Positions 1-64,000 of a stretch of DNA of 64,000 nucleotides are shown one piece after another. The notes beneath the pieces are model-generated. The model searched no databases. It was not told the DNA's origin and saw only the letters and a program-made list of their open reading frames with translations. Made by a program: the position numbers and the translations under genes. Source of the DNA: Clostridia bacterium (GTDB lineage: Bacteria > Bacillota > Clostridia > TANB77 > CAG-508); contig JAFWNC010000007.1 of the NCBI GenBank assembly GCA_017510525.1, positions 25,858 through 89,857 of the forward strand. The letters run 5' to 3'. How positions within the stretch are numbered: the first letter of the stretch is position 1; each line of letters starts with the position of its first letter.

Positions 1-1605
1 TTTTTAGATAATGTTAAAAGAGATATTTTGAATAATATAACAGCTTTTACTCAAGATGAATCTCAAGAACAAAAACAAAATGGACAGCCGAATCCTCAAA
101 TGCAAAGACAGCCTGAACCATGGCTAAATTATAGGGTTAATTTATTTGTTGATAACAGTCATTTAGAGGGTGCTCCTGTTATAATGGATTCAAATTATAG
201 CTATCTAAATATTTTTGGTAGATTAGAATATGAAAACCAATTTGGTATGTTTAAAACTGATTACACAATGCTTAAACCAGGTTTATTACAAAAGGCAAAT
301 GGCGGTTATATTATTTTCCAAGCTAAAGATTTGCTTACAAATCCAATGTGTTATGAAGCTTTGAAAAAGGTTATGAAAGTTAAAGAGATAAGTATTGAAA
401 ATGCCGCTGAACAGCGTTCTTCAATGATTTTGGTTTCTTTAAAACCTGAGCCTATTCCATTAGATTTAAAAGTTATTTTAATTGGAAATTCAGATATTTA
501 TCATACTTTATTATCATTAGATGATGATTTTAGAAAATTATTTAAGATTAAAGTTGAATTTGAAGAAGATGCACCTCGTTCTCAAGAGAATATTCAAAAG
601 TTAGCTAAGTTTGTAAAAAGCTTTTGCAGTCAAGAAGAACTTTTGGATTTAGATAAAGAGGCAATGGCTAAAGTTGTTGAATTTGCTTCAAAATTGGCTG
701 GAGATAAAGAAAAGCTATCTACTCAGTTTAGTGAAATTGGTGAAATAATTGGAGAGGCTTCAACATGGGCTAGAATTGATAAATCTAAGTTGATAACAAA
801 GGAATATGTTCAAAAAGCTTTAGATGAAAGAATTGAAAGAATAAAGAAATATGATACTAAATATATTCAAATGATAAAAGAAGGTTCTTTACTTATTAAT
901 ACTTCTGGATATAGAACAGGTCAAATCAATGGATTAACTGTTATTACAATTGGAGACTATTCTTTTGGAAAGCCATCTAAAATTACTGCCAACACTTATA
1001 TGGGACAAGAGGGAATTATAAATGTTGAGCGTGAAGTTGAGATGTCTGGTTCTACTCACTCAAAGGGCGTTATGATTTTAACTGGATATTTGGGTGAGCT
1101 ATTTGCTCAAGAGATGCCATTATCTTTAACAGCTAGTGTTTGTTTTGAACAGTTATATGGTGGCGTTGATGGAGATAGTGCATCAAGTACAGAAGTTTAT
1201 GCGATTTTATCTAGTTTGTCTGAAATTCCTATTAGTCAGTCAATTGCTGTTACTGGTTCAATAAACCAAAAAGGTGAGATACAGCCTATTGGTGGTGTTA
1301 ATGAAAAGATAGAAGGATTTTATCAGATCTGTAAGATGAGAGGATTAACTGGTGAACATGGTGTAATTATACCAGTTCAAAATGTAAGAAATCTTCATTT
1401 AAATGATGATGTTATTAAATCTGTAAAGGATGGATTGTTTCATATTTATGCTATTAGTAGTGTTGAGGAAGGAATTGAGATTTTAACTGGTGTTCCTGCT
1501 GGTAAGAGAGATAAATATGGAAATTTCCCTGCTGGAACAATTAATTATTTGGCTTATGAGAAATTAAAGAAATATGCAAAAAATGCAGAGAAGAATAAGA
1601 ATTAA
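1..1605 (+). CDS. Lon-like ATP-dependent protease (LonB/COG1067 type), 5' end cut by window edge
   Basis: Frame 1 is open from base 1; the track start at 28 is only the first TTG. C-terminal Lon S16 proteolytic domain with GDSAS serine motif and a downstream QKGEIQPIGGVNEKIEGF region. Confidence 0.8.
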   Translation, partial: FLDNVKRDILNNITAFTQDESQEQKQNGQPNPQMQRQPEPWLNYRVNLFVDNSHLEGAPVIMDSNYSYLNIFGRLEYENQFGMFKTDYTMLKPGLLQKANGGYIIFQAKDLLTNPMCYEALKKVMKVKEISIENAAEQRSSMILVSLKPEPIPLDLKVILIGNSDIYHTLLSLDDDFRKLFKIKVEFEEDAPRSQENIQKLAKFVKSFCSQEELLDLDKEAMAKVVEFASKLAGDKEKLSTQFSEIGEIIGEASTWARIDKSKLITKEYVQKALDERIERIKKYDTKYIQMIKEGSLLINTSGYRTGQINGLTVITIGDYSFGKPSKITANTYMGQEGIINVEREVEMSGSTHSKGVMILTGYLGELFAQEMPLSLTASVCFEQLYGGVDGDSASSTEVYAILSSLSEIPISQSIAVTGSINQKGEIQPIGGVNEKIEGFYQICKMRGLTGEHGVIIPVQNVRNLHLNDDVIKSVKDGLFHIYAISSVEEGIEILTGVPAGKRDKYGNFPAGTINYLAYEKLKKYAKNAEKNKN

Positions 1606-1616
1606 GGAGATAATAA

Positions 1617-2867
1617 ATGGGAGAAAAAAAGACAATCGATATAAGCTTAAAAATTATATATATTATTGTTCTACTCCTTTTAGCTTTAATTTTTAGTATT
1701 ATATATTTAATATTTAATAATTCAAATAATGTTAAAAAAACTAATACTAATTCAGGTGAAAAATACGTAAGTAACAATAATTATAGTAATACTAATAATA
1801 ATCAACCAGTAGAAGATAATGAAATAAATGAGTTAGAAAATTGGAAAACAAGTTATAATGGAGAGGAATATTATATTATTAATCATGATTATTCAGGTGA
1901 ATATGACTTGGGAATCATTGAAGTTAATAATGAAATAAATAATGATTTTGATAAAAAAGAAGTTATGTCATATGAGCAATATGAAGAATATTGTAATAAG
2001 TATGGTTTAAATAAAAAATATAAGGATAAAGCTAAAAATTATATTGTGTTTTCATATAGATTTGATTATGTTGGAGAAATATCGGCTAGATTGGGAGGAG
2101 TTGAATTCCCTAGAGTAGATACTGTTAATTTATATATTTGGGATCAACATAAAATGCTAACAGATAAAAAAAGACGAGCTTATTATATAATTATTCCAAC
2201 AGATAAAAATGTTGGGAAAGTCAATGTTTTTCCTGCTTATACAAAAGAACAATATACAGCATTAACACGAAGAGTAGTTGATTATGAGGATGATATTGAT
2301 ATAGCTGTTCCGACACTAAAACCAATAATATATTTTTATCCTGAAAAAGAAACAAAAATAAATGTAAAATTAGGGTATCCAAATAAAATAATGGTATCAT
2401 ATCCTAACTATAAATCAGAAGGTTGGGATGTAATCGCATATCCAAATGGAAATCTAAAATATATTGAGAATGGAAGAAATTTGTATTCATTATATTATGA
2501 AAGCGATTCAGTATACGATTTTAAGGTTGAAAAAGATGGATTTATAGTAAAAAGAGATGAAATAGAAAAATTCTTAGAAGAAAAATTAGAAATTTTAGGA
2601 TTAAATGAAAAAGAGTCAGAAGAATTTATTATATACTGGCTTCCAAAGTTACAAGAGCATGAATATAATTATATTAGATTTGCTACAATGGATGAAATTA
2701 ATAAAAACATGCCAATAGATTTTTCTGTAACACCAGATACGTTAATAAGAGTTCTTATGACCTATAAAGGATTAGATACTCCTATTGAGGTTAAAGAACA
2801 AAAATTGAATAAGGTATATAGAAAGGGATTTGTAATTGTAGAATGGGGTGGAACTGAGATAAGATAA
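1617..2867 (+). CDS. hypothetical protein with N-terminal membrane anchor
   Basis: 416-aa ORF starting 12 nt after the Lon-like gene, with RBS aaggag upstream. One N-terminal TM helix and an Asn-rich linker. No family recognised. Confidence 0.6.
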   Translation: MGEKKTIDISLKIIYIIVLLLLALIFSIIYLIFNNSNNVKKTNTNSGEKYVSNNNYSNTNNNQPVEDNEINELENWKTSYNGEEYYIINHDYSGEYDLGIIEVNNEINNDFDKKEVMSYEQYEEYCNKYGLNKKYKDKAKNYIVFSYRFDYVGEISARLGGVEFPRVDTVNLYIWDQHKMLTDKKRRAYYIIIPTDKNVGKVNVFPAYTKEQYTALTRRVVDYEDDIDIAVPTLKPIIYFYPEKETKINVKLGYPNKIMVSYPNYKSEGWDVIAYPNGNLKYIENGRNLYSLYYESDSVYDFKVEKDGFIVKRDEIEKFLEEKLEILGLNEKESEEFIIYWLPKLQEHEYNYIRFATMDEINKNMPIDFSVTPDTLIRVLMTYKGLDTPIEVKEQKLNKVYRKGFVIVEWGGTEIR

Positions 2868-2913
2868 TATGTGCAGATTTTTCTGTCCCCATTGCACATA
2901 ATTAAAAATATTA

Positions 2914-2934
2914 GGGTAAGGCTTGTTCTTACCC
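2914..2934 (+). repeat. degenerate REP-like hairpin (TTAGGGTAAGGCTTGTTCTTACCC)
   Basis: Stem GGGTAAG/CTTACCC with loop GCTTGT. Resembles the GTAGGGG-hairpin family seen elsewhere in the window. Followed by TTTT, so it may also terminate the upstream operon. Confidence 0.4.
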
Positions 2935-2978
2935 TTTTGTTGTTGTATAATAATAAGAATAATAAATAAAATAGGGAG

Positions 2979-5495
2979 ATGTTTATGGATTTTTTTAATG
3001 AGATTTATCTTGATAAGGAAAAAGATATTGTTGTTAAATTGTTTAAATCTGGTGAAGATGAAATGGCTTATATTGTTGAGACTCCTAATCATAATTCCGG
3101 AAATTTAATTTCTAATTTGGCTAAGGTTTGTGGCGCTTCAACTGTTAAAGATGAAAATGATATGAAGATTATTAAAGGAGTTATTCCGGCAAGTTTAAAT
3201 GGCGATAATGAAGAGGTATATATTTTAAGACTTGGTGGAATTAAGATTGCTAATATTTATAATGATGGAAGAATTGAGAACAAGGCTACTATTTCATCTC
3301 TTATGAAGACTTTTATGTCTCAAACAAAGGATTATAAATTTGGTGTTGATAAAACAATTATTAAATCTTATTTACTTAAAAAGGAAAAATTTAAAACAGA
3401 TTTACATACTCATATGAATGCTATTTTGTCTACTGACTGTTTAGTTGCGCTTGGAATCAGTCATCAAATTAAATATCCGTTATATTATATAAAGAAGTTA
3501 GATTTGAAATTATCAGAATCTCAGGAAAAAGAAATTTATAAGCAAAGAAAAAAAGTTGAAAAAGAGTTCAAAAATTCTTCTTTAATGGGCAAATACTTAA
3601 CTCGAAAAATAGATGATAATACTTTTATTAATTTTGCGGATTTAATTTTAAACAATTTGGATAATTGTAAGGAAAACATTAAAAAAATAAGAAAGAGTTT
3701 GGCGATAATAAAAGATGGTCAGGCTGTTTTTTCTAACCTAGAAAAAGCATATATTTATAGATATGTTTTTTCTAAGGGAGTTGAGAGTGATAAAACTGAG
3801 AGAATTGAATTAGAAAAAGATAAAATTGATAAAATCCCTCAAAAAGATATAAAAAACATTGTTTTTAAAATGTTGGATGATAAGAAAAGAGGAAGTATTT
3901 ATAGAAAAAATACTTTAAGACAAAATAAGTTGTTATGGGTAGCTAGGGAGTATCAAAAACAGGGTATTTATTATGTTGAAATTTCTGAAACAACTTTGGC
4001 TAAAAAGGGTCTTCCTGCAATTGAATTCCTTGAAGAGGTTCATGAGATAATGCCTAAAATAGAGGAAGAAACTGGAGTTAGAATTAGATTTTTAGTTGGA
4101 TTTAGAAGAGTTCCTCTTTTTATAGTTAATGACAATACTCAAGGAAGTGGATATTTAAGAGAGGCTTTGAGTGTTTTAAAAACAATTAGTAAAGATCCTT
4201 ATGTTGTTGGTAGTGATTTTATTGGTGAGGAAATAAATGATATTCGTGAATTAAAGCCTGTTATAGAAGAAATTGTTCAATATGTTGAAAATGAAGATAA
4301 TGGCTATACTATTAAGATGCATGCTGGTGAAAATGATGGAATAAAAGATAATGTTTATTATTCTATTAAGTGCGTTAAAGACTCGCTTAAAAAATCTAAG
4401 ACTATGCCTAAAATTCGTATTGGACATGGTTTATATACTCCTGAGCTTTCTTCAAAAGCTGGGCAAGATCTTATAAAATTAATCAAAGATTCTAATGCTA
4501 TTTTAGAGTTTCAAATTACTTCAAATGTTAAATTAAATAATTTAAGTAGACTTGATAAACATCCTTTAAAAAAATATTTGTCTGAAGGAATAAGATGTGT
4601 TCAAGGAACAGATGGATGCGGAATGTATGGAACTGATGCTATTGAAGAACAATTGGCATTAAAAAATATTTTAGGATTAACTAGTGAAGAATTTGAAAAA
4701 ATGAGAAATGTTGAAAATGAGGTTATAGAAAACAGTAGAGCTTATTTTAAGGAAAAATCTAAGAAATTTGAGAAGTTTTTAAATGGAAGAAGTTTGAGAG
4801 ATGGGTTACTTGAAGAGGAATATAAAGTAATTGATGAGGATTTAAAGAGGAATGTTAAGCTTAGATTAACTGAAAAAATTCCTGTTGAAAATGAGCTTGG
4901 AGATATGATTAAAGAATTACCTACTGATAAGATTCCGATTATTGTTGCTGGTGGTAGTTTTAATGGACAACATAACCAAACTATTGCTTATGAAGAAGAA
5001 ATCAGTATTTTGAGAAATTTAATTTTAAATATTGATGAGAAGAAGGCGTTTTTTGTTATTGGACATAAAATTGAGGGGTATGAAAAAGAGGTTCTTGATT
5101 TGTGTAAGAAGTTTAATAATAAGATTGAGGTATATTCTATTATTCCTAATATGGTTGAGAAGGATGTTTTAGAGAGATTAAAACAAAGTAGTCTTGTTGG
5201 GATAAGGCCTGCTATTGATAGTGATGATTTTGGAATTTATAAGAGTTTTAATTATGAAGTTTTTGAAAGAAGGGATTCAATAGTTATTGCTTTAGATGGT
5301 AATTCTCCTGTTTATAATTTGATTCAAGAAGCTAAGAATGGTAAGGGAAAGGCTAGAATTTATATTAATAATAAGAATAGGAATTTACGTAATAAGGCTA
5401 ATACTTTAGAGGGATATGTTACTGTTTTTGAGATTGAAGATGAGGTTTGGAGGGTGATTCTAAAAGATAAGCCCGAGATTGCTAAGAAAGAATAG
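2979..5495 (+). CDS. adenosine/AMP-deaminase-fold protein fused to a C-terminal Rossmann-like SLOG/LOG-type domain
   Basis: 838-aa ORF. Metal-dependent deaminase motifs appear in the canonical order: DLHTHMNA (HxH), MHAGEND (HAGE), RIGHGLY, ITSNVKLN, QGTDGCGMYG. The C-terminal ~200 aa (IPIIVAGGSF...FFVIGHK...VIALDGNSPVYNLIQEA) looks like a LOG/DprA (SLOG) nucleotide-binding fold. Confidence 0.7.
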   Translation: MFMDFFNEIYLDKEKDIVVKLFKSGEDEMAYIVETPNHNSGNLISNLAKVCGASTVKDENDMKIIKGVIPASLNGDNEEVYILRLGGIKIANIYNDGRIENKATISSLMKTFMSQTKDYKFGVDKTIIKSYLLKKEKFKTDLHTHMNAILSTDCLVALGISHQIKYPLYYIKKLDLKLSESQEKEIYKQRKKVEKEFKNSSLMGKYLTRKIDDNTFINFADLILNNLDNCKENIKKIRKSLAIIKDGQAVFSNLEKAYIYRYVFSKGVESDKTERIELEKDKIDKIPQKDIKNIVFKMLDDKKRGSIYRKNTLRQNKLLWVAREYQKQGIYYVEISETTLAKKGLPAIEFLEEVHEIMPKIEEETGVRIRFLVGFRRVPLFIVNDNTQGSGYLREALSVLKTISKDPYVVGSDFIGEEINDIRELKPVIEEIVQYVENEDNGYTIKMHAGENDGIKDNVYYSIKCVKDSLKKSKTMPKIRIGHGLYTPELSSKAGQDLIKLIKDSNAILEFQITSNVKLNNLSRLDKHPLKKYLSEGIRCVQGTDGCGMYGTDAIEEQLALKNILGLTSEEFEKMRNVENEVIENSRAYFKEKSKKFEKFLNGRSLRDGLLEEEYKVIDEDLKRNVKLRLTEKIPVENELGDMIKELPTDKIPIIVAGGSFNGQHNQTIAYEEEISILRNLILNIDEKKAFFVIGHKIEGYEKEVLDLCKKFNNKIEVYSIIPNMVEKDVLERLKQSSLVGIRPAIDSDDFGIYKSFNYEVFERRDSIVIALDGNSPVYNLIQEAKNGKGKARIYINNKNRNLRNKANTLEGYVTVFEIEDEVWRVILKDKPEIAKKE

Positions 5496-5504
5496 TAGTA
5501 TATG

Positions 5505-5699
5505 ATGATTACTTAAAAAGTCTTTTTGTTCTTTGTTGCCCTCGACTGGGTAGATTCTATTTTTTTGCTTCAGCTTCCCCAATGGAGGCTGTAACTCACT
5601 ATCGTTCGAACAGCCCTCATCGGTCCCCACAACGCTTCGCTGTAAAAATAGAACTACCCGCACGGGCTTTAGGTTCTTATTTACTTTTTAAGTAATCAT
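5505..5699 (+). other. 195-nt GC-enriched imperfect palindromic element, candidate structured RNA
   Basis: Outer inverted repeat ATGATTACTTAAAAAGT (5505-5521) pairs with ACTTTTTAAGTAATCAT (5683-5699). Inner arms pair with bulges, e.g. GGGTAGATTCTATTTTT with AAAAATAGAACTACCC. Internal hairpin CAGCTTCC-CCAAT-GGAGGCTG. The mismatches are G-T type on the + strand. Confidence 0.35.
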
Positions 5700-5709
5700 T
5701 AGTGTTCTC

Positions 5710-5738
5710 TTGACATTATTGGGGGTTAATGGTAATTT
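5710..5738 (+). promoter_or_regulatory. sigma-A-like promoter candidate (TTGACA-17-TAATTT)
   Basis: TTGACA at 5710-5715, 17-nt spacer, TAATTT at 5733-5738. Lies upstream of the small ORF and the transketolase genes. Confidence 0.4.
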
Positions 5739-5770
5739 ATTTATGGGGCTATACCTTTTAGGAGGTATAT

Positions 5771-6007
5771 ATGAATAATGACGAAATTTTGAAAAGAATT
5801 TTTGAAAAGGTTTCTAATATTGAGGATTATTTGGAGGAAATTAATCAAAATATTGGAATTTTATTAGAAGAAAATGAGGATAATAAATTAGAACATTTAA
5901 TGTTAATGACAAGATTTGAAAATTTGGCAGATTTTATAAAAGACAAATATAATGTTGTACTTGAAGAAAATGAAGAATACCTAACGAAAGATTGTAGGGG
6001 CGACTAG
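5771..6007 (+). CDS. small acidic hypothetical protein
   Basis: 78-aa ORF with RBS aggagg 6 nt upstream. No family recognised. Confidence 0.5.
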   Translation: MNNDEILKRIFEKVSNIEDYLEEINQNIGILLEENEDNKLEHLMLMTRFENLADFIKDKYNVVLEENEEYLTKDCRGD

Positions 6008-6023
6008 AAAAAAGGAGGTTTTT

Positions 6024-6851
6024 ATGAGGGTTAGTGATGATGATATTAGAGATTTAGAGAGGGTTGCGGTTGAGGTCCGTAAAAGTGTTGTTGAAGAGGT
6101 TTATTTAGCTAAATCTGGTCATCCTGGTGGTGCTCTTTCTTGTGTTGATATTTTGGTTTCTTTATATTTTAATCAGATGAATATTAATCCCGAAAAACCT
6201 GATGATGAGAATAGAGATAGATTTATTCTGTCTAAAGGCCATGCGTGTGCTGCTTTATATGCTGTTTTGGCTCATAGAGGTTATTTTGATAAAGAGTTGT
6301 TGAAGGGTTTTAGAAAGCTAGGTAGTCCTCTTCAGGGACATCCAGATAAAAATAAGCTACCTGGAATTGATATGAGTTCTGGTTCTTTAGGACAAGGCTT
6401 ATCAATTGCAAATGGAATGGCATTATCTTCAAAGCTTGATAGTAAAGGTTTTAGAGTTTATTGTTTAGTAGGTGATGGCGAGATTCAGGAAGGACAGTTT
6501 TGGGAAGCGGCTATGAGTTCAAGTCATTATAAGTTAGATAATTTATGTTTGATTGTTGATAAAAACAATTTACAGATTGATGGGAGAACTAAGGATGTTA
6601 TGAATGTTGATCCTCTTAACAAAAAGCTTGAAAGCTTTGGTTTTGAAGTTTTTGAGGTCGATGGAAATAACATTGATGAAGTTATTAGTGTTCTTCAAAA
6701 GGTTAAAACAATTAAGGGAAAGCCATGTGCAATTATTGCTAATACAGTAAAAGGTAAAGGTGTTTCTTATATGGAAAATAAGGAAGAATGGCATGGGAAG
6801 GCTCCAAATGAAGAGGAGTTTAATAAAGCAATTGAAGAATTAAAATTTTAA
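6024..6851 (+). CDS. tkt: transketolase, N-terminal (thiamine-diphosphate-binding) subunit
   Basis: GHPGGALS and GDGEIQEG TPP-binding motifs. Size (275 aa) is typical of split clostridial transketolase. Confidence 0.9.
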   Translation: MRVSDDDIRDLERVAVEVRKSVVEEVYLAKSGHPGGALSCVDILVSLYFNQMNINPEKPDDENRDRFILSKGHACAALYAVLAHRGYFDKELLKGFRKLGSPLQGHPDKNKLPGIDMSSGSLGQGLSIANGMALSSKLDSKGFRVYCLVGDGEIQEGQFWEAAMSSSHYKLDNLCLIVDKNNLQIDGRTKDVMNVDPLNKKLESFGFEVFEVDGNNIDEVISVLQKVKTIKGKPCAIIANTVKGKGVSYMENKEEWHGKAPNEEEFNKAIEELKF

Positions 6852-6852
6852 A

Positions 6853-6959
6853 ATTAAGCACAATATAGTAATTTTTCAGCTTAGGCTGCGGACGCTCTGC
6901 TATTTTTGACTATGTCAAAAACACCTTGCCACGCTTCAAAATTCTATATTGTGCTTAAT
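6853..6959 (+). repeat. ~107-nt structured intergenic repeat, copy 1 (between the two transketolase subunit genes)
   Basis: Core ATATAGTAATTTTTCAGCTTAGGCTGCGGACGCTCTGCTATTTTTGACTATGTCAAAAACACCTTGCCACGCTTCAAAATTCTATAT. Flanked by a copy-specific inverted repeat ATTAAGCACA/TGTGCTTAAT. Confidence 0.8.
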
Positions 6960-6985
6960 AATAATATTAAATAGGAGAGAAGAGT

Positions 6986-7918
6986 ATGGATATTGATAAT
7001 AAAAAAGCCACAAGACAAAGCTATGGTGAGGCTTTAGTAGAACTTGGAAAAAAGAACAATAATATTGTTGTTTTAGATGCTGATTTATCTACTGCAACTA
7101 AAAGCAATATGTTTAAAAAAGAATTTCCTGAAAGATTTTTTGATATGGGAATTTCTGAACAAGATATGATGGGGACTGCTGCTGGAATGGCAAGCTGTGG
7201 TAAAATTCCTTTTGCTAGTACATTTGCTGTTTTTGCTGCAGGAAGAAGCTATGATCAAATTAGAAATTCAATTTGCTACCCTAAGTTAAATGTAAAGATA
7301 TGTGGTAGCCATAGCGGAGTTACTGTAGGTGAAGATGGAGCAACTCATCAAATGCTTGAAGATATTAGTATTATGAAAGCTCTTCCTAATATGACAGTAT
7401 TTTCTGTTTCTGATGATATTGAAACTAAATGGGCTGTTTCTGAAGCTGCTAAGATTAATGGACCTGTTTATATAAGAACTTGTAGGGCTAAAACTCCAGT
7501 TATTTATAATGAAAATCAAGAGTTTGAACTTGGAAAGGCTGTTAAGATTGGTGATGGAACAGATGCAACAATTTTTGCAACAGGTGTTACTGTTTCTGAA
7601 GCTGTTTTGGCTAAAGAAGAATTAGAGAAACAAGGAATTAATGTTAGAGTTGTAGATATTCATACTATTAAGCCTATTGATAGTGAAATGATTGTAAAAT
7701 GCGCGAAAGAGACTAAGAAATTGATTTCTATTGAAGATCATAATGTTATTGGTGGATTAGGTAGTTCAATTGCTGATGTTTTAGCTGAAGAGTATCCACA
7801 AAAGCTTATAAAAATGGGGATAAATGATAGGTTTGGTGAGTCTGGAACTAGTGGAGAGCTTATGGAAAAATTTAATCTATTAAGTGTTGATATTATTAAT
7901 GTTGTAAAATCTAATTAA
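6986..7918 (+). CDS. tkt: transketolase, C-terminal (pyrimidine-binding) subunit
   Basis: 310 aa. GISEQDMMGTAAG and EDGATHQ motifs. Confidence 0.9.
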   Translation: MDIDNKKATRQSYGEALVELGKKNNNIVVLDADLSTATKSNMFKKEFPERFFDMGISEQDMMGTAAGMASCGKIPFASTFAVFAAGRSYDQIRNSICYPKLNVKICGSHSGVTVGEDGATHQMLEDISIMKALPNMTVFSVSDDIETKWAVSEAAKINGPVYIRTCRAKTPVIYNENQEFELGKAVKIGDGTDATIFATGVTVSEAVLAKEELEKQGINVRVVDIHTIKPIDSEMIVKCAKETKKLISIEDHNVIGGLGSSIADVLAEEYPQKLIKMGINDRFGESGTSGELMEKFNLLSVDIINVVKSN

Positions 7919-7920
7919 TA

Positions 7921-8031
7921 TATAGAATTGAAATATAGTAATTTTTCAGCTTAGGCTGCGGACGCTCTGCTATTTTTGACTACGTCAAAAACACCTTGCC
8001 ACGCTTCAAAATTATATATTTCAATTCTATA
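7921..8031 (+). repeat. ~107-nt structured intergenic repeat, copy 2
   Basis: Same core as 6853-6959 (central loop TAC instead of TAT). Outer inverted repeat differs: TATAGAATTGAA/TTCAATTCTATA. Confidence 0.8.
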
Positions 8032-8063
8032 ATATTAAGCAAAATTAAAAGTGAGAAATTATC

Positions 8064-8097
8064 GAGGGGCATTATCAGCAATATGCCTCTTTTTTTT
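8064..8097 (+). terminator. rho-independent terminator of the transketolase operon
   Basis: GAGGGGCAT ... ATGCCTC stem followed by T8. Confidence 0.65.
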
Positions 8098-8253
8098 ACA
8101 AAAAAATATTTTTTTCAAATTTTTCTATTGCATTTATTTTTGTTTATTGGTATCATTTTAATGAATAGGTATTTTTGTTTTAAGGATATTTTAAGTTTTG
8201 ATGAATTAAAATATAATCAGACAAAAAATTTATGCTAGATTAAGGAGCTAATA

Positions 8254-8937
8254 ATGATTGAGTTTAAAAATGTAAGTAAAGTTTATGAAACTGGTACTGA
8301 GGCTGTTCATAAGGCTAACTTTAAAATTGATAAAGGTGAATTTGTTTTCTTAGTTGGAACTTCTGGTTCAGGAAAATCTACTCTTATTAAGCTTATTCTT
8401 AAAGAAGAAGAACCTACTAGAGGAAGTATTATTATTAATGGAAAAGATACTACTTTTTTAAAGCCTAAGAGAGTGCCTTTTTTACGTAGAAGTATGGGAG
8501 TTGTTTTCCAAGATTTCAGACTATTACCTGATAAAACTGTTTATGAAAATGTTGCTTTTGCTATGTATATTGTTAAGGCTACTCCTAGACATATTAGAAG
8601 ACAAGTTCCTATGGTTCTTTCTCTTGTTGGACTTAGTGCTAAAGCAAAAATGTATCCTAATGAATTGTCAGGTGGTGAGCAACAAAGAGTTGCTTTGGCT
8701 AGAGCTTTAGTTAATAATCCTTCTATGATTATTGCTGATGAGCCTACAGGAAACCTTGATCCAGAAACTGCTTGGGATATTATGAATTTGCTTAATGATA
8801 TTAATTTAAGAGGAACAACAGTTGTAGTTGCTACACATGCTAAAGATATAGTTGATACTATGAAAAAAAGAGTAATTCAAATTGATAAAGGTCATATCGT
8901 TAGAGACGATATGAAGGGTGGTTATGGTGAGATATAA
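8254..8937 (+). CDS. ftsE: cell-division ABC ATPase FtsE
   Basis: Walker A GTSGSGKST, signature LSGGEQQRV, Walker B IIADEPTG. Followed by ftsX. Confidence 0.9.
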   Translation: MIEFKNVSKVYETGTEAVHKANFKIDKGEFVFLVGTSGSGKSTLIKLILKEEEPTRGSIIINGKDTTFLKPKRVPFLRRSMGVVFQDFRLLPDKTVYENVAFAMYIVKATPRHIRRQVPMVLSLVGLSAKAKMYPNELSGGEQQRVALARALVNNPSMIIADEPTGNLDPETAWDIMNLLNDINLRGTTVVVATHAKDIVDTMKKRVIQIDKGHIVRDDMKGGYGEI

Positions 8938-9844
8938 TATTTTGAGTTATCACATTGGTGAAGGAATAAAAAATGTTTTTAAAAACAAAAAGTCAACTGT
9001 TGCTTCTATTGGTATTATGGTTGCTACAATGTTTATGTTTGGTATATTTTTCTTAATAGGAGAGAATATTAATAACATAATGAATACTATTGAAGAAGAC
9101 CAAGGTATTCAGGTTTTTATTATAAATGAAGCTACTGAAGACGAAGTTGAAGATGTTAGATATTTAATTAGCACAATTGATGGTGTTGCAGAAGCTAAAA
9201 TATTTACTAAACAGCAAGCTCTTGATCAAATGAAAGACAGACTTAAGGATAATAAAGATTTATTAAAGGGTTATGAAGGCGATAATAATATTTTTGCTGA
9301 TTCAGTTGTTGTTAAATTAGACAATCTTGAAAAAAGTGCTGAAGTTCAAGAACAAATTAATAAAATAGAAATAAATGGTCAAAAATACATAAAGAAGATT
9401 ACAAGTAGTGATGATACTATTAACGCTCTTATTAGAATTGCTAATGGTATTAGATTGGTTACTGGTATTATATTAGTTTTATTAATTGCGATATCTGTAT
9501 TTATTATTTCAAATACAATAAAACTTACTGTTCATGCTAGAAGAAAAGAAATTTCAATTATGAAATATGTTGGTGCTACTAATTCATTTATACGTTCACC
9601 TTTTATAGTTGAGGGTGTTATTATAGGAATTATTTCTGGATTAATTACAATGCTTATAATTGCTGGTGGCTATCATTTAGTTTCTATAAAAGTAATAAAG
9701 ATGTTTGCTAATTTGAACTTAGGTGTTACTTTATTACAATTTAATGATATGGCATTATTAATTTCAATTGTATATTTGATTTTAGGAATTGGTATTGGTG
9801 TTGTAGGAAGTGTTATATCTATGAGAAAATACCTAGAAGTTTAA
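8918..9844 (+). CDS. ftsX: cell-division permease-like protein FtsX
   Basis: Overlaps the ftsE stop. One N-terminal TM, an extracellular domain and three C-terminal TMs. Start uncertain (GTG 8918 or ATG 8924). Confidence 0.85.
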   Translation: MVMVRYNILSYHIGEGIKNVFKNKKSTVASIGIMVATMFMFGIFFLIGENINNIMNTIEEDQGIQVFIINEATEDEVEDVRYLISTIDGVAEAKIFTKQQALDQMKDRLKDNKDLLKGYEGDNNIFADSVVVKLDNLEKSAEVQEQINKIEINGQKYIKKITSSDDTINALIRIANGIRLVTGIILVLLIAISVFIISNTIKLTVHARRKEISIMKYVGATNSFIRSPFIVEGVIIGIISGLITMLIIAGGYHLVSIKVIKMFANLNLGVTLLQFNDMALLISIVYLILGIGIGVVGSVISMRKYLEV

Positions 9845-9860
9845 GGGAGAAGGGAGATAA

Positions 9861-11018
9861 ATGAAAAAGAGTATTGTTGTTGTATTTTGTACACTCTTAA
9901 TTTTATTTTGTTTATCTTGCTATTCATATTCTGAAAATTTAAGAAAAGAGCAACAACAGATACAAACTCAGATTGATGCTTCAAATATTGAATTAGAATT
10001 AGTCAAAGAGGATCTTTCTAATTTGGTTTATGAAATATCTGATTTAAATGATAAAATTGTATCTGAAGAAATTGAAATAGAAAATTTGAAAACACAAGAG
10101 GCGAGCTTAACTGAAAAAATAAAAGTTACTGAAGAGGAATTAGAAAAAGCAACTGAAAAATATAATAATCAAGAAGAAATGTTAGAGGCAAGATTGGTTG
10201 CTATGTATGAAGCTGGAGAAACGCATTATTTAGATATATTGCTAACTTCAAGATCTATCACTGAACTTATATCTAATTATTACATGATTTCTGAGATAGT
10301 TGAGTCTGATACAGAGCTACTTGAAACTATTAGAGATAAAAAAGAAGAGTTAGAAATTGGAAAGCTTGAATTAGAAAAAGCTAAGAAGGAATTAAGTAAT
10401 GCAAGAGAAAATGCTGAAAAAAAGGCTATTTCTCTTGAAAATATGCGTGTTATAAAAAATAGCTATATTAATCAATTAACTAATGAAGAAAAAGAAATTC
10501 AAGAAAAAATTGCAGAATATCAAAGTGCTATAAAAAGAGTTGAAGCTGAAATAGTACAAGCTGCTGAGCTTAATATTGGTATAGATTATGTTGGTGGTGA
10601 AATGGCTTGGCCTGTTCCAGGTTATACTAGAATTACTTCTCAATATGGAATGAGAACTCACCCAATTACAGGTGTTTATAAACTTCATACAGGAGTTGAT
10701 ATTTCTGCTCCTATTGGTGCAAATTTTGTTGCAGCAAATGATGGCGTTGTTGTTAAAGCAGAGTTTAATTCTGCTTATGGTAATATGGTTATGATAAATC
10801 ATGGTGGAGGTGTTTCTACTTTATATGCTCATGGTTCAGAGATACTTGTACAAGTTGGGCAAGAGGTAAAAAGAGGAGATGCTGTTTTAAAAGTTGGATC
10901 AACTGGATATTCAACTGGTCCACATGCACACTTTGAGGTTAGAGTAAATGGCCAGTATCAAAATCCAATGCCATTTATAACAAAACAAGAGGATACTTCA
11001 GGAGAAGAAAATCAATAA
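9861..11018 (+). CDS. coiled-coil M23 (LytM) peptidase, EnvC/PcsB-like FtsEX partner candidate
   Basis: Signal/TM segment, a long coiled coil, and C-terminal HTGVDI ... GPHAHFEVR M23 motifs. Confidence 0.85.
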   Translation: MKKSIVVVFCTLLILFCLSCYSYSENLRKEQQQIQTQIDASNIELELVKEDLSNLVYEISDLNDKIVSEEIEIENLKTQEASLTEKIKVTEEELEKATEKYNNQEEMLEARLVAMYEAGETHYLDILLTSRSITELISNYYMISEIVESDTELLETIRDKKEELEIGKLELEKAKKELSNARENAEKKAISLENMRVIKNSYINQLTNEEKEIQEKIAEYQSAIKRVEAEIVQAAELNIGIDYVGGEMAWPVPGYTRITSQYGMRTHPITGVYKLHTGVDISAPIGANFVAANDGVVVKAEFNSAYGNMVMINHGGGVSTLYAHGSEILVQVGQEVKRGDAVLKVGSTGYSTGPHAHFEVRVNGQYQNPMPFITKQEDTSGEENQ

Positions 11019-11042
11019 AAACGAAAGATTTTGGAGGTAAAC

Positions 11043-12266
11043 ATGAAAAAGATAAGTTCTAAAATACTTAGTGCGTTCATAATTATTAGTATACTGACTG
11101 TTGCGTATAATCATTTAATATCATGGGCTGCGCAATCAAAGACAGAATTAAATAATAGCTTAAATAATACTAATCAAAAGATTAAAGATACAAAAAATGA
11201 AATTACTGAGGTTGAACAAGAAATGTCAGCAGCAATGAAGGAAGTTCAAGAATTAGTTGCTCAGATATCTGAATATGAAACTGAAATAACAGAACTAAAT
11301 AGCCAGATCGAAGAAACTGAAAAAAATATTGCTGATACTGAGGAAAAAATTGCAAAAGCTGAAAAAGATCTAAAAGAAAAAGAAGATCTATTAGCTAAGA
11401 GGTTAGTTGCTTTATATGAATCAGGATCTACTACATATATTGATGTATTGTTAAGTTCACAGGGAATTACTGATTTTATCTCAAATTATTATTTGATTGA
11501 AGAATTAGCTAATTATGATACTGAACTTATCGAAGGAATAAAAAAGACAAAAAAAGAGATTGAAGATAAAAAAGTTGAATTAGAAGAGAGTAAGAAGGAA
11601 TTAGAGAGTTCTAAAGAAACGGTTGAGGCTAAACAAAATGCTTTAAAAGTTGTAAAGGCTGATAAAGATTCAAAGGTTGCAAATTTATCTGCTGAGGAGA
11701 AATCATTAGAAGCTTCTCTTACTGAAATGGAAAATGATAAGAAAGATATATATAATAAGCTAAGAGCAATTGAAGCAGAAGAGGCTGCTAGAAGACAAGC
11801 AGCATCATCTGGAGCTAGTTTTGGTGGGGGAACAACTATTATTTCTTCAAATCCAAGTGCTTCAGGTTACATATTCCCAGTAGCAGGACTTTCAACAGCT
11901 AATATAGCTAATCATAATTATCCATCATATTCAGGACATACTGGTGTTGATGTTAATATAAATGTTGTTGGTAGAAGTGTTGTTGCTGTAAAAGCTGGAA
12001 CAGTTGTTACTTCAACAGCTTTAAGATATTCAAATGGAAATTATAGAAGTTATGGTGAATATATTATTATTAATCATCATGATGGAACTATGACTTTATA
12101 TGCACACATGTTAGCAGGTTCTAGAACGGTTTCAGAAGGTCAAAGTGTTTCACAAGGACAGGTTATTGGAACTGTTGGTTCAACCGGAAATTCAAGCGGT
12201 CCACATCTTCATTTTGAGGTTCGTGTAGGCGGAAGTCCGGTAAATCCATTCCCTTATTTACCATAA
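11043..12266 (+). CDS. second coiled-coil M23 peptidase
   Basis: ATG at 11043 preferred over track TTG 11031 (RBS ggaggt at 11033-11038). GHTGVDV ... GPHLHFEVR motifs. Confidence 0.85.
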   Translation: MKKISSKILSAFIIISILTVAYNHLISWAAQSKTELNNSLNNTNQKIKDTKNEITEVEQEMSAAMKEVQELVAQISEYETEITELNSQIEETEKNIADTEEKIAKAEKDLKEKEDLLAKRLVALYESGSTTYIDVLLSSQGITDFISNYYLIEELANYDTELIEGIKKTKKEIEDKKVELEESKKELESSKETVEAKQNALKVVKADKDSKVANLSAEEKSLEASLTEMENDKKDIYNKLRAIEAEEAARRQAASSGASFGGGTTIISSNPSASGYIFPVAGLSTANIANHNYPSYSGHTGVDVNINVVGRSVVAVKAGTVVTSTALRYSNGNYRSYGEYIIINHHDGTMTLYAHMLAGSRTVSEGQSVSQGQVIGTVGSTGNSSGPHLHFEVRVGGSPVNPFPYLP

Positions 12267-12306
12267 TGATTTGATTATGATAAATTATTTTTAAGGAAAT
12301 TTATAA

Positions 12307-12326
12307 GTGCGGGGCTAGTCCCCGCC
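12307..12326 (+). repeat. REP-like GC hairpin (GTGCGGGGCTAGTCCCCGCC)
   Basis: GCGGGG-CTAG-TCCCCGC stem-loop with a GTG head, directly after the M23 gene. Confidence 0.5.
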
Positions 12327-12372
12327 TGATTAATGTGTTTGAATTACTTTTTATAAGAGGAGGAAATGAATT

Positions 12373-13614
12373 TTGAAAGCAAATAATAAGGCAGTAATAA
12401 TTTGTACAATTTGTATAACTGCTCTAATTACTTTTTCAGGTACTATATTTGGATATTATCATTATTTAGAAGCTAAAAATGTAATAATCGATAAATATGA
12501 AAGCAATGGAGATATTGCTTCTGATTTAGATGTTGTTAGAACAGTTTTATCTAAATATTATAAAGGTGATATTGAAGATGATAAGTTAAAAGAAGCAGCA
12601 ATAAAGGGCTATGTTGATGGTTTAGGTGATGAATATACAACATATATGACTGAAACTGAACTTGATAGCTTAGAAACAAGTTTATCTGATTATTCAGGTA
12701 TAGGTTGTTATGTTGGAAAATTAAAAACTACAGATGAAACTATTATAATAGGTTTTGTTAAAGAAAATTCTCCTGCTGAAAGAGCTGGAATAAAAGAAGG
12801 AGATATTATCGTTAAGATTGATGGTGAAGATGTTGATGGAATGAAACTAGAAAAAGTTACTTCTAAAATGAAAGGGACTGAGGGAACTAATGTTAATGTA
12901 ACTATCAAAAGAGATGGAAATGTAATTGAAATTCCTATTGTTAGAGAGAGAATAAAATTATATGAGATTAGTCATAAAGTTATAAATAGTAATAATAGTG
13001 GTGTTAGTGGTTCAGATACTAGTAGCAAAGATGATGAAAACATTCTTAATGGCGATATAGGTTATATTGATTTTGATTCTTTTACAGAAGGAAGTTACGA
13101 TGAATTTAAAGCAGCATATGAAGATATAGAAAAGAAAGGTGCTAAAAAATTAATTATAGATTTAAGAAATAATACTGGGGGTTATGTTACATCTGCGTTA
13201 AAAATCGCTGATTTGATAATTCCTGAAGGGGAAACTTTACTTGTAACTGAAGATAAGGATGGAAAAAGACAAGAAACAAAAGCTGAGAAAAGTCCTGAAA
13301 TTGATATACCTATAGTTGTTATAGTTAATAATAATTCTGCTAGTGCTTCTGAAATTTTAACAGCCATTCTTAAAGATTATGGAAAAGCTACAGTTATTGG
13401 AAAAACAACATATGGTAAAGGTGTAATTCAAACAATAATACCAAATATTTTAGGTGGTGCTTTGAAAGTAACATCATATGAATATTATACCCCTAAAGGT
13501 AATAAAATTAATAAAATTGGTATAAAGCCTGATGTAGAGGTAGAAGATAATAAGTCTACTCCTGAAGATGAAGCAATTTTAAAAGCTATTGAGGTTTTGA
13601 AAGAAAACCAATAA
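12373..13614 (+). CDS. ctpA: S41 carboxy-terminal processing protease
   Basis: TTG start with RBS gaggagg upstream. PDZ domain (GIKEGDIIVKIDGEDV) and S41 core (NNNSASASEIL, GKTTYGKG). Confidence 0.85.
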   Translation: MKANNKAVIICTICITALITFSGTIFGYYHYLEAKNVIIDKYESNGDIASDLDVVRTVLSKYYKGDIEDDKLKEAAIKGYVDGLGDEYTTYMTETELDSLETSLSDYSGIGCYVGKLKTTDETIIIGFVKENSPAERAGIKEGDIIVKIDGEDVDGMKLEKVTSKMKGTEGTNVNVTIKRDGNVIEIPIVRERIKLYEISHKVINSNNSGVSGSDTSSKDDENILNGDIGYIDFDSFTEGSYDEFKAAYEDIEKKGAKKLIIDLRNNTGGYVTSALKIADLIIPEGETLLVTEDKDGKRQETKAEKSPEIDIPIVVIVNNNSASASEILTAILKDYGKATVIGKTTYGKGVIQTIIPNILGGALKVTSYEYYTPKGNKINKIGIKPDVEVEDNKSTPEDEAILKAIEVLKENQ

Positions 13615-13643
13615 AATATATTATTTTACAAAAATGGAAAAAA

Positions 13644-13671
13644 TGTTACAAAATGTAACAAAAATGTAACA
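13644..13671. promoter_or_regulatory. TGTTACA / TGTAACA repeat triplet, operator-like
   Basis: TGTTACA-AAA-TGTAACA palindrome plus a third TGTAACA 4 nt further on, about 80 nt upstream of the next ORF. Confidence 0.25.
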
Positions 13672-13750
13672 TAAAAGAAATACAAACGTAATTGCAGTTT
13701 CCGTAGGAAAAAAGTATAATGTTAATAGTATAAGATGTACAAAGGAGGTA

Positions 13751-14692
13751 ATGTTTACAATGTCATTTTTATTCAATATGTTTAGTAAATCAGGCATAGT
13801 AAACGTGAGGATGGTAATCACGGAAGAAAAGATTTTATCAAATATAGAAAAAATTCAAAAGATGATTAATCCTAACAGTAAAAAACAAATAGTTCAATTA
13901 GAAGAAGATTCATATTTTAGAGATTTAGTAGATTCAGTTAAAACTTATTTAGTTGAATATCCTAAGAAAAAGAATTTTCCTGTAAGTGTTTATAGAGCTG
14001 CTTATGATTTAGTTGAATTTGCAACAAATCAATTTGAGGATAATACTAGAAAAATTGAAGAGTTGATAATTCAAAGAGAAAATAATATTGGTCTTGCTTT
14101 TGAATTAAAAGATATATTAAAGAAAACTGAAGAAAATGCTGATGGATGGCAAGATGTTGTTGATAGTTCAAAAGATAAGTTTTCTGAAGATATTATAGAT
14201 GCTTTAAATATAATTGGAAATGGAACTGAAGATAAAGCTGAAAAAGATGCAGCTGTTAAATTGGTTCAAGCTAGAATTAAAAACTTAGAGTCTAATTTCC
14301 ATATTGAAATTGATATGGAAAGAATTGAAGATAAATCTAAAGCATTAAGTTTCATAGGAATAGAAATTGCTGAGTCATTAAAATATATTCCTGCTCCAGT
14401 AGAACAATATTCACAGGTAGAAAAAACTGTTCCTGTTCAAGCAACTGCTTCTGCTCCTAAGACTGAAACTGTTATAAAAAATGAGGTTCAGAAAGTGCAA
14501 AATGTTCAACCTGTTCAAGAGCCTATTGTTGATGAATCATATTTACAACAAACTACTTTTGAAGTTAAGCCTTCATTATGGCAAAAAATTAAGAATTCTA
14601 AATTAATTAGAACTATTAGATATATAATGAAGATAAGAGTTGTTTTAGATATGCCTTTATTACCTGAAGGAAGAGGAGAAAATAATTTTTAA
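13751..14692 (+). CDS. hypothetical protein
   Basis: 313-aa ORF. RBS aggagg at 13743-13748 fits ATG 13760 better than 13751. No family recognised. Confidence 0.6.
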   Translation: MFTMSFLFNMFSKSGIVNVRMVITEEKILSNIEKIQKMINPNSKKQIVQLEEDSYFRDLVDSVKTYLVEYPKKKNFPVSVYRAAYDLVEFATNQFEDNTRKIEELIIQRENNIGLAFELKDILKKTEENADGWQDVVDSSKDKFSEDIIDALNIIGNGTEDKAEKDAAVKLVQARIKNLESNFHIEIDMERIEDKSKALSFIGIEIAESLKYIPAPVEQYSQVEKTVPVQATASAPKTETVIKNEVQKVQNVQPVQEPIVDESYLQQTTFEVKPSLWQKIKNSKLIRTIRYIMKIRVVLDMPLLPEGRGENNF

Positions 14693-14705
14693 TATTTTGA
14701 TTTTT

Positions 14706-14731
14706 AAAGACGACTTAGGTCGTCTTTTTTG
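14706..14731 (+). terminator. rho-independent terminator
   Basis: AAAGACGAC-TTAG-GTCGTCTTT followed by a T-run. Confidence 0.8.
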
Positions 14732-14825
14732 TTATTTACAATATTTTTTTAATTTAAAAATTGCAAAGGTTGTGGGGGCACTTTTTATGTTTATAAAAAA
14801 CTTTATATAAATAATAAAAAAACTA

Positions 14826-14854
14826 TTGACATATTTAAATCATTCAAGTATAAT
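14826..14854 (+). promoter_or_regulatory. consensus sigma-A promoter for the tRNA pair
   Basis: TTGACA (14826-14831), 17-nt spacer, TATAAT (14849-14854). Lies 20 nt upstream of the tRNA. Confidence 0.7.
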
Positions 14855-14874
14855 TAATCATGCGTTGAGAAAAC

Positions 14875-14951
14875 GCTCCCTTAGCTCAGTTGGTCAGAGC
14901 AACCGGCTCATAACCGGTGGGTCCAAGGTTCGAATCCTTGAGGGAGCACCA
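14875..14951 (+). tRNA. tRNA with CAU anticodon (elongator Met or lysidine-modified Ile2)
   Basis: Acceptor GCTCCCT/AGGGAGC, anticodon arm ACCGG-CTCATAA-CCGGT, T-arm GGTTCGAATCC, encoded CCA. Anticodon stem lacks the three G-C pairs of an initiator. Confidence 0.85.
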
Positions 14952-14971
14952 CTAATAAAATTTTAATATAT

Positions 14972-15275
14972 GGGTAGGTGGTCGAGTGGTTAAAGGCACC
15001 AGACTGTGGTCTTTGGTTTTATGACCTAAACTTGCAGCTCATATAAGTGATTATATGATGAACACCTTGCTAATTCGGGGAACCCTTAACAGTTAGGCTG
15101 ATGGCAATCCCGAGCTAGAAAAGAAATTTTCGAGTGTAGAGACTTTATACAAGGTATCTTGAGAAAGATAAAGAGAAAGTCCAGACTACAAACAAGAAAT
15201 TGGTAGCGAAAGCTATAGTAGTAAGAAATCTGGCCGCGAAAGCGTACGATGGTTCGAATCCATCCCTGCCCACCA
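14972..15275 (+). tRNA. tRNA-Tyr(GUA) gene interrupted by a ~218-nt group I intron in the anticodon loop
   Basis: 5' exon is GGGTAGG-TG-GTC..GGC-A-CCAGA-CTGT. 3' exon is AAA-TCTGG, long variable arm CCGCGAAAGCGTAC, T-arm GATGG-TTCGAAT-CCATC, then CCTGCCC-A-CCA. Joined exons give loop CTGTAAA. Confidence 0.8.
15008..15225 (+). mobile_element. group I (IC3-like) self-splicing intron
   Basis: Follows exon U (CTGT|) and ends in G (GTAAG|AAATCTGG). Core strings AATTCGGGGAACCCTTAA, GATGGCAATCCCGAGCTAG, GTGTAGAGACT and GCTATAG closely resemble, from memory, the Azoarcus/Anabaena tRNA intron core. Confidence 0.7.
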
Positions 15276-15276
15276 T

Positions 15277-15307
15277 AAAATACAAGTGTAACTTGTATTT
15301 TATTTTT
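15277..15307 (+). terminator. rho-independent terminator after tRNA-Tyr
   Basis: AAAATACAAGT-GTA-ACTTGTATTTT followed by T-rich sequence. Confidence 0.7.
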
Positions 15308-15344
15308 ATACGTAAAACGAACAAAAGTTCTAAAAGGAGGGAAA

Positions 15345-15728
15345 ATGATATTTTCAACAAATAAAGAAAAAGGAAATACTTCATTAGGTGTTGCAATTGC
15401 TTATTATTCTTCGAACGGGTATACAGTTTCAATTCCATTAAATGATACACAAGATTATGATTTGATAGTTGATAAAGATAATAAACTTAAGAGAATTCAA
15501 GTAAAGGGTTCAAGTTTTAAAGATAAACGTGGAAAGTATCAGGTTGCTTTAAAGAGTTGTGGAGGAACAAAGGGAAAAACTTATAAAACAGTAAAGGATA
15601 CAGATATAGAAGAACTTTTTATTTTATTAGATAGTATGGAAATATATATAATACCTAAAGAAATAATCAATAATAATTCTACAATTAATATATGTGAAAA
15701 ATATAGTAAATATAAAGTGACATTGTAA
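15345..15728 (+). CDS. PD-(D/E)XK-type endonuclease-like protein (group I intron-associated endonuclease family-like)
   Basis: 127 aa with strong RBS aaggaggg. Pattern GNTSLGVAIAYYSSNGYTVSIP..DYDLIVDKDNKLKRIQVKG matches the small PD-(D/E)XK family that, as I recall, includes I-Ssp6803I. Confidence 0.55.
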   Translation: MIFSTNKEKGNTSLGVAIAYYSSNGYTVSIPLNDTQDYDLIVDKDNKLKRIQVKGSSFKDKRGKYQVALKSCGGTKGKTYKTVKDTDIEELFILLDSMEIYIIPKEIINNNSTINICEKYSKYKVTL

Positions 15729-15890
15729 TATTCTTTTTTTATATACTTGTAAGGTACTTTGTTTGAATTATGACAAGGACAAAAATCCTTGATATATGGC
15801 TTAAAGTATAGTATAATAATGTTATGTAAATTTTTACAAATATTTTAAGAAAGGTTGCGGATAGATTTATCTGCAAAAAGGTAATTTTTT

Positions 15891-16781
15891 ATGGGAACAT
15901 TAAAGCGGAATATCTTAGAGTACTTTTATGGCGAAAAAAAGGTTGATCTTGTATCAGCAATTGCGTCATATATTAAAGATATTGGTCCAAGTCAGGAAGC
16001 AACATTTTGGAAACTCTATTTAAAAAGTGCTCTTGATGAAAAGTATCATGACAGATTAAGAGGATTATTCAATTCCCTTCATGACTTTGTTAAGAAAAAT
16101 GTTGTCGACTATGGTTTTGAAATTGAAGCTAGAGGTAAATCGTTTAAGTCAACTCTTGAAAAGAAAATGAAAGTACAGAGCGAGAAGAAGTCGTTGGATA
16201 CGATTAAAGATTTTGTTGGATTTAGAATTGTAATCTATTCTGGCAAATCTGAAATTGAGCAGATTTATGATGCTCATCGTCTTGCAAAAATCTGTGTTGA
16301 TTTTTTCGAAGGTCAGGGGTATATTCCTTGTAAGGCTGACGATGTAAAAGAAACTGATGGCTTTGATAAAAACAAATGTAGTATCGATATTCCTGAAAAA
16401 GAAAAGGTAGAAGAGATATTAGGTGATTATTATGGTTTTTTTAAAAATTACAATTTAACACCTAAGGCAAATGGCTATCAGGCAATCCATGTTATTTTTA
16501 AAGATGATGAAGGTCGATATATCGAACTTCAGATCAGAACTTTAGAACAGGATGCACGTGCAGAAAATGATAGTTGCGAAGAAGAGAAATCAGTAAATGT
16601 AGATGTCGAAGACGAATATCTGGATGCTGGTCATGATGAATATAAGAAAAAATATAAAAAGATCTTTATTGATTATGATAGAGTAAATCTTATAGGATTC
16701 ATCAAAACCGGAAAAAAGATAAAAGACGTCGTTGGTTTCACAAAGGCATTATTGATCTACCATCGTACCAGAAAAAAATAA
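15891..16781 (+). CDS. RelA/SpoT-homologue nucleotidyltransferase (small alarmone synthetase / toxSAS-like)
   Basis: Synthetase motifs in order: RGKSFKSTLEKK, DFVGFRIVI, GYQAIHVIF, ELQIRTLEQ. 296 aa with extra N- and C-terminal regions. Visibly GC-richer codon usage than its neighbours. In-frame CGG at codon 6. Confidence 0.7.
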   Translation: MGTLKRNILEYFYGEKKVDLVSAIASYIKDIGPSQEATFWKLYLKSALDEKYHDRLRGLFNSLHDFVKKNVVDYGFEIEARGKSFKSTLEKKMKVQSEKKSLDTIKDFVGFRIVIYSGKSEIEQIYDAHRLAKICVDFFEGQGYIPCKADDVKETDGFDKNKCSIDIPEKEKVEEILGDYYGFFKNYNLTPKANGYQAIHVIFKDDEGRYIELQIRTLEQDARAENDSCEEEKSVNVDVEDEYLDAGHDEYKKKYKKIFIDYDRVNLIGFIKTGKKIKDVVGFTKALLIYHRTRKK

Positions 16782-16818
16782 TAACCTTAAGTATAATTGT
16801 ACTAAAGGTGAAAAAGTA

Positions 16819-16846
16819 AAAGGCAGAAACTTAGTTTCTGCCTTTT
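16819..16846. terminator. bidirectional terminator between convergent genes
   Basis: AAAGGCAGAAAC-TTA-GTTTCTGCCTTT with A-run and T-run flanks. Confidence 0.75.
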
Positions 16847-16925
16847 ATGTAATAGTTAGACTATTAATAAAAACCAGTTATAAATTTCTACCTTTTAAAA
16901 AAATTTAGTATTCTAGTTTATTTAA

Positions 16926-17129
16926 CTATCTACCAATCATTGAATTTTCAGCTTGTTGGATTAATTTCTTAACCATGTTTCCACCGATTCTTCCGGCATC
17001 TCTAGCTGATATATTTCCGTTATATCCGTTTTTTAAGTTAACTCCAACTTCGTTAGCTACTTCATATTTGAATTTTTCTAAAGATTCCATAGCTTCTGGA
17101 ACTAATTTTCTATTACTTGTGTTTGACAT
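16926..17129 (-). CDS. alpha/beta-type small acid-soluble spore protein
   Basis: 67 aa. Contains KFKYEVANEVGV and RDAGRIGGNMVKKLI, the hallmark SASP boxes. Confidence 0.9.
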   Translation of the reverse strand: MSNTSNRKLVPEAMESLEKFKYEVANEVGVNLKNGYNGNISARDAGRIGGNMVKKLIQQAENSMIGR

Positions 17130-17302
17130 TTTAACTTCACCTCCTGAAATTTTCTAAATATGAAAAAACTTTTCGTCTTTTCAATATATATCATGTGTAA
17201 AATAATAAAAAATAAACTGGAAATTTTTTCTGATAAAAAGTGATTGAAAAAAATAAATTAAATAGTATAATAAATAATAGAGTATTAATAAAGGAGAAGT
17301 TT

Positions 17303-27590: not shown

Positions 27591-28136
27591 ATGATTAACT
27601 TTTTTAAAAATAATCATGGTGATACTTTAACTTCAACTGTTGTAGTTGGTGGAATCATATTAGTTGTAACATTTATGGTAATGATTGGTGCTGCAATTAA
27701 TACTGATAATGTTTCAGAAGAAAAAGCACTTGTTCTAACATCTGATTTTATTAATACATGTGCTAATGAAGGTAAGATTACTGAAAGTAATTATGATACT
27801 TTTCAACAATCTCTAAATAATACAGGACATACATATAAAATAGAAATAGAGGTTAAACACTTAGATGAGAATATAGGAAATAAATCATCTTGGACTTCAA
27901 GTTCTGTAATAGGTGAAAACTCATATTATTCAGTTTATACATCTCAGATTTCTGATGAATTAGCTAAAAATGGTAAATACTTAATGAAAGAAGGAGATAT
28001 AATTTCTGTAACTGTTAAAAATACAGATGAATCATTCCTTCAAGAAATGGAAAGTGCTATTTATACAGGACTTGGAAAAGGAACTGCTGTTAAACAAGCT
28101 AATGGTTCAGCTACTGTAAAAGTAAATGGTAAATAA
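27591..28136 (+). CDS. TadE/pseudopilin-like protein
   Basis: N-terminus NNHG-DTLTSTVVVGGIILVV: a Gly followed by a hydrophobic helix. 181 aa. Confidence 0.5.
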   Translation: MINFFKNNHGDTLTSTVVVGGIILVVTFMVMIGAAINTDNVSEEKALVLTSDFINTCANEGKITESNYDTFQQSLNNTGHTYKIEIEVKHLDENIGNKSSWTSSSVIGENSYYSVYTSQISDELAKNGKYLMKEGDIISVTVKNTDESFLQEMESAIYTGLGKGTAVKQANGSATVKVNGK

Positions 28137-28152
28137 AAGGATTTTGATATAA

Positions 28153-30300
28153 ATGGATTTTCAAAAACTAATGATAATTTTTTTAATTATTTTTATTACT
28201 TTATCTGTGGTACTATCATCTTATTTAAATAAGATGATAGATACTTTAGATTTGCAAGCAACTTATAAGAAGTATCTCGTTGATTCTACATATGATGCTG
28301 TAAACGCATATCAGATGAATACAATGAGTGCTACTATAGCCACAGGTGAAGGAAACAAAAGGTATGTTGAAGCATCAATTAATACGTTTTTTAATAGTCT
28401 GGCTACAAACATGGGAGTTTCTGGATCTGACAAGATTGAGTTACAATCATATGTGCCAGCTATTTTATTTACTAATTATGATGGATATTATATTTATTCA
28501 CCAACCAAAATGCCTGAAATTGCAACAGATGAAAATGGATTGGGAAAAACTGATGGTTTAGATATTAAATATGTAAAAGAAGGTTATAATGGAGAAATAG
28601 GTAAAACTGATGATGATGATGAGACTACAAAATCTGATGAAGGTGAAGTTAGTTATAATTATATGGTAAAGCCTTATGTTTATTATAGTGCAACTTATTC
28701 AGGAAATAATTATAATATTATTATTAATTATTCTTTAGATAATTATATTTCAATTTATGGAGAGCGTGAGGGCCAAAGTATTACAAAATCAGGATATTTG
28801 ATTGATTATAAAAATGTTGAATTAAATGGAAATATTTATATCGAAACATATGATGGAACAAGTTATAGAGATCAAAATGTCGCAAATAATAAACTTGAAC
28901 AAGGAATGAGGCTTTCAGGTGGTACAGATTTTGTTGACTATGATGTAAACGGTGATAAAATATATAATTTAATTACTAATTATGAAATAAAAGATAGTGA
29001 TAAAACTATAAACGGAAATAGATTACAAACAGGTGATGAAATAATTGAGGATTCTCTTATATTATATCCTGATAAAATAACAGTATCATACAAAGGTATT
29101 AATATGACAGATTCAAAGGAAAAAGAGTATTATTTAAAATCTTATTTCTTTTCTAGATGGGTAGATGAAAACTTAGGGGATATTGTTAATTCAAATGATA
29201 TTGTTGAAATATTAGATAAAAGTGCATCAGGTATTACAGATACTATAAGAGGAACATTAAAATCAAATCAGAATATTTTAAAAATATATAATGGAGATAA
29301 TTTAATTAATAATCCTGATTCAGATACTTCTATATTTAGTGATCATAAAAAACTTGTAATTCAGAATTCTATAGTATATAGTTTAAATTCTGCTATTTCA
29401 ACATATAGTCAACATTATGGAGATTATGATAGTGAATTACCGGTTTTATCAGTAAGTGATTGGGATAGTATTTTAAATAATATAAGCATGACTGTTTTTT
29501 TACAAGGTATTCCTTGTGGTAACAAGAGATTTAGTGATTATACTACAATAACTAGTACAAATAATAATCAGTTTATTGATGAAAATAATTTGTATTTTGC
29601 AGAATCAATTGGACCCCCTGATACTACTAATTATTATTATGATTATCATAAAATTGATTGTCCAGATCTTGGTAAGACTGGAAATACAGATTATCAAGCA
29701 GATATTAGTGCAGAATTTAAATATGATGCTCGTCAAATACAAGTTAGATGTTTTTCTAAATATAATGGGTGGTGGTATAATTCAGATACTGGTAATTTAG
29801 AGTATGAAACTGAGCCTGGTATTATTACTTCTAAATCATTACAAGATTGTAGAGATGGTGTATATTTCTATGATGAAAGGAATAATACATATTATAGATC
29901 TAATTGGGAAAAAATTTCTGATTTTTCAGAATGGGGGTCTATGCAAAATTTCGTAAATGAACTTAAAAATCAAGGAACTAATAAATATAACGAAATTCTT
30001 CAAAGAGCAAATGCTGAACCGATGGTTGTATATTTATATGAACATAAAAATACAGGATGTTATGAATGTATTGTTAGTAGTAATTATATTCCAATAATAA
30101 AGTTTAATGATGATGGTGAACTTGAATTATCTGATAAGGTAATAACTAGTGATGGAAAGCTTACTGAGTATGGAACAAATATTTTTAATACTATACAAAC
30201 TGCTAATAGTGAGCTTAATAAAAGAAAGAGTGCATGGTATAGATATTTAGCAAGGGCAAGAAACAATTTATATAAAACAAATGAATATATTAATAGATAA
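28153..30300 (+). CDS. large membrane-anchored protein, candidate pilus tip/minor subunit or adhesin
   Basis: 715 aa with an N-terminal hydrophobic helix. Last gene of the locus, before a strong terminator. Confidence 0.5.
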   Translation: MDFQKLMIIFLIIFITLSVVLSSYLNKMIDTLDLQATYKKYLVDSTYDAVNAYQMNTMSATIATGEGNKRYVEASINTFFNSLATNMGVSGSDKIELQSYVPAILFTNYDGYYIYSPTKMPEIATDENGLGKTDGLDIKYVKEGYNGEIGKTDDDDETTKSDEGEVSYNYMVKPYVYYSATYSGNNYNIIINYSLDNYISIYGEREGQSITKSGYLIDYKNVELNGNIYIETYDGTSYRDQNVANNKLEQGMRLSGGTDFVDYDVNGDKIYNLITNYEIKDSDKTINGNRLQTGDEIIEDSLILYPDKITVSYKGINMTDSKEKEYYLKSYFFSRWVDENLGDIVNSNDIVEILDKSASGITDTIRGTLKSNQNILKIYNGDNLINNPDSDTSIFSDHKKLVIQNSIVYSLNSAISTYSQHYGDYDSELPVLSVSDWDSILNNISMTVFLQGIPCGNKRFSDYTTITSTNNNQFIDENNLYFAESIGPPDTTNYYYDYHKIDCPDLGKTGNTDYQADISAEFKYDARQIQVRCFSKYNGWWYNSDTGNLEYETEPGIITSKSLQDCRDGVYFYDERNNTYYRSNWEKISDFSEWGSMQNFVNELKNQGTNKYNEILQRANAEPMVVYLYEHKNTGCYECIVSSNYIPIIKFNDDGELELSDKVITSDGKLTEYGTNIFNTIQTANSELNKRKSAWYRYLARARNNLYKTNEYINR

Positions 30301-30306
30301 AGATAA

Positions 30307-30344
30307 AAAACGATAAAATTGGAAATGTTTTATCGTTTTTTTTT
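30307..30344 (+). terminator. rho-independent terminator ending the pilus locus
   Basis: AAAACGATAAAA ... TTTTATCGTTTT stem followed by T9. Confidence 0.8.
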
Positions 30345-30652
30345 GTTTTTAACATATATAAATTGTTACAATAACTGAAATTACTTAACTTCCACCTATG
30401 AACTTGATTTTAAACGCCTATCCAATTTATTCCAATTATAATTTAACATGGTATTAATTAGATATAAAATAATATTTATCCGCTGGAGGATGGAAAGGGG
30501 TTGAAACTGTAAAAATGAGTTATTAGTTTAAAAAAATTGAGAAAAAAGTTTTTAAAAAAGTATTAATTTTAGATTGAAATCTAGGGTTAATTATTTTTTT
30601 TTGGCTTATTTTATGTTTTATTATTTATTTTTTAATGAGGAGGAAGAAATAA

Positions 30653-30807
30653 TGGATGACGTTCCGTTAGAAAAATGTGGTTGTATTAAAATTTCAGTTT
30701 ATAAAAGTGATAAGGAAAATGGTAAACCGGTTTTTTCTATAGAGTCAGATAATGATGATTTATTTGATATAGAATATATTATAGAGGATTTGTTAAAAAT
30801 GTATTAA
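30653..30807 (+). CDS. small acidic hypothetical protein
   Basis: ATG 30653 preceded by RBS gaggagg. The longer track ORF from 30574 lacks an RBS. Confidence 0.35.
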
Positions 30808-31026
30808 AATATATATTTTTAAGTAATTGTTAGCATATTCTTTTTATAATATATAAAAAGTAAATTATAAAAAAATGTAAAAAAAATAAATAATTATTCA
30901 AAAAAAATGGACAAATTTCTTCTTTTGTTGTAAAATATATGTAAAATCAAAAAAATACCAATTTACTTTTGAAAAAGTTTTTTGTGATATTGATTTAATA
31001 TTATTATAATTTAAGAGGTGATATAC

Positions 31027-31239
31027 ATGCCAGATTTTGTAATTAGAAATAAAAAGAAAAAAGAGTATGAACAATTTACTTGTAGAATTGAAGTTGATTT
31101 ATTAGATAAAATTAGAAGAATAGTTTTAGATAATAATCTTACTTCTGTTAATGAGTTTATAAATGATTGTTTGAAATTCTCTGTTGAAAATCTAAAGGTA
31201 ATTGAAGATTCTGATGATGAATCAGAAAATCGTGATTAA
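31027..31239 (+). CDS. ribbon-helix-helix (CopG-like) small protein
   Basis: ATG 31027 after RBS agaggtg. FTCRIEVDLLDKIRRIV fits an RHH beta-strand plus helix. Acidic tail. Confidence 0.45.
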   Translation: MPDFVIRNKKKKEYEQFTCRIEVDLLDKIRRIVLDNNLTSVNEFINDCLKFSVENLKVIEDSDDESENRD

Positions 31240-31307
31240 TTAAATTTCCCGTAAAAATATTAATATTTATCGTTTAATTTGGTAATCATAAATTTAAGAG
31301 GTAATTT

Positions 31308-32510
31308 ATGAAAAGAAATAAAGCGATAATATTAATATTTTTTTTATTTGTTATTTTTTTATATGTTTGCAATATTACCAATATTCCATCTAGAGTTATT
31401 CTGATGAATAATGAAAAATTAAGGATTAATACATTAATTGGTTTAGATGTAAAAACTAATTATGATGATGTTATTGAAACTTGGAAGAGTGGAGAGGTTG
31501 AAACTAGTAATATGACTGTTAGTTTGCTTGGAACTATTCCTGTTAAGGAGGTTTCTGTTACGAGATTACCTGAGATTAATGTTGTTCCTTTGGGAAATTT
31601 GATTGGTTTAAGAATGTATACTAAAGGTGTATTGGTTGTTGGTATGTCTGAGATACAGAGTGAGGATAATAAGGCTGTAAAACCTTATGAAGGTTCAAGT
31701 ATTAAAGAGGGAGATACTATTGTTGAAATTAATGACTATAAGATTGATTCTATAGAGACTTTAAGAGATGTTGTTAATTCTTCTGATGGGAATGATTTAA
31801 TTATTAAATATGAAAGAGATGGAACTCTTTTAACTTCTACTATTACACCTGTTAAATCTGATGATGAATATAAAATTGGATTATGGGTTAGAGATAGCGC
31901 TACTGGTGTTGGAACAATTTCTTTTTATGTCCCAGAAACAGGGCAATTTGCTGCTCTTGGGCATGGAATACTAGATGTTGATACAGGTGATTTGATTGAT
32001 ATTGAATCTGGTGAACTAGTTACTTCTAAAGTTATTAATATTGATAAGGCTAAGGTTGGCGAGCCTGGGGAGATAAGGGGAAGTATTTCTAGTGGTTCTT
32101 TTTTAGGAGAAGTTAATTCTAATACTGATTTTGGAATTTATGGAGATTTAAGCAATTTATCATCATTTAATGTTGATGTTAATAATTCTGTTGAAGTTGC
32201 TACTAGAGATGAAATTGAGATTGGAGATGCTGTAATTCTTTGCGATTTAGATGGAAATGGAGTAGAGGAATATAAAATTGAAGTTCAAAATTTAGAATTA
32301 AATAATAATTATGATAATAAAAGCATGAAGATTAAAGTTGTTGATGATAGGCTAATGGAGAAAACTGGTGGGATTATTTGTGGAATGAGTGGTAGTCCTA
32401 TTTTACAAAATGGAAAACTAATTGGGGTTGTTACTAATGTTTTAGTTTCTAATCCTGAGGTTGGATATGGGGTTTTTGCGGACTTGATGATTAAAGAAAT
32501 GATGAAGTAG
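31308..32510 (+). CDS. spoIVB: stage IV sporulation protein B, S55 signalling protease
   Basis: N-terminal TM, PDZ (IKEGDTIVEINDYKI), S55 core GVGTISFY ... ALGHGI ... CGMSGSPIL. Confidence 0.9.
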   Translation: MKRNKAIILIFFLFVIFLYVCNITNIPSRVILMNNEKLRINTLIGLDVKTNYDDVIETWKSGEVETSNMTVSLLGTIPVKEVSVTRLPEINVVPLGNLIGLRMYTKGVLVVGMSEIQSEDNKAVKPYEGSSIKEGDTIVEINDYKIDSIETLRDVVNSSDGNDLIIKYERDGTLLTSTITPVKSDDEYKIGLWVRDSATGVGTISFYVPETGQFAALGHGILDVDTGDLIDIESGELVTSKVINIDKAKVGEPGEIRGSISSGSFLGEVNSNTDFGIYGDLSNLSSFNVDVNNSVEVATRDEIEIGDAVILCDLDGNGVEEYKIEVQNLELNNNYDNKSMKIKVVDDRLMEKTGGIICGMSGSPILQNGKLIGVVTNVLVSNPEVGYGVFADLMIKEMMK

Positions 32511-32526
32511 GGATAATGTTTTTCAG

Positions 32527-32647
32527 AACTTTTGTGGACGCGCACCGAAGACTTTTGGGGACGCTCACCGAATGCAACTTGGGCTATCAGCCCAAGTTGC
32601 ATTCGGTGAGCGTCCCCAAAAGTCTTCGGTGCGCGTCCACAAAAGTT
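32527..32647. repeat. perfect 59-bp-arm palindrome (3-nt loop) built from 23-nt tandem units
   Basis: Arms 32527-32585 and 32589-32647 are exact reverse complements. Each arm holds two direct units ACTTTTGKGGACGCKCACCGAAK (32528-32550, 32551-32573). Sits between convergent spoIVB and murC. Confidence 0.9.
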
Positions 32648-32659
32648 TCACTTCATCAT

Positions 32660-34060
32660 TTATTTATCTCTTTCTATTATTTTTGGTCCTATTTCAATTA
32701 CTGTTCCAGCTCCTAGAGTTAAAACAAAGTCATTTTGTGTTGCGTGTGTTCTAATATATTCAGCAATTTGATCAAAGTCTTTCATGTAAGTAGCATCTTT
32801 TCCTAGTTCTTTTATTTTCTTTACTAAGTCTACAGATGTTATATTAAAAGTATTTTGTTCTCTTGCTGCATATATATCTGTTACTATAATATGGTCAAAT
32901 GTTAGTAACGATTGGGCAAATTCTGTTAGTAGGTTTTTTGTTCTACTATATGTGTGAGGTTGGAATATTACCCATGATTCATTGTAGTTTCTGTGTCTTA
33001 TTGCGCTGGCTGTTGCTTCAATTTCTGTTGGATGATGTCCATAATCGTCATATACGCTAAATCCATGATATGCACCAACATATTCTAGTCTTCTGTGTGC
33101 ACCTGTAAATTTAGATAATCCATTTATAATATCATTTTTACTTATTCCATAATATGAGCATAGGGCAATACATGCTAATGCATTTGAAACATTATGTGTT
33201 CCATATACTGATAATTTAATATGAAGGTAAAATTGGTTATTACAGAATACGTCAAATTCTGGGAATCCTAAATAATTAAATTTTATGTTTTTAGCTACAT
33301 AGTCTGCATTTGGATTTTTTATTCCATATGTAACAAATAGACCTTTTGTATGTTCTTCTAAATCTAAACAATTTGGATCATCAGCATTTGTAACTAATAC
33401 TCCATCTTCAGGGATTAGCTCAGCATATTTTATAAAAGAATTTTTTATATTTTCAAATGTTTTGAAATAGTCTAAATGATCATTATCAATATTTAAAATT
33501 ACTTCAGCTTTTGGTGAAAATTTTAAGAAATTATCTTTATATTCACATGCTTCAAGAATAAAATAATCACTGTTTCCAACTGTATAGTTTCCATCGATTT
33601 GTTTTAAAATAGCTCCAACTTGTATTGTTGGGTCTGTTTTAGCTTCTAGGAAACATATTGAAATCATAGATGTTGTAGTTGTTTTTCCATGTGTTCCAGA
33701 AACACAGATACTATCTTTATATCTTCTAGTTAAGTAACCTACAAATTCTCCTCTTGTAACTAATGGAATACCTGATTGTTTTGCTATTACTATTTCTGGG
33801 TCACTACTATTTATTGCAGCTGAATATACTATTAAATCAGCATTTCTTGAATTTGTTAAGTCATGACCAAAAGTAACTTTTATTCCTGATTCTATTAATT
33901 TATCAGTGAATTCATTTGGAGAAGCGTCTGAACCAGTAACCTTAAATCCCCATTGATGTAAGGTTTTAGCAATTGCACTCATACTAACTCCGCCAATTCC
34001 TATTAAATGTATATGTTTGTATTTACTTAAGTCTGTTATTTTAAAATCCAAAATTAACAC
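32660..34060 (-). CDS. murC: UDP-N-acetylmuramate--L-alanine ligase
   Basis: GIGGVSMSAIA and GTHGKTTTTSM motifs. 466 aa. Confidence 0.92.
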   Translation of the reverse strand: MLILDFKITDLSKYKHIHLIGIGGVSMSAIAKTLHQWGFKVTGSDASPNEFTDKLIESGIKVTFGHDLTNSRNADLIVYSAAINSSDPEIVIAKQSGIPLVTRGEFVGYLTRRYKDSICVSGTHGKTTTTSMISICFLEAKTDPTIQVGAILKQIDGNYTVGNSDYFILEACEYKDNFLKFSPKAEVILNIDNDHLDYFKTFENIKNSFIKYAELIPEDGVLVTNADDPNCLDLEEHTKGLFVTYGIKNPNADYVAKNIKFNYLGFPEFDVFCNNQFYLHIKLSVYGTHNVSNALACIALCSYYGISKNDIINGLSKFTGAHRRLEYVGAYHGFSVYDDYGHHPTEIEATASAIRHRNYNESWVIFQPHTYSRTKNLLTEFAQSLLTFDHIIVTDIYAAREQNTFNITSVDLVKKIKELGKDATYMKDFDQIAEYIRTHATQNDFVLTLGAGTVIEIGPKIIERDK

Positions 34061-34327
34061 TCCTTTTTGTATAAAAAGTTAAGAAATTGTATATAATAAA
34101 TATACGTTTTTTCAACAGCTGAATTATATAATACTTTTTCGCATTTTTCAAGAAAAATATGAATATTTGTATAATATATGAATATTTTTTATTAAATGTG
34201 AAAAAAATTATAGAATAATATGTAAAAAAAAGAAGGAAAAGATTTTTTTATGGCGAATAATATTAATAGGATGTATATTAATTTATAATATATGTCTAAA
34301 ATATAAACATTGGAAGGAGTACTTAAA

Positions 34328-34615
34328 ATGCAAATAACAGATGTACGTTTAAGAAAAGTTAATTCAGAGAACAGAATGAAAGCTGTTGCTTCTGTAACAT
34401 TCGATAATGAATTCGTAGTTCACGATATCAAAGTTATCGAAAGCCAAAACGGGTTATTTATTGCTATGCCTAGCAGAAAAATACCTAACAGTGGAGAGTT
34501 TAAAGATATAGCTCACCCAATCAATGCTGAAACTAGAGAGAAGATTCAAAGCGCTATTTTAGAAGCTTATGAAGCTCCAGATGCTGAGGAATCAGCTGAA
34601 CCAGTTGAAGAATAA
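34328..34615 (+). CDS. spoVG: septation/sporulation regulator SpoVG
   Basis: [11 protein letters not shown]...[18 protein letters not shown]...[11 protein letters not shown] 34328 after RBS ggaaggag. Confidence 0.92.
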
Positions 34616-34621
34616 TAATTC

Positions 34622-34649
34622 AGGTACGCTATTTTTGCGTACCTTTTTT
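34622..34649 (+). terminator. rho-independent terminator of spoVG
   Basis: AGGTACGC-TATTTTT-GCGTACCT followed by T5. Confidence 0.75.
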
Positions 34650-34693
34650 CTTCATTTTTTTTTGCCTTTTTTTATTAAAATTATAAAAAGGTA

Positions 34694-34723
34694 TTGACAA
34701 AATGAAGGTAGTAGTTGTATAAT
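34694..34723 (+). promoter_or_regulatory. consensus promoter for tRNA-Leu (TTGACA-18-TATAAT)
   Basis: Hexamers at 34694-34699 and 34718-34723. Confidence 0.65.
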
Positions 34724-34759
34724 TCTTTTTGTCAGTTGTTTTGACGTATGCCAATAAAT

Positions 34760-34848
34760 GCAGATGTGGCGGAATTGGCAGACGCACAGGACTTAAAATC
34801 CTGCGAGGGTTAAACCTCGTGCCGGTTCGACTCCGGCCATCTGCACCA
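34760..34848 (+). tRNA. tRNA-Leu(UAA)
   Basis: Acceptor GCAGATG/CATCTGC, anticodon arm CAGGA-CTTAAAA-TCCTG, long variable arm, T-arm GGTTCGACTCC, encoded CCA. Hairpin plus T-run follows. Confidence 0.9.
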
Positions 34849-34960
34849 AATACCAAGGGTAAAAATCCTTGGTATTTTTTTTGTAAAAAATATGGTAATG
34901 TTTTTTTGTGTGTGATATAATTTCGAAGAATGTAGATTTATTGGAGAAGGAGTTGGATTT

Positions 34961-36106
34961 ATGGAGATTAAAGTTATTGGTTCTACTAAACCAGGTTATT
35001 TTTTGAGTAAGGATGAAGCTGTTAATTTTTCGGGAAAGTCTGCTGGAATTTGTTATTTGCCAGATACGTTGGAGACTTTATTTTCTGAACCTGAGGAAAA
35101 AACTATAAGAAGGGCTAATGGTAATATTGCTTCAGGTCATCACAGTGTTTTTGGACATATTAATTATAATTTAAGTTTAGAGGGAATTCCTAAGATTTTA
35201 GCAATGATTTTGAATAATGAAAAAATATATAATACTTCTGAGAAATCTGCTAGATATACTGTTATGAAAACATCTGATGAAGAACAAAAATTGTATGAAA
35301 AGTGGATTGAAATATATAAAAACGAGATTTCAAAGAAATATCCTAATATAGATGAGAAAAGGGTAAAGAAGCTTGCTCAGGAAAATGCAAGATATTTAAT
35401 TTCTGTTTTTACTCCTGCAACTGTTATGGAGTATACTGTTAATTTTGGACAACTTAATTATATTATTAATTGGGCTAAAGATTATATTGAAAACGAACCT
35501 GATAATAGTTTTTCTAAAAAATTAAAACCTGTTTTAAAGGAATTTATTGATGCTATGCCTGATTTAGAGGTTGAAGGTTTAGATTCTAAATTTAAGAGTA
35601 GAAGTTTTTCTTTATTTGCAAAAAGAAATAATAGAAAAGAGGAGTTTGGTGAGAATTATTGTACTAATTATTTAGTTAGTTTTGCTGAACTTGCTCAAGC
35701 TCAAAGACATAGAACAATAAGTTATGAAATGAGTTTTCTAGATAAACCTGAATTTTTTGTTCCACCTATTATTAGAGGAACTGAGTTTGAAGAAGAGTGG
35801 ATTAAAGATATTTCTTCTTTAAGTGACAATTTTCCTCAAGGTATGCTTATTAAAGTTAATGAGAGAGGAACTATTGAGAATTTTGTTTTGAAATGTATGG
35901 AGCGTATGTGTGGTGCTGCTCAGCTTGAAATTATGGAACAAACTTATGATACATTAGTTAAATATATTGATTCTGTTAAAGGTGAGCCAGATCTTTATAA
36001 TTATTTACTTCCTTATTCAAAGGGAGCAAGATGTACATATCCTGGGTTTAAATGTACTGCACCTTGTGTTTTCGGTGGCGCAAAGGCTATGGATAGATTG
36101 GTGTAA
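34961..36106 (+). CDS. thyX: FAD-dependent thymidylate synthase ThyX (long form)
   Basis: HHSVFGH region and ThyX signature QRHRTIS. 381 aa is longer than the typical ThyX as I recall it. Confidence 0.75.
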   Translation: MEIKVIGSTKPGYFLSKDEAVNFSGKSAGICYLPDTLETLFSEPEEKTIRRANGNIASGHHSVFGHINYNLSLEGIPKILAMILNNEKIYNTSEKSARYTVMKTSDEEQKLYEKWIEIYKNEISKKYPNIDEKRVKKLAQENARYLISVFTPATVMEYTVNFGQLNYIINWAKDYIENEPDNSFSKKLKPVLKEFIDAMPDLEVEGLDSKFKSRSFSLFAKRNNRKEEFGENYCTNYLVSFAELAQAQRHRTISYEMSFLDKPEFFVPPIIRGTEFEEEWIKDISSLSDNFPQGMLIKVNERGTIENFVLKCMERMCGAAQLEIMEQTYDTLVKYIDSVKGEPDLYNYLLPYSKGARCTYPGFKCTAPCVFGGAKAMDRLV

Positions 36107-36166
36107 ATATTATGATTAGGGCGGGCATGGAAAATAAGCTCCTACAGTTGTTGATTATGGTAAAAT

Positions 36167-36211
36167 GTAGGGACAAGCAGTGAGAACATGGACATTGCGA
36201 TTTGCCCCTAC
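36167..36211. repeat. REP-like inverted pair (GTAGGG ... CCCCTAC)
   Basis: Starts GTAGGGACAAGC and ends TTTGCCCCTAC. A further degenerate copy lies at ~36116-36152. Confidence 0.5.
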
Positions 36212-36236
36212 AGATTTTTTGGGAGGAATGTTGATT

Positions 36237-36746
36237 ATGAAGATTAATGTTGTTTTGGTGGAACCTGAAATTCCTCAAAATACTGGAAATATTGCTAGAA
36301 CATGTGCTGCTATTGGCGCAAAACTTCATTTAGTAAGACCTTTAGGGTTTGAGATAACTGAGAAACAAGTTAAAAGAGCAGGACTTGATTATTGGGATAA
36401 GGTAGAAATTGAGGAACATGATTCTTTTAAAGAGTTTTTGAACAAATATAAACCTGAGGAGAACTGCATGTATTTTGTTACAACAAAGGGAAAAAATGTT
36501 TATTCAGATATTGATGTTTCGAGAGAAAAAGAGGTCTTTGTATTATTTGGTAAAGAGACAAAAGGTTTACCTGAAGATGTTTTACAAAAATATTTAGATA
36601 AGACTATGAGGATTCCTATGAGAGAGACCTTAAGATCATTAAATTTATCGAATTCAGTAGCTATTGTTGCTTATGATTTATTTAGGCAGTCGAAGTTTGA
36701 GGGATTAGAGAGAATTAGTGGGTATTTTGACGACAAAAATATATAG
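36237..36746 (+). CDS. trmL: tRNA (cytidine/uridine-34 2'-O)-methyltransferase TrmL (SpoU family)
   Basis: ATG 36237 after RBS gggagg. The track start 36180 reads through a REP element. EIPQNTGNIARTC and LNLSNSVAIVAYD motifs. Confidence 0.85.
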   Translation: MKINVVLVEPEIPQNTGNIARTCAAIGAKLHLVRPLGFEITEKQVKRAGLDYWDKVEIEEHDSFKEFLNKYKPEENCMYFVTTKGKNVYSDIDVSREKEVFVLFGKETKGLPEDVLQKYLDKTMRIPMRETLRSLNLSNSVAIVAYDLFRQSKFEGLERISGYFDDKNI

Positions 36747-36775
36747 ATTTATATTGACAAAGTAATTAGTAAATG

Positions 36776-36806
36776 ATAATCTAGTATTCGATACTAGATT
36801 ATTTTT
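36776..36806 (+). terminator. rho-independent terminator of trmL
   Basis: ATAATCTAGTAT-TCG-ATACTAGATTAT followed by TTTT. Confidence 0.75.
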
Positions 36807-36830
36807 GCTTATGGATTATTATCATAAAAT

Positions 36831-36902
36831 GGGCAGGGACAAGCCCTGCCCCTACAAATGAATTAATTACATAAGGTGTAGGGGGAAGGCTTGTCCTTGC
36901 CC
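36831..36902. repeat. REPIN-like doublet (two inverted REP units, heads inward)
   Basis: GGGCAGGGACAAGCCCTGCCCCTAC (36831-36855), a 22-nt AT spacer, then GTAGGGGGAAGGCTTGTCCTTGCCC (36878-36902). Confidence 0.75.
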
Positions 36903-36932
36903 TTAATTCTAATAAACGGAGGTTTTTAAGTT

Positions 36933-37601
36933 ATGGCTAAAATTAAAGATCCAGTTAGTGGATTAACTCATTTAGTTGGAGCTGGATTATCAATTGCAGG
37001 ATTAGTTTTATTAATAGTTAGTGCAGCTAAAAATAGTAATGAAGTTGCATGGGATATTGTTACCCTTTCTATATTTGGTACTTCACTAATTTTATTATAT
37101 ACTTTTAGTTCACTTTATCATTTATTAAACTTGAAAGAAGTTGGAACTAGGGTGTTTAGAAAATTTGATCATATTATGATTTTTGTTTTAATAGCTGGTA
37201 CATATACGCCAATTTGTTTAGGACCTCTTAGAGGACCTTGGGGATGGACAATTTTTGGAATTGTATGGGGATTAGCAGTTATTGGTATAATTCTTACAGC
37301 AGTTTGGATTGAAGCTCCAAGATGGCTTACAACTTCAATATATGTTATGATGGGTTGGACTGTTGTAATTGCTATATATCCGATGATTCAAACCTTTTCA
37401 GGTTTATATAAAGGAATGGAAGGCCTAGCTTGGCTTTTAGCAGGTGGAATATTTTATACAATAGGTGCTCTTATTTATGGCTTTAAATGGCCCAAAATTA
37501 CAACGAAATACGTTGGGTTTCATGAGATTTTTCATATTTTTGTTATGTTAGGTAGCTTTTGCCAGTATTGGTTTGTTTTTAAATATTTGATCTTTATATA
37601 A
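36933..37601 (+). CDS. hemolysin III / PAQR family membrane protein
   Basis: Seven TM segments. FRKFDHIMIFVLIAGTYTP and HEIFHIFV motifs. Confidence 0.85.
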   Translation: MAKIKDPVSGLTHLVGAGLSIAGLVLLIVSAAKNSNEVAWDIVTLSIFGTSLILLYTFSSLYHLLNLKEVGTRVFRKFDHIMIFVLIAGTYTPICLGPLRGPWGWTIFGIVWGLAVIGIILTAVWIEAPRWLTTSIYVMMGWTVVIAIYPMIQTFSGLYKGMEGLAWLLAGGIFYTIGALIYGFKWPKITTKYVGFHEIFHIFVMLGSFCQYWFVFKYLIFI

Positions 37602-37700
37602 TTGCTTATTTATAAAAAAAAGGTTGTATTTTTTTCATATTTCAGGTAAAATAGATATAATATAGAATATGAGAGGAATTAAGGTTGAAATATTGTAAGT

Positions 37701-38351
37701 ATGAATAAAGTGCTTTCATTTCAAAAAAACTTAGTAGAAGATATAGTTGATATATTTAAAAAAATAAGAATACCTTTTTTATTATTTTTAATATATTCTA
37801 TTATGGGTTGGGCTTTTGAAGTTATTGTTTTCTATTGTATGGAACATGAATTCATTAATAGAGGTTTCTTAATTGGACCTTGGTGTTCTATTTATGGATA
37901 TGGTTGTTTGATTGTTACATATGGATTGAAAAAATACAGAAAAAATCCCATGAAATTATTTGTAATTTCCTTTATTGTATGTAGTGTATTCGAATATTTA
38001 GTAAGTTATGTTTTAGATGTAATTTTTAATGCAAGATGGTGGGATTATAGTCAAAATTCATATCAATTAAATGGAAGAGTATGGCTAGTTACAAGTATTT
38101 TCTTTGCTTTTTTAGTATGCTTAATTGTAAATTATCTAAGACCATTCCTATTAAAAAGATTAAGAAAAATTCCCAAAAAAGCATTATCAATTATAACATT
38201 ATTTTTACTCTTTATATATGTTTCAGATGTTATCATTTCAAATGCTGCAATAATCAATTTAGGTGCAACACTTCAAACATTTGAACTAGATGTTACAGAA
38301 CAAGTTTCTGAATATGTATTTAATACAATAAAAACAATATTTAATATGTAA
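37701..38351 (+). CDS. polytopic membrane protein (DUF1113 / putative ABC-transporter type IV family-like)
   Basis: 216 aa, multiple TM segments. GWAFEVIVFY...GPWCSIYGYG pattern. Confidence 0.6.
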   Translation: MNKVLSFQKNLVEDIVDIFKKIRIPFLLFLIYSIMGWAFEVIVFYCMEHEFINRGFLIGPWCSIYGYGCLIVTYGLKKYRKNPMKLFVISFIVCSVFEYLVSYVLDVIFNARWWDYSQNSYQLNGRVWLVTSIFFAFLVCLIVNYLRPFLLKRLRKIPKKALSIITLFLLFIYVSDVIISNAAIINLGATLQTFELDVTEQVSEYVFNTIKTIFNM

Positions 38352-38426
38352 TTAATAAGGACGTGTAAATAAATACACGTCCTAAAATCTTGATTATCTC
38401 TAATAAATCATGTATAATATAACTAT

Positions 38427-38776
38427 GGGGATGTAATGGTTTCGACAATATCTCGGAACTATAAATAGCGAGTAGTGGAGCGCCAGGCCACTATAAAAGA
38501 CGCATAAAAAATAAACGCTGATAATAATGAATTAGCATTTGTTGCCTAAGCGCAGCAACGTCTTACTCCAGTAACCTACGACTAGAGATTAAGGCGCCAA
38601 ATTAGTAGGAAACGAATTTGTCTCTTTCTTCAGAGATAAAGGGATTTTTAGAAGATATATTTAATAATCGTTTGTTTATTAATGTTTATTAAACGAATTT
38701 AAATAATAAACTGCACTCGGAGAAGTTTATAGGGAAGGGGTGTTGGACAGGAGTTCGATTCTCCTCATCTCCACCA
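38427..38776 (+). ncRNA. ssrA: tmRNA (SsrA)
   Basis: 5' end GGGGATGTAATGGTTTCGACA, 3' tRNA-like end GGACAGGAGTTCGATTCTCCTCATCTCCACCA. Tag frame GCT GAT AAT AAT GAA TTA GCA TTT GTT GCC TAA (38517-38549, ADNNELAFVA). Extended -10 TGTATAAT at 38411-38418. Confidence 0.92.
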
Positions 38777-38902
38777 AAAATCGATTTCTATCATCAATCT
38801 ACGACTTTTTATATGATTAATTATTCCTCGACGTACCTTATGTACGCCTTTGGTCTAATTAATCATATAAAGAGCCGTATCTTAATAATAGAAATCGATT
38901 TT
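38777..38902. repeat. 126-nt imperfect palindromic element abutting the tmRNA 3' end
   Basis: Outer inverted repeat AAAATCGATTTCTAT/ATAGAAATCGATTTT. Inner pair TTATATGATTAATTA/TAATTAATCATATAA. Central ACGTACC-N-GTACG hairpin, repeated again at 38921-38944. Confidence 0.7.
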
Positions 38903-39113
38903 AAATTATTGTTTTAATTGAGACGTACCATTTGTACGTCTTTGTCTTGCTTAATAAAAGAAAAATCCATATCTCAATGATTTTGATGAGTTTTTAAATG
39001 GGTCATTAATCTATGTTTTACATAGATGTTTTTTTATTTTTTTGCTTGACATTATTTTAATTAAAGATATAATTATTATAGATAAGTTTAACAAAAGAAA
39101 AGTGAGGTAAATT

Positions 39114-40148
39114 ATGAAAAGTTTTAAGAATTTTTTTGAAAAAATCAAAGAATTAGATAATAAGAAGAAAATGATTATTATGGTTTCTTCTTTTATTGCA
39201 TTGCTTTTTATAGTTATTGCTGTTGTTTTATTAAATGTATTAAGAGATAAAGAAGTATCAATGGGTAATATAAATAATAGAGGAATGGTGGATACTGCAG
39301 GTGGTAAAACATATTTATATTATTATAATACAGATGTTGAAAATGGTGATAATGATAAAAATGGCTTATATAAGATTTCAGGTAATAAAGTACAGGAATT
39401 AGATAAGCAAAAGAATGTCCGTTATATAAATGCTTCTGGTAATTATATATATTATTTAGTTGAAAATGATGAAAATAAAGAAATAGTTAAAATTTCTAAA
39501 AATGGAAAAAATAGAACTGTATTAGTAGATGATATAGAAACTGGTGGAGCAACTAAAAATGAAATCTGGGTAAAAGGAAAAAATATTTACTTTATTGGTT
39601 CTAATAATAAATTAGAAGTTATTAATAAAAAAGGTGAAGATAGAAAACAAGTTAGCAATGAAGAAATGCTATGTTTCCAGATTGTGAACAAAGATATTTA
39701 TTTTATTAGTGCTGATTATGAATTGAAGAAAATGTCATTAAATGGTGAAAATGTTGAAAAAATTACTAATACCAATATTTCATCATTCCAAATATACAAT
39801 AAAAAAATATATTATTTAAATATGAACGATGAATATTTATATGAAATGGATTTAGATGGAGATAATGCAAAAGAAGTAATTAAAAATTTTGTTAGATATT
39901 ATAACATAAGCGATGGATATTTATATTATAATAAAACAAATGAAGATAATAAGATGTCAATATATAGGAGAAAACTAAATAGTAAAGAAGATGAAAAGGT
40001 TGTTGATTTAGAAGGAACATATACTTATATAGGAATATCTGGAAACTGGATGTATTATATAGATAAAATAGAGGATAACTATTATTATTACACTACTTAT
40101 CGAGTAAAATTAAATGGTAAAGATAAACAAGTAATTAAGGTAGAATAA
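39114..40148 (+). CDS. membrane-anchored beta-propeller-like repeat protein (DUF5050-like)
   Basis: N-terminal TM, then repeated NIYFI / KIYYL / YLYY blades. Confidence 0.6.
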   Translation: MKSFKNFFEKIKELDNKKKMIIMVSSFIALLFIVIAVVLLNVLRDKEVSMGNINNRGMVDTAGGKTYLYYYNTDVENGDNDKNGLYKISGNKVQELDKQKNVRYINASGNYIYYLVENDENKEIVKISKNGKNRTVLVDDIETGGATKNEIWVKGKNIYFIGSNNKLEVINKKGEDRKQVSNEEMLCFQIVNKDIYFISADYELKKMSLNGENVEKITNTNISSFQIYNKKIYYLNMNDEYLYEMDLDGDNAKEVIKNFVRYYNISDGYLYYNKTNEDNKMSIYRRKLNSKEDEKVVDLEGTYTYIGISGNWMYYIDKIEDNYYYYTTYRVKLNGKDKQVIKVE

Positions 40149-40170
40149 ATAAAATGTGAGGATTAAATAA

Positions 40171-40311
40171 ATGAATTTAGGAACAATTGCGTTTAATAAA
40201 AAAGTTTATAATCTAGATTTTATGACTAAAGATGAAATTAAAGATTTAGTTGATAGTGTTGATAAAGAAAAAATAAAAACAAAAAAAGAGCTTAAAAAGA
40301 TAATTCGTTAG
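40171..40311 (+). CDS. small hypothetical protein (46 aa)
   Basis: ATG 40171 with RBS gtgagga upstream. Below the ORF-track length cut-off. Confidence 0.35.
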   Translation: MNLGTIAFNKKVYNLDFMTKDEIKDLVDSVDKEKIKTKKELKKIIR

Positions 40312-40323
40312 GAAAGAGGAAGG

Positions 40324-41127
40324 ATGAAAGAGAAGAAAGAACTTGTAGATGATAAATTTAATAAAGTAATCAAGAAAATGTTGAATTTATTAAAGGTAAA
40401 TGCAATATCTAATTCTGCATTACAGCTTAAAAATTCTGAAGACATTATTTTGCAAAAATTAGAAAATGAGAAAAATTCTCTTGAATTTGGTATTAATTTA
40501 ATTAATAAAAATGTTCTTAAGAATCAAAAAAGATATTCAGATGTTTTTGATGAAATTGAAGAACTATTAGAGAGATACAAGGAATTATTATATAAAGCTT
40601 CAAGATATTATGATAATATTATCTTTTTTGAAAATGTTAAAATTTTAAAAGAAGAGTTATTTCAACTTGAACAGAGTAATCAAATAAATTCTTTGAGAAT
40701 GGATGAAAACAAGGCCAAGGAAAAGCTTGATAATAGTGATGATGAGATTGCTGAAAAGATTTATGCTATTGAAGAGGAAATTAGTAAAAGTGAAACTAAG
40801 GTTAAGAGAACTAAAACATTATTACGTAATAAGATTAAAGAAAAAGAAGATGCTTTGTTTTACGCAATAGAGACTAAAGAGAAGGAAATTCAAAGGGAAA
40901 TAAAGGGCCCTAGAGTTATAAAAAATGCTACAAGATTTTTTATGGGAAAATTAAATCCTGTTAAAATGATTGAGAGAAATGTTTTTTCTGGTTTAAAAGT
41001 TAGAATTGATGAATTTGAAAGAGATTCTGAGGAGATTTTTAGTAAAAAACTTAAATATACTGAAGAAAACATTTTAAGTATCATTGATGAATTAGTGAAA
41101 AAAACAGAAAAAAGGATATTGAAATAA
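40324..41127 (+). CDS. coiled-coil hypothetical protein
   Basis: 267 aa, Lys/Glu-rich heptad-like sequence. RBS gaaagaggaagg upstream. Confidence 0.55.
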   Translation: MKEKKELVDDKFNKVIKKMLNLLKVNAISNSALQLKNSEDIILQKLENEKNSLEFGINLINKNVLKNQKRYSDVFDEIEELLERYKELLYKASRYYDNIIFFENVKILKEELFQLEQSNQINSLRMDENKAKEKLDNSDDEIAEKIYAIEEEISKSETKVKRTKTLLRNKIKEKEDALFYAIETKEKEIQREIKGPRVIKNATRFFMGKLNPVKMIERNVFSGLKVRIDEFERDSEEIFSKKLKYTEENILSIIDELVKKTEKRILK

Positions 41128-41159
41128 TTTTAAAATTATGTTAATATATTATATAGTAA

Positions 41160-41400
41160 AAATCTTTGAGAAAGTTAAGTAGATTTAGGGTTAATATATT
41201 TAGAGAGAATAGGCCTTGGCTGAAAGCCTATTTATATATTCTTAAATTGAAATTTCGCTTTTTAGATGCTAGATTGAAGGTTTATAGTAGGTTTGGCCGG
41301 TTGTTACGTTATAACATTAGTTAAGGTTAATTATTTATAATTAATAAATTTAGGTGGTACCACGGAGCATTTCGTCCTATTAGGATGAAATGCTTTTTTG
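41160..41400 (+). promoter_or_regulatory. T-box riboswitch leader of pheST
   Basis: AGAGAG stem I element. T-box sequence AATTTAGGTGGTACCACGG (41347-41365). Terminator AGCATTTCGTCCT-ATT-AGGATGAAATGCT plus T6. UUC (Phe) triplets lie in the specifier region. Confidence 0.85.
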
Positions 41401-41402
41401 TT

Positions 41403-41452
41403 GTAGGCGCGGGGCTTGTCCCCGCCCACGGACGACCAATGGTCGCCTCTAC
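41403..41452. repeat. REPIN-like doublet inserted between the T-box terminator and the pheS start
   Basis: GTAGGCGCGGGGCTTGTCCCCGCC followed by CACGGACGACCAATGGTCGCCTCTAC. Two different REP subtypes, heads outward. Confidence 0.7.
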
Positions 41453-41485
41453 ACAGGTGACAAAGCCACAAAAAAGGAGGATTTT

Positions 41486-42535
41486 ATGAAAGAACAAATT
41501 GAAGAGATTAAGAAAAAAGCTTTGCAAAAGATACAAGAAGTTAAAGATTCAAAAGAATTGAATGATTTACGTGTTAATGTTTTAGGTAAAAAGGGTGAGC
41601 TTACTCAAGTTCTTAGAGGTATGGGCAGCTTGGCTCCAGAAGAGAGACCTAAGATTGGTGATTTAGTAAATAAGGTTAAATCACAAATTGAAATGCAAAT
41701 TGAAAAGGCTGAGAAGGAGTTTGCTAAAAGAGAACTTGAAGCTAAATTAGAAAAAGAAAAGATTGATATTACTCTTCCTAGTGAAAAGGTTAAAAGAGGT
41801 AGTAAACATCCTGTTAATAGAATGATTGAAAAAATAGAGGATTTATTTGTTTCTATGGGATATGATGTTGTTTCTGGTCCTGAACTTGAAACTGATGAGT
41901 ATTGTTTTGAAAGATTAAATCTTCCAAAAGGACATCCTGCTCGTGATATGCAAGATAGTTTTTATATAACTGAGGAGCACTTATTACGTACTCAAACTTC
42001 ATCTGTTCAAGCTAGAACTTTGATGAAATATAAAGATAATCCTCAGCCAATCAGAATTATTGTTCCTGGTAAGACTTATAGAAAAGAAGATGATGCAACT
42101 CATTCTCATCAATTCTGTCAATGTGAAGGTTTAGTTATTGATAAAAAAGAGAATCATGTTTCACTTGCTGATCTTAAAGGAACTTTAGAGATATTTGTTA
42201 AAGAGGTTATTGGAGATAATTTAGATTTACGTTTTAGACCAAGTTATTTCCCATTTACAGAGCCTTCTTATGAAGTTGATGTTACTTGTTTTAAATGTTT
42301 AGGAAAAGGATGTAGTTTGTGTAAACAAACTGGATGGATTGAGATTTTAGGTGCTGGTATTGTTCATCCAAATGTTTTAAAAATGAATGGATATGATCCT
42401 GATGTTTGGGGTGGATTTGCTTTTGGACCTGGTTTAGAGAGACTTACAATGTTTAGATATGGTATTCCAGATATGAGATATTTATATACTAATGACATTA
42501 GATTTTTAAAACAATTTGATAGGAAAGAAGACTAG
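41486..42535 (+). CDS. pheS: phenylalanine--tRNA ligase alpha subunit
   Basis: ATG 41486 after RBS aaggagg. The track start 41390 reads through the REP elements. Class II motifs include FPFTEPS and [11 protein letters not shown]. Confidence 0.92.
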
Positions 42536-42549
42536 GAGGTGAATGGGTA

Positions 42550-44925
42550 ATGAAATTAAGTAGAAAATTTGTAGAAGATTATATTGATTTAGATGAAAAT
42601 TTAACTATTACTGATATTGCTGAAGCTATGACAAATGTTGGTAGTGAATATGATTCTGCTGAAAAACTAATAAATGCAACTAAATTAGTTATTGGTGAGA
42701 TTGTAGAGTGCGAAGAACATCCAGATTCTGATCATTTACATGTTTGTAAAGTTAATATAGGAAGCGAAGTATTACAAATTGTATGTGGCGCTCCTAATGC
42801 TAGAGTTGGTATTAAAGTTGTTGTTGCTTTAGTTGGTGCTGAACTTCCAGGAGATTTTAAAATTAAAAAAGGTAATATTAGAGGTGTAGAATCTAATGGA
42901 ATGATGTGTTCTATTGCTGAACTTGGATTAGATAATAAGTTCTTAACTGATAAAGATAGAGATGGAATTCATGAATTACCTGATGATGCTGTTCCTGGTG
43001 AAGATCCTATTAAGTTTATGAAAATGGATGATGAAGTTATTGATTTTGAGTTAACTGCAAATCGTGGTGATTTACTAAGTATTTTAGGTATGGCTTATGA
43101 GTTGGGTGCAATTTATAATAAAAAAGTTAAAGATATTGATTTAAAACATAAAGATTCTGGAGAGGATTTTAATAAAGAATTTAAACTTGATATTGAAACT
43201 AAAGATAATTGTAAATTGTTTTTAGCTAGAAAAGCTTGCAATGTTACTATTAAAGAAAGTCCTGATTTTATAAAAAACAGACTTATTGCTTCTGGTATTA
43301 GACCTATTAATAATGTTGTTGATATAAGTAATTATGTTATGCTTGAGGTTGGTCAACCTTTACATTTTTATGATAGTGATAGATTAGGCAATAATTTAGT
43401 TGTAAGAATGGCTAAAGAGGGTGAAAAGCTTACTACTTTAGATGGAATTGAAAGAGAGTTAGCTTCTAATGATATAGTTATAGCTGATAAAGAAAAGCCT
43501 ATTGGTTTAGCTGGAGTTATGGGTGGATTAACAACAGAGGTTGAAGATGATACTAAAAATATAGTTATAGAAGCTGCTATCTTCGATTCTGTAAAGGTTA
43601 GAATGACTTCTAATAAGATTGTTAGAAGTGAAGCTAGTAATAGATTTGAAAAAGGTTTAGATCCTAATAGAACTTATATGGCTATGGAAAGAGCTTGTAC
43701 TTTATTAGAAAAATATGCAGGTGCTGAAATTCAAAAAGGTATAGCTGTATATGAAGATATTGATAAAAATGAAAAAGAAATTGAAATTGAGTACAAATTT
43801 ATAAATGATGTTTTAGGTTCAAATATTTCTGATAAAGAGATTAATTCTGTATTTGAAAGATTAGGATTTGAAGTTAAGCAAAATGGAGATAAAGCTACTA
43901 TTGTTGTTCCAACTAGAAGAATTGATATTAGTATAAAAGAGGATTTAGTTGAAGAAGTTGGACGTATTTATGGAGTAAATAATATTGAAGGAAAACTTCC
44001 TTTATCTAGTATGAAAAAAGGTAGTTATGATAAAACTACTCGTGAAATTAGAAATAAGATGATTTCTCTTGGTTTAAATGAAGTTTTATCTTATATTTTG
44101 ATTAATGATAAAGAGGTTCATAAATATACTAAAGATGACTTTGAAGAAGTTAAACTTTTAGATGCTTTATCTGAAGATAGAAATACTTTAAGATATAGCA
44201 TGATTCCTTCATTATATAAGATTTATGAATACAATAAGGCTAGAGGAGAAAAGGACATTTCTATTTTTGAAATTGGTAAAGGATTCTATAAAAAGAATGG
44301 AGAATATGGAGAAGATTCTAAACTTTGTTCTGTAATGTCTGGTGAGTATTATTTAGGAATAGATGGTCATAAAAATGTTGATTTCTATGTTATTAAGGGT
44401 ATTGTGGAAGAGATTTTAGATTATCTAGGATATGCTAATAGATATAGTTTTGTAGTTAAAAATGAACTTCCAGAAGAATTCCATCCATATCAAACAGCTG
44501 AGATTAATGTTAATAATGATATTGTTGGTATAGTAGGAAAATTACATCCAGAGGTATCTAAAGATGATGTATTTGTTTTTGAAATTAATTTAGATAAATT
44601 ATTGGCTAAAAAAGTTGGAAAGATGAAATATAAAGAAATTTCAAAATTCCCAGGAATTAAGAAAGATTTAGCTGTTGTTGTTGATAAAGATATTGAGTCT
44701 GAGGCTATATCTAAAGTGATAAAAAAAGCAGCAGGTAGTTTACTTGTTGGAAGCAAGGTTTTTGATGTTTATACTGGCAAGGGAATTTGTGATGATAAAA
44801 AGAGTGTTGCTTATTCTTTAGAGTTTAGAGCTGAAAATAGAACTCTTACTGATGAAGAGATTAATGGTTGTTTGGATAAGGTTATAGAATCGGTTAAGAA
44901 AGAATTTAAGGCAGAGTTAAGATAA
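42550..44925 (+). CDS. pheT: phenylalanine--tRNA ligase beta subunit
   Basis: 791 aa. N-terminal tRNA-binding OB domain, B3/B4, B5 and C-terminal FDX-ACB domain. Confidence 0.92.
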   Translation: MKLSRKFVEDYIDLDENLTITDIAEAMTNVGSEYDSAEKLINATKLVIGEIVECEEHPDSDHLHVCKVNIGSEVLQIVCGAPNARVGIKVVVALVGAELPGDFKIKKGNIRGVESNGMMCSIAELGLDNKFLTDKDRDGIHELPDDAVPGEDPIKFMKMDDEVIDFELTANRGDLLSILGMAYELGAIYNKKVKDIDLKHKDSGEDFNKEFKLDIETKDNCKLFLARKACNVTIKESPDFIKNRLIASGIRPINNVVDISNYVMLEVGQPLHFYDSDRLGNNLVVRMAKEGEKLTTLDGIERELASNDIVIADKEKPIGLAGVMGGLTTEVEDDTKNIVIEAAIFDSVKVRMTSNKIVRSEASNRFEKGLDPNRTYMAMERACTLLEKYAGAEIQKGIAVYEDIDKNEKEIEIEYKFINDVLGSNISDKEINSVFERLGFEVKQNGDKATIVVPTRRIDISIKEDLVEEVGRIYGVNNIEGKLPLSSMKKGSYDKTTREIRNKMISLGLNEVLSYILINDKEVHKYTKDDFEEVKLLDALSEDRNTLRYSMIPSLYKIYEYNKARGEKDISIFEIGKGFYKKNGEYGEDSKLCSVMSGEYYLGIDGHKNVDFYVIKGIVEEILDYLGYANRYSFVVKNELPEEFHPYQTAEINVNNDIVGIVGKLHPEVSKDDVFVFEINLDKLLAKKVGKMKYKEISKFPGIKKDLAVVVDKDIESEAISKVIKKAAGSLLVGSKVFDVYTGKGICDDKKSVAYSLEFRAENRTLTDEEINGCLDKVIESVKKEFKAELR

Positions 44926-44928
44926 AAT

Positions 44929-44952
44929 GTAGGGGCGACCATTGGTCGTCCG
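44929..44952 (+). repeat. REP-like element GTAGGGGCGACCATTGGTCGTCCG, probable pheT terminator
   Basis: GTAG head plus CGACCA-TTGG-TCG hairpin, followed by T-rich sequence. Lies 4 nt after the pheT stop. Confidence 0.7.
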
Positions 44953-45003
44953 TTATTCTTTTTATGTTGATATCAATGGGTATACATTTTTTGAAAAAAG
45001 ATT

Positions 45004-45073
45004 GGCGGGGACAAGCCCTGCCCCTACAAATAGATTTATTGCAAAAGATGTAGGGGTGGGGTTTGTCCCCACC
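45004..45073. repeat. REPIN-like doublet, left flank of ORF 45197
   Basis: GGCGGGGACAAGCCCTGCCCCTAC, spacer, GTAGGGGTGGGGTTTGTCCCCACC. Near-identical to 45900-45971. Confidence 0.75.
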
Positions 45074-45196
45074 TTTTTTAAATAAGTTGACGTAAAACTG
45101 GATAGATGGTATAATTTAGTTATATTCTTTTAGGAGGTGAATTGCTATTTTTAGCGATTGTTTGTTTAACGTTATTACTTAAATGGAGGTGTTATT

Positions 45197-45841
45197 ATGA
45201 AAATTAAACAACATTATTCACCAAATTCAATAAGATTTGAGTTCATATACGATGGACGGGATATTTGGAATCAGTTTATGAAAAGTAAAAGGATTTCCAA
45301 GTATTTTAGGCAAATTTTTTTTGATCCGAATTTTAATTCTTGGGTTGAAATGCTTTGGAAAGATTTAGGTGCAGATTGTACTTTGCAGGAATATAAAGAG
45401 AGGGTTATTGAGGCAATCAGTGTAAATCTCTTTGATTCTTCTATTATGATCTGTCGAGAGCATTTGTCTTTAGCCTTAGAAGATGTTGTATGCTATTGTA
45501 TTTGTAATAATATGGTAACAGAAAATGGAACTTCTTTTATGGTGCTAACTGATGGTGAGAGCAGAGCTTTATTGGATAATAAAAAAATTGATAAAGCATT
45601 TTCAAGTATTATACATGAAGAAGAAATAGTTCAAAGTTTAAATGAGATTGGAAAGTTATCTAAAAGTTCTGATCTTAAATATAGACTGTTGGACGGTATA
45701 TTAAAGTATTCTTACTATAATGCTTGTGCGATGATGTTTTCAGATTTCTCGTTATCACTTGAAAAAGCAATTTGCAAGTCCATGGATAAAGAGGTAATCC
45801 TCGGTTGGATTAATCAAATTAAGGAAAATCTTTTTGAGTAA
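45197..45841 (+). CDS. hypothetical protein, bracketed by direct REPIN copies
   Basis: 214 aa with strong RBS ggaggtg. No family recognised. Contains an in-frame CGG (45257-45259, codon 21) that does not coincide with a frame break. A hairpin at 45849-45870 follows. Confidence 0.55.
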   Translation: MKIKQHYSPNSIRFEFIYDGRDIWNQFMKSKRISKYFRQIFFDPNFNSWVEMLWKDLGADCTLQEYKERVIEAISVNLFDSSIMICREHLSLALEDVVCYCICNNMVTENGTSFMVLTDGESRALLDNKKIDKAFSSIIHEEEIVQSLNEIGKLSKSSDLKYRLLDGILKYSYYNACAMMFSDFSLSLEKAICKSMDKEVILGWINQIKENLFE

Positions 45842-45899
45842 GTAATATAAGGGTGGCTGTAGCTGCCCTTATTTCATTATTGAAAAATTCGCTGTAGAG

Positions 45900-45971
45900 G
45901 GGACAGGGGCAAGCCCTGCCCCTACAAATAAATTAATTGCAAAAGGTGTAGGGGTGGGGCTTGTCCCCACC
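45900..45971. repeat. REPIN-like doublet, right flank of ORF 45197
   Basis: GGGACAGGGGCAAGCCCTGCCCCTAC, spacer, GTAGGGGTGGGGCTTGTCCCCACC. Confidence 0.75.
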
Positions 45972-46078
45972 TTTTTATGTAATATGAAAAATTGATTTTT
46001 AAAAAAATATATTGCTTTTTTTTTTATTTATGATAGAATATGTTTTAAGAAAAATTTGTTTGGTTTTTGGAGGACGTT

Positions 46079-46690
46079 ATGTTTGCTTATTTAAAAGGTA
46101 GTTTAGAAGAAAAATCTACTAATTTTGTTGTTATAGATGTTGGAGGAGTTGGATATAAAGTTTTTATGTCAGCGTCTTCTATTGATAAAATTGGGGAGTT
46201 AGGAAATGTTGTTAAAGTTCACACTCATTATCATGTTAGAGAGGATGATATTAGTTTGTATGGCTTCTTAAGTAATGAAGAACTTAAAATGTTTGAGCTT
46301 TTATTGTCTGTTAGCGGAATTGGAGCAAAGTCAGCAATTACAATGTTATCTAATATAACTCCTTCAGCTTTTGCTGTTGCTGTTATTTCTAATGATATTA
46401 AGAGTTTAACTAAAATACCTGGAGTTGGAACTAAATCTGCTCAAAGAATTGTTTTGGAATTAAAGGACAAACTTAAAAATGAGGATGCAATTTCAAAGGG
46501 TGATGGTAATGAGGTAGCTACTACTGTTGAAAGTGTGGATACTTCAGCTAATTCTTCTGATGCTTTTGCGGCTCTTATTATGCTTGGGTATAGTAGACCT
46601 GAGGTTAACAAAGCTATTGAAAAGATTGATACTTCTAGTTTATCTACTGAGGATATTATAAAGGTAGCGTTAAAATATTTGGCAAGATGA
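46079..46690 (+). CDS. ruvA: Holliday junction DNA helicase subunit RuvA
   Basis: MFAYLKGSL..VVIDVGGVGYKV. Two HhH motifs (VSGIGAKSA, IPGVGTKSAQRIVLELK). ATG 46079 preferred to TTG 46067. Confidence 0.9.
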   Translation: MFAYLKGSLEEKSTNFVVIDVGGVGYKVFMSASSIDKIGELGNVVKVHTHYHVREDDISLYGFLSNEELKMFELLLSVSGIGAKSAITMLSNITPSAFAVAVISNDIKSLTKIPGVGTKSAQRIVLELKDKLKNEDAISKGDGNEVATTVESVDTSANSSDAFAALIMLGYSRPEVNKAIEKIDTSSLSTEDIIKVALKYLAR

Positions 46691-46717
46691 AACAAAGGGA
46701 CGGTTCTCTTGTTTTAC

Positions 46718-46789
46718 GTAGGGGCACATTGCAATGTGCCCAAAAAATAGATGAAGACATTTAACGGGCACATTACAATGTGCCCCTAC
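46718..46789. repeat. REPIN-like doublet of the GCACATTGCAATGTGCC subtype, heads outward
   Basis: GTAGGGGCACATTGCAATGTGCCC (46718-46741) and GGGCACATTACAATGTGCCCCTAC (46766-46789). Confidence 0.8.
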
Positions 46790-46822
46790 ATCTATAATCT
46801 TCAAGTTAGAAAGGAGAATAGT

Positions 46823-64000: not shown

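Follow-up and report, generated by a model that had tools for sequence, protein, structure and literature searches.

An adenosine-deaminase-fold protein with a C-terminal SLOG domain and its possible role in IMP supply in gut Clostridia

One gene in the window (the whole 64,000-nt stretch of Clostridia DNA analysed here) encodes a fusion protein in which a catalytic domain of the adenosine deaminase (ADA) superfamily is followed by a SLOG domain. Its most likely place is in purine interconversion rather than in phage defence, and the phyletic pattern of the gene ties it to IMP supply for guanine-nucleotide synthesis. The reading we prefer, and rate as slightly better than an even bet, is that of a SLOG-regulated deaminase of the AMP type that supplies IMP. 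The ADA barrel would be the catalyst, acting on purines at the nucleotide level, with AMP (over adenosine, ADP or ATP) as the most likely substrate and IMP and ammonia as products. The SLOG domain would serve as a non-catalytic nucleotide-binding module through which a ligand tunes the deaminase allosterically. IMP could then pass to IMP dehydrogenase (IMPDH) and GMP synthase, and guanine nucleotides would be made from adenine nucleotides in small-genome gut and rumen Clostridia that lack de novo purine synthesis. This would be the route of Cryptosporidium, which is described as using AMP deaminase, IMPDH and GMP synthase without de novo synthesis or HXGPRT (PMC2919388). Our literature searches found no publication on the fusion family, in line with an earlier sequence-only reading, which knew of no characterised fusion of a SLOG domain and a deaminase.

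Domain architecture of the fusion protein

The open reading frame is intact, with no internal stops, and every motif quoted in the sequence-only reading is present in its translation (Table 1). Six residues (H143, H145, H448, E451, H483 and D545) do not vary among 51 homologues, the most distant of which has 21% identity. The metal ligands and the catalytic Glu/His that mark the PF00962 superfamily are all in place, and one residue departs from canonical ADA, which has a second Asp after the metal-binding Asp (Plasmodium ADA reads “nsDDpgm”), where the fusion has G546, a glycine kept in at least 90% of the 51 sequences. The second Asp of this TDD motif is a purine contact in ADA. Pfam PF00962 covers residues 321-593 (E 5.7e-20; 72.1 bits, cut-off 27), and a long helical insertion (about residues 160-320, roughly 160 aa) lies after the HxH strand. 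The start codon is likelier to be Met3 (2985) than the first ATG, judging from two features of the sequence: a GGGAG box abuts the first ATG, and alignments with homologues begin at residue 3-5.

Table 1. Features of the fusion gene, its protein and the adjoining DNA (positions in the window).
Feature	Position	Strand	Remarks
Short hairpin	2868-2898		Upstream of the fusion gene; recurs at two other sites
Terminator-like hairpin	2913..2935	+	Between the upstream ORF and the fusion gene
Whole ORF	2979..5495	+	Fusion protein, 838 aa; stop codon within the coordinates
N-terminal domain, residues 1-135	2979..3383	+	Beta-rich; model pLDDT 91.3
ADA/AMP-deaminase-fold catalytic domain, residues 136-595	3384..4763	+	Assigned from PF00962, CARF_ADA and PDB profile
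HxH metal ligands in DLHTH (H143, H145)	3405..3413	+	Invariant in 51 sequences
HAGE, residues 448-451 (metal ligand H448, catalytic E451)	4320..4331	+	Invariant; aligns with HAGE of Plasmodium ADA
GHG, residues 482-484 (H483)	4422..4430	+	Invariant; aligned to GHG of ADA
TDG, residues 544-546 (metal ligand D545, then G546)	4608..4616	+	D545 invariant
Helical linker, residues 596-650	4764..4928	+	Helices 2-6, 11-28 and 41-44 of the C-terminal model; pLDDT 72-78 in part
SLOG domain, residues 651-838	4929..5492	+	Predicted seven-stranded Rossmannoid fold; model pLDDT 93.3
Structured repeat element	5500..5706	.	Downstream of the fusion; 17-nt terminal inverted repeats; marks the 3' boundary

Sequence comparison places the catalytic domain nearest to nucleoside deaminases. 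When the family profile was searched against PDB sequences, ADA chains came first (6ii7 at E 7.5e-21); the closest were nucleoside ADAs (Plasmodium, Salmonella Add, E about 1e-20), with AMP deaminase 9nte behind them at E 6.6e-10. Close homologues are also named “adenosine deaminase” in NCBI sources. The fusion could thus be a nucleoside-level ADA that makes inosine from adenosine or deoxyadenosine, serving salvage or supplying ribose, with the additional domains involved in assembly or regulation only. We consider this unlikely. Canonical Add/ADA1 (PF00962, TIGR01430; 6n9m, 3ewc, 1add) shares the TIM-barrel metallo-deaminase fold, the four metal ligands and the catalytic Glu/His with the fusion, but it is a single domain of about 330-370 aa, whereas an 838-aa form with an insertion, an N-terminal domain and a SLOG domain is hard to square with a simple salvage enzyme. 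The fusion protein scores 57.9 bits with TIGR01430, the Add equivalog, against a cut-off of 216.55, and all nine ADA equivalog models fall far below their own cut-offs; the replacement of the conserved Asp by Gly points the same way. Two of these observations are also counted against AMP as the substrate, namely the greater sequence nearness to nucleoside ADAs than to AMP deaminases and the Gly in place of Asp.

The N-terminal domain has a conserved motif, TPNHxxGNLIxN (35-46), and its confidently predicted model is without a solved relative. In a wide VIA search no chain reached Z 5 (the best, kinase N-lobe-like, had Z 4.3 over 63 aa), the best Foldseek match in the PDB was at E 0.062, and the ESM Atlas gave no usable match. 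As modelled, the domain matches no solved fold, and an absent match does not make the fold new.

For the C-terminus, the guess of a SLOG domain was borne out: the predicted structure confirms membership of the SLOG superfamily, which was reportedly defined by Burroughs and colleagues in 2015. The translation holds IIVAGGSF (654-661), GH (695-696) and ALDGNSPVYNLIQEA (771-785). In the model, conserved P653, G658, G700, G774 and K806 fall at strand ends or helix starts, and the conserved glycines are placed at the usual ligand crevice. The top 26 VIA matches all belong to the superfamily (LOG, MCP, TRPM, DprA, PpnN, ThsA, ShosA and YpsA; Z 9.2-13.0), while the next, unrelated folds reach 8.8 at most. 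Foldseek, with 32 matches at E<=1e-3, puts DprA, TRPM and LOG first (E 3e-5 to 1e-3). The fold is visible from structure only: among PDB sequences the family profile retrieved no SLOG chain. TRPM2 MHR1/2, the ThsA SLOG domain and the prokaryotic LSDAT family (PF18171) share the Rossmannoid fold, but none of them is fused to a deaminase, and if the preferred reading is true this would be the first SLOG domain that regulates one.

The best structural matches include LOG-family enzymes (1weh, Z 13.0; 5ajt, 11.5; PpnN 3bq9, 11.4; YgdH 9us2, 11.4), and Foldseek picked up a LOG with AMP bound (5zbl). These would fit a bifunctional enzyme, in which the C-terminal domain is itself a catalytic nucleotide N-glycosidase of the LOG type (PpnN/LOG-like), coupled in series to the deaminase. 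Such an arrangement is highly improbable in our estimation. The LOG family PF03641 matched neither the fusion protein (E<=1) nor any of 52 homologues (E<=0.01). The LOG catalytic motif is PGGxGTxxE, and the family consensus at that position, “GGxxxVxDxIQxA”, is without the conserved acidic residue. The only sub-threshold SLOG matches were to non-catalytic TRPM-type LSDAT families: PF18171 (LSDAT_prok) had no match to the fusion protein at E<=1 and was found below its cut-off in 7 of the 52 distant homologues (best 23.4 versus 25.4 bits). Structural alignments agree, being longer with TRPM (186-195 aa; TRPM2 7aov, Z 12.7 over 186 aa) than with LOG (155-168 aa).

Purine genes and the phyletic pattern

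Genomes of the order appear to do without de novo purine synthesis: purF was over cut-off in none of 41, as against 13 of 14 control genomes, and purH was not found in any of the five genomes searched. Within the window's own genus (g1), all eight fusion-bearing genomes have IMPDH, the window's own included, and just one further genome of the 22 has IMPDH without the fusion. The genomes with guaA are the same ones, except for the window's own, whose guaB stops 48 nt short of a contig end; its IMPDH was recognised by PF00478 at 371 bits together with a CBS domain.

If the fusion supplies IMP, genomes with IMPDH should carry either the fusion or Hpt. This prediction was set before it was tested in 301 genomes of the order. 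IMPDH was present in 89 of them and 87 of the 89 had the fusion or Hpt (the exceptions are G245 and G248), a count that, like all the genome counts given here, overstates independence because the genomes are related. The two genes are complementary: among IMPDH-bearing genomes, 36 of the 38 that lack the fusion have Hpt, versus 21 of the 51 that possess it, so that 30 of the 51 have IMPDH and the fusion and no Hpt. The same is seen inside a single genus (g16), where Hpt accompanies IMPDH in 12 of 14 genomes without the fusion versus 14 of 39 with it. The plain association of fusion and IMPDH in g16 is weak (both in 39 genomes, fusion only in 15, IMPDH only in 14, neither in 14; odds ratio 2.6, p 0.055). 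Furthermore, IMPDH was not seen at E<=1e-50 in 19 of 70 fusion-bearing genomes, of which 13 are also without Hpt; therefore, either IMP for GMP is not the sole role of the fusion or genes were missed.

Gene order gives a second link. Four genomes, all of one clade, have the fusion gene at a distance of 0.1-5 kb from guaB/guaA. In G225 it shares its strand with a nucleotide-kinase-like gene and guaB, the three being separated by 10 and 127 nt. The distance is 1.5-5 kb in the other three (G049, G256 and G294), and in G294 an ITPase/XTPase (PF01931, 83.6 bits) sits between the fusion and guaB/guaA. The IMPDH matches NF005493 at 847 bits (cut-off 585). Homologues are nevertheless not “uniformly embedded in purine-salvage operons”, a finding that the sequence-only reading said would count against its proposal: these four loci are the only ones beside guaB/guaA.

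The same data bear on the nucleoside-level alternative. The fusion is the sole ADA-fold gene in genus g1, which has no canonical add, and it could replace that enzyme; PNP-family genes, moreover, occur in four of five genomes searched. However, inosine would have to reach IMP, and 30 of the 51 genomes with IMPDH and the fusion are without Hpt. The window's own genome (G000) is a 96% complete draft in 30 contigs, in which a gene not found may still exist; no purF, purH, purA, Hpt or Apt was found there, and no PNP_UDP_1, PfkB kinase, dNK kinase or Pribosyltran domain over cut-off. Since PNP, Hpt and PfkB kinase were not found, inosine would have no path to IMP among the routes searched. The draft also counts against AMP as the substrate, as no source of AMP (PRTase, PfkB or dNK kinase) was found in it; the ATP/ADP translocase PF03219 had no match in this genome nor in any control genome.

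To our knowledge, AMP deaminase is usually regarded as an enzyme of eukaryotes, and our literature phrase searches found no paper on a bacterial one. The eukaryotic enzyme is tuned by ATP and GTP. Its likeness to the fusion would be one of role, that of a large allosteric member of the ADA superfamily turning AMP into IMP for IMPDH, as in the Cryptosporidium route. There is no specific sequence kinship between the two (9nte ranks behind the nucleoside ADAs), AMP deaminase has no SLOG domain while the fusion does, and AMP activity of the fusion is predicted. A bacterial precedent for a nucleotide substrate comes from KomA, a PF00962 enzyme described as deaminating dAMP (bioRxiv 10.1101/2024.12.20.629578).

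A bolder version of the AMP reading can be put forward, although we find it rather doubtful. The family would be in bacteria what AMP deaminase is in eukaryotes, an allosteric enzyme gated by SLOG and provided with an N-terminal domain of new fold, and it would define a route from AMP by way of IMP to GMP, so far unrecognised, in purine-auxotrophic gut Clostridia that lack Hpt. The SLOG domain would read a signal from guanine nucleotides or alarmones (GTP or (p)ppGpp) and in this way couple the stringent response to the balance of adenine and guanine nucleotides. Should the fusion be an AMP-type deaminase, with or without these additions, it would supply a missing step in the reconstructed metabolism of a large group of uncultured Clostridia from gut and rumen (at least 671 species genomes), explain their guanine-nucleotide synthesis and allow purine requirements for cultivation to be predicted.

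Family spread, gene neighbours and the question of defence

Relatives of the fusion, located with a 19-sequence alignment, belong to a single gut lineage, where at least 671 species genomes have one, and their distribution within genera is patchy (8 of 22 g1, 54 of 82 g16 and 3 of 6 g13 genomes). Some g16 copies are nearer to the copy in the window's own genome (72%) than the g1 copies are (56-60%), whereas the IMPDH of that genome shows no such preference for g16 (79-80% versus g1, 77-79% versus g16), which hints at lateral exchange of the fusion gene. Co-transfer of the fusion with guaB is unsupported, as that IMPDH is about equally near to both genera. The neighbours in 80 homologous loci are variable housekeeping genes (HtrA, M23 peptidase, TadA-like, Ffh/YlxM and PheST). 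The gene upstream of the fusion in the window does encode a LonB-like protease, as had been noted from the sequence, but it is not a conserved neighbour: Lon is absent from the 25 commonest neighbour clusters of the 80 loci. A gene of 148 aa that is coupled to a subfamily of distant paralogues was considered and set aside; it has no homology to any part of the fusion protein.

The combination of a sensor domain and an ADA domain had suggested immune sensor-effector logic to the sequence-only reading. In such a scheme the gene would be a stand-alone stress or anti-phage effector, with the SLOG domain sensing a nucleotide signal, for instance a derivative of ADP-ribose, upon which the deaminase would turn ATP or dATP into ITP or dITP in the manner of Cad1 or RdrB, all in a single gene. 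We regard this as very unlikely. The closest parallel is Cad1/CAAD (9c67, 9ebt, 9ubl), reported to convert ATP to ITP, which likewise joins a Rossmann-type nucleotide sensor and an ADA effector in one polypeptide; its chains were matched by the family profile at E about 1e-5. On the fusion protein CARF_ADA was also the sole PADLOC defence model matched, at E 1.7e-10, but the match concerns the ADA part alone (profile positions 223-557 on residues 97-562). The CARF part (positions 1-222) is unmatched, and the N-terminal domain of the fusion is beta-rich with no structural match at Z>=5, although the want of a match does not exclude a family. The sensor of Cad1 is an N-terminal CARF where that of the fusion would be a C-terminal SLOG. 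Cad1 belongs to type III CRISPR; the fusion is chromosomal in a housekeeping-like setting, with no cas gene in the 16 flanking ORFs (1-20 kb) or in the 25 commonest neighbour clusters, and no cyclase, type III CRISPR or other defence gene among its annotated neighbours. Two other bacterial members of the ADA superfamily, KomA (Kongming) and RdrB (RADAR), resemble what is proposed for it in that they are described as acting on adenine nucleotides rather than on nucleosides. They belong to multi-gene defence operons (with KomBC and RdrA, respectively) and have no SLOG domain, and neither type of partner lies beside the fusion.

Other observations fit an effector somewhat better. SLOG is the sensor in ThsA, matched here at Z 9.8 (7uxt); the distribution in g1, g16 and g13 is patchy, with a hint of lateral exchange; a NUDIX domain has been added in 3 of 52 distant homologues; and some neighbours handle nucleotide pools, g1 loci having an HD gene that is dGTPase-like and 4 of the 80 loci having small alarmone synthetases. 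As an anti-phage gene the dGTPase-like neighbour was rejected, for it reaches 111 bits against a 400-bit cut-off and is convergent rather than co-operonic with the fusion. PADLOC gave generic ATPase or coiled-coil matches for the 16 flanking ORFs of the window and six neighbours from other loci. None of 30 pattern matches in IMG/VR is a relative of the fusion, phage records held no match, and plasmids yielded canonical add alone, with no more than 30% of the query covered. The immune logic drew no support from neighbours or from phage, viral or plasmid collections. The presence of the family across so many species of one gut lineage also counts against it, and complementarity with Hpt would be unexpected for a defence gene. 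For surveys of phage defence, the lesson is one of caution: the joining of a sensor domain to an ADA domain does not in itself mark a defence gene.

Elements flanking the gene

Rfam gave nothing credible, riboswitch or other RNA, in positions 1-9000 of the window, and tRNAs only in eight homologous loci. The element just downstream of the gene is structured, as the sequence-only reading had it (fold z-score -5.9), and has no Rfam match. It is not specific to the fusion gene, since the genome has two further copies, one on contig C20 (87% over 154 nt) and one on C25 (80% over 196 nt). The hairpins upstream had been called REP-like; the first of them recurs at two other sites, and the second is terminator-like.

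Domain architecture of the fusion

The 838-codon ORF of the fusion is uninterrupted, and its translation contains every motif that the sequence-only reading had quoted. The fusion is real and belongs to a well-conserved enzyme family without prior characterisation. Met3 (2985) is the likelier translation start, because a GGGAG box directly adjoins the first ATG of the ORF and alignments to homologues begin at residues 3-5. By profile and catalytic residues the protein is classed in the adenosine deaminase (ADA) superfamily: PF00962 (A_deaminase) covers residues 321-593 (Pfam, E 5.7e-20), and H143, H145, H448, E451, H483 and D545 are invariant across 51 aligned homologues with identity down to 21%. 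Since these metal and catalytic residues are invariant, the fusion looks like an active enzyme. Canonical Add was rejected as its identity. NCBIfam returned adenosine-deaminase equivalogs only, each far under cut-off (top TIGR01430, 57.9 vs 216.55 bits), and the second Asp is absent: canonical ADA follows the metal-binding Asp with another (Plasmodium ADA reads "nsDDpgm"), where the fusion has Gly546. Within the 51-sequence alignment Gly occupies this position in 90% or more of the family, a family-specific change.

The C-terminus was recognised by fold. The SLOG superfamily was reportedly defined in a 2015 paper; Pfam gave no SLOG family for the fusion itself at E<=1, and sub-threshold PF18171 (LSDAT_prok) matches occur in 7 of 52 distant full-length homologues (top 23.4 vs 25.4 bits). 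The last 243 residues, modelled from a 57-row alignment (mean pLDDT 93.3), form a helical linker and then a seven-stranded beta-alpha Rossmannoid domain. When this model was compared exhaustively with 48,161 PDB representatives (VIA), the first 26 rows were exclusively SLOG-superfamily members, and unrelated Rossmann folds ranked after SLOG members (Z <=8.8). Matches included LOG-like 1weh (Z 13.0, 155 aa), the Moco carrier 2iz5 (12.8), TRPM2 7aov (12.7, 186 aa), DprA 4ljk (12.7), PpnN 3bq9 (11.4), ThsA 7uxt (9.8), ShosA 8zva (9.8) and YpsA 2nx2 (9.2). Foldseek was concordant (DprA at E 3.4e-5, next TRPM4, TRPM8, TRPM2 and LOG). The SLOG/LOG-like C-terminus proposed from sequence is thus upheld as SLOG-superfamily membership by modelled fold (Z 9.2-13.0), and the sub-threshold hits and longer structural alignments favour the TRPM-type LSDAT clade. 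The nearly invariant residues P653, G658, G700, G774 and K806 (51-sequence alignment) sit in the model where strands 1, 2 and 5 end and the helices after them begin, a position that would correspond to the predicted ligand crevice usual for such folds.

The N-terminal 135 residues also gave a confident model (pLDDT 91.3), beta-rich with two helices, and carry a strongly conserved TPNHxxGNLIxN motif. No PDB chain reached Z>=5 (VIA; top Z 4.3 over 63 aa), the best Foldseek E-value was 0.062 and ESM Atlas gave no usable match, which does not prove a new fold.

Features with their positions in the window or in the contig or locus named
Feature	Sequence	Positions	Description
Fusion ORF	window	2979-5495 (+)	
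416-aa ORF	window	1617-2867	between LonB-like protease and fusion; hydrophobic N-terminal stretch
Short hairpin	window	2868-2898	ATGTGCA...TGCACAT; just past upstream ORF
Repeat element	window	5500-5706	207 nt, intergenic; 17-nt perfect terminal inverted repeats, GC-richer core
Endonuclease-like ORF	window	15345-15728	PD-(D/E)XK (PF11645); adjoins 296-aa ORF
296-aa ORF	window	15891-16781	RelA/SpoT nucleotidyltransferase domain
Toxin gene	L113 (contig C14)	5974-6330	MazF/PemK-type; ~1.4 kb upstream of guaB
~670-aa conserved protein	L108	3961-5973	directly adjoins guaB
~670-aa conserved protein	L109	3435-5435	directly adjoins guaB
~670-aa conserved protein	L111	13180-15180	directly adjoins guaB
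~148-aa gene	L102	5344-5781	
~148-aa gene	L103	10430-10885	
~148-aa gene	L104	11020-11466	
~148-aa gene	L107	1752-2195	
~148-aa gene homologue	contig C19	152-580	outside window

A proposed role of the fusion in the supply of IMP

The best-supported reading, towards which we lean slightly, is that the fusion is a SLOG-regulated adenine-nucleotide deaminase: it would convert adenine nucleotides to IMP under control of its SLOG domain, and that IMP would feed guanine-nucleotide synthesis in purine-auxotrophic gut Clostridia. Several observations bear on it. First, purF scored above cut-off in none of 41 genomes of the order (the matches are GlmS-like amidotransferase domains) and in 13 of 14 control genomes. 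Second, the fusion is the sole ADA-fold gene in the window's genus, where full-length IMP dehydrogenase (IMPDH, guaB) is present in all 8 fusion-bearing genomes and just one other, GMP synthase (guaA) in the same set minus the window's genome, and purA mostly in the remaining genomes. IMPDH was identified by NF005493 in relatives (847 bits, cut-off 585) and by PF00478 plus CBS in the window's genome, where guaB stops 48 nt short of the end of contig C14; relatives have guaA just past guaB. In this genome (96% complete, 1.49 Mb) purF, purH, purA, Hpt, Apt, a PNP-family gene and a PfkB kinase were not found, and zero Pribosyltran domains scored over cut-off. With IMPDH present, nucleotide-level deamination is the only IMP route there with a candidate gene among those searched. 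A toxin gene lies upstream of the same guaB (table).

Every genome count given here draws on related draft genomes. The order sample comprised 301 genomes (completeness >=90%; fusion called at E<=1e-20). The fusion is present in 70, among them 54 of 82 in g16, the genus with most, 3 of 6 in g13 and 1 of 6 in g27. In the window's genus, 7 of 21 genomes plus the window's own have it. Fusion and IMPDH occur together in 51 genomes, the fusion alone in 19, IMPDH alone in 38 and neither in 193 (odds ratio 13.6); within g16 the counts are 39, 15, 14 and 14 (odds ratio 2.6, p 0.055), and most of the raw association reflects differences between genera. IMPDH requires IMP, whose source without de novo synthesis is salvage by Hpt or a deaminase, so Hpt is expected where the fusion is absent. 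It was predicted before the Hpt search that IMPDH genomes lacking the fusion would carry Hpt and that Hpt would be dispensable in those with it. This was borne out: 87 of 89 IMPDH genomes in the sample have the fusion or Hpt, and Hpt is found in 36 of the 38 that lack the fusion vs 21 of the 51 that have it. For g16 by itself this comparison gives 12 of 14 vs 14 of 39 (Fisher p 0.0018, overstated by kinship), and the class with IMPDH and Hpt and no fusion covers 10 genera.

Besides the kinship of the draft genomes, two findings count against supply of IMP by nucleotide deamination. Of 70 fusion genomes, 19 lack IMPDH and 13 of those also lack Hpt, leaving no onward IMP route among those searched; and by sequence the ADA barrel is nearer nucleoside ADAs than AMP deaminases. 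PF00962 enzymes can prefer dAMP, as KomA shows (bioRxiv 10.1101/2024.12.20.629578). The fusion is likened to AMP deaminase by its proposed role in a streamlined route such as that outlined for Cryptosporidium (PMC2919388), and not by AMPD family membership.

One clade shows physical linkage to guaB. G225 carries the fusion, a cytidylate-kinase-like gene and guaB consecutively on one strand (gaps 10 and 127 nt); G049, G256 and G294 have the fusion 1.5-5 kb from guaB/guaA, with an ITPase/XTPase (PF01931, 83.6 bits) between them in G294. The ~670-aa protein beside guaB in three genomes gives a faint RelA_SpoT match (23 bits).

Neighbourhood, defence and distribution

The sequence-only reading had likened the fusion to defence effectors, an interpretation that the survey does not support. 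Upstream of the fusion in the window are a LonB-like protease and a membrane-anchored 416-aa protein without annotation (zero matches in Pfam, NCBIfam and PADLOC); on its downstream side are a split transketolase, FtsEX, M23 peptidases and CtpA. None of these flanking genes is beside the fusion in seven same-genus loci. Annotation here covered 74 of 121 ORFs, excluding L014, L017 and L018, which have the gene order of L013/L016. Across 80 loci (<=4 ORFs per side, clustered, 25 largest clusters annotated) the commonest neighbours were HtrA-type protease (29 occurrences), M23 peptidase (17), TadA-like deaminase (16, 15 of them directly upstream), YlxM and Ffh (8 each), PheT (7) and YjbM-like alarmone synthetase (4); the proposed search for cyclases and CRISPR genes found neither cyclases nor cas genes nor any recognised defence gene in those clusters. 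A dGTPase-like HD gene, convergent to the fusion and under the anti-phage dGTPase cut-off, adjoins it in same-genus loci (Pfam-confirmed in L015 and L016; in L017 and L018 an ORF of matching size occupies that position). The fusion shares sensor-plus-ADA logic with Cad1, the CARF-ADA fusion, but lacks both a sequence match to CARF and an association with CRISPR; PADLOC CARF_ADA aligned to the deaminase part alone (profile positions 223-557 of 605, E 1.7e-10). Literature on SLOG-adenosine deaminase, LSDAT and bacterial/prokaryotic AMP deaminase yielded no description of a SLOG-ADA fusion. Elsewhere in the window, the 296-aa protein, with a weak match to PADLOC PDC-S33 (candidate), may be a small alarmone synthetase or a toxin-like SAS.

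Of 7,998 proteins scored in a word-indexed search, 5,529 passed E<=0.001; among the matches listed (120 of 5,529), lengths are 772-843 aa, identities 63-82% and PF00962 is in every one. An exhaustive representative search gave 816 clusters at E<=0.001 (136 at E<=1e-30), and one-genome-per-species contigs held at least 671 relatives, from 697 pattern matches; the 80 loci retained from these all come from uncultured Clostridia of gut, rumen or caecum. IMG/VR and phage records yielded no relative, and plasmids gave canonical add only (<=30% of the query covered). The window's copy shares 72% identity with a g16 copy vs 56-60% with same-genus copies, a skew without counterpart in its genome's IMPDH; the gene may therefore move laterally, which suits an accessory gene and does not discriminate between roles. 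Distant homologues carry added NUDIX (3 of 52) or nucleoside 2-deoxyribosyltransferase-like (1 of 52) domains, compatible with nucleotide metabolism or signalling alike.

A paralogue subfamily and repeats

Every member of a distant paralogue subfamily of the fusion (815-832 aa, ~31-34% identity) has downstream of it a translationally coupled ~148-aa gene, whose product is helical and without a Pfam match; four copies are 42-46% identical to one another. Homologues in the window's genome, on contigs C19 and C29, do not adjoin an ADA gene. The repeat element just downstream of the fusion is far more stably folded than shuffled controls (z -5.9), has no Rfam match and recurs on contigs C20 (87%), C25 (80%) and, in part, C5; a MITE-like repeat and a structured RNA of no known family are both possible identities. 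The upstream hairpin has ~90% identical copies at two more genome sites, on C3 and C6.

What the first reader, a model, noticed from the sequence alone, without database searches (positions are those of the whole stretch)
14972..15275. tRNA-Tyr(GUA) gene interrupted by an IC3-like group I intron
The tRNA-Tyr exons are unambiguous, and the joined anticodon loop is CTGTAAA. They are separated by 218 nt (15008-15225) inserted between anticodon positions 35 and 36. The last exon base is U and the last intron base is G, as group I chemistry requires. The insert carries strings that I recognise from the Azoarcus/Anabaena tRNA intron core (AATTCGGxGAAACC, ATGGCAAxxCCGAGC, GTGTAGAGACT, GCTATxG).

The bacterial tRNA group I introns I know of are in tRNA-Leu(UAA), tRNA-fMet, tRNA-Ile(CAU) and tRNA-Arg(CCU), in cyanobacteria and proteobacteria. 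I am not aware of a described tRNA-Tyr host in a Firmicute. If this is the only tRNA-Tyr gene, splicing is essential.
Basis: partly seen in the sequence, partly recalled or inferred. Interest (0 to 1): 0.65.

Follow-up and report, generated by a model that had tools for sequence, protein, structure and literature searches.

The report
Self-splicing intron in bacterial tRNA-Tyr gene
The tyrosine tRNA gene of this uncultured gut Clostridia bacterium is split by a conserved group I intron (predicted to self-splice), with an optional homing-endonuclease gene next to it; this mobile pair is common in gut bacteria but standard annotation misses it.

Summary
Confirmed. Window 14972-15275 is a tRNA-Tyr(GUA) gene split after U35 by a 218-nt group I intron (15008-15225). 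The call rests on intron-aware ARAGORN, a full-length RF00028 match (46.8 bits, E 6e-11, just under the gathering score) and covariation across 66 distinct homologues (98.7% of cells paired; 37 pairs with double changes against 10-13 in controls).

It is a free-standing PD-(D/E)XK endonuclease of the I-Ssp6803I family (PF11645).

The pair recurs in at least 128 stretches of species-representative genomes, all uncultured gut Clostridia. Both parts are precise presence/absence polymorphisms. The closest relative has identical exons but neither intron nor endonuclease. About a third of intron-bearing loci lack the endonuclease. Four have it beside an uninterrupted tRNA-Tyr. Two Bacilli-like genomes carry it inside the intron.

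Best reading: a ribozyme needed to make tRNA-Tyr, spread with a neighbouring homing endonuclease, as in cyanophage "collaborative homing".

Not shown: splicing, the endonuclease's cleavage site, and tRNA-Tyr copy number. No prior report of a bacterial tRNA-Tyr group I intron was found.

The parts
14826..14854 (+). Sigma-70-type promoter of the tRNA-Met/tRNA-Tyr operon (TTGACA-17-TATAAT)
   Evidence: 12/12 consensus match, about 20 nt upstream of tRNA-Met. Conserved in L225.
14875..14951 (+). tRNA-Met(CAT), co-transcribed neighbour
   Evidence: ARAGORN; RF00005 73.3 bits. It precedes tRNA-Tyr in 41 of the genome loci.
14972..15007 (+). tRNA-Tyr(GUA) exon 1 (positions 1-35). Its last four bases, CUGU (15004-15007), are the 5' strand of P1.
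   Evidence: ARAGORN in intron mode. 100% identical to the uninterrupted gene of L225.
15008..15225 (+). Group I intron, 218 nt, no ORF
   Evidence: RF00028 46.8 bits, E 6.4e-11. Covariation: 98.7% of cells paired, 37 double-change pairs. Exactly this stretch is absent from L225.
15012..15030 (+). P1 extension hairpin in L1; this is where the endonuclease ORF sits in L065 and L098
   Evidence: 3 of 6 pairs show compensatory changes (GGTT/AACC, GATT/AATC, GCTT/AAGC). ORF location in L1.
15032..15037 (+). Internal guide sequence UUGCAG. GCAG pairs with exon CUGU (G.U at the splice site). UU can pair with exon-2 A+1 A+2 (P10, inferred).
   Evidence: Invariant in 66/66 short introns, with the four P1 pairs always formed. 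P10 is inference.
15039..15058 (+). P2 hairpin with a GNRA tetraloop (GUGA)
   Evidence: 7 of 8 pairs are compensatory. The loop is GNRA in 66/66 sequences with 6 variants.
15065..15154 (+). P3 (15065-15069 with 15150-15154), enclosing P4 (15074-15080/15108-15114), P5-P5a (15084-15104), P6 (15118-15131) and the 5' strand of P7 (15139-15144)
   Evidence: P3 has 3/5 compensatory pairs, P5 1/2 and P6 5/5. P4 is invariant but 99.6% paired.
15155..15182 (+). P8 hairpin (15155-15170), J8/7, and the 3' strand of P7 (15178-15182). P7 forms a pseudoknot with 15139-15144 and is the presumed guanosine-binding helix.
   Evidence: P8 has 3/6 compensatory pairs. P7 is invariant and 100% paired. The 23-mer AAGAGAAAGTCCAGACTACAAAC is shared exactly with phage tRNA-Leu introns.
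15186..15225 (+). P9 region: two hairpins (15193-15202, and 15204-15215 with an invariant GAAA loop), the 3' tail and terminal G (omega-G, 15225)
   Evidence: Compensatory changes TAGC/GCTA, TAGT/ACTA, TAAC/GTTA. GAAA in 66/66. The closing helix 15186-15189/15218-15221 has one-sided changes only.
15226..15275 (+). tRNA-Tyr exon 2 (positions 36-76, including encoded CCA)
   Evidence: ARAGORN. Compensatory changes in the variable, T and acceptor stems.
15277..15308 (+). A+T-rich terminator-like hairpin plus T-run between the tRNA and the endonuclease gene. It is conserved together with the endonuclease cassette.
   Evidence: Read from the sequence. Co-conserved with the ORF down to the tRNA 3' end in all compared loci. 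It did not meet the G+C criterion of the terminator scan.
15336..15728 (+). Free-standing homing-endonuclease gene: Shine-Dalgarno GGAGG (15336-15340) and ORF 15345-15728 (127 aa), a PD-(D/E)XK enzyme of the I-Ssp6803I family
   Evidence: PF11645, 67 bits, E 2.2e-18. PDB 2OST at E 1.5e-5 and 4.2e-6. PADLOC HEase 5.6e-8. D39, Q52 and K54 invariant. dN/dS 0.21. Optional cassette.

Best explanation
The tRNA-Met/tRNA-Tyr operon is transcribed from the promoter at 14826-14854. The tRNA-Tyr precursor carries a 218-nt IC3-type group I ribozyme in its anticodon loop.

Inferred splicing pathway: the intron's guide GCAG (within the invariant UUGCAG) pairs with anticodon-loop bases C32-U35 to form P1, with a U.G wobble at the splice site, while the anticodon stem stays intact. 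Exogenous guanosine bound in P7 attacks after U35. The freed 3'-OH of U35 then attacks after the terminal G (15225), aligned by a short P10 (UU with A36-A37). This joins the exons into a functional tRNA-Tyr(GUA).

The ORF 70 nt downstream is a free-standing homing endonuclease of the I-Ssp6803I family, probably expressed at a low level by read-through of the tRNA terminator hairpin. It most likely cuts tRNA-Tyr loci that lack the element. Recombinational repair from an element-bearing copy then carries the endonuclease cassette and, by co-conversion, the nearby intron into the empty locus. In the collaborative-homing version of this model, the intron splits the enzyme's target and so protects the host's own gene.

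Shown: the gene anatomy, the conserved ribozyme fold, endonuclease family membership, purifying selection on the endonuclease, and precise presence/absence polymorphism of both parts.

Inferred: self-splicing, endonuclease activity, its target, and the direction of transfer.

My sub-confidences: functional group I intron in a functional tRNA-Tyr gene, 0.93; endonuclease acts as a homing enzyme for this locus, 0.75; its target is the intron insertion site and the intron confers immunity, about 0.45.
For: Anatomy and significance.

Fold: on 66 distinct pre-tRNAs, 98.7% of cells pair, against 37-44% when partners are slid. 37 pairs change on both sides, against 10-13. 0 of 500 shuffles reach any observed measure. 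L2 is GNRA in 66/66 and L9b is GAAA in 66/66.

Functional tRNA: compensatory changes occur in the acceptor, D, anticodon, variable and T stems, and the promoter is a perfect consensus match.

Intron kept independently of the endonuclease: introns without the endonuclease are as intact as those with it (median 214.8 vs 218.2 bits; 6/6 core motifs in 19/23 vs 29/31).

Endonuclease identity: PF11645, 2OST, invariant D...QxK, dN/dS 0.21.

Association: in 62 of 80 genome loci found through the endonuclease, it lies downstream of an intron-split tRNA-Tyr; in 2 it is inside that intron.

Optional cassette: in 69 loci found through the intron, 39 have a full-length copy, 6 have fragments and 24 have none. 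L166 vs L119 shows a clean ~420-bp indel starting just after the terminator hairpin.

Precise intron presence/absence: L071 vs L053 and L038 vs L023 break exactly at the exon junction. Window vs L225 has identical exons and lacks exactly 15008-15225.

Empty sites: all five synteny-anchored lineages that have tRNA-Tyr at this locus lack both the intron and the endonuclease.

Lateral movement: intron and exon divergence are uncorrelated (Mantel r = 0.01, p = 0.38), and many pairs have introns more alike than their exons. The same intron and endonuclease families occur in a very different, Bacilli-type tRNA-Tyr.

Precedent: collaborative homing of F-CphI with the psbA intron (PMC6083498). I-Ssp6803I recognises a 23-bp pseudo-palindromic target (PMC3384342).
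Against: No splicing or cleavage data exist for this system.

Four species-level genomes (L038, L057, L071, L091) carry an apparently intact endonuclease gene, with D39/Q52/K54 present, next to an uninterrupted tRNA-Tyr. In three of them the anticodon stem-loop is identical to the joined exons of intron-bearing alleles. This argues against a simple 'the intron is the immunity' model, unless those enzymes are silent or inactive. They show only a weak excess of changes at conserved positions (2 of 4 with two or more deviations, vs 6 of 79).

Ten further loci have the endonuclease next to only a tRNA-like 3' end.

The window intron is 3 bits below Rfam's gathering score. P1, P4 and P7 never vary, so covariation says nothing about them.

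The predicted endonuclease structure found no PDB fold match.

Endonuclease divergence tracks exon type (r = 0.44) more than intron divergence (r = 0.25). The two parts are therefore not always transferred as one unit.
Confidence: 0.7

Rival explanations
1. Intron-independent ('intronless') homing with a hitch-hiking intron. The endonuclease recognises a site outside the intron insertion site, for example the tRNA 3' end/terminator junction or the downstream flank of loci that lack the endonuclease gene. Its own insertion, or local sequence differences, protect the host copy. The intron, 120-340 bp away, is carried along only by co-conversion, as with T4 mobE and the defunct I-TevIII intron.
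For: An intact endonuclease coexists with an uninterrupted tRNA-Tyr in 4 loci, and with bare tRNA-like 3' ends in 10.

The conserved unit runs from the last 3-11 nt of the tRNA, through the terminator, to the endonuclease stop codon.

The intron occurs without the endonuclease in about 35% of loci.

Endonuclease and intron divergence correlate only weakly (r = 0.25).

Trans-homing precedent: PMC2790892 (title and abstract).
Against: The family's only characterised member, I-Ssp6803I, targets a tRNA gene at its intron's insertion site (my own knowledge, plus PMC3384342).

In L065 and L098 the same endonuclease family is encoded inside the tRNA-Tyr intron, which only makes sense if it targets intron-less tRNA-Tyr.

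The anticodon stem-loop is a natural pseudo-palindrome of the kind this fold recognises.
Confidence: 0.22
2. A vertically inherited, now immobile relic. The intron is simply an obligatory processing step of tRNA-Tyr in this clade. The endonuclease gene has been domesticated for a host function or is merely tolerated. The presence/absence pattern reflects losses only.
For: Endonuclease divergence tracks exon type (r = 0.44).

The endonuclease is under purifying selection in more than 100 species, which is unusual for a purely selfish gene.

Chloroplast and cyanobacterial tRNA-Leu introns are regarded as largely immobile (PMC5733544).
Against: The window and its closest relative L225 have 100% identical tRNA exons but differ by both elements, while the flanking DNA is about 78% identical.

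All five synteny-anchored lineages are empty, so a loss-only history needs many independent, precise double losses.

Intron and exon divergence are uncorrelated.

The same intron family sits in Clostridia-type and Bacilli-type tRNA-Tyr genes.

Endonuclease fragments and truncated ORFs show the decay typical of a homing cycle.
Confidence: 0.06
3. A non-functional insertion. The interrupted gene is a tRNA-Tyr pseudogene, the insert is a dead ribozyme, and an intact tRNA-Tyr gene elsewhere supplies the cell.
For: The RF00028 score is below gathering. tRNA-Tyr copy number in the genome could not be determined with these tools.
Against: Exons and intron are both conserved with compensatory changes across 66 distinct sequences.

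The promoter is a perfect consensus match.

Introns remain intact even where the endonuclease is gone.

No second tRNA-Tyr is present in the 64-kb window or in any fetched locus.
Confidence: 0.02

Closest known systems
Bacterial IC3 group I introns in tRNA anticodon loops (tRNA-Leu(UAA) of cyanobacteria and plastids, Azoarcus tRNA-Ile(CAU), Agrobacterium tRNA-Arg(CCU), cyanobacterial tRNA-fMet)
   Same: A compact (~220 nt), ORF-less ribozyme in the anticodon loop. P1 is made from loop nucleotides while the tRNA body stays folded. L2 is GNRA and a GAAA tetraloop lies near the 3' end. The core and 3' tail are near-identical to tRNA-Leu(UAA) introns found here in viral contigs.
   Different: The host gene is tRNA-Tyr(GUA). 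Insertion is after U35 (35/36), not after U34 as in the tRNA-Leu(UAA) genes seen here. The guide is GCAG rather than GGGUC. P1 is extended by a hairpin. The hosts are uncultured gut Clostridia and a few Bacilli-like MAGs, rather than cyanobacteria or proteobacteria. I found no paper describing a tRNA-Tyr host. The Azoarcus and Anabaena comparison rests on memory, not on an alignment made here.
Synechocystis PCC 6803 tRNA-fMet intron with its intron-encoded endonuclease I-Ssp6803I (PDB 2OST)
   Same: [quoted passage not shown] In L065 and L098 the ORF is also inside the intron.
   Different: In the window and in most loci the gene is free-standing, about 70 nt downstream of the tRNA and behind a terminator hairpin. 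The tRNA is different and sequence identity is only about 25%. The family was described as 'generally encoded in cyanobacteria' (PMC3384342). That 2OST is I-Ssp6803I is my own knowledge; the primary papers were not available.
[quoted passage not shown]
   Same: An ORF-less group I intron, plus a free-standing endonuclease gene immediately next to the interrupted gene. Both are optional between relatives.
   Different: This is a bacterial chromosome, not a phage, and a tRNA gene, not a protein gene. The enzyme is PD-(D/E)XK, not Endo VII-like. Cleavage at the insertion site and protection by the intron are unproven here, and the four endonuclease-positive, intron-less loci count against them.
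Trans-homing by a neighbouring free-standing endonuclease (phage T4 mobE mobilising the I-TevIII intron, PMC2790892)
   Same: A free-standing endonuclease gene near an intron could spread the intron by co-conversion, without the intron encoding a working enzyme.
   Different: The T4 case is a phage nrdB intron with a defunct internal endonuclease gene. Here the short intron has no ORF remnant at all.

Membership tests
Group I intron (Rfam RF00028) | Significant full-length match to the family covariance model | tested here: met
   46.8 bits, E 6.4e-11, model positions 1-253. This is 3.2 bits BELOW Rfam's gathering score of 50, so it is not reported by default. Family member L054 reaches 55.7 bits.
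Group I intron (Rfam RF00028) | Conserved core helices P3-P8, including the P3/P7 pseudoknot, plus P1, P2 and P9 | tested here: met
   98.7% of cells paired vs 37-44% in slid controls. Compensatory pairs: P2 7/8, P3 3/5, P5 1/2, P6 5/5, P8 3/6, P9a 2/3, P9b 2/4. P1, P4 and P7 are invariant but always paired.
Group I intron (Rfam RF00028) | U at the end of the 5' exon, paired as U.G with the internal guide sequence; terminal G (omega-G) at the intron's 3' end | tested here: met
   Exon CUGU pairs with GCAG of the invariant UUGCAG. The last intron base is G in 66/66 sequences.
Group I intron (Rfam RF00028) | Guanosine-dependent self-splicing by two transesterifications | not testable with these tools
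   Needs in vitro transcription with GTP and Mg2+, or RNA sequencing.
IC3 subgroup (tRNA anticodon-loop introns) | Inserted in the anticodon loop of a tRNA gene; small size; no large peripheral extensions | tested here: met
   Insertion between positions 35 and 36. Length 214-247 nt across the family.
IC3 subgroup (tRNA anticodon-loop introns) | Sequence kinship with established IC3 introns | tested here: inconclusive
   The exact 23-nt core word, the 3' tail and nhmmer matches (E 1e-17 to 1e-31) are shared with introns of viral tRNA-Leu(UAA) genes. No alignment was made to curated IC3 references (Azoarcus, Anabaena) and no subgroup classifier was run; that resemblance is from memory.
I-Ssp6803I-type PD-(D/E)XK homing endonucleases (Pfam PF11645) | Profile match above the curated cut-off, and similarity to the solved member | tested here: met
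   PF11645 at 67 bits vs a cut-off of 26.1. 2OST is the only significant PDB sequence hit, at 1.5e-5 and 4.2e-6.
I-Ssp6803I-type PD-(D/E)XK homing endonucleases (Pfam PF11645) | Conserved catalytic D...(E/Q)xK motif | tested here: met
   D39, Q52 and K54 are invariant in 23- and 27-sequence alignments, and at least 97% conserved in 79 unique sequences. They align to YDL...QVK of 2OST.
I-Ssp6803I-type PD-(D/E)XK homing endonucleases (Pfam PF11645) | PD-(D/E)XK fold | tested here: inconclusive
   AlphaFold2 model: pLDDT 75.5, pTM 0.70, from a shallow alignment. Foldseek against the PDB gave no match with E < 0.6.
I-Ssp6803I-type PD-(D/E)XK homing endonucleases (Pfam PF11645) | Encoded within the group I intron it mobilises | tested here: not met
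   In the window the ORF is 70 nt downstream of the tRNA. The feature is met only in L065 and L098, where the ORF lies in L1.
I-Ssp6803I-type PD-(D/E)XK homing endonucleases (Pfam PF11645) | Site-specific cleavage of the intron-less tRNA gene | not testable with these tools
   Needs protein expression and cleavage mapping.
Collaborative homing pair (F-CphI/psbA type) | ORF-less intron plus a free-standing endonuclease gene adjacent to the interrupted gene, both optional among relatives | tested here: met
Collaborative homing pair (F-CphI/psbA type) | The endonuclease cuts the intron-less allele at the insertion site, and the intron protects the host allele | not testable with these tools
   Circumstantial evidence against a strict form: 4 loci have an intact endonuclease beside an uninterrupted, sequence-identical target.

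The most novel reading that the evidence does not exclude
The pair may work like a restriction-and-immunity system rather than a purely selfish element. The endonuclease would cut any incoming DNA that carries an uninterrupted tRNA-Tyr gene or tRNA-Tyr 3' end, such as tRNA-bearing phages or integrative elements that use the tRNA-Tyr 3' end as their attachment site. The host's own gene would be shielded by the intron.

This reading would explain three observations. The endonuclease is kept under purifying selection in more than 100 gut species (dN/dS 0.21). It stays beside displaced tRNA-Tyr 3' fragments. It also matches a PADLOC 'HEase' model.
Probability: 0.07. Interest if true: 0.85.

Novelty: new variant of a known kind. 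Interest (0 to 1): 0.68.

Why it matters
1. It adds tRNA-Tyr(GUA), position 35/36 and gut Clostridia to the short list of bacterial tRNA genes and lineages known to host group I introns. It also moves the I-Ssp6803I endonuclease family out of cyanobacteria.

2. It is common. Yet default ARAGORN and Rfam at gathering score miss both the tRNA and the intron. tRNA-Tyr will therefore appear to be missing from these genomes, which affects tRNA-based completeness scores for MAGs.

3. If this is the only tRNA-Tyr gene, translation in these bacteria depends on a ribozyme.

4. One family shows every state of the intron/endonuclease life cycle: the empty site, the endonuclease alone, the intron alone, an adjacent pair, a decaying endonuclease, and the endonuclease inside the intron. 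This gives a natural series for testing the proposed route by which free-standing endonucleases and ORF-less introns become mobile introns.

Tried and rejected
- **Rfam at gathering score and default ARAGORN**: both silent at the locus. This is a sensitivity issue, not absence.
- **Plasmid collection**: only tRNA exon matches; nothing useful.
- **Phage collection**: only 70-nt core similarity to Staphylococcus phage K/812 introns.
- **Logan contigs that start inside exon 2**: I considered these a sign of a second tRNA-Tyr copy. I rejected that, because many co-occurring species share the same T-arm/acceptor sequence, which breaks assembly graphs there.
- **Alternative P1** (intron start GGUC pairing with exon AGAC): rejected, because the first four intron bases vary freely across the family.
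- **Alternative P9** (CUAC with GUAG at 15203-15206): rejected, because position 235 covaries with 242, not with 215.
- **Endonuclease structure prediction and Foldseek**: no meaningful match. Treated as a failed test.
- **Primary I-Ssp6803I papers**: not held. One query was malformed.
- **First multi-locus Rfam call**: exceeded the size limit.
- **RelA_SpoT gene as part of the cassette**: rejected, because it is conserved in L225, which has neither intron nor endonuclease.
- **T-box at 41157 as a tRNA-Tyr sensor**: rejected; it precedes pheS/pheT.
- **Are the endonucleases beside intron-less genes dead?** Only a weak signal; unresolved.
- **Single-sequence fold of the intron**: z = -1.99, uninformative because of the pseudoknot.
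Full report
**Observation**

The window is A+T-rich (28.8% G+C). Its genes are those of a spore-forming member of the Clostridia: FtsX, M23 peptidases, an S41 protease, an alpha/beta SASP and tmRNA.

- a 36-nt exon ending CAGACTGT;
- a 218-nt insert (15008-15225) ending in G;
- a 50-nt exon beginning AAATCTGG and ending CCACCA.

The joined exons form a class II tRNA-Tyr(GTA). ARAGORN in intron mode returns the same boundaries.

Default tools miss the gene. ARAGORN without intron mode and Rfam at gathering score report nothing here. On the small region, the group I model RF00028 matches over its whole length at 46.8 bits, E = 6.4e-11, which is 3 bits under the curated threshold.

**The adjacent gene**

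The ORF that starts 70 nt after the tRNA (15345-15728, 127 aa) belongs to Pfam PF11645, a PD-(D/E)XK endonuclease family (67 bits). Its only relative among solved structures is 2OST (E 1.5e-5 with the single sequence, 4.2e-6 with a profile). From my own knowledge, 2OST is I-Ssp6803I, the homing endonuclease encoded in the tRNA-fMet intron of Synechocystis. PADLOC's 'HEase' model also matches.

The motif D39...Q52-x-K54 is invariant in the family and aligns with YDL...QVK of 2OST. A fold-level check failed: the AlphaFold2 model (pLDDT 75.5) found no meaningful PDB match.

**Relatives**

The endonuclease has 1927 homologues in the protein collection. A scan of species-representative genomes found 128 encoding stretches, all in uncultured gut Clostridia MAGs (for example Clostridium sp. 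CAG:567 and CAG:354) and a few Bacilli-like MAGs.

Among the 80 loci fetched:

| State | Loci |
|---|---|
| tRNA-Tyr(GTA) split at the same position by a 214-247-nt intron, endonuclease gene downstream | 62 |
| ~605-nt intron with the endonuclease ORF inside the P1 loop (L065, L098) | 2 |
| Uninterrupted tRNA-Tyr followed by the endonuclease gene | 4 |
| Only a tRNA-like 3' end before the endonuclease gene | 10 |
| Too short to judge | 2 |

These loci lie in at least four unrelated gene neighbourhoods.

**The intron is a conserved ribozyme**

I aligned 66 distinct pre-tRNAs and tested a hand-drawn group I structure on the alignment:
- 98.7% of cells form standard pairs, against 37-44% when partners are slid by 1-3 columns.
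- 37 pairs change on both sides, against 10-13 in the slid controls.
- None of 500 shuffles reaches any observed measure.
- Compensatory changes support P2 (7/8 pairs), P3 (3/5), P5, P6 (5/5), P8 (3/6) and both 3' hairpins.
- P1, P4 and P7 never vary but are always paired.

The invariant UUGCAG supplies GCAG to pair with exon CUGU, with G.U at the splice site. It uses anticodon-loop bases only, so the anticodon stem can persist. The UU could pair with A36-A37 as a short P10, which is inference.

L2 is GNRA in 66/66 sequences, with six variants. The 3' hairpin loop is GAAA in 66/66. This is the pattern expected of tetraloops engaged in tertiary contacts.

The tRNA stems themselves show compensatory changes, and a perfect TTGACA-17-TATAAT promoter precedes tRNA-Met. 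The gene is therefore under selection as a working tRNA.

**Kinship**

The exact 23-nt J8/7-P7 word occurs in five viral contigs. There the intron sits in phage tRNA-Leu genes, called tRNA-Leu(UAA) in L101 and L103. It has the same core and 3' tail but a different guide: in L104, GGGUC pairs with exon GACUU.

The tRNA-Tyr intron thus looks like a retargeted member of the tRNA-Leu(UAA)/IC3 lineage. It has moved one nucleotide along an anticodon loop with a similar 3' exon (AAAUC).

**Both parts are optional**

Of its 69 evaluable loci, 39 had a full-length endonuclease gene, 6 had fragments only and 24 had none.

L166 vs L119 shows flanks 91-97% identical and a ~420-bp cassette that begins about 40 nt after the tRNA, just past the terminator hairpin, and ends at the ORF's stop codon.

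Introns without the endonuclease are as intact as those with it.

Conversely, L071 vs L053 and L038 vs L023 are syntenic and differ by the intron exactly at the exon junction.

A sample anchored on the conserved upstream gene gave five lineages with tRNA-Met plus an uninterrupted tRNA-Tyr and no endonuclease. The closest of these, L225 (91% identity in the neighbouring protein, same gene order), has tRNA exons 100% identical to the window. It lacks exactly 15008-15225 and has unrelated sequence in place of the cassette, while the surrounding intergenic DNA is about 78% identical.

**Selection and history**

The endonuclease genes evolve under purifying selection (median dN/dS 0.21 over 2787 pairs).

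Intron divergence is uncorrelated with exon divergence (Mantel r = 0.01, p = 0.38). Endonuclease divergence correlates with exon type (r = 0.44) and weakly with the intron (r = 0.25).

Truncated ORFs (L094, L096) and fragments show decay.

Together with the Bacilli-type host in L065 and L098, this fits repeated gain, decay and loss, not simple vertical descent.

**Mechanism**

Most likely, the intron self-splices to produce tRNA-Tyr, and the endonuclease promotes spread of its own cassette, and of the intron by co-conversion, into empty tRNA-Tyr loci.

The arrangement matches 'collaborative homing', defined for F-CphI and the psbA intron of cyanophage S-PM2 (PMC6083498).

Whether the enzyme cuts at the intron insertion site remains open. 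The family precedent and the intron-encoded variants argue for it. The four intact endonuclease genes beside uninterrupted, sequence-identical targets argue against a strict version. The main rival is homing directed at the tRNA 3' end or flank, with the intron as a passenger.

**Literature**

Searches found no report of a group I intron in a bacterial tRNA-Tyr gene. The 2014 review, the tRNAscan-SE 2.0 paper and the tRNADB-CE paper mention tRNA-Leu, fMet, Ile2 and related hosts only. I-Ssp6803I and its close homologues were described as generally cyanobacterial (PMC3384342). The library is incomplete, so absence there is not proof of novelty.

**Limits**

- No RNA or enzyme data exist for this system.
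- tRNA-Tyr copy number per genome was not determinable.
- IC3 assignment was not made against curated references.
- The identity of 2OST rests on memory.

Noticed in passing
L051 ~560-632; L058 ~290-359; L095 ~380-453; L097 2060-2137: In several loci the endonuclease gene is preceded not by tRNA-Tyr but by a shared ~70-nt element. It consists of an 8-bp hairpin, a 5-bp acceptor-like stem closing a small hairpin whose loop reads UUGUAAAU (like the tRNA-Tyr anticodon loop CUGUAAA), and then ACCA and the usual terminator. It could be a tRNA-Tyr-like mini-helix, a target mimic, or a decayed gene. There are too few copies for a covariation test.
   Followed up: partly
L058 vs L174; L081 vs L082; L073 vs L077; L093 vs L078: In the 'no tRNA-Tyr' loci, near-identity to normal relatives runs from the endonuclease ORF back through the terminator and stops within the last 3-11 nt of the tRNA (CACCA). 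The conserved unit therefore includes the tRNA 3' end.
   Followed up: partly
L225 4413-4433; L232 4961-7023: L225 has an exact 21-nt second copy of the tRNA-Tyr 3' end plus a terminator, about 146 nt after the real gene. L232 has resolvase, recombinase and TnpV genes right after tRNA-Tyr. The tRNA-Tyr 3' end looks like an integration hot spot in this clade.
   Followed up: partly
L100 13138-13337; L101 3221-3983; L102 2976-3163; L103 1354-2129; L104 2756-3069 (IMG/VR contigs): Viral contigs carry tRNA-Leu genes (called UAA in L101 and L103) split by related group I introns. The L103 intron holds a 165-aa HNH-like ORF in L1, and the L101 intron has a ~450-nt insert. The 2014 review states that all phage introns known then were in protein-coding genes (PMC3984707).
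   Followed up: partly
window 15891-16781 (+), promoter-like site 15789-15817: A 296-aa protein with a RelA_SpoT nucleotidyltransferase domain (PF04607, 1.3e-14) and a weak PADLOC PDC-S33 match: a small alarmone-synthetase-like or toxSAS-like gene. It is conserved in L225, so it is not part of the intron/endonuclease cassette.
   Followed up: partly
L094 1-73: A sub-threshold group II intron domain V/VI match (RF00029, 36.2 bits, E 0.0014) at a contig start, about 700 nt upstream of a truncated endonuclease ORF.
   Followed up: no
window 34760-34848; 38427-38776; 41157-41382: tRNA-Leu(UAA), the classical host of IC3 introns, is uninterrupted in this genome. The tmRNA has the tag ADNNELAFVA. 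A T-box leader (102.9 bits) precedes pheS/pheT.
   Followed up: yes
window 14900-14949 (-), and the tRNA-Met genes of many loci: Rfam's Plastid-ycf2 5'UTR model repeatedly matches the antisense strand of tRNA-Met below threshold (24-54 bits). This looks like a model artefact, not a feature.
   Followed up: no
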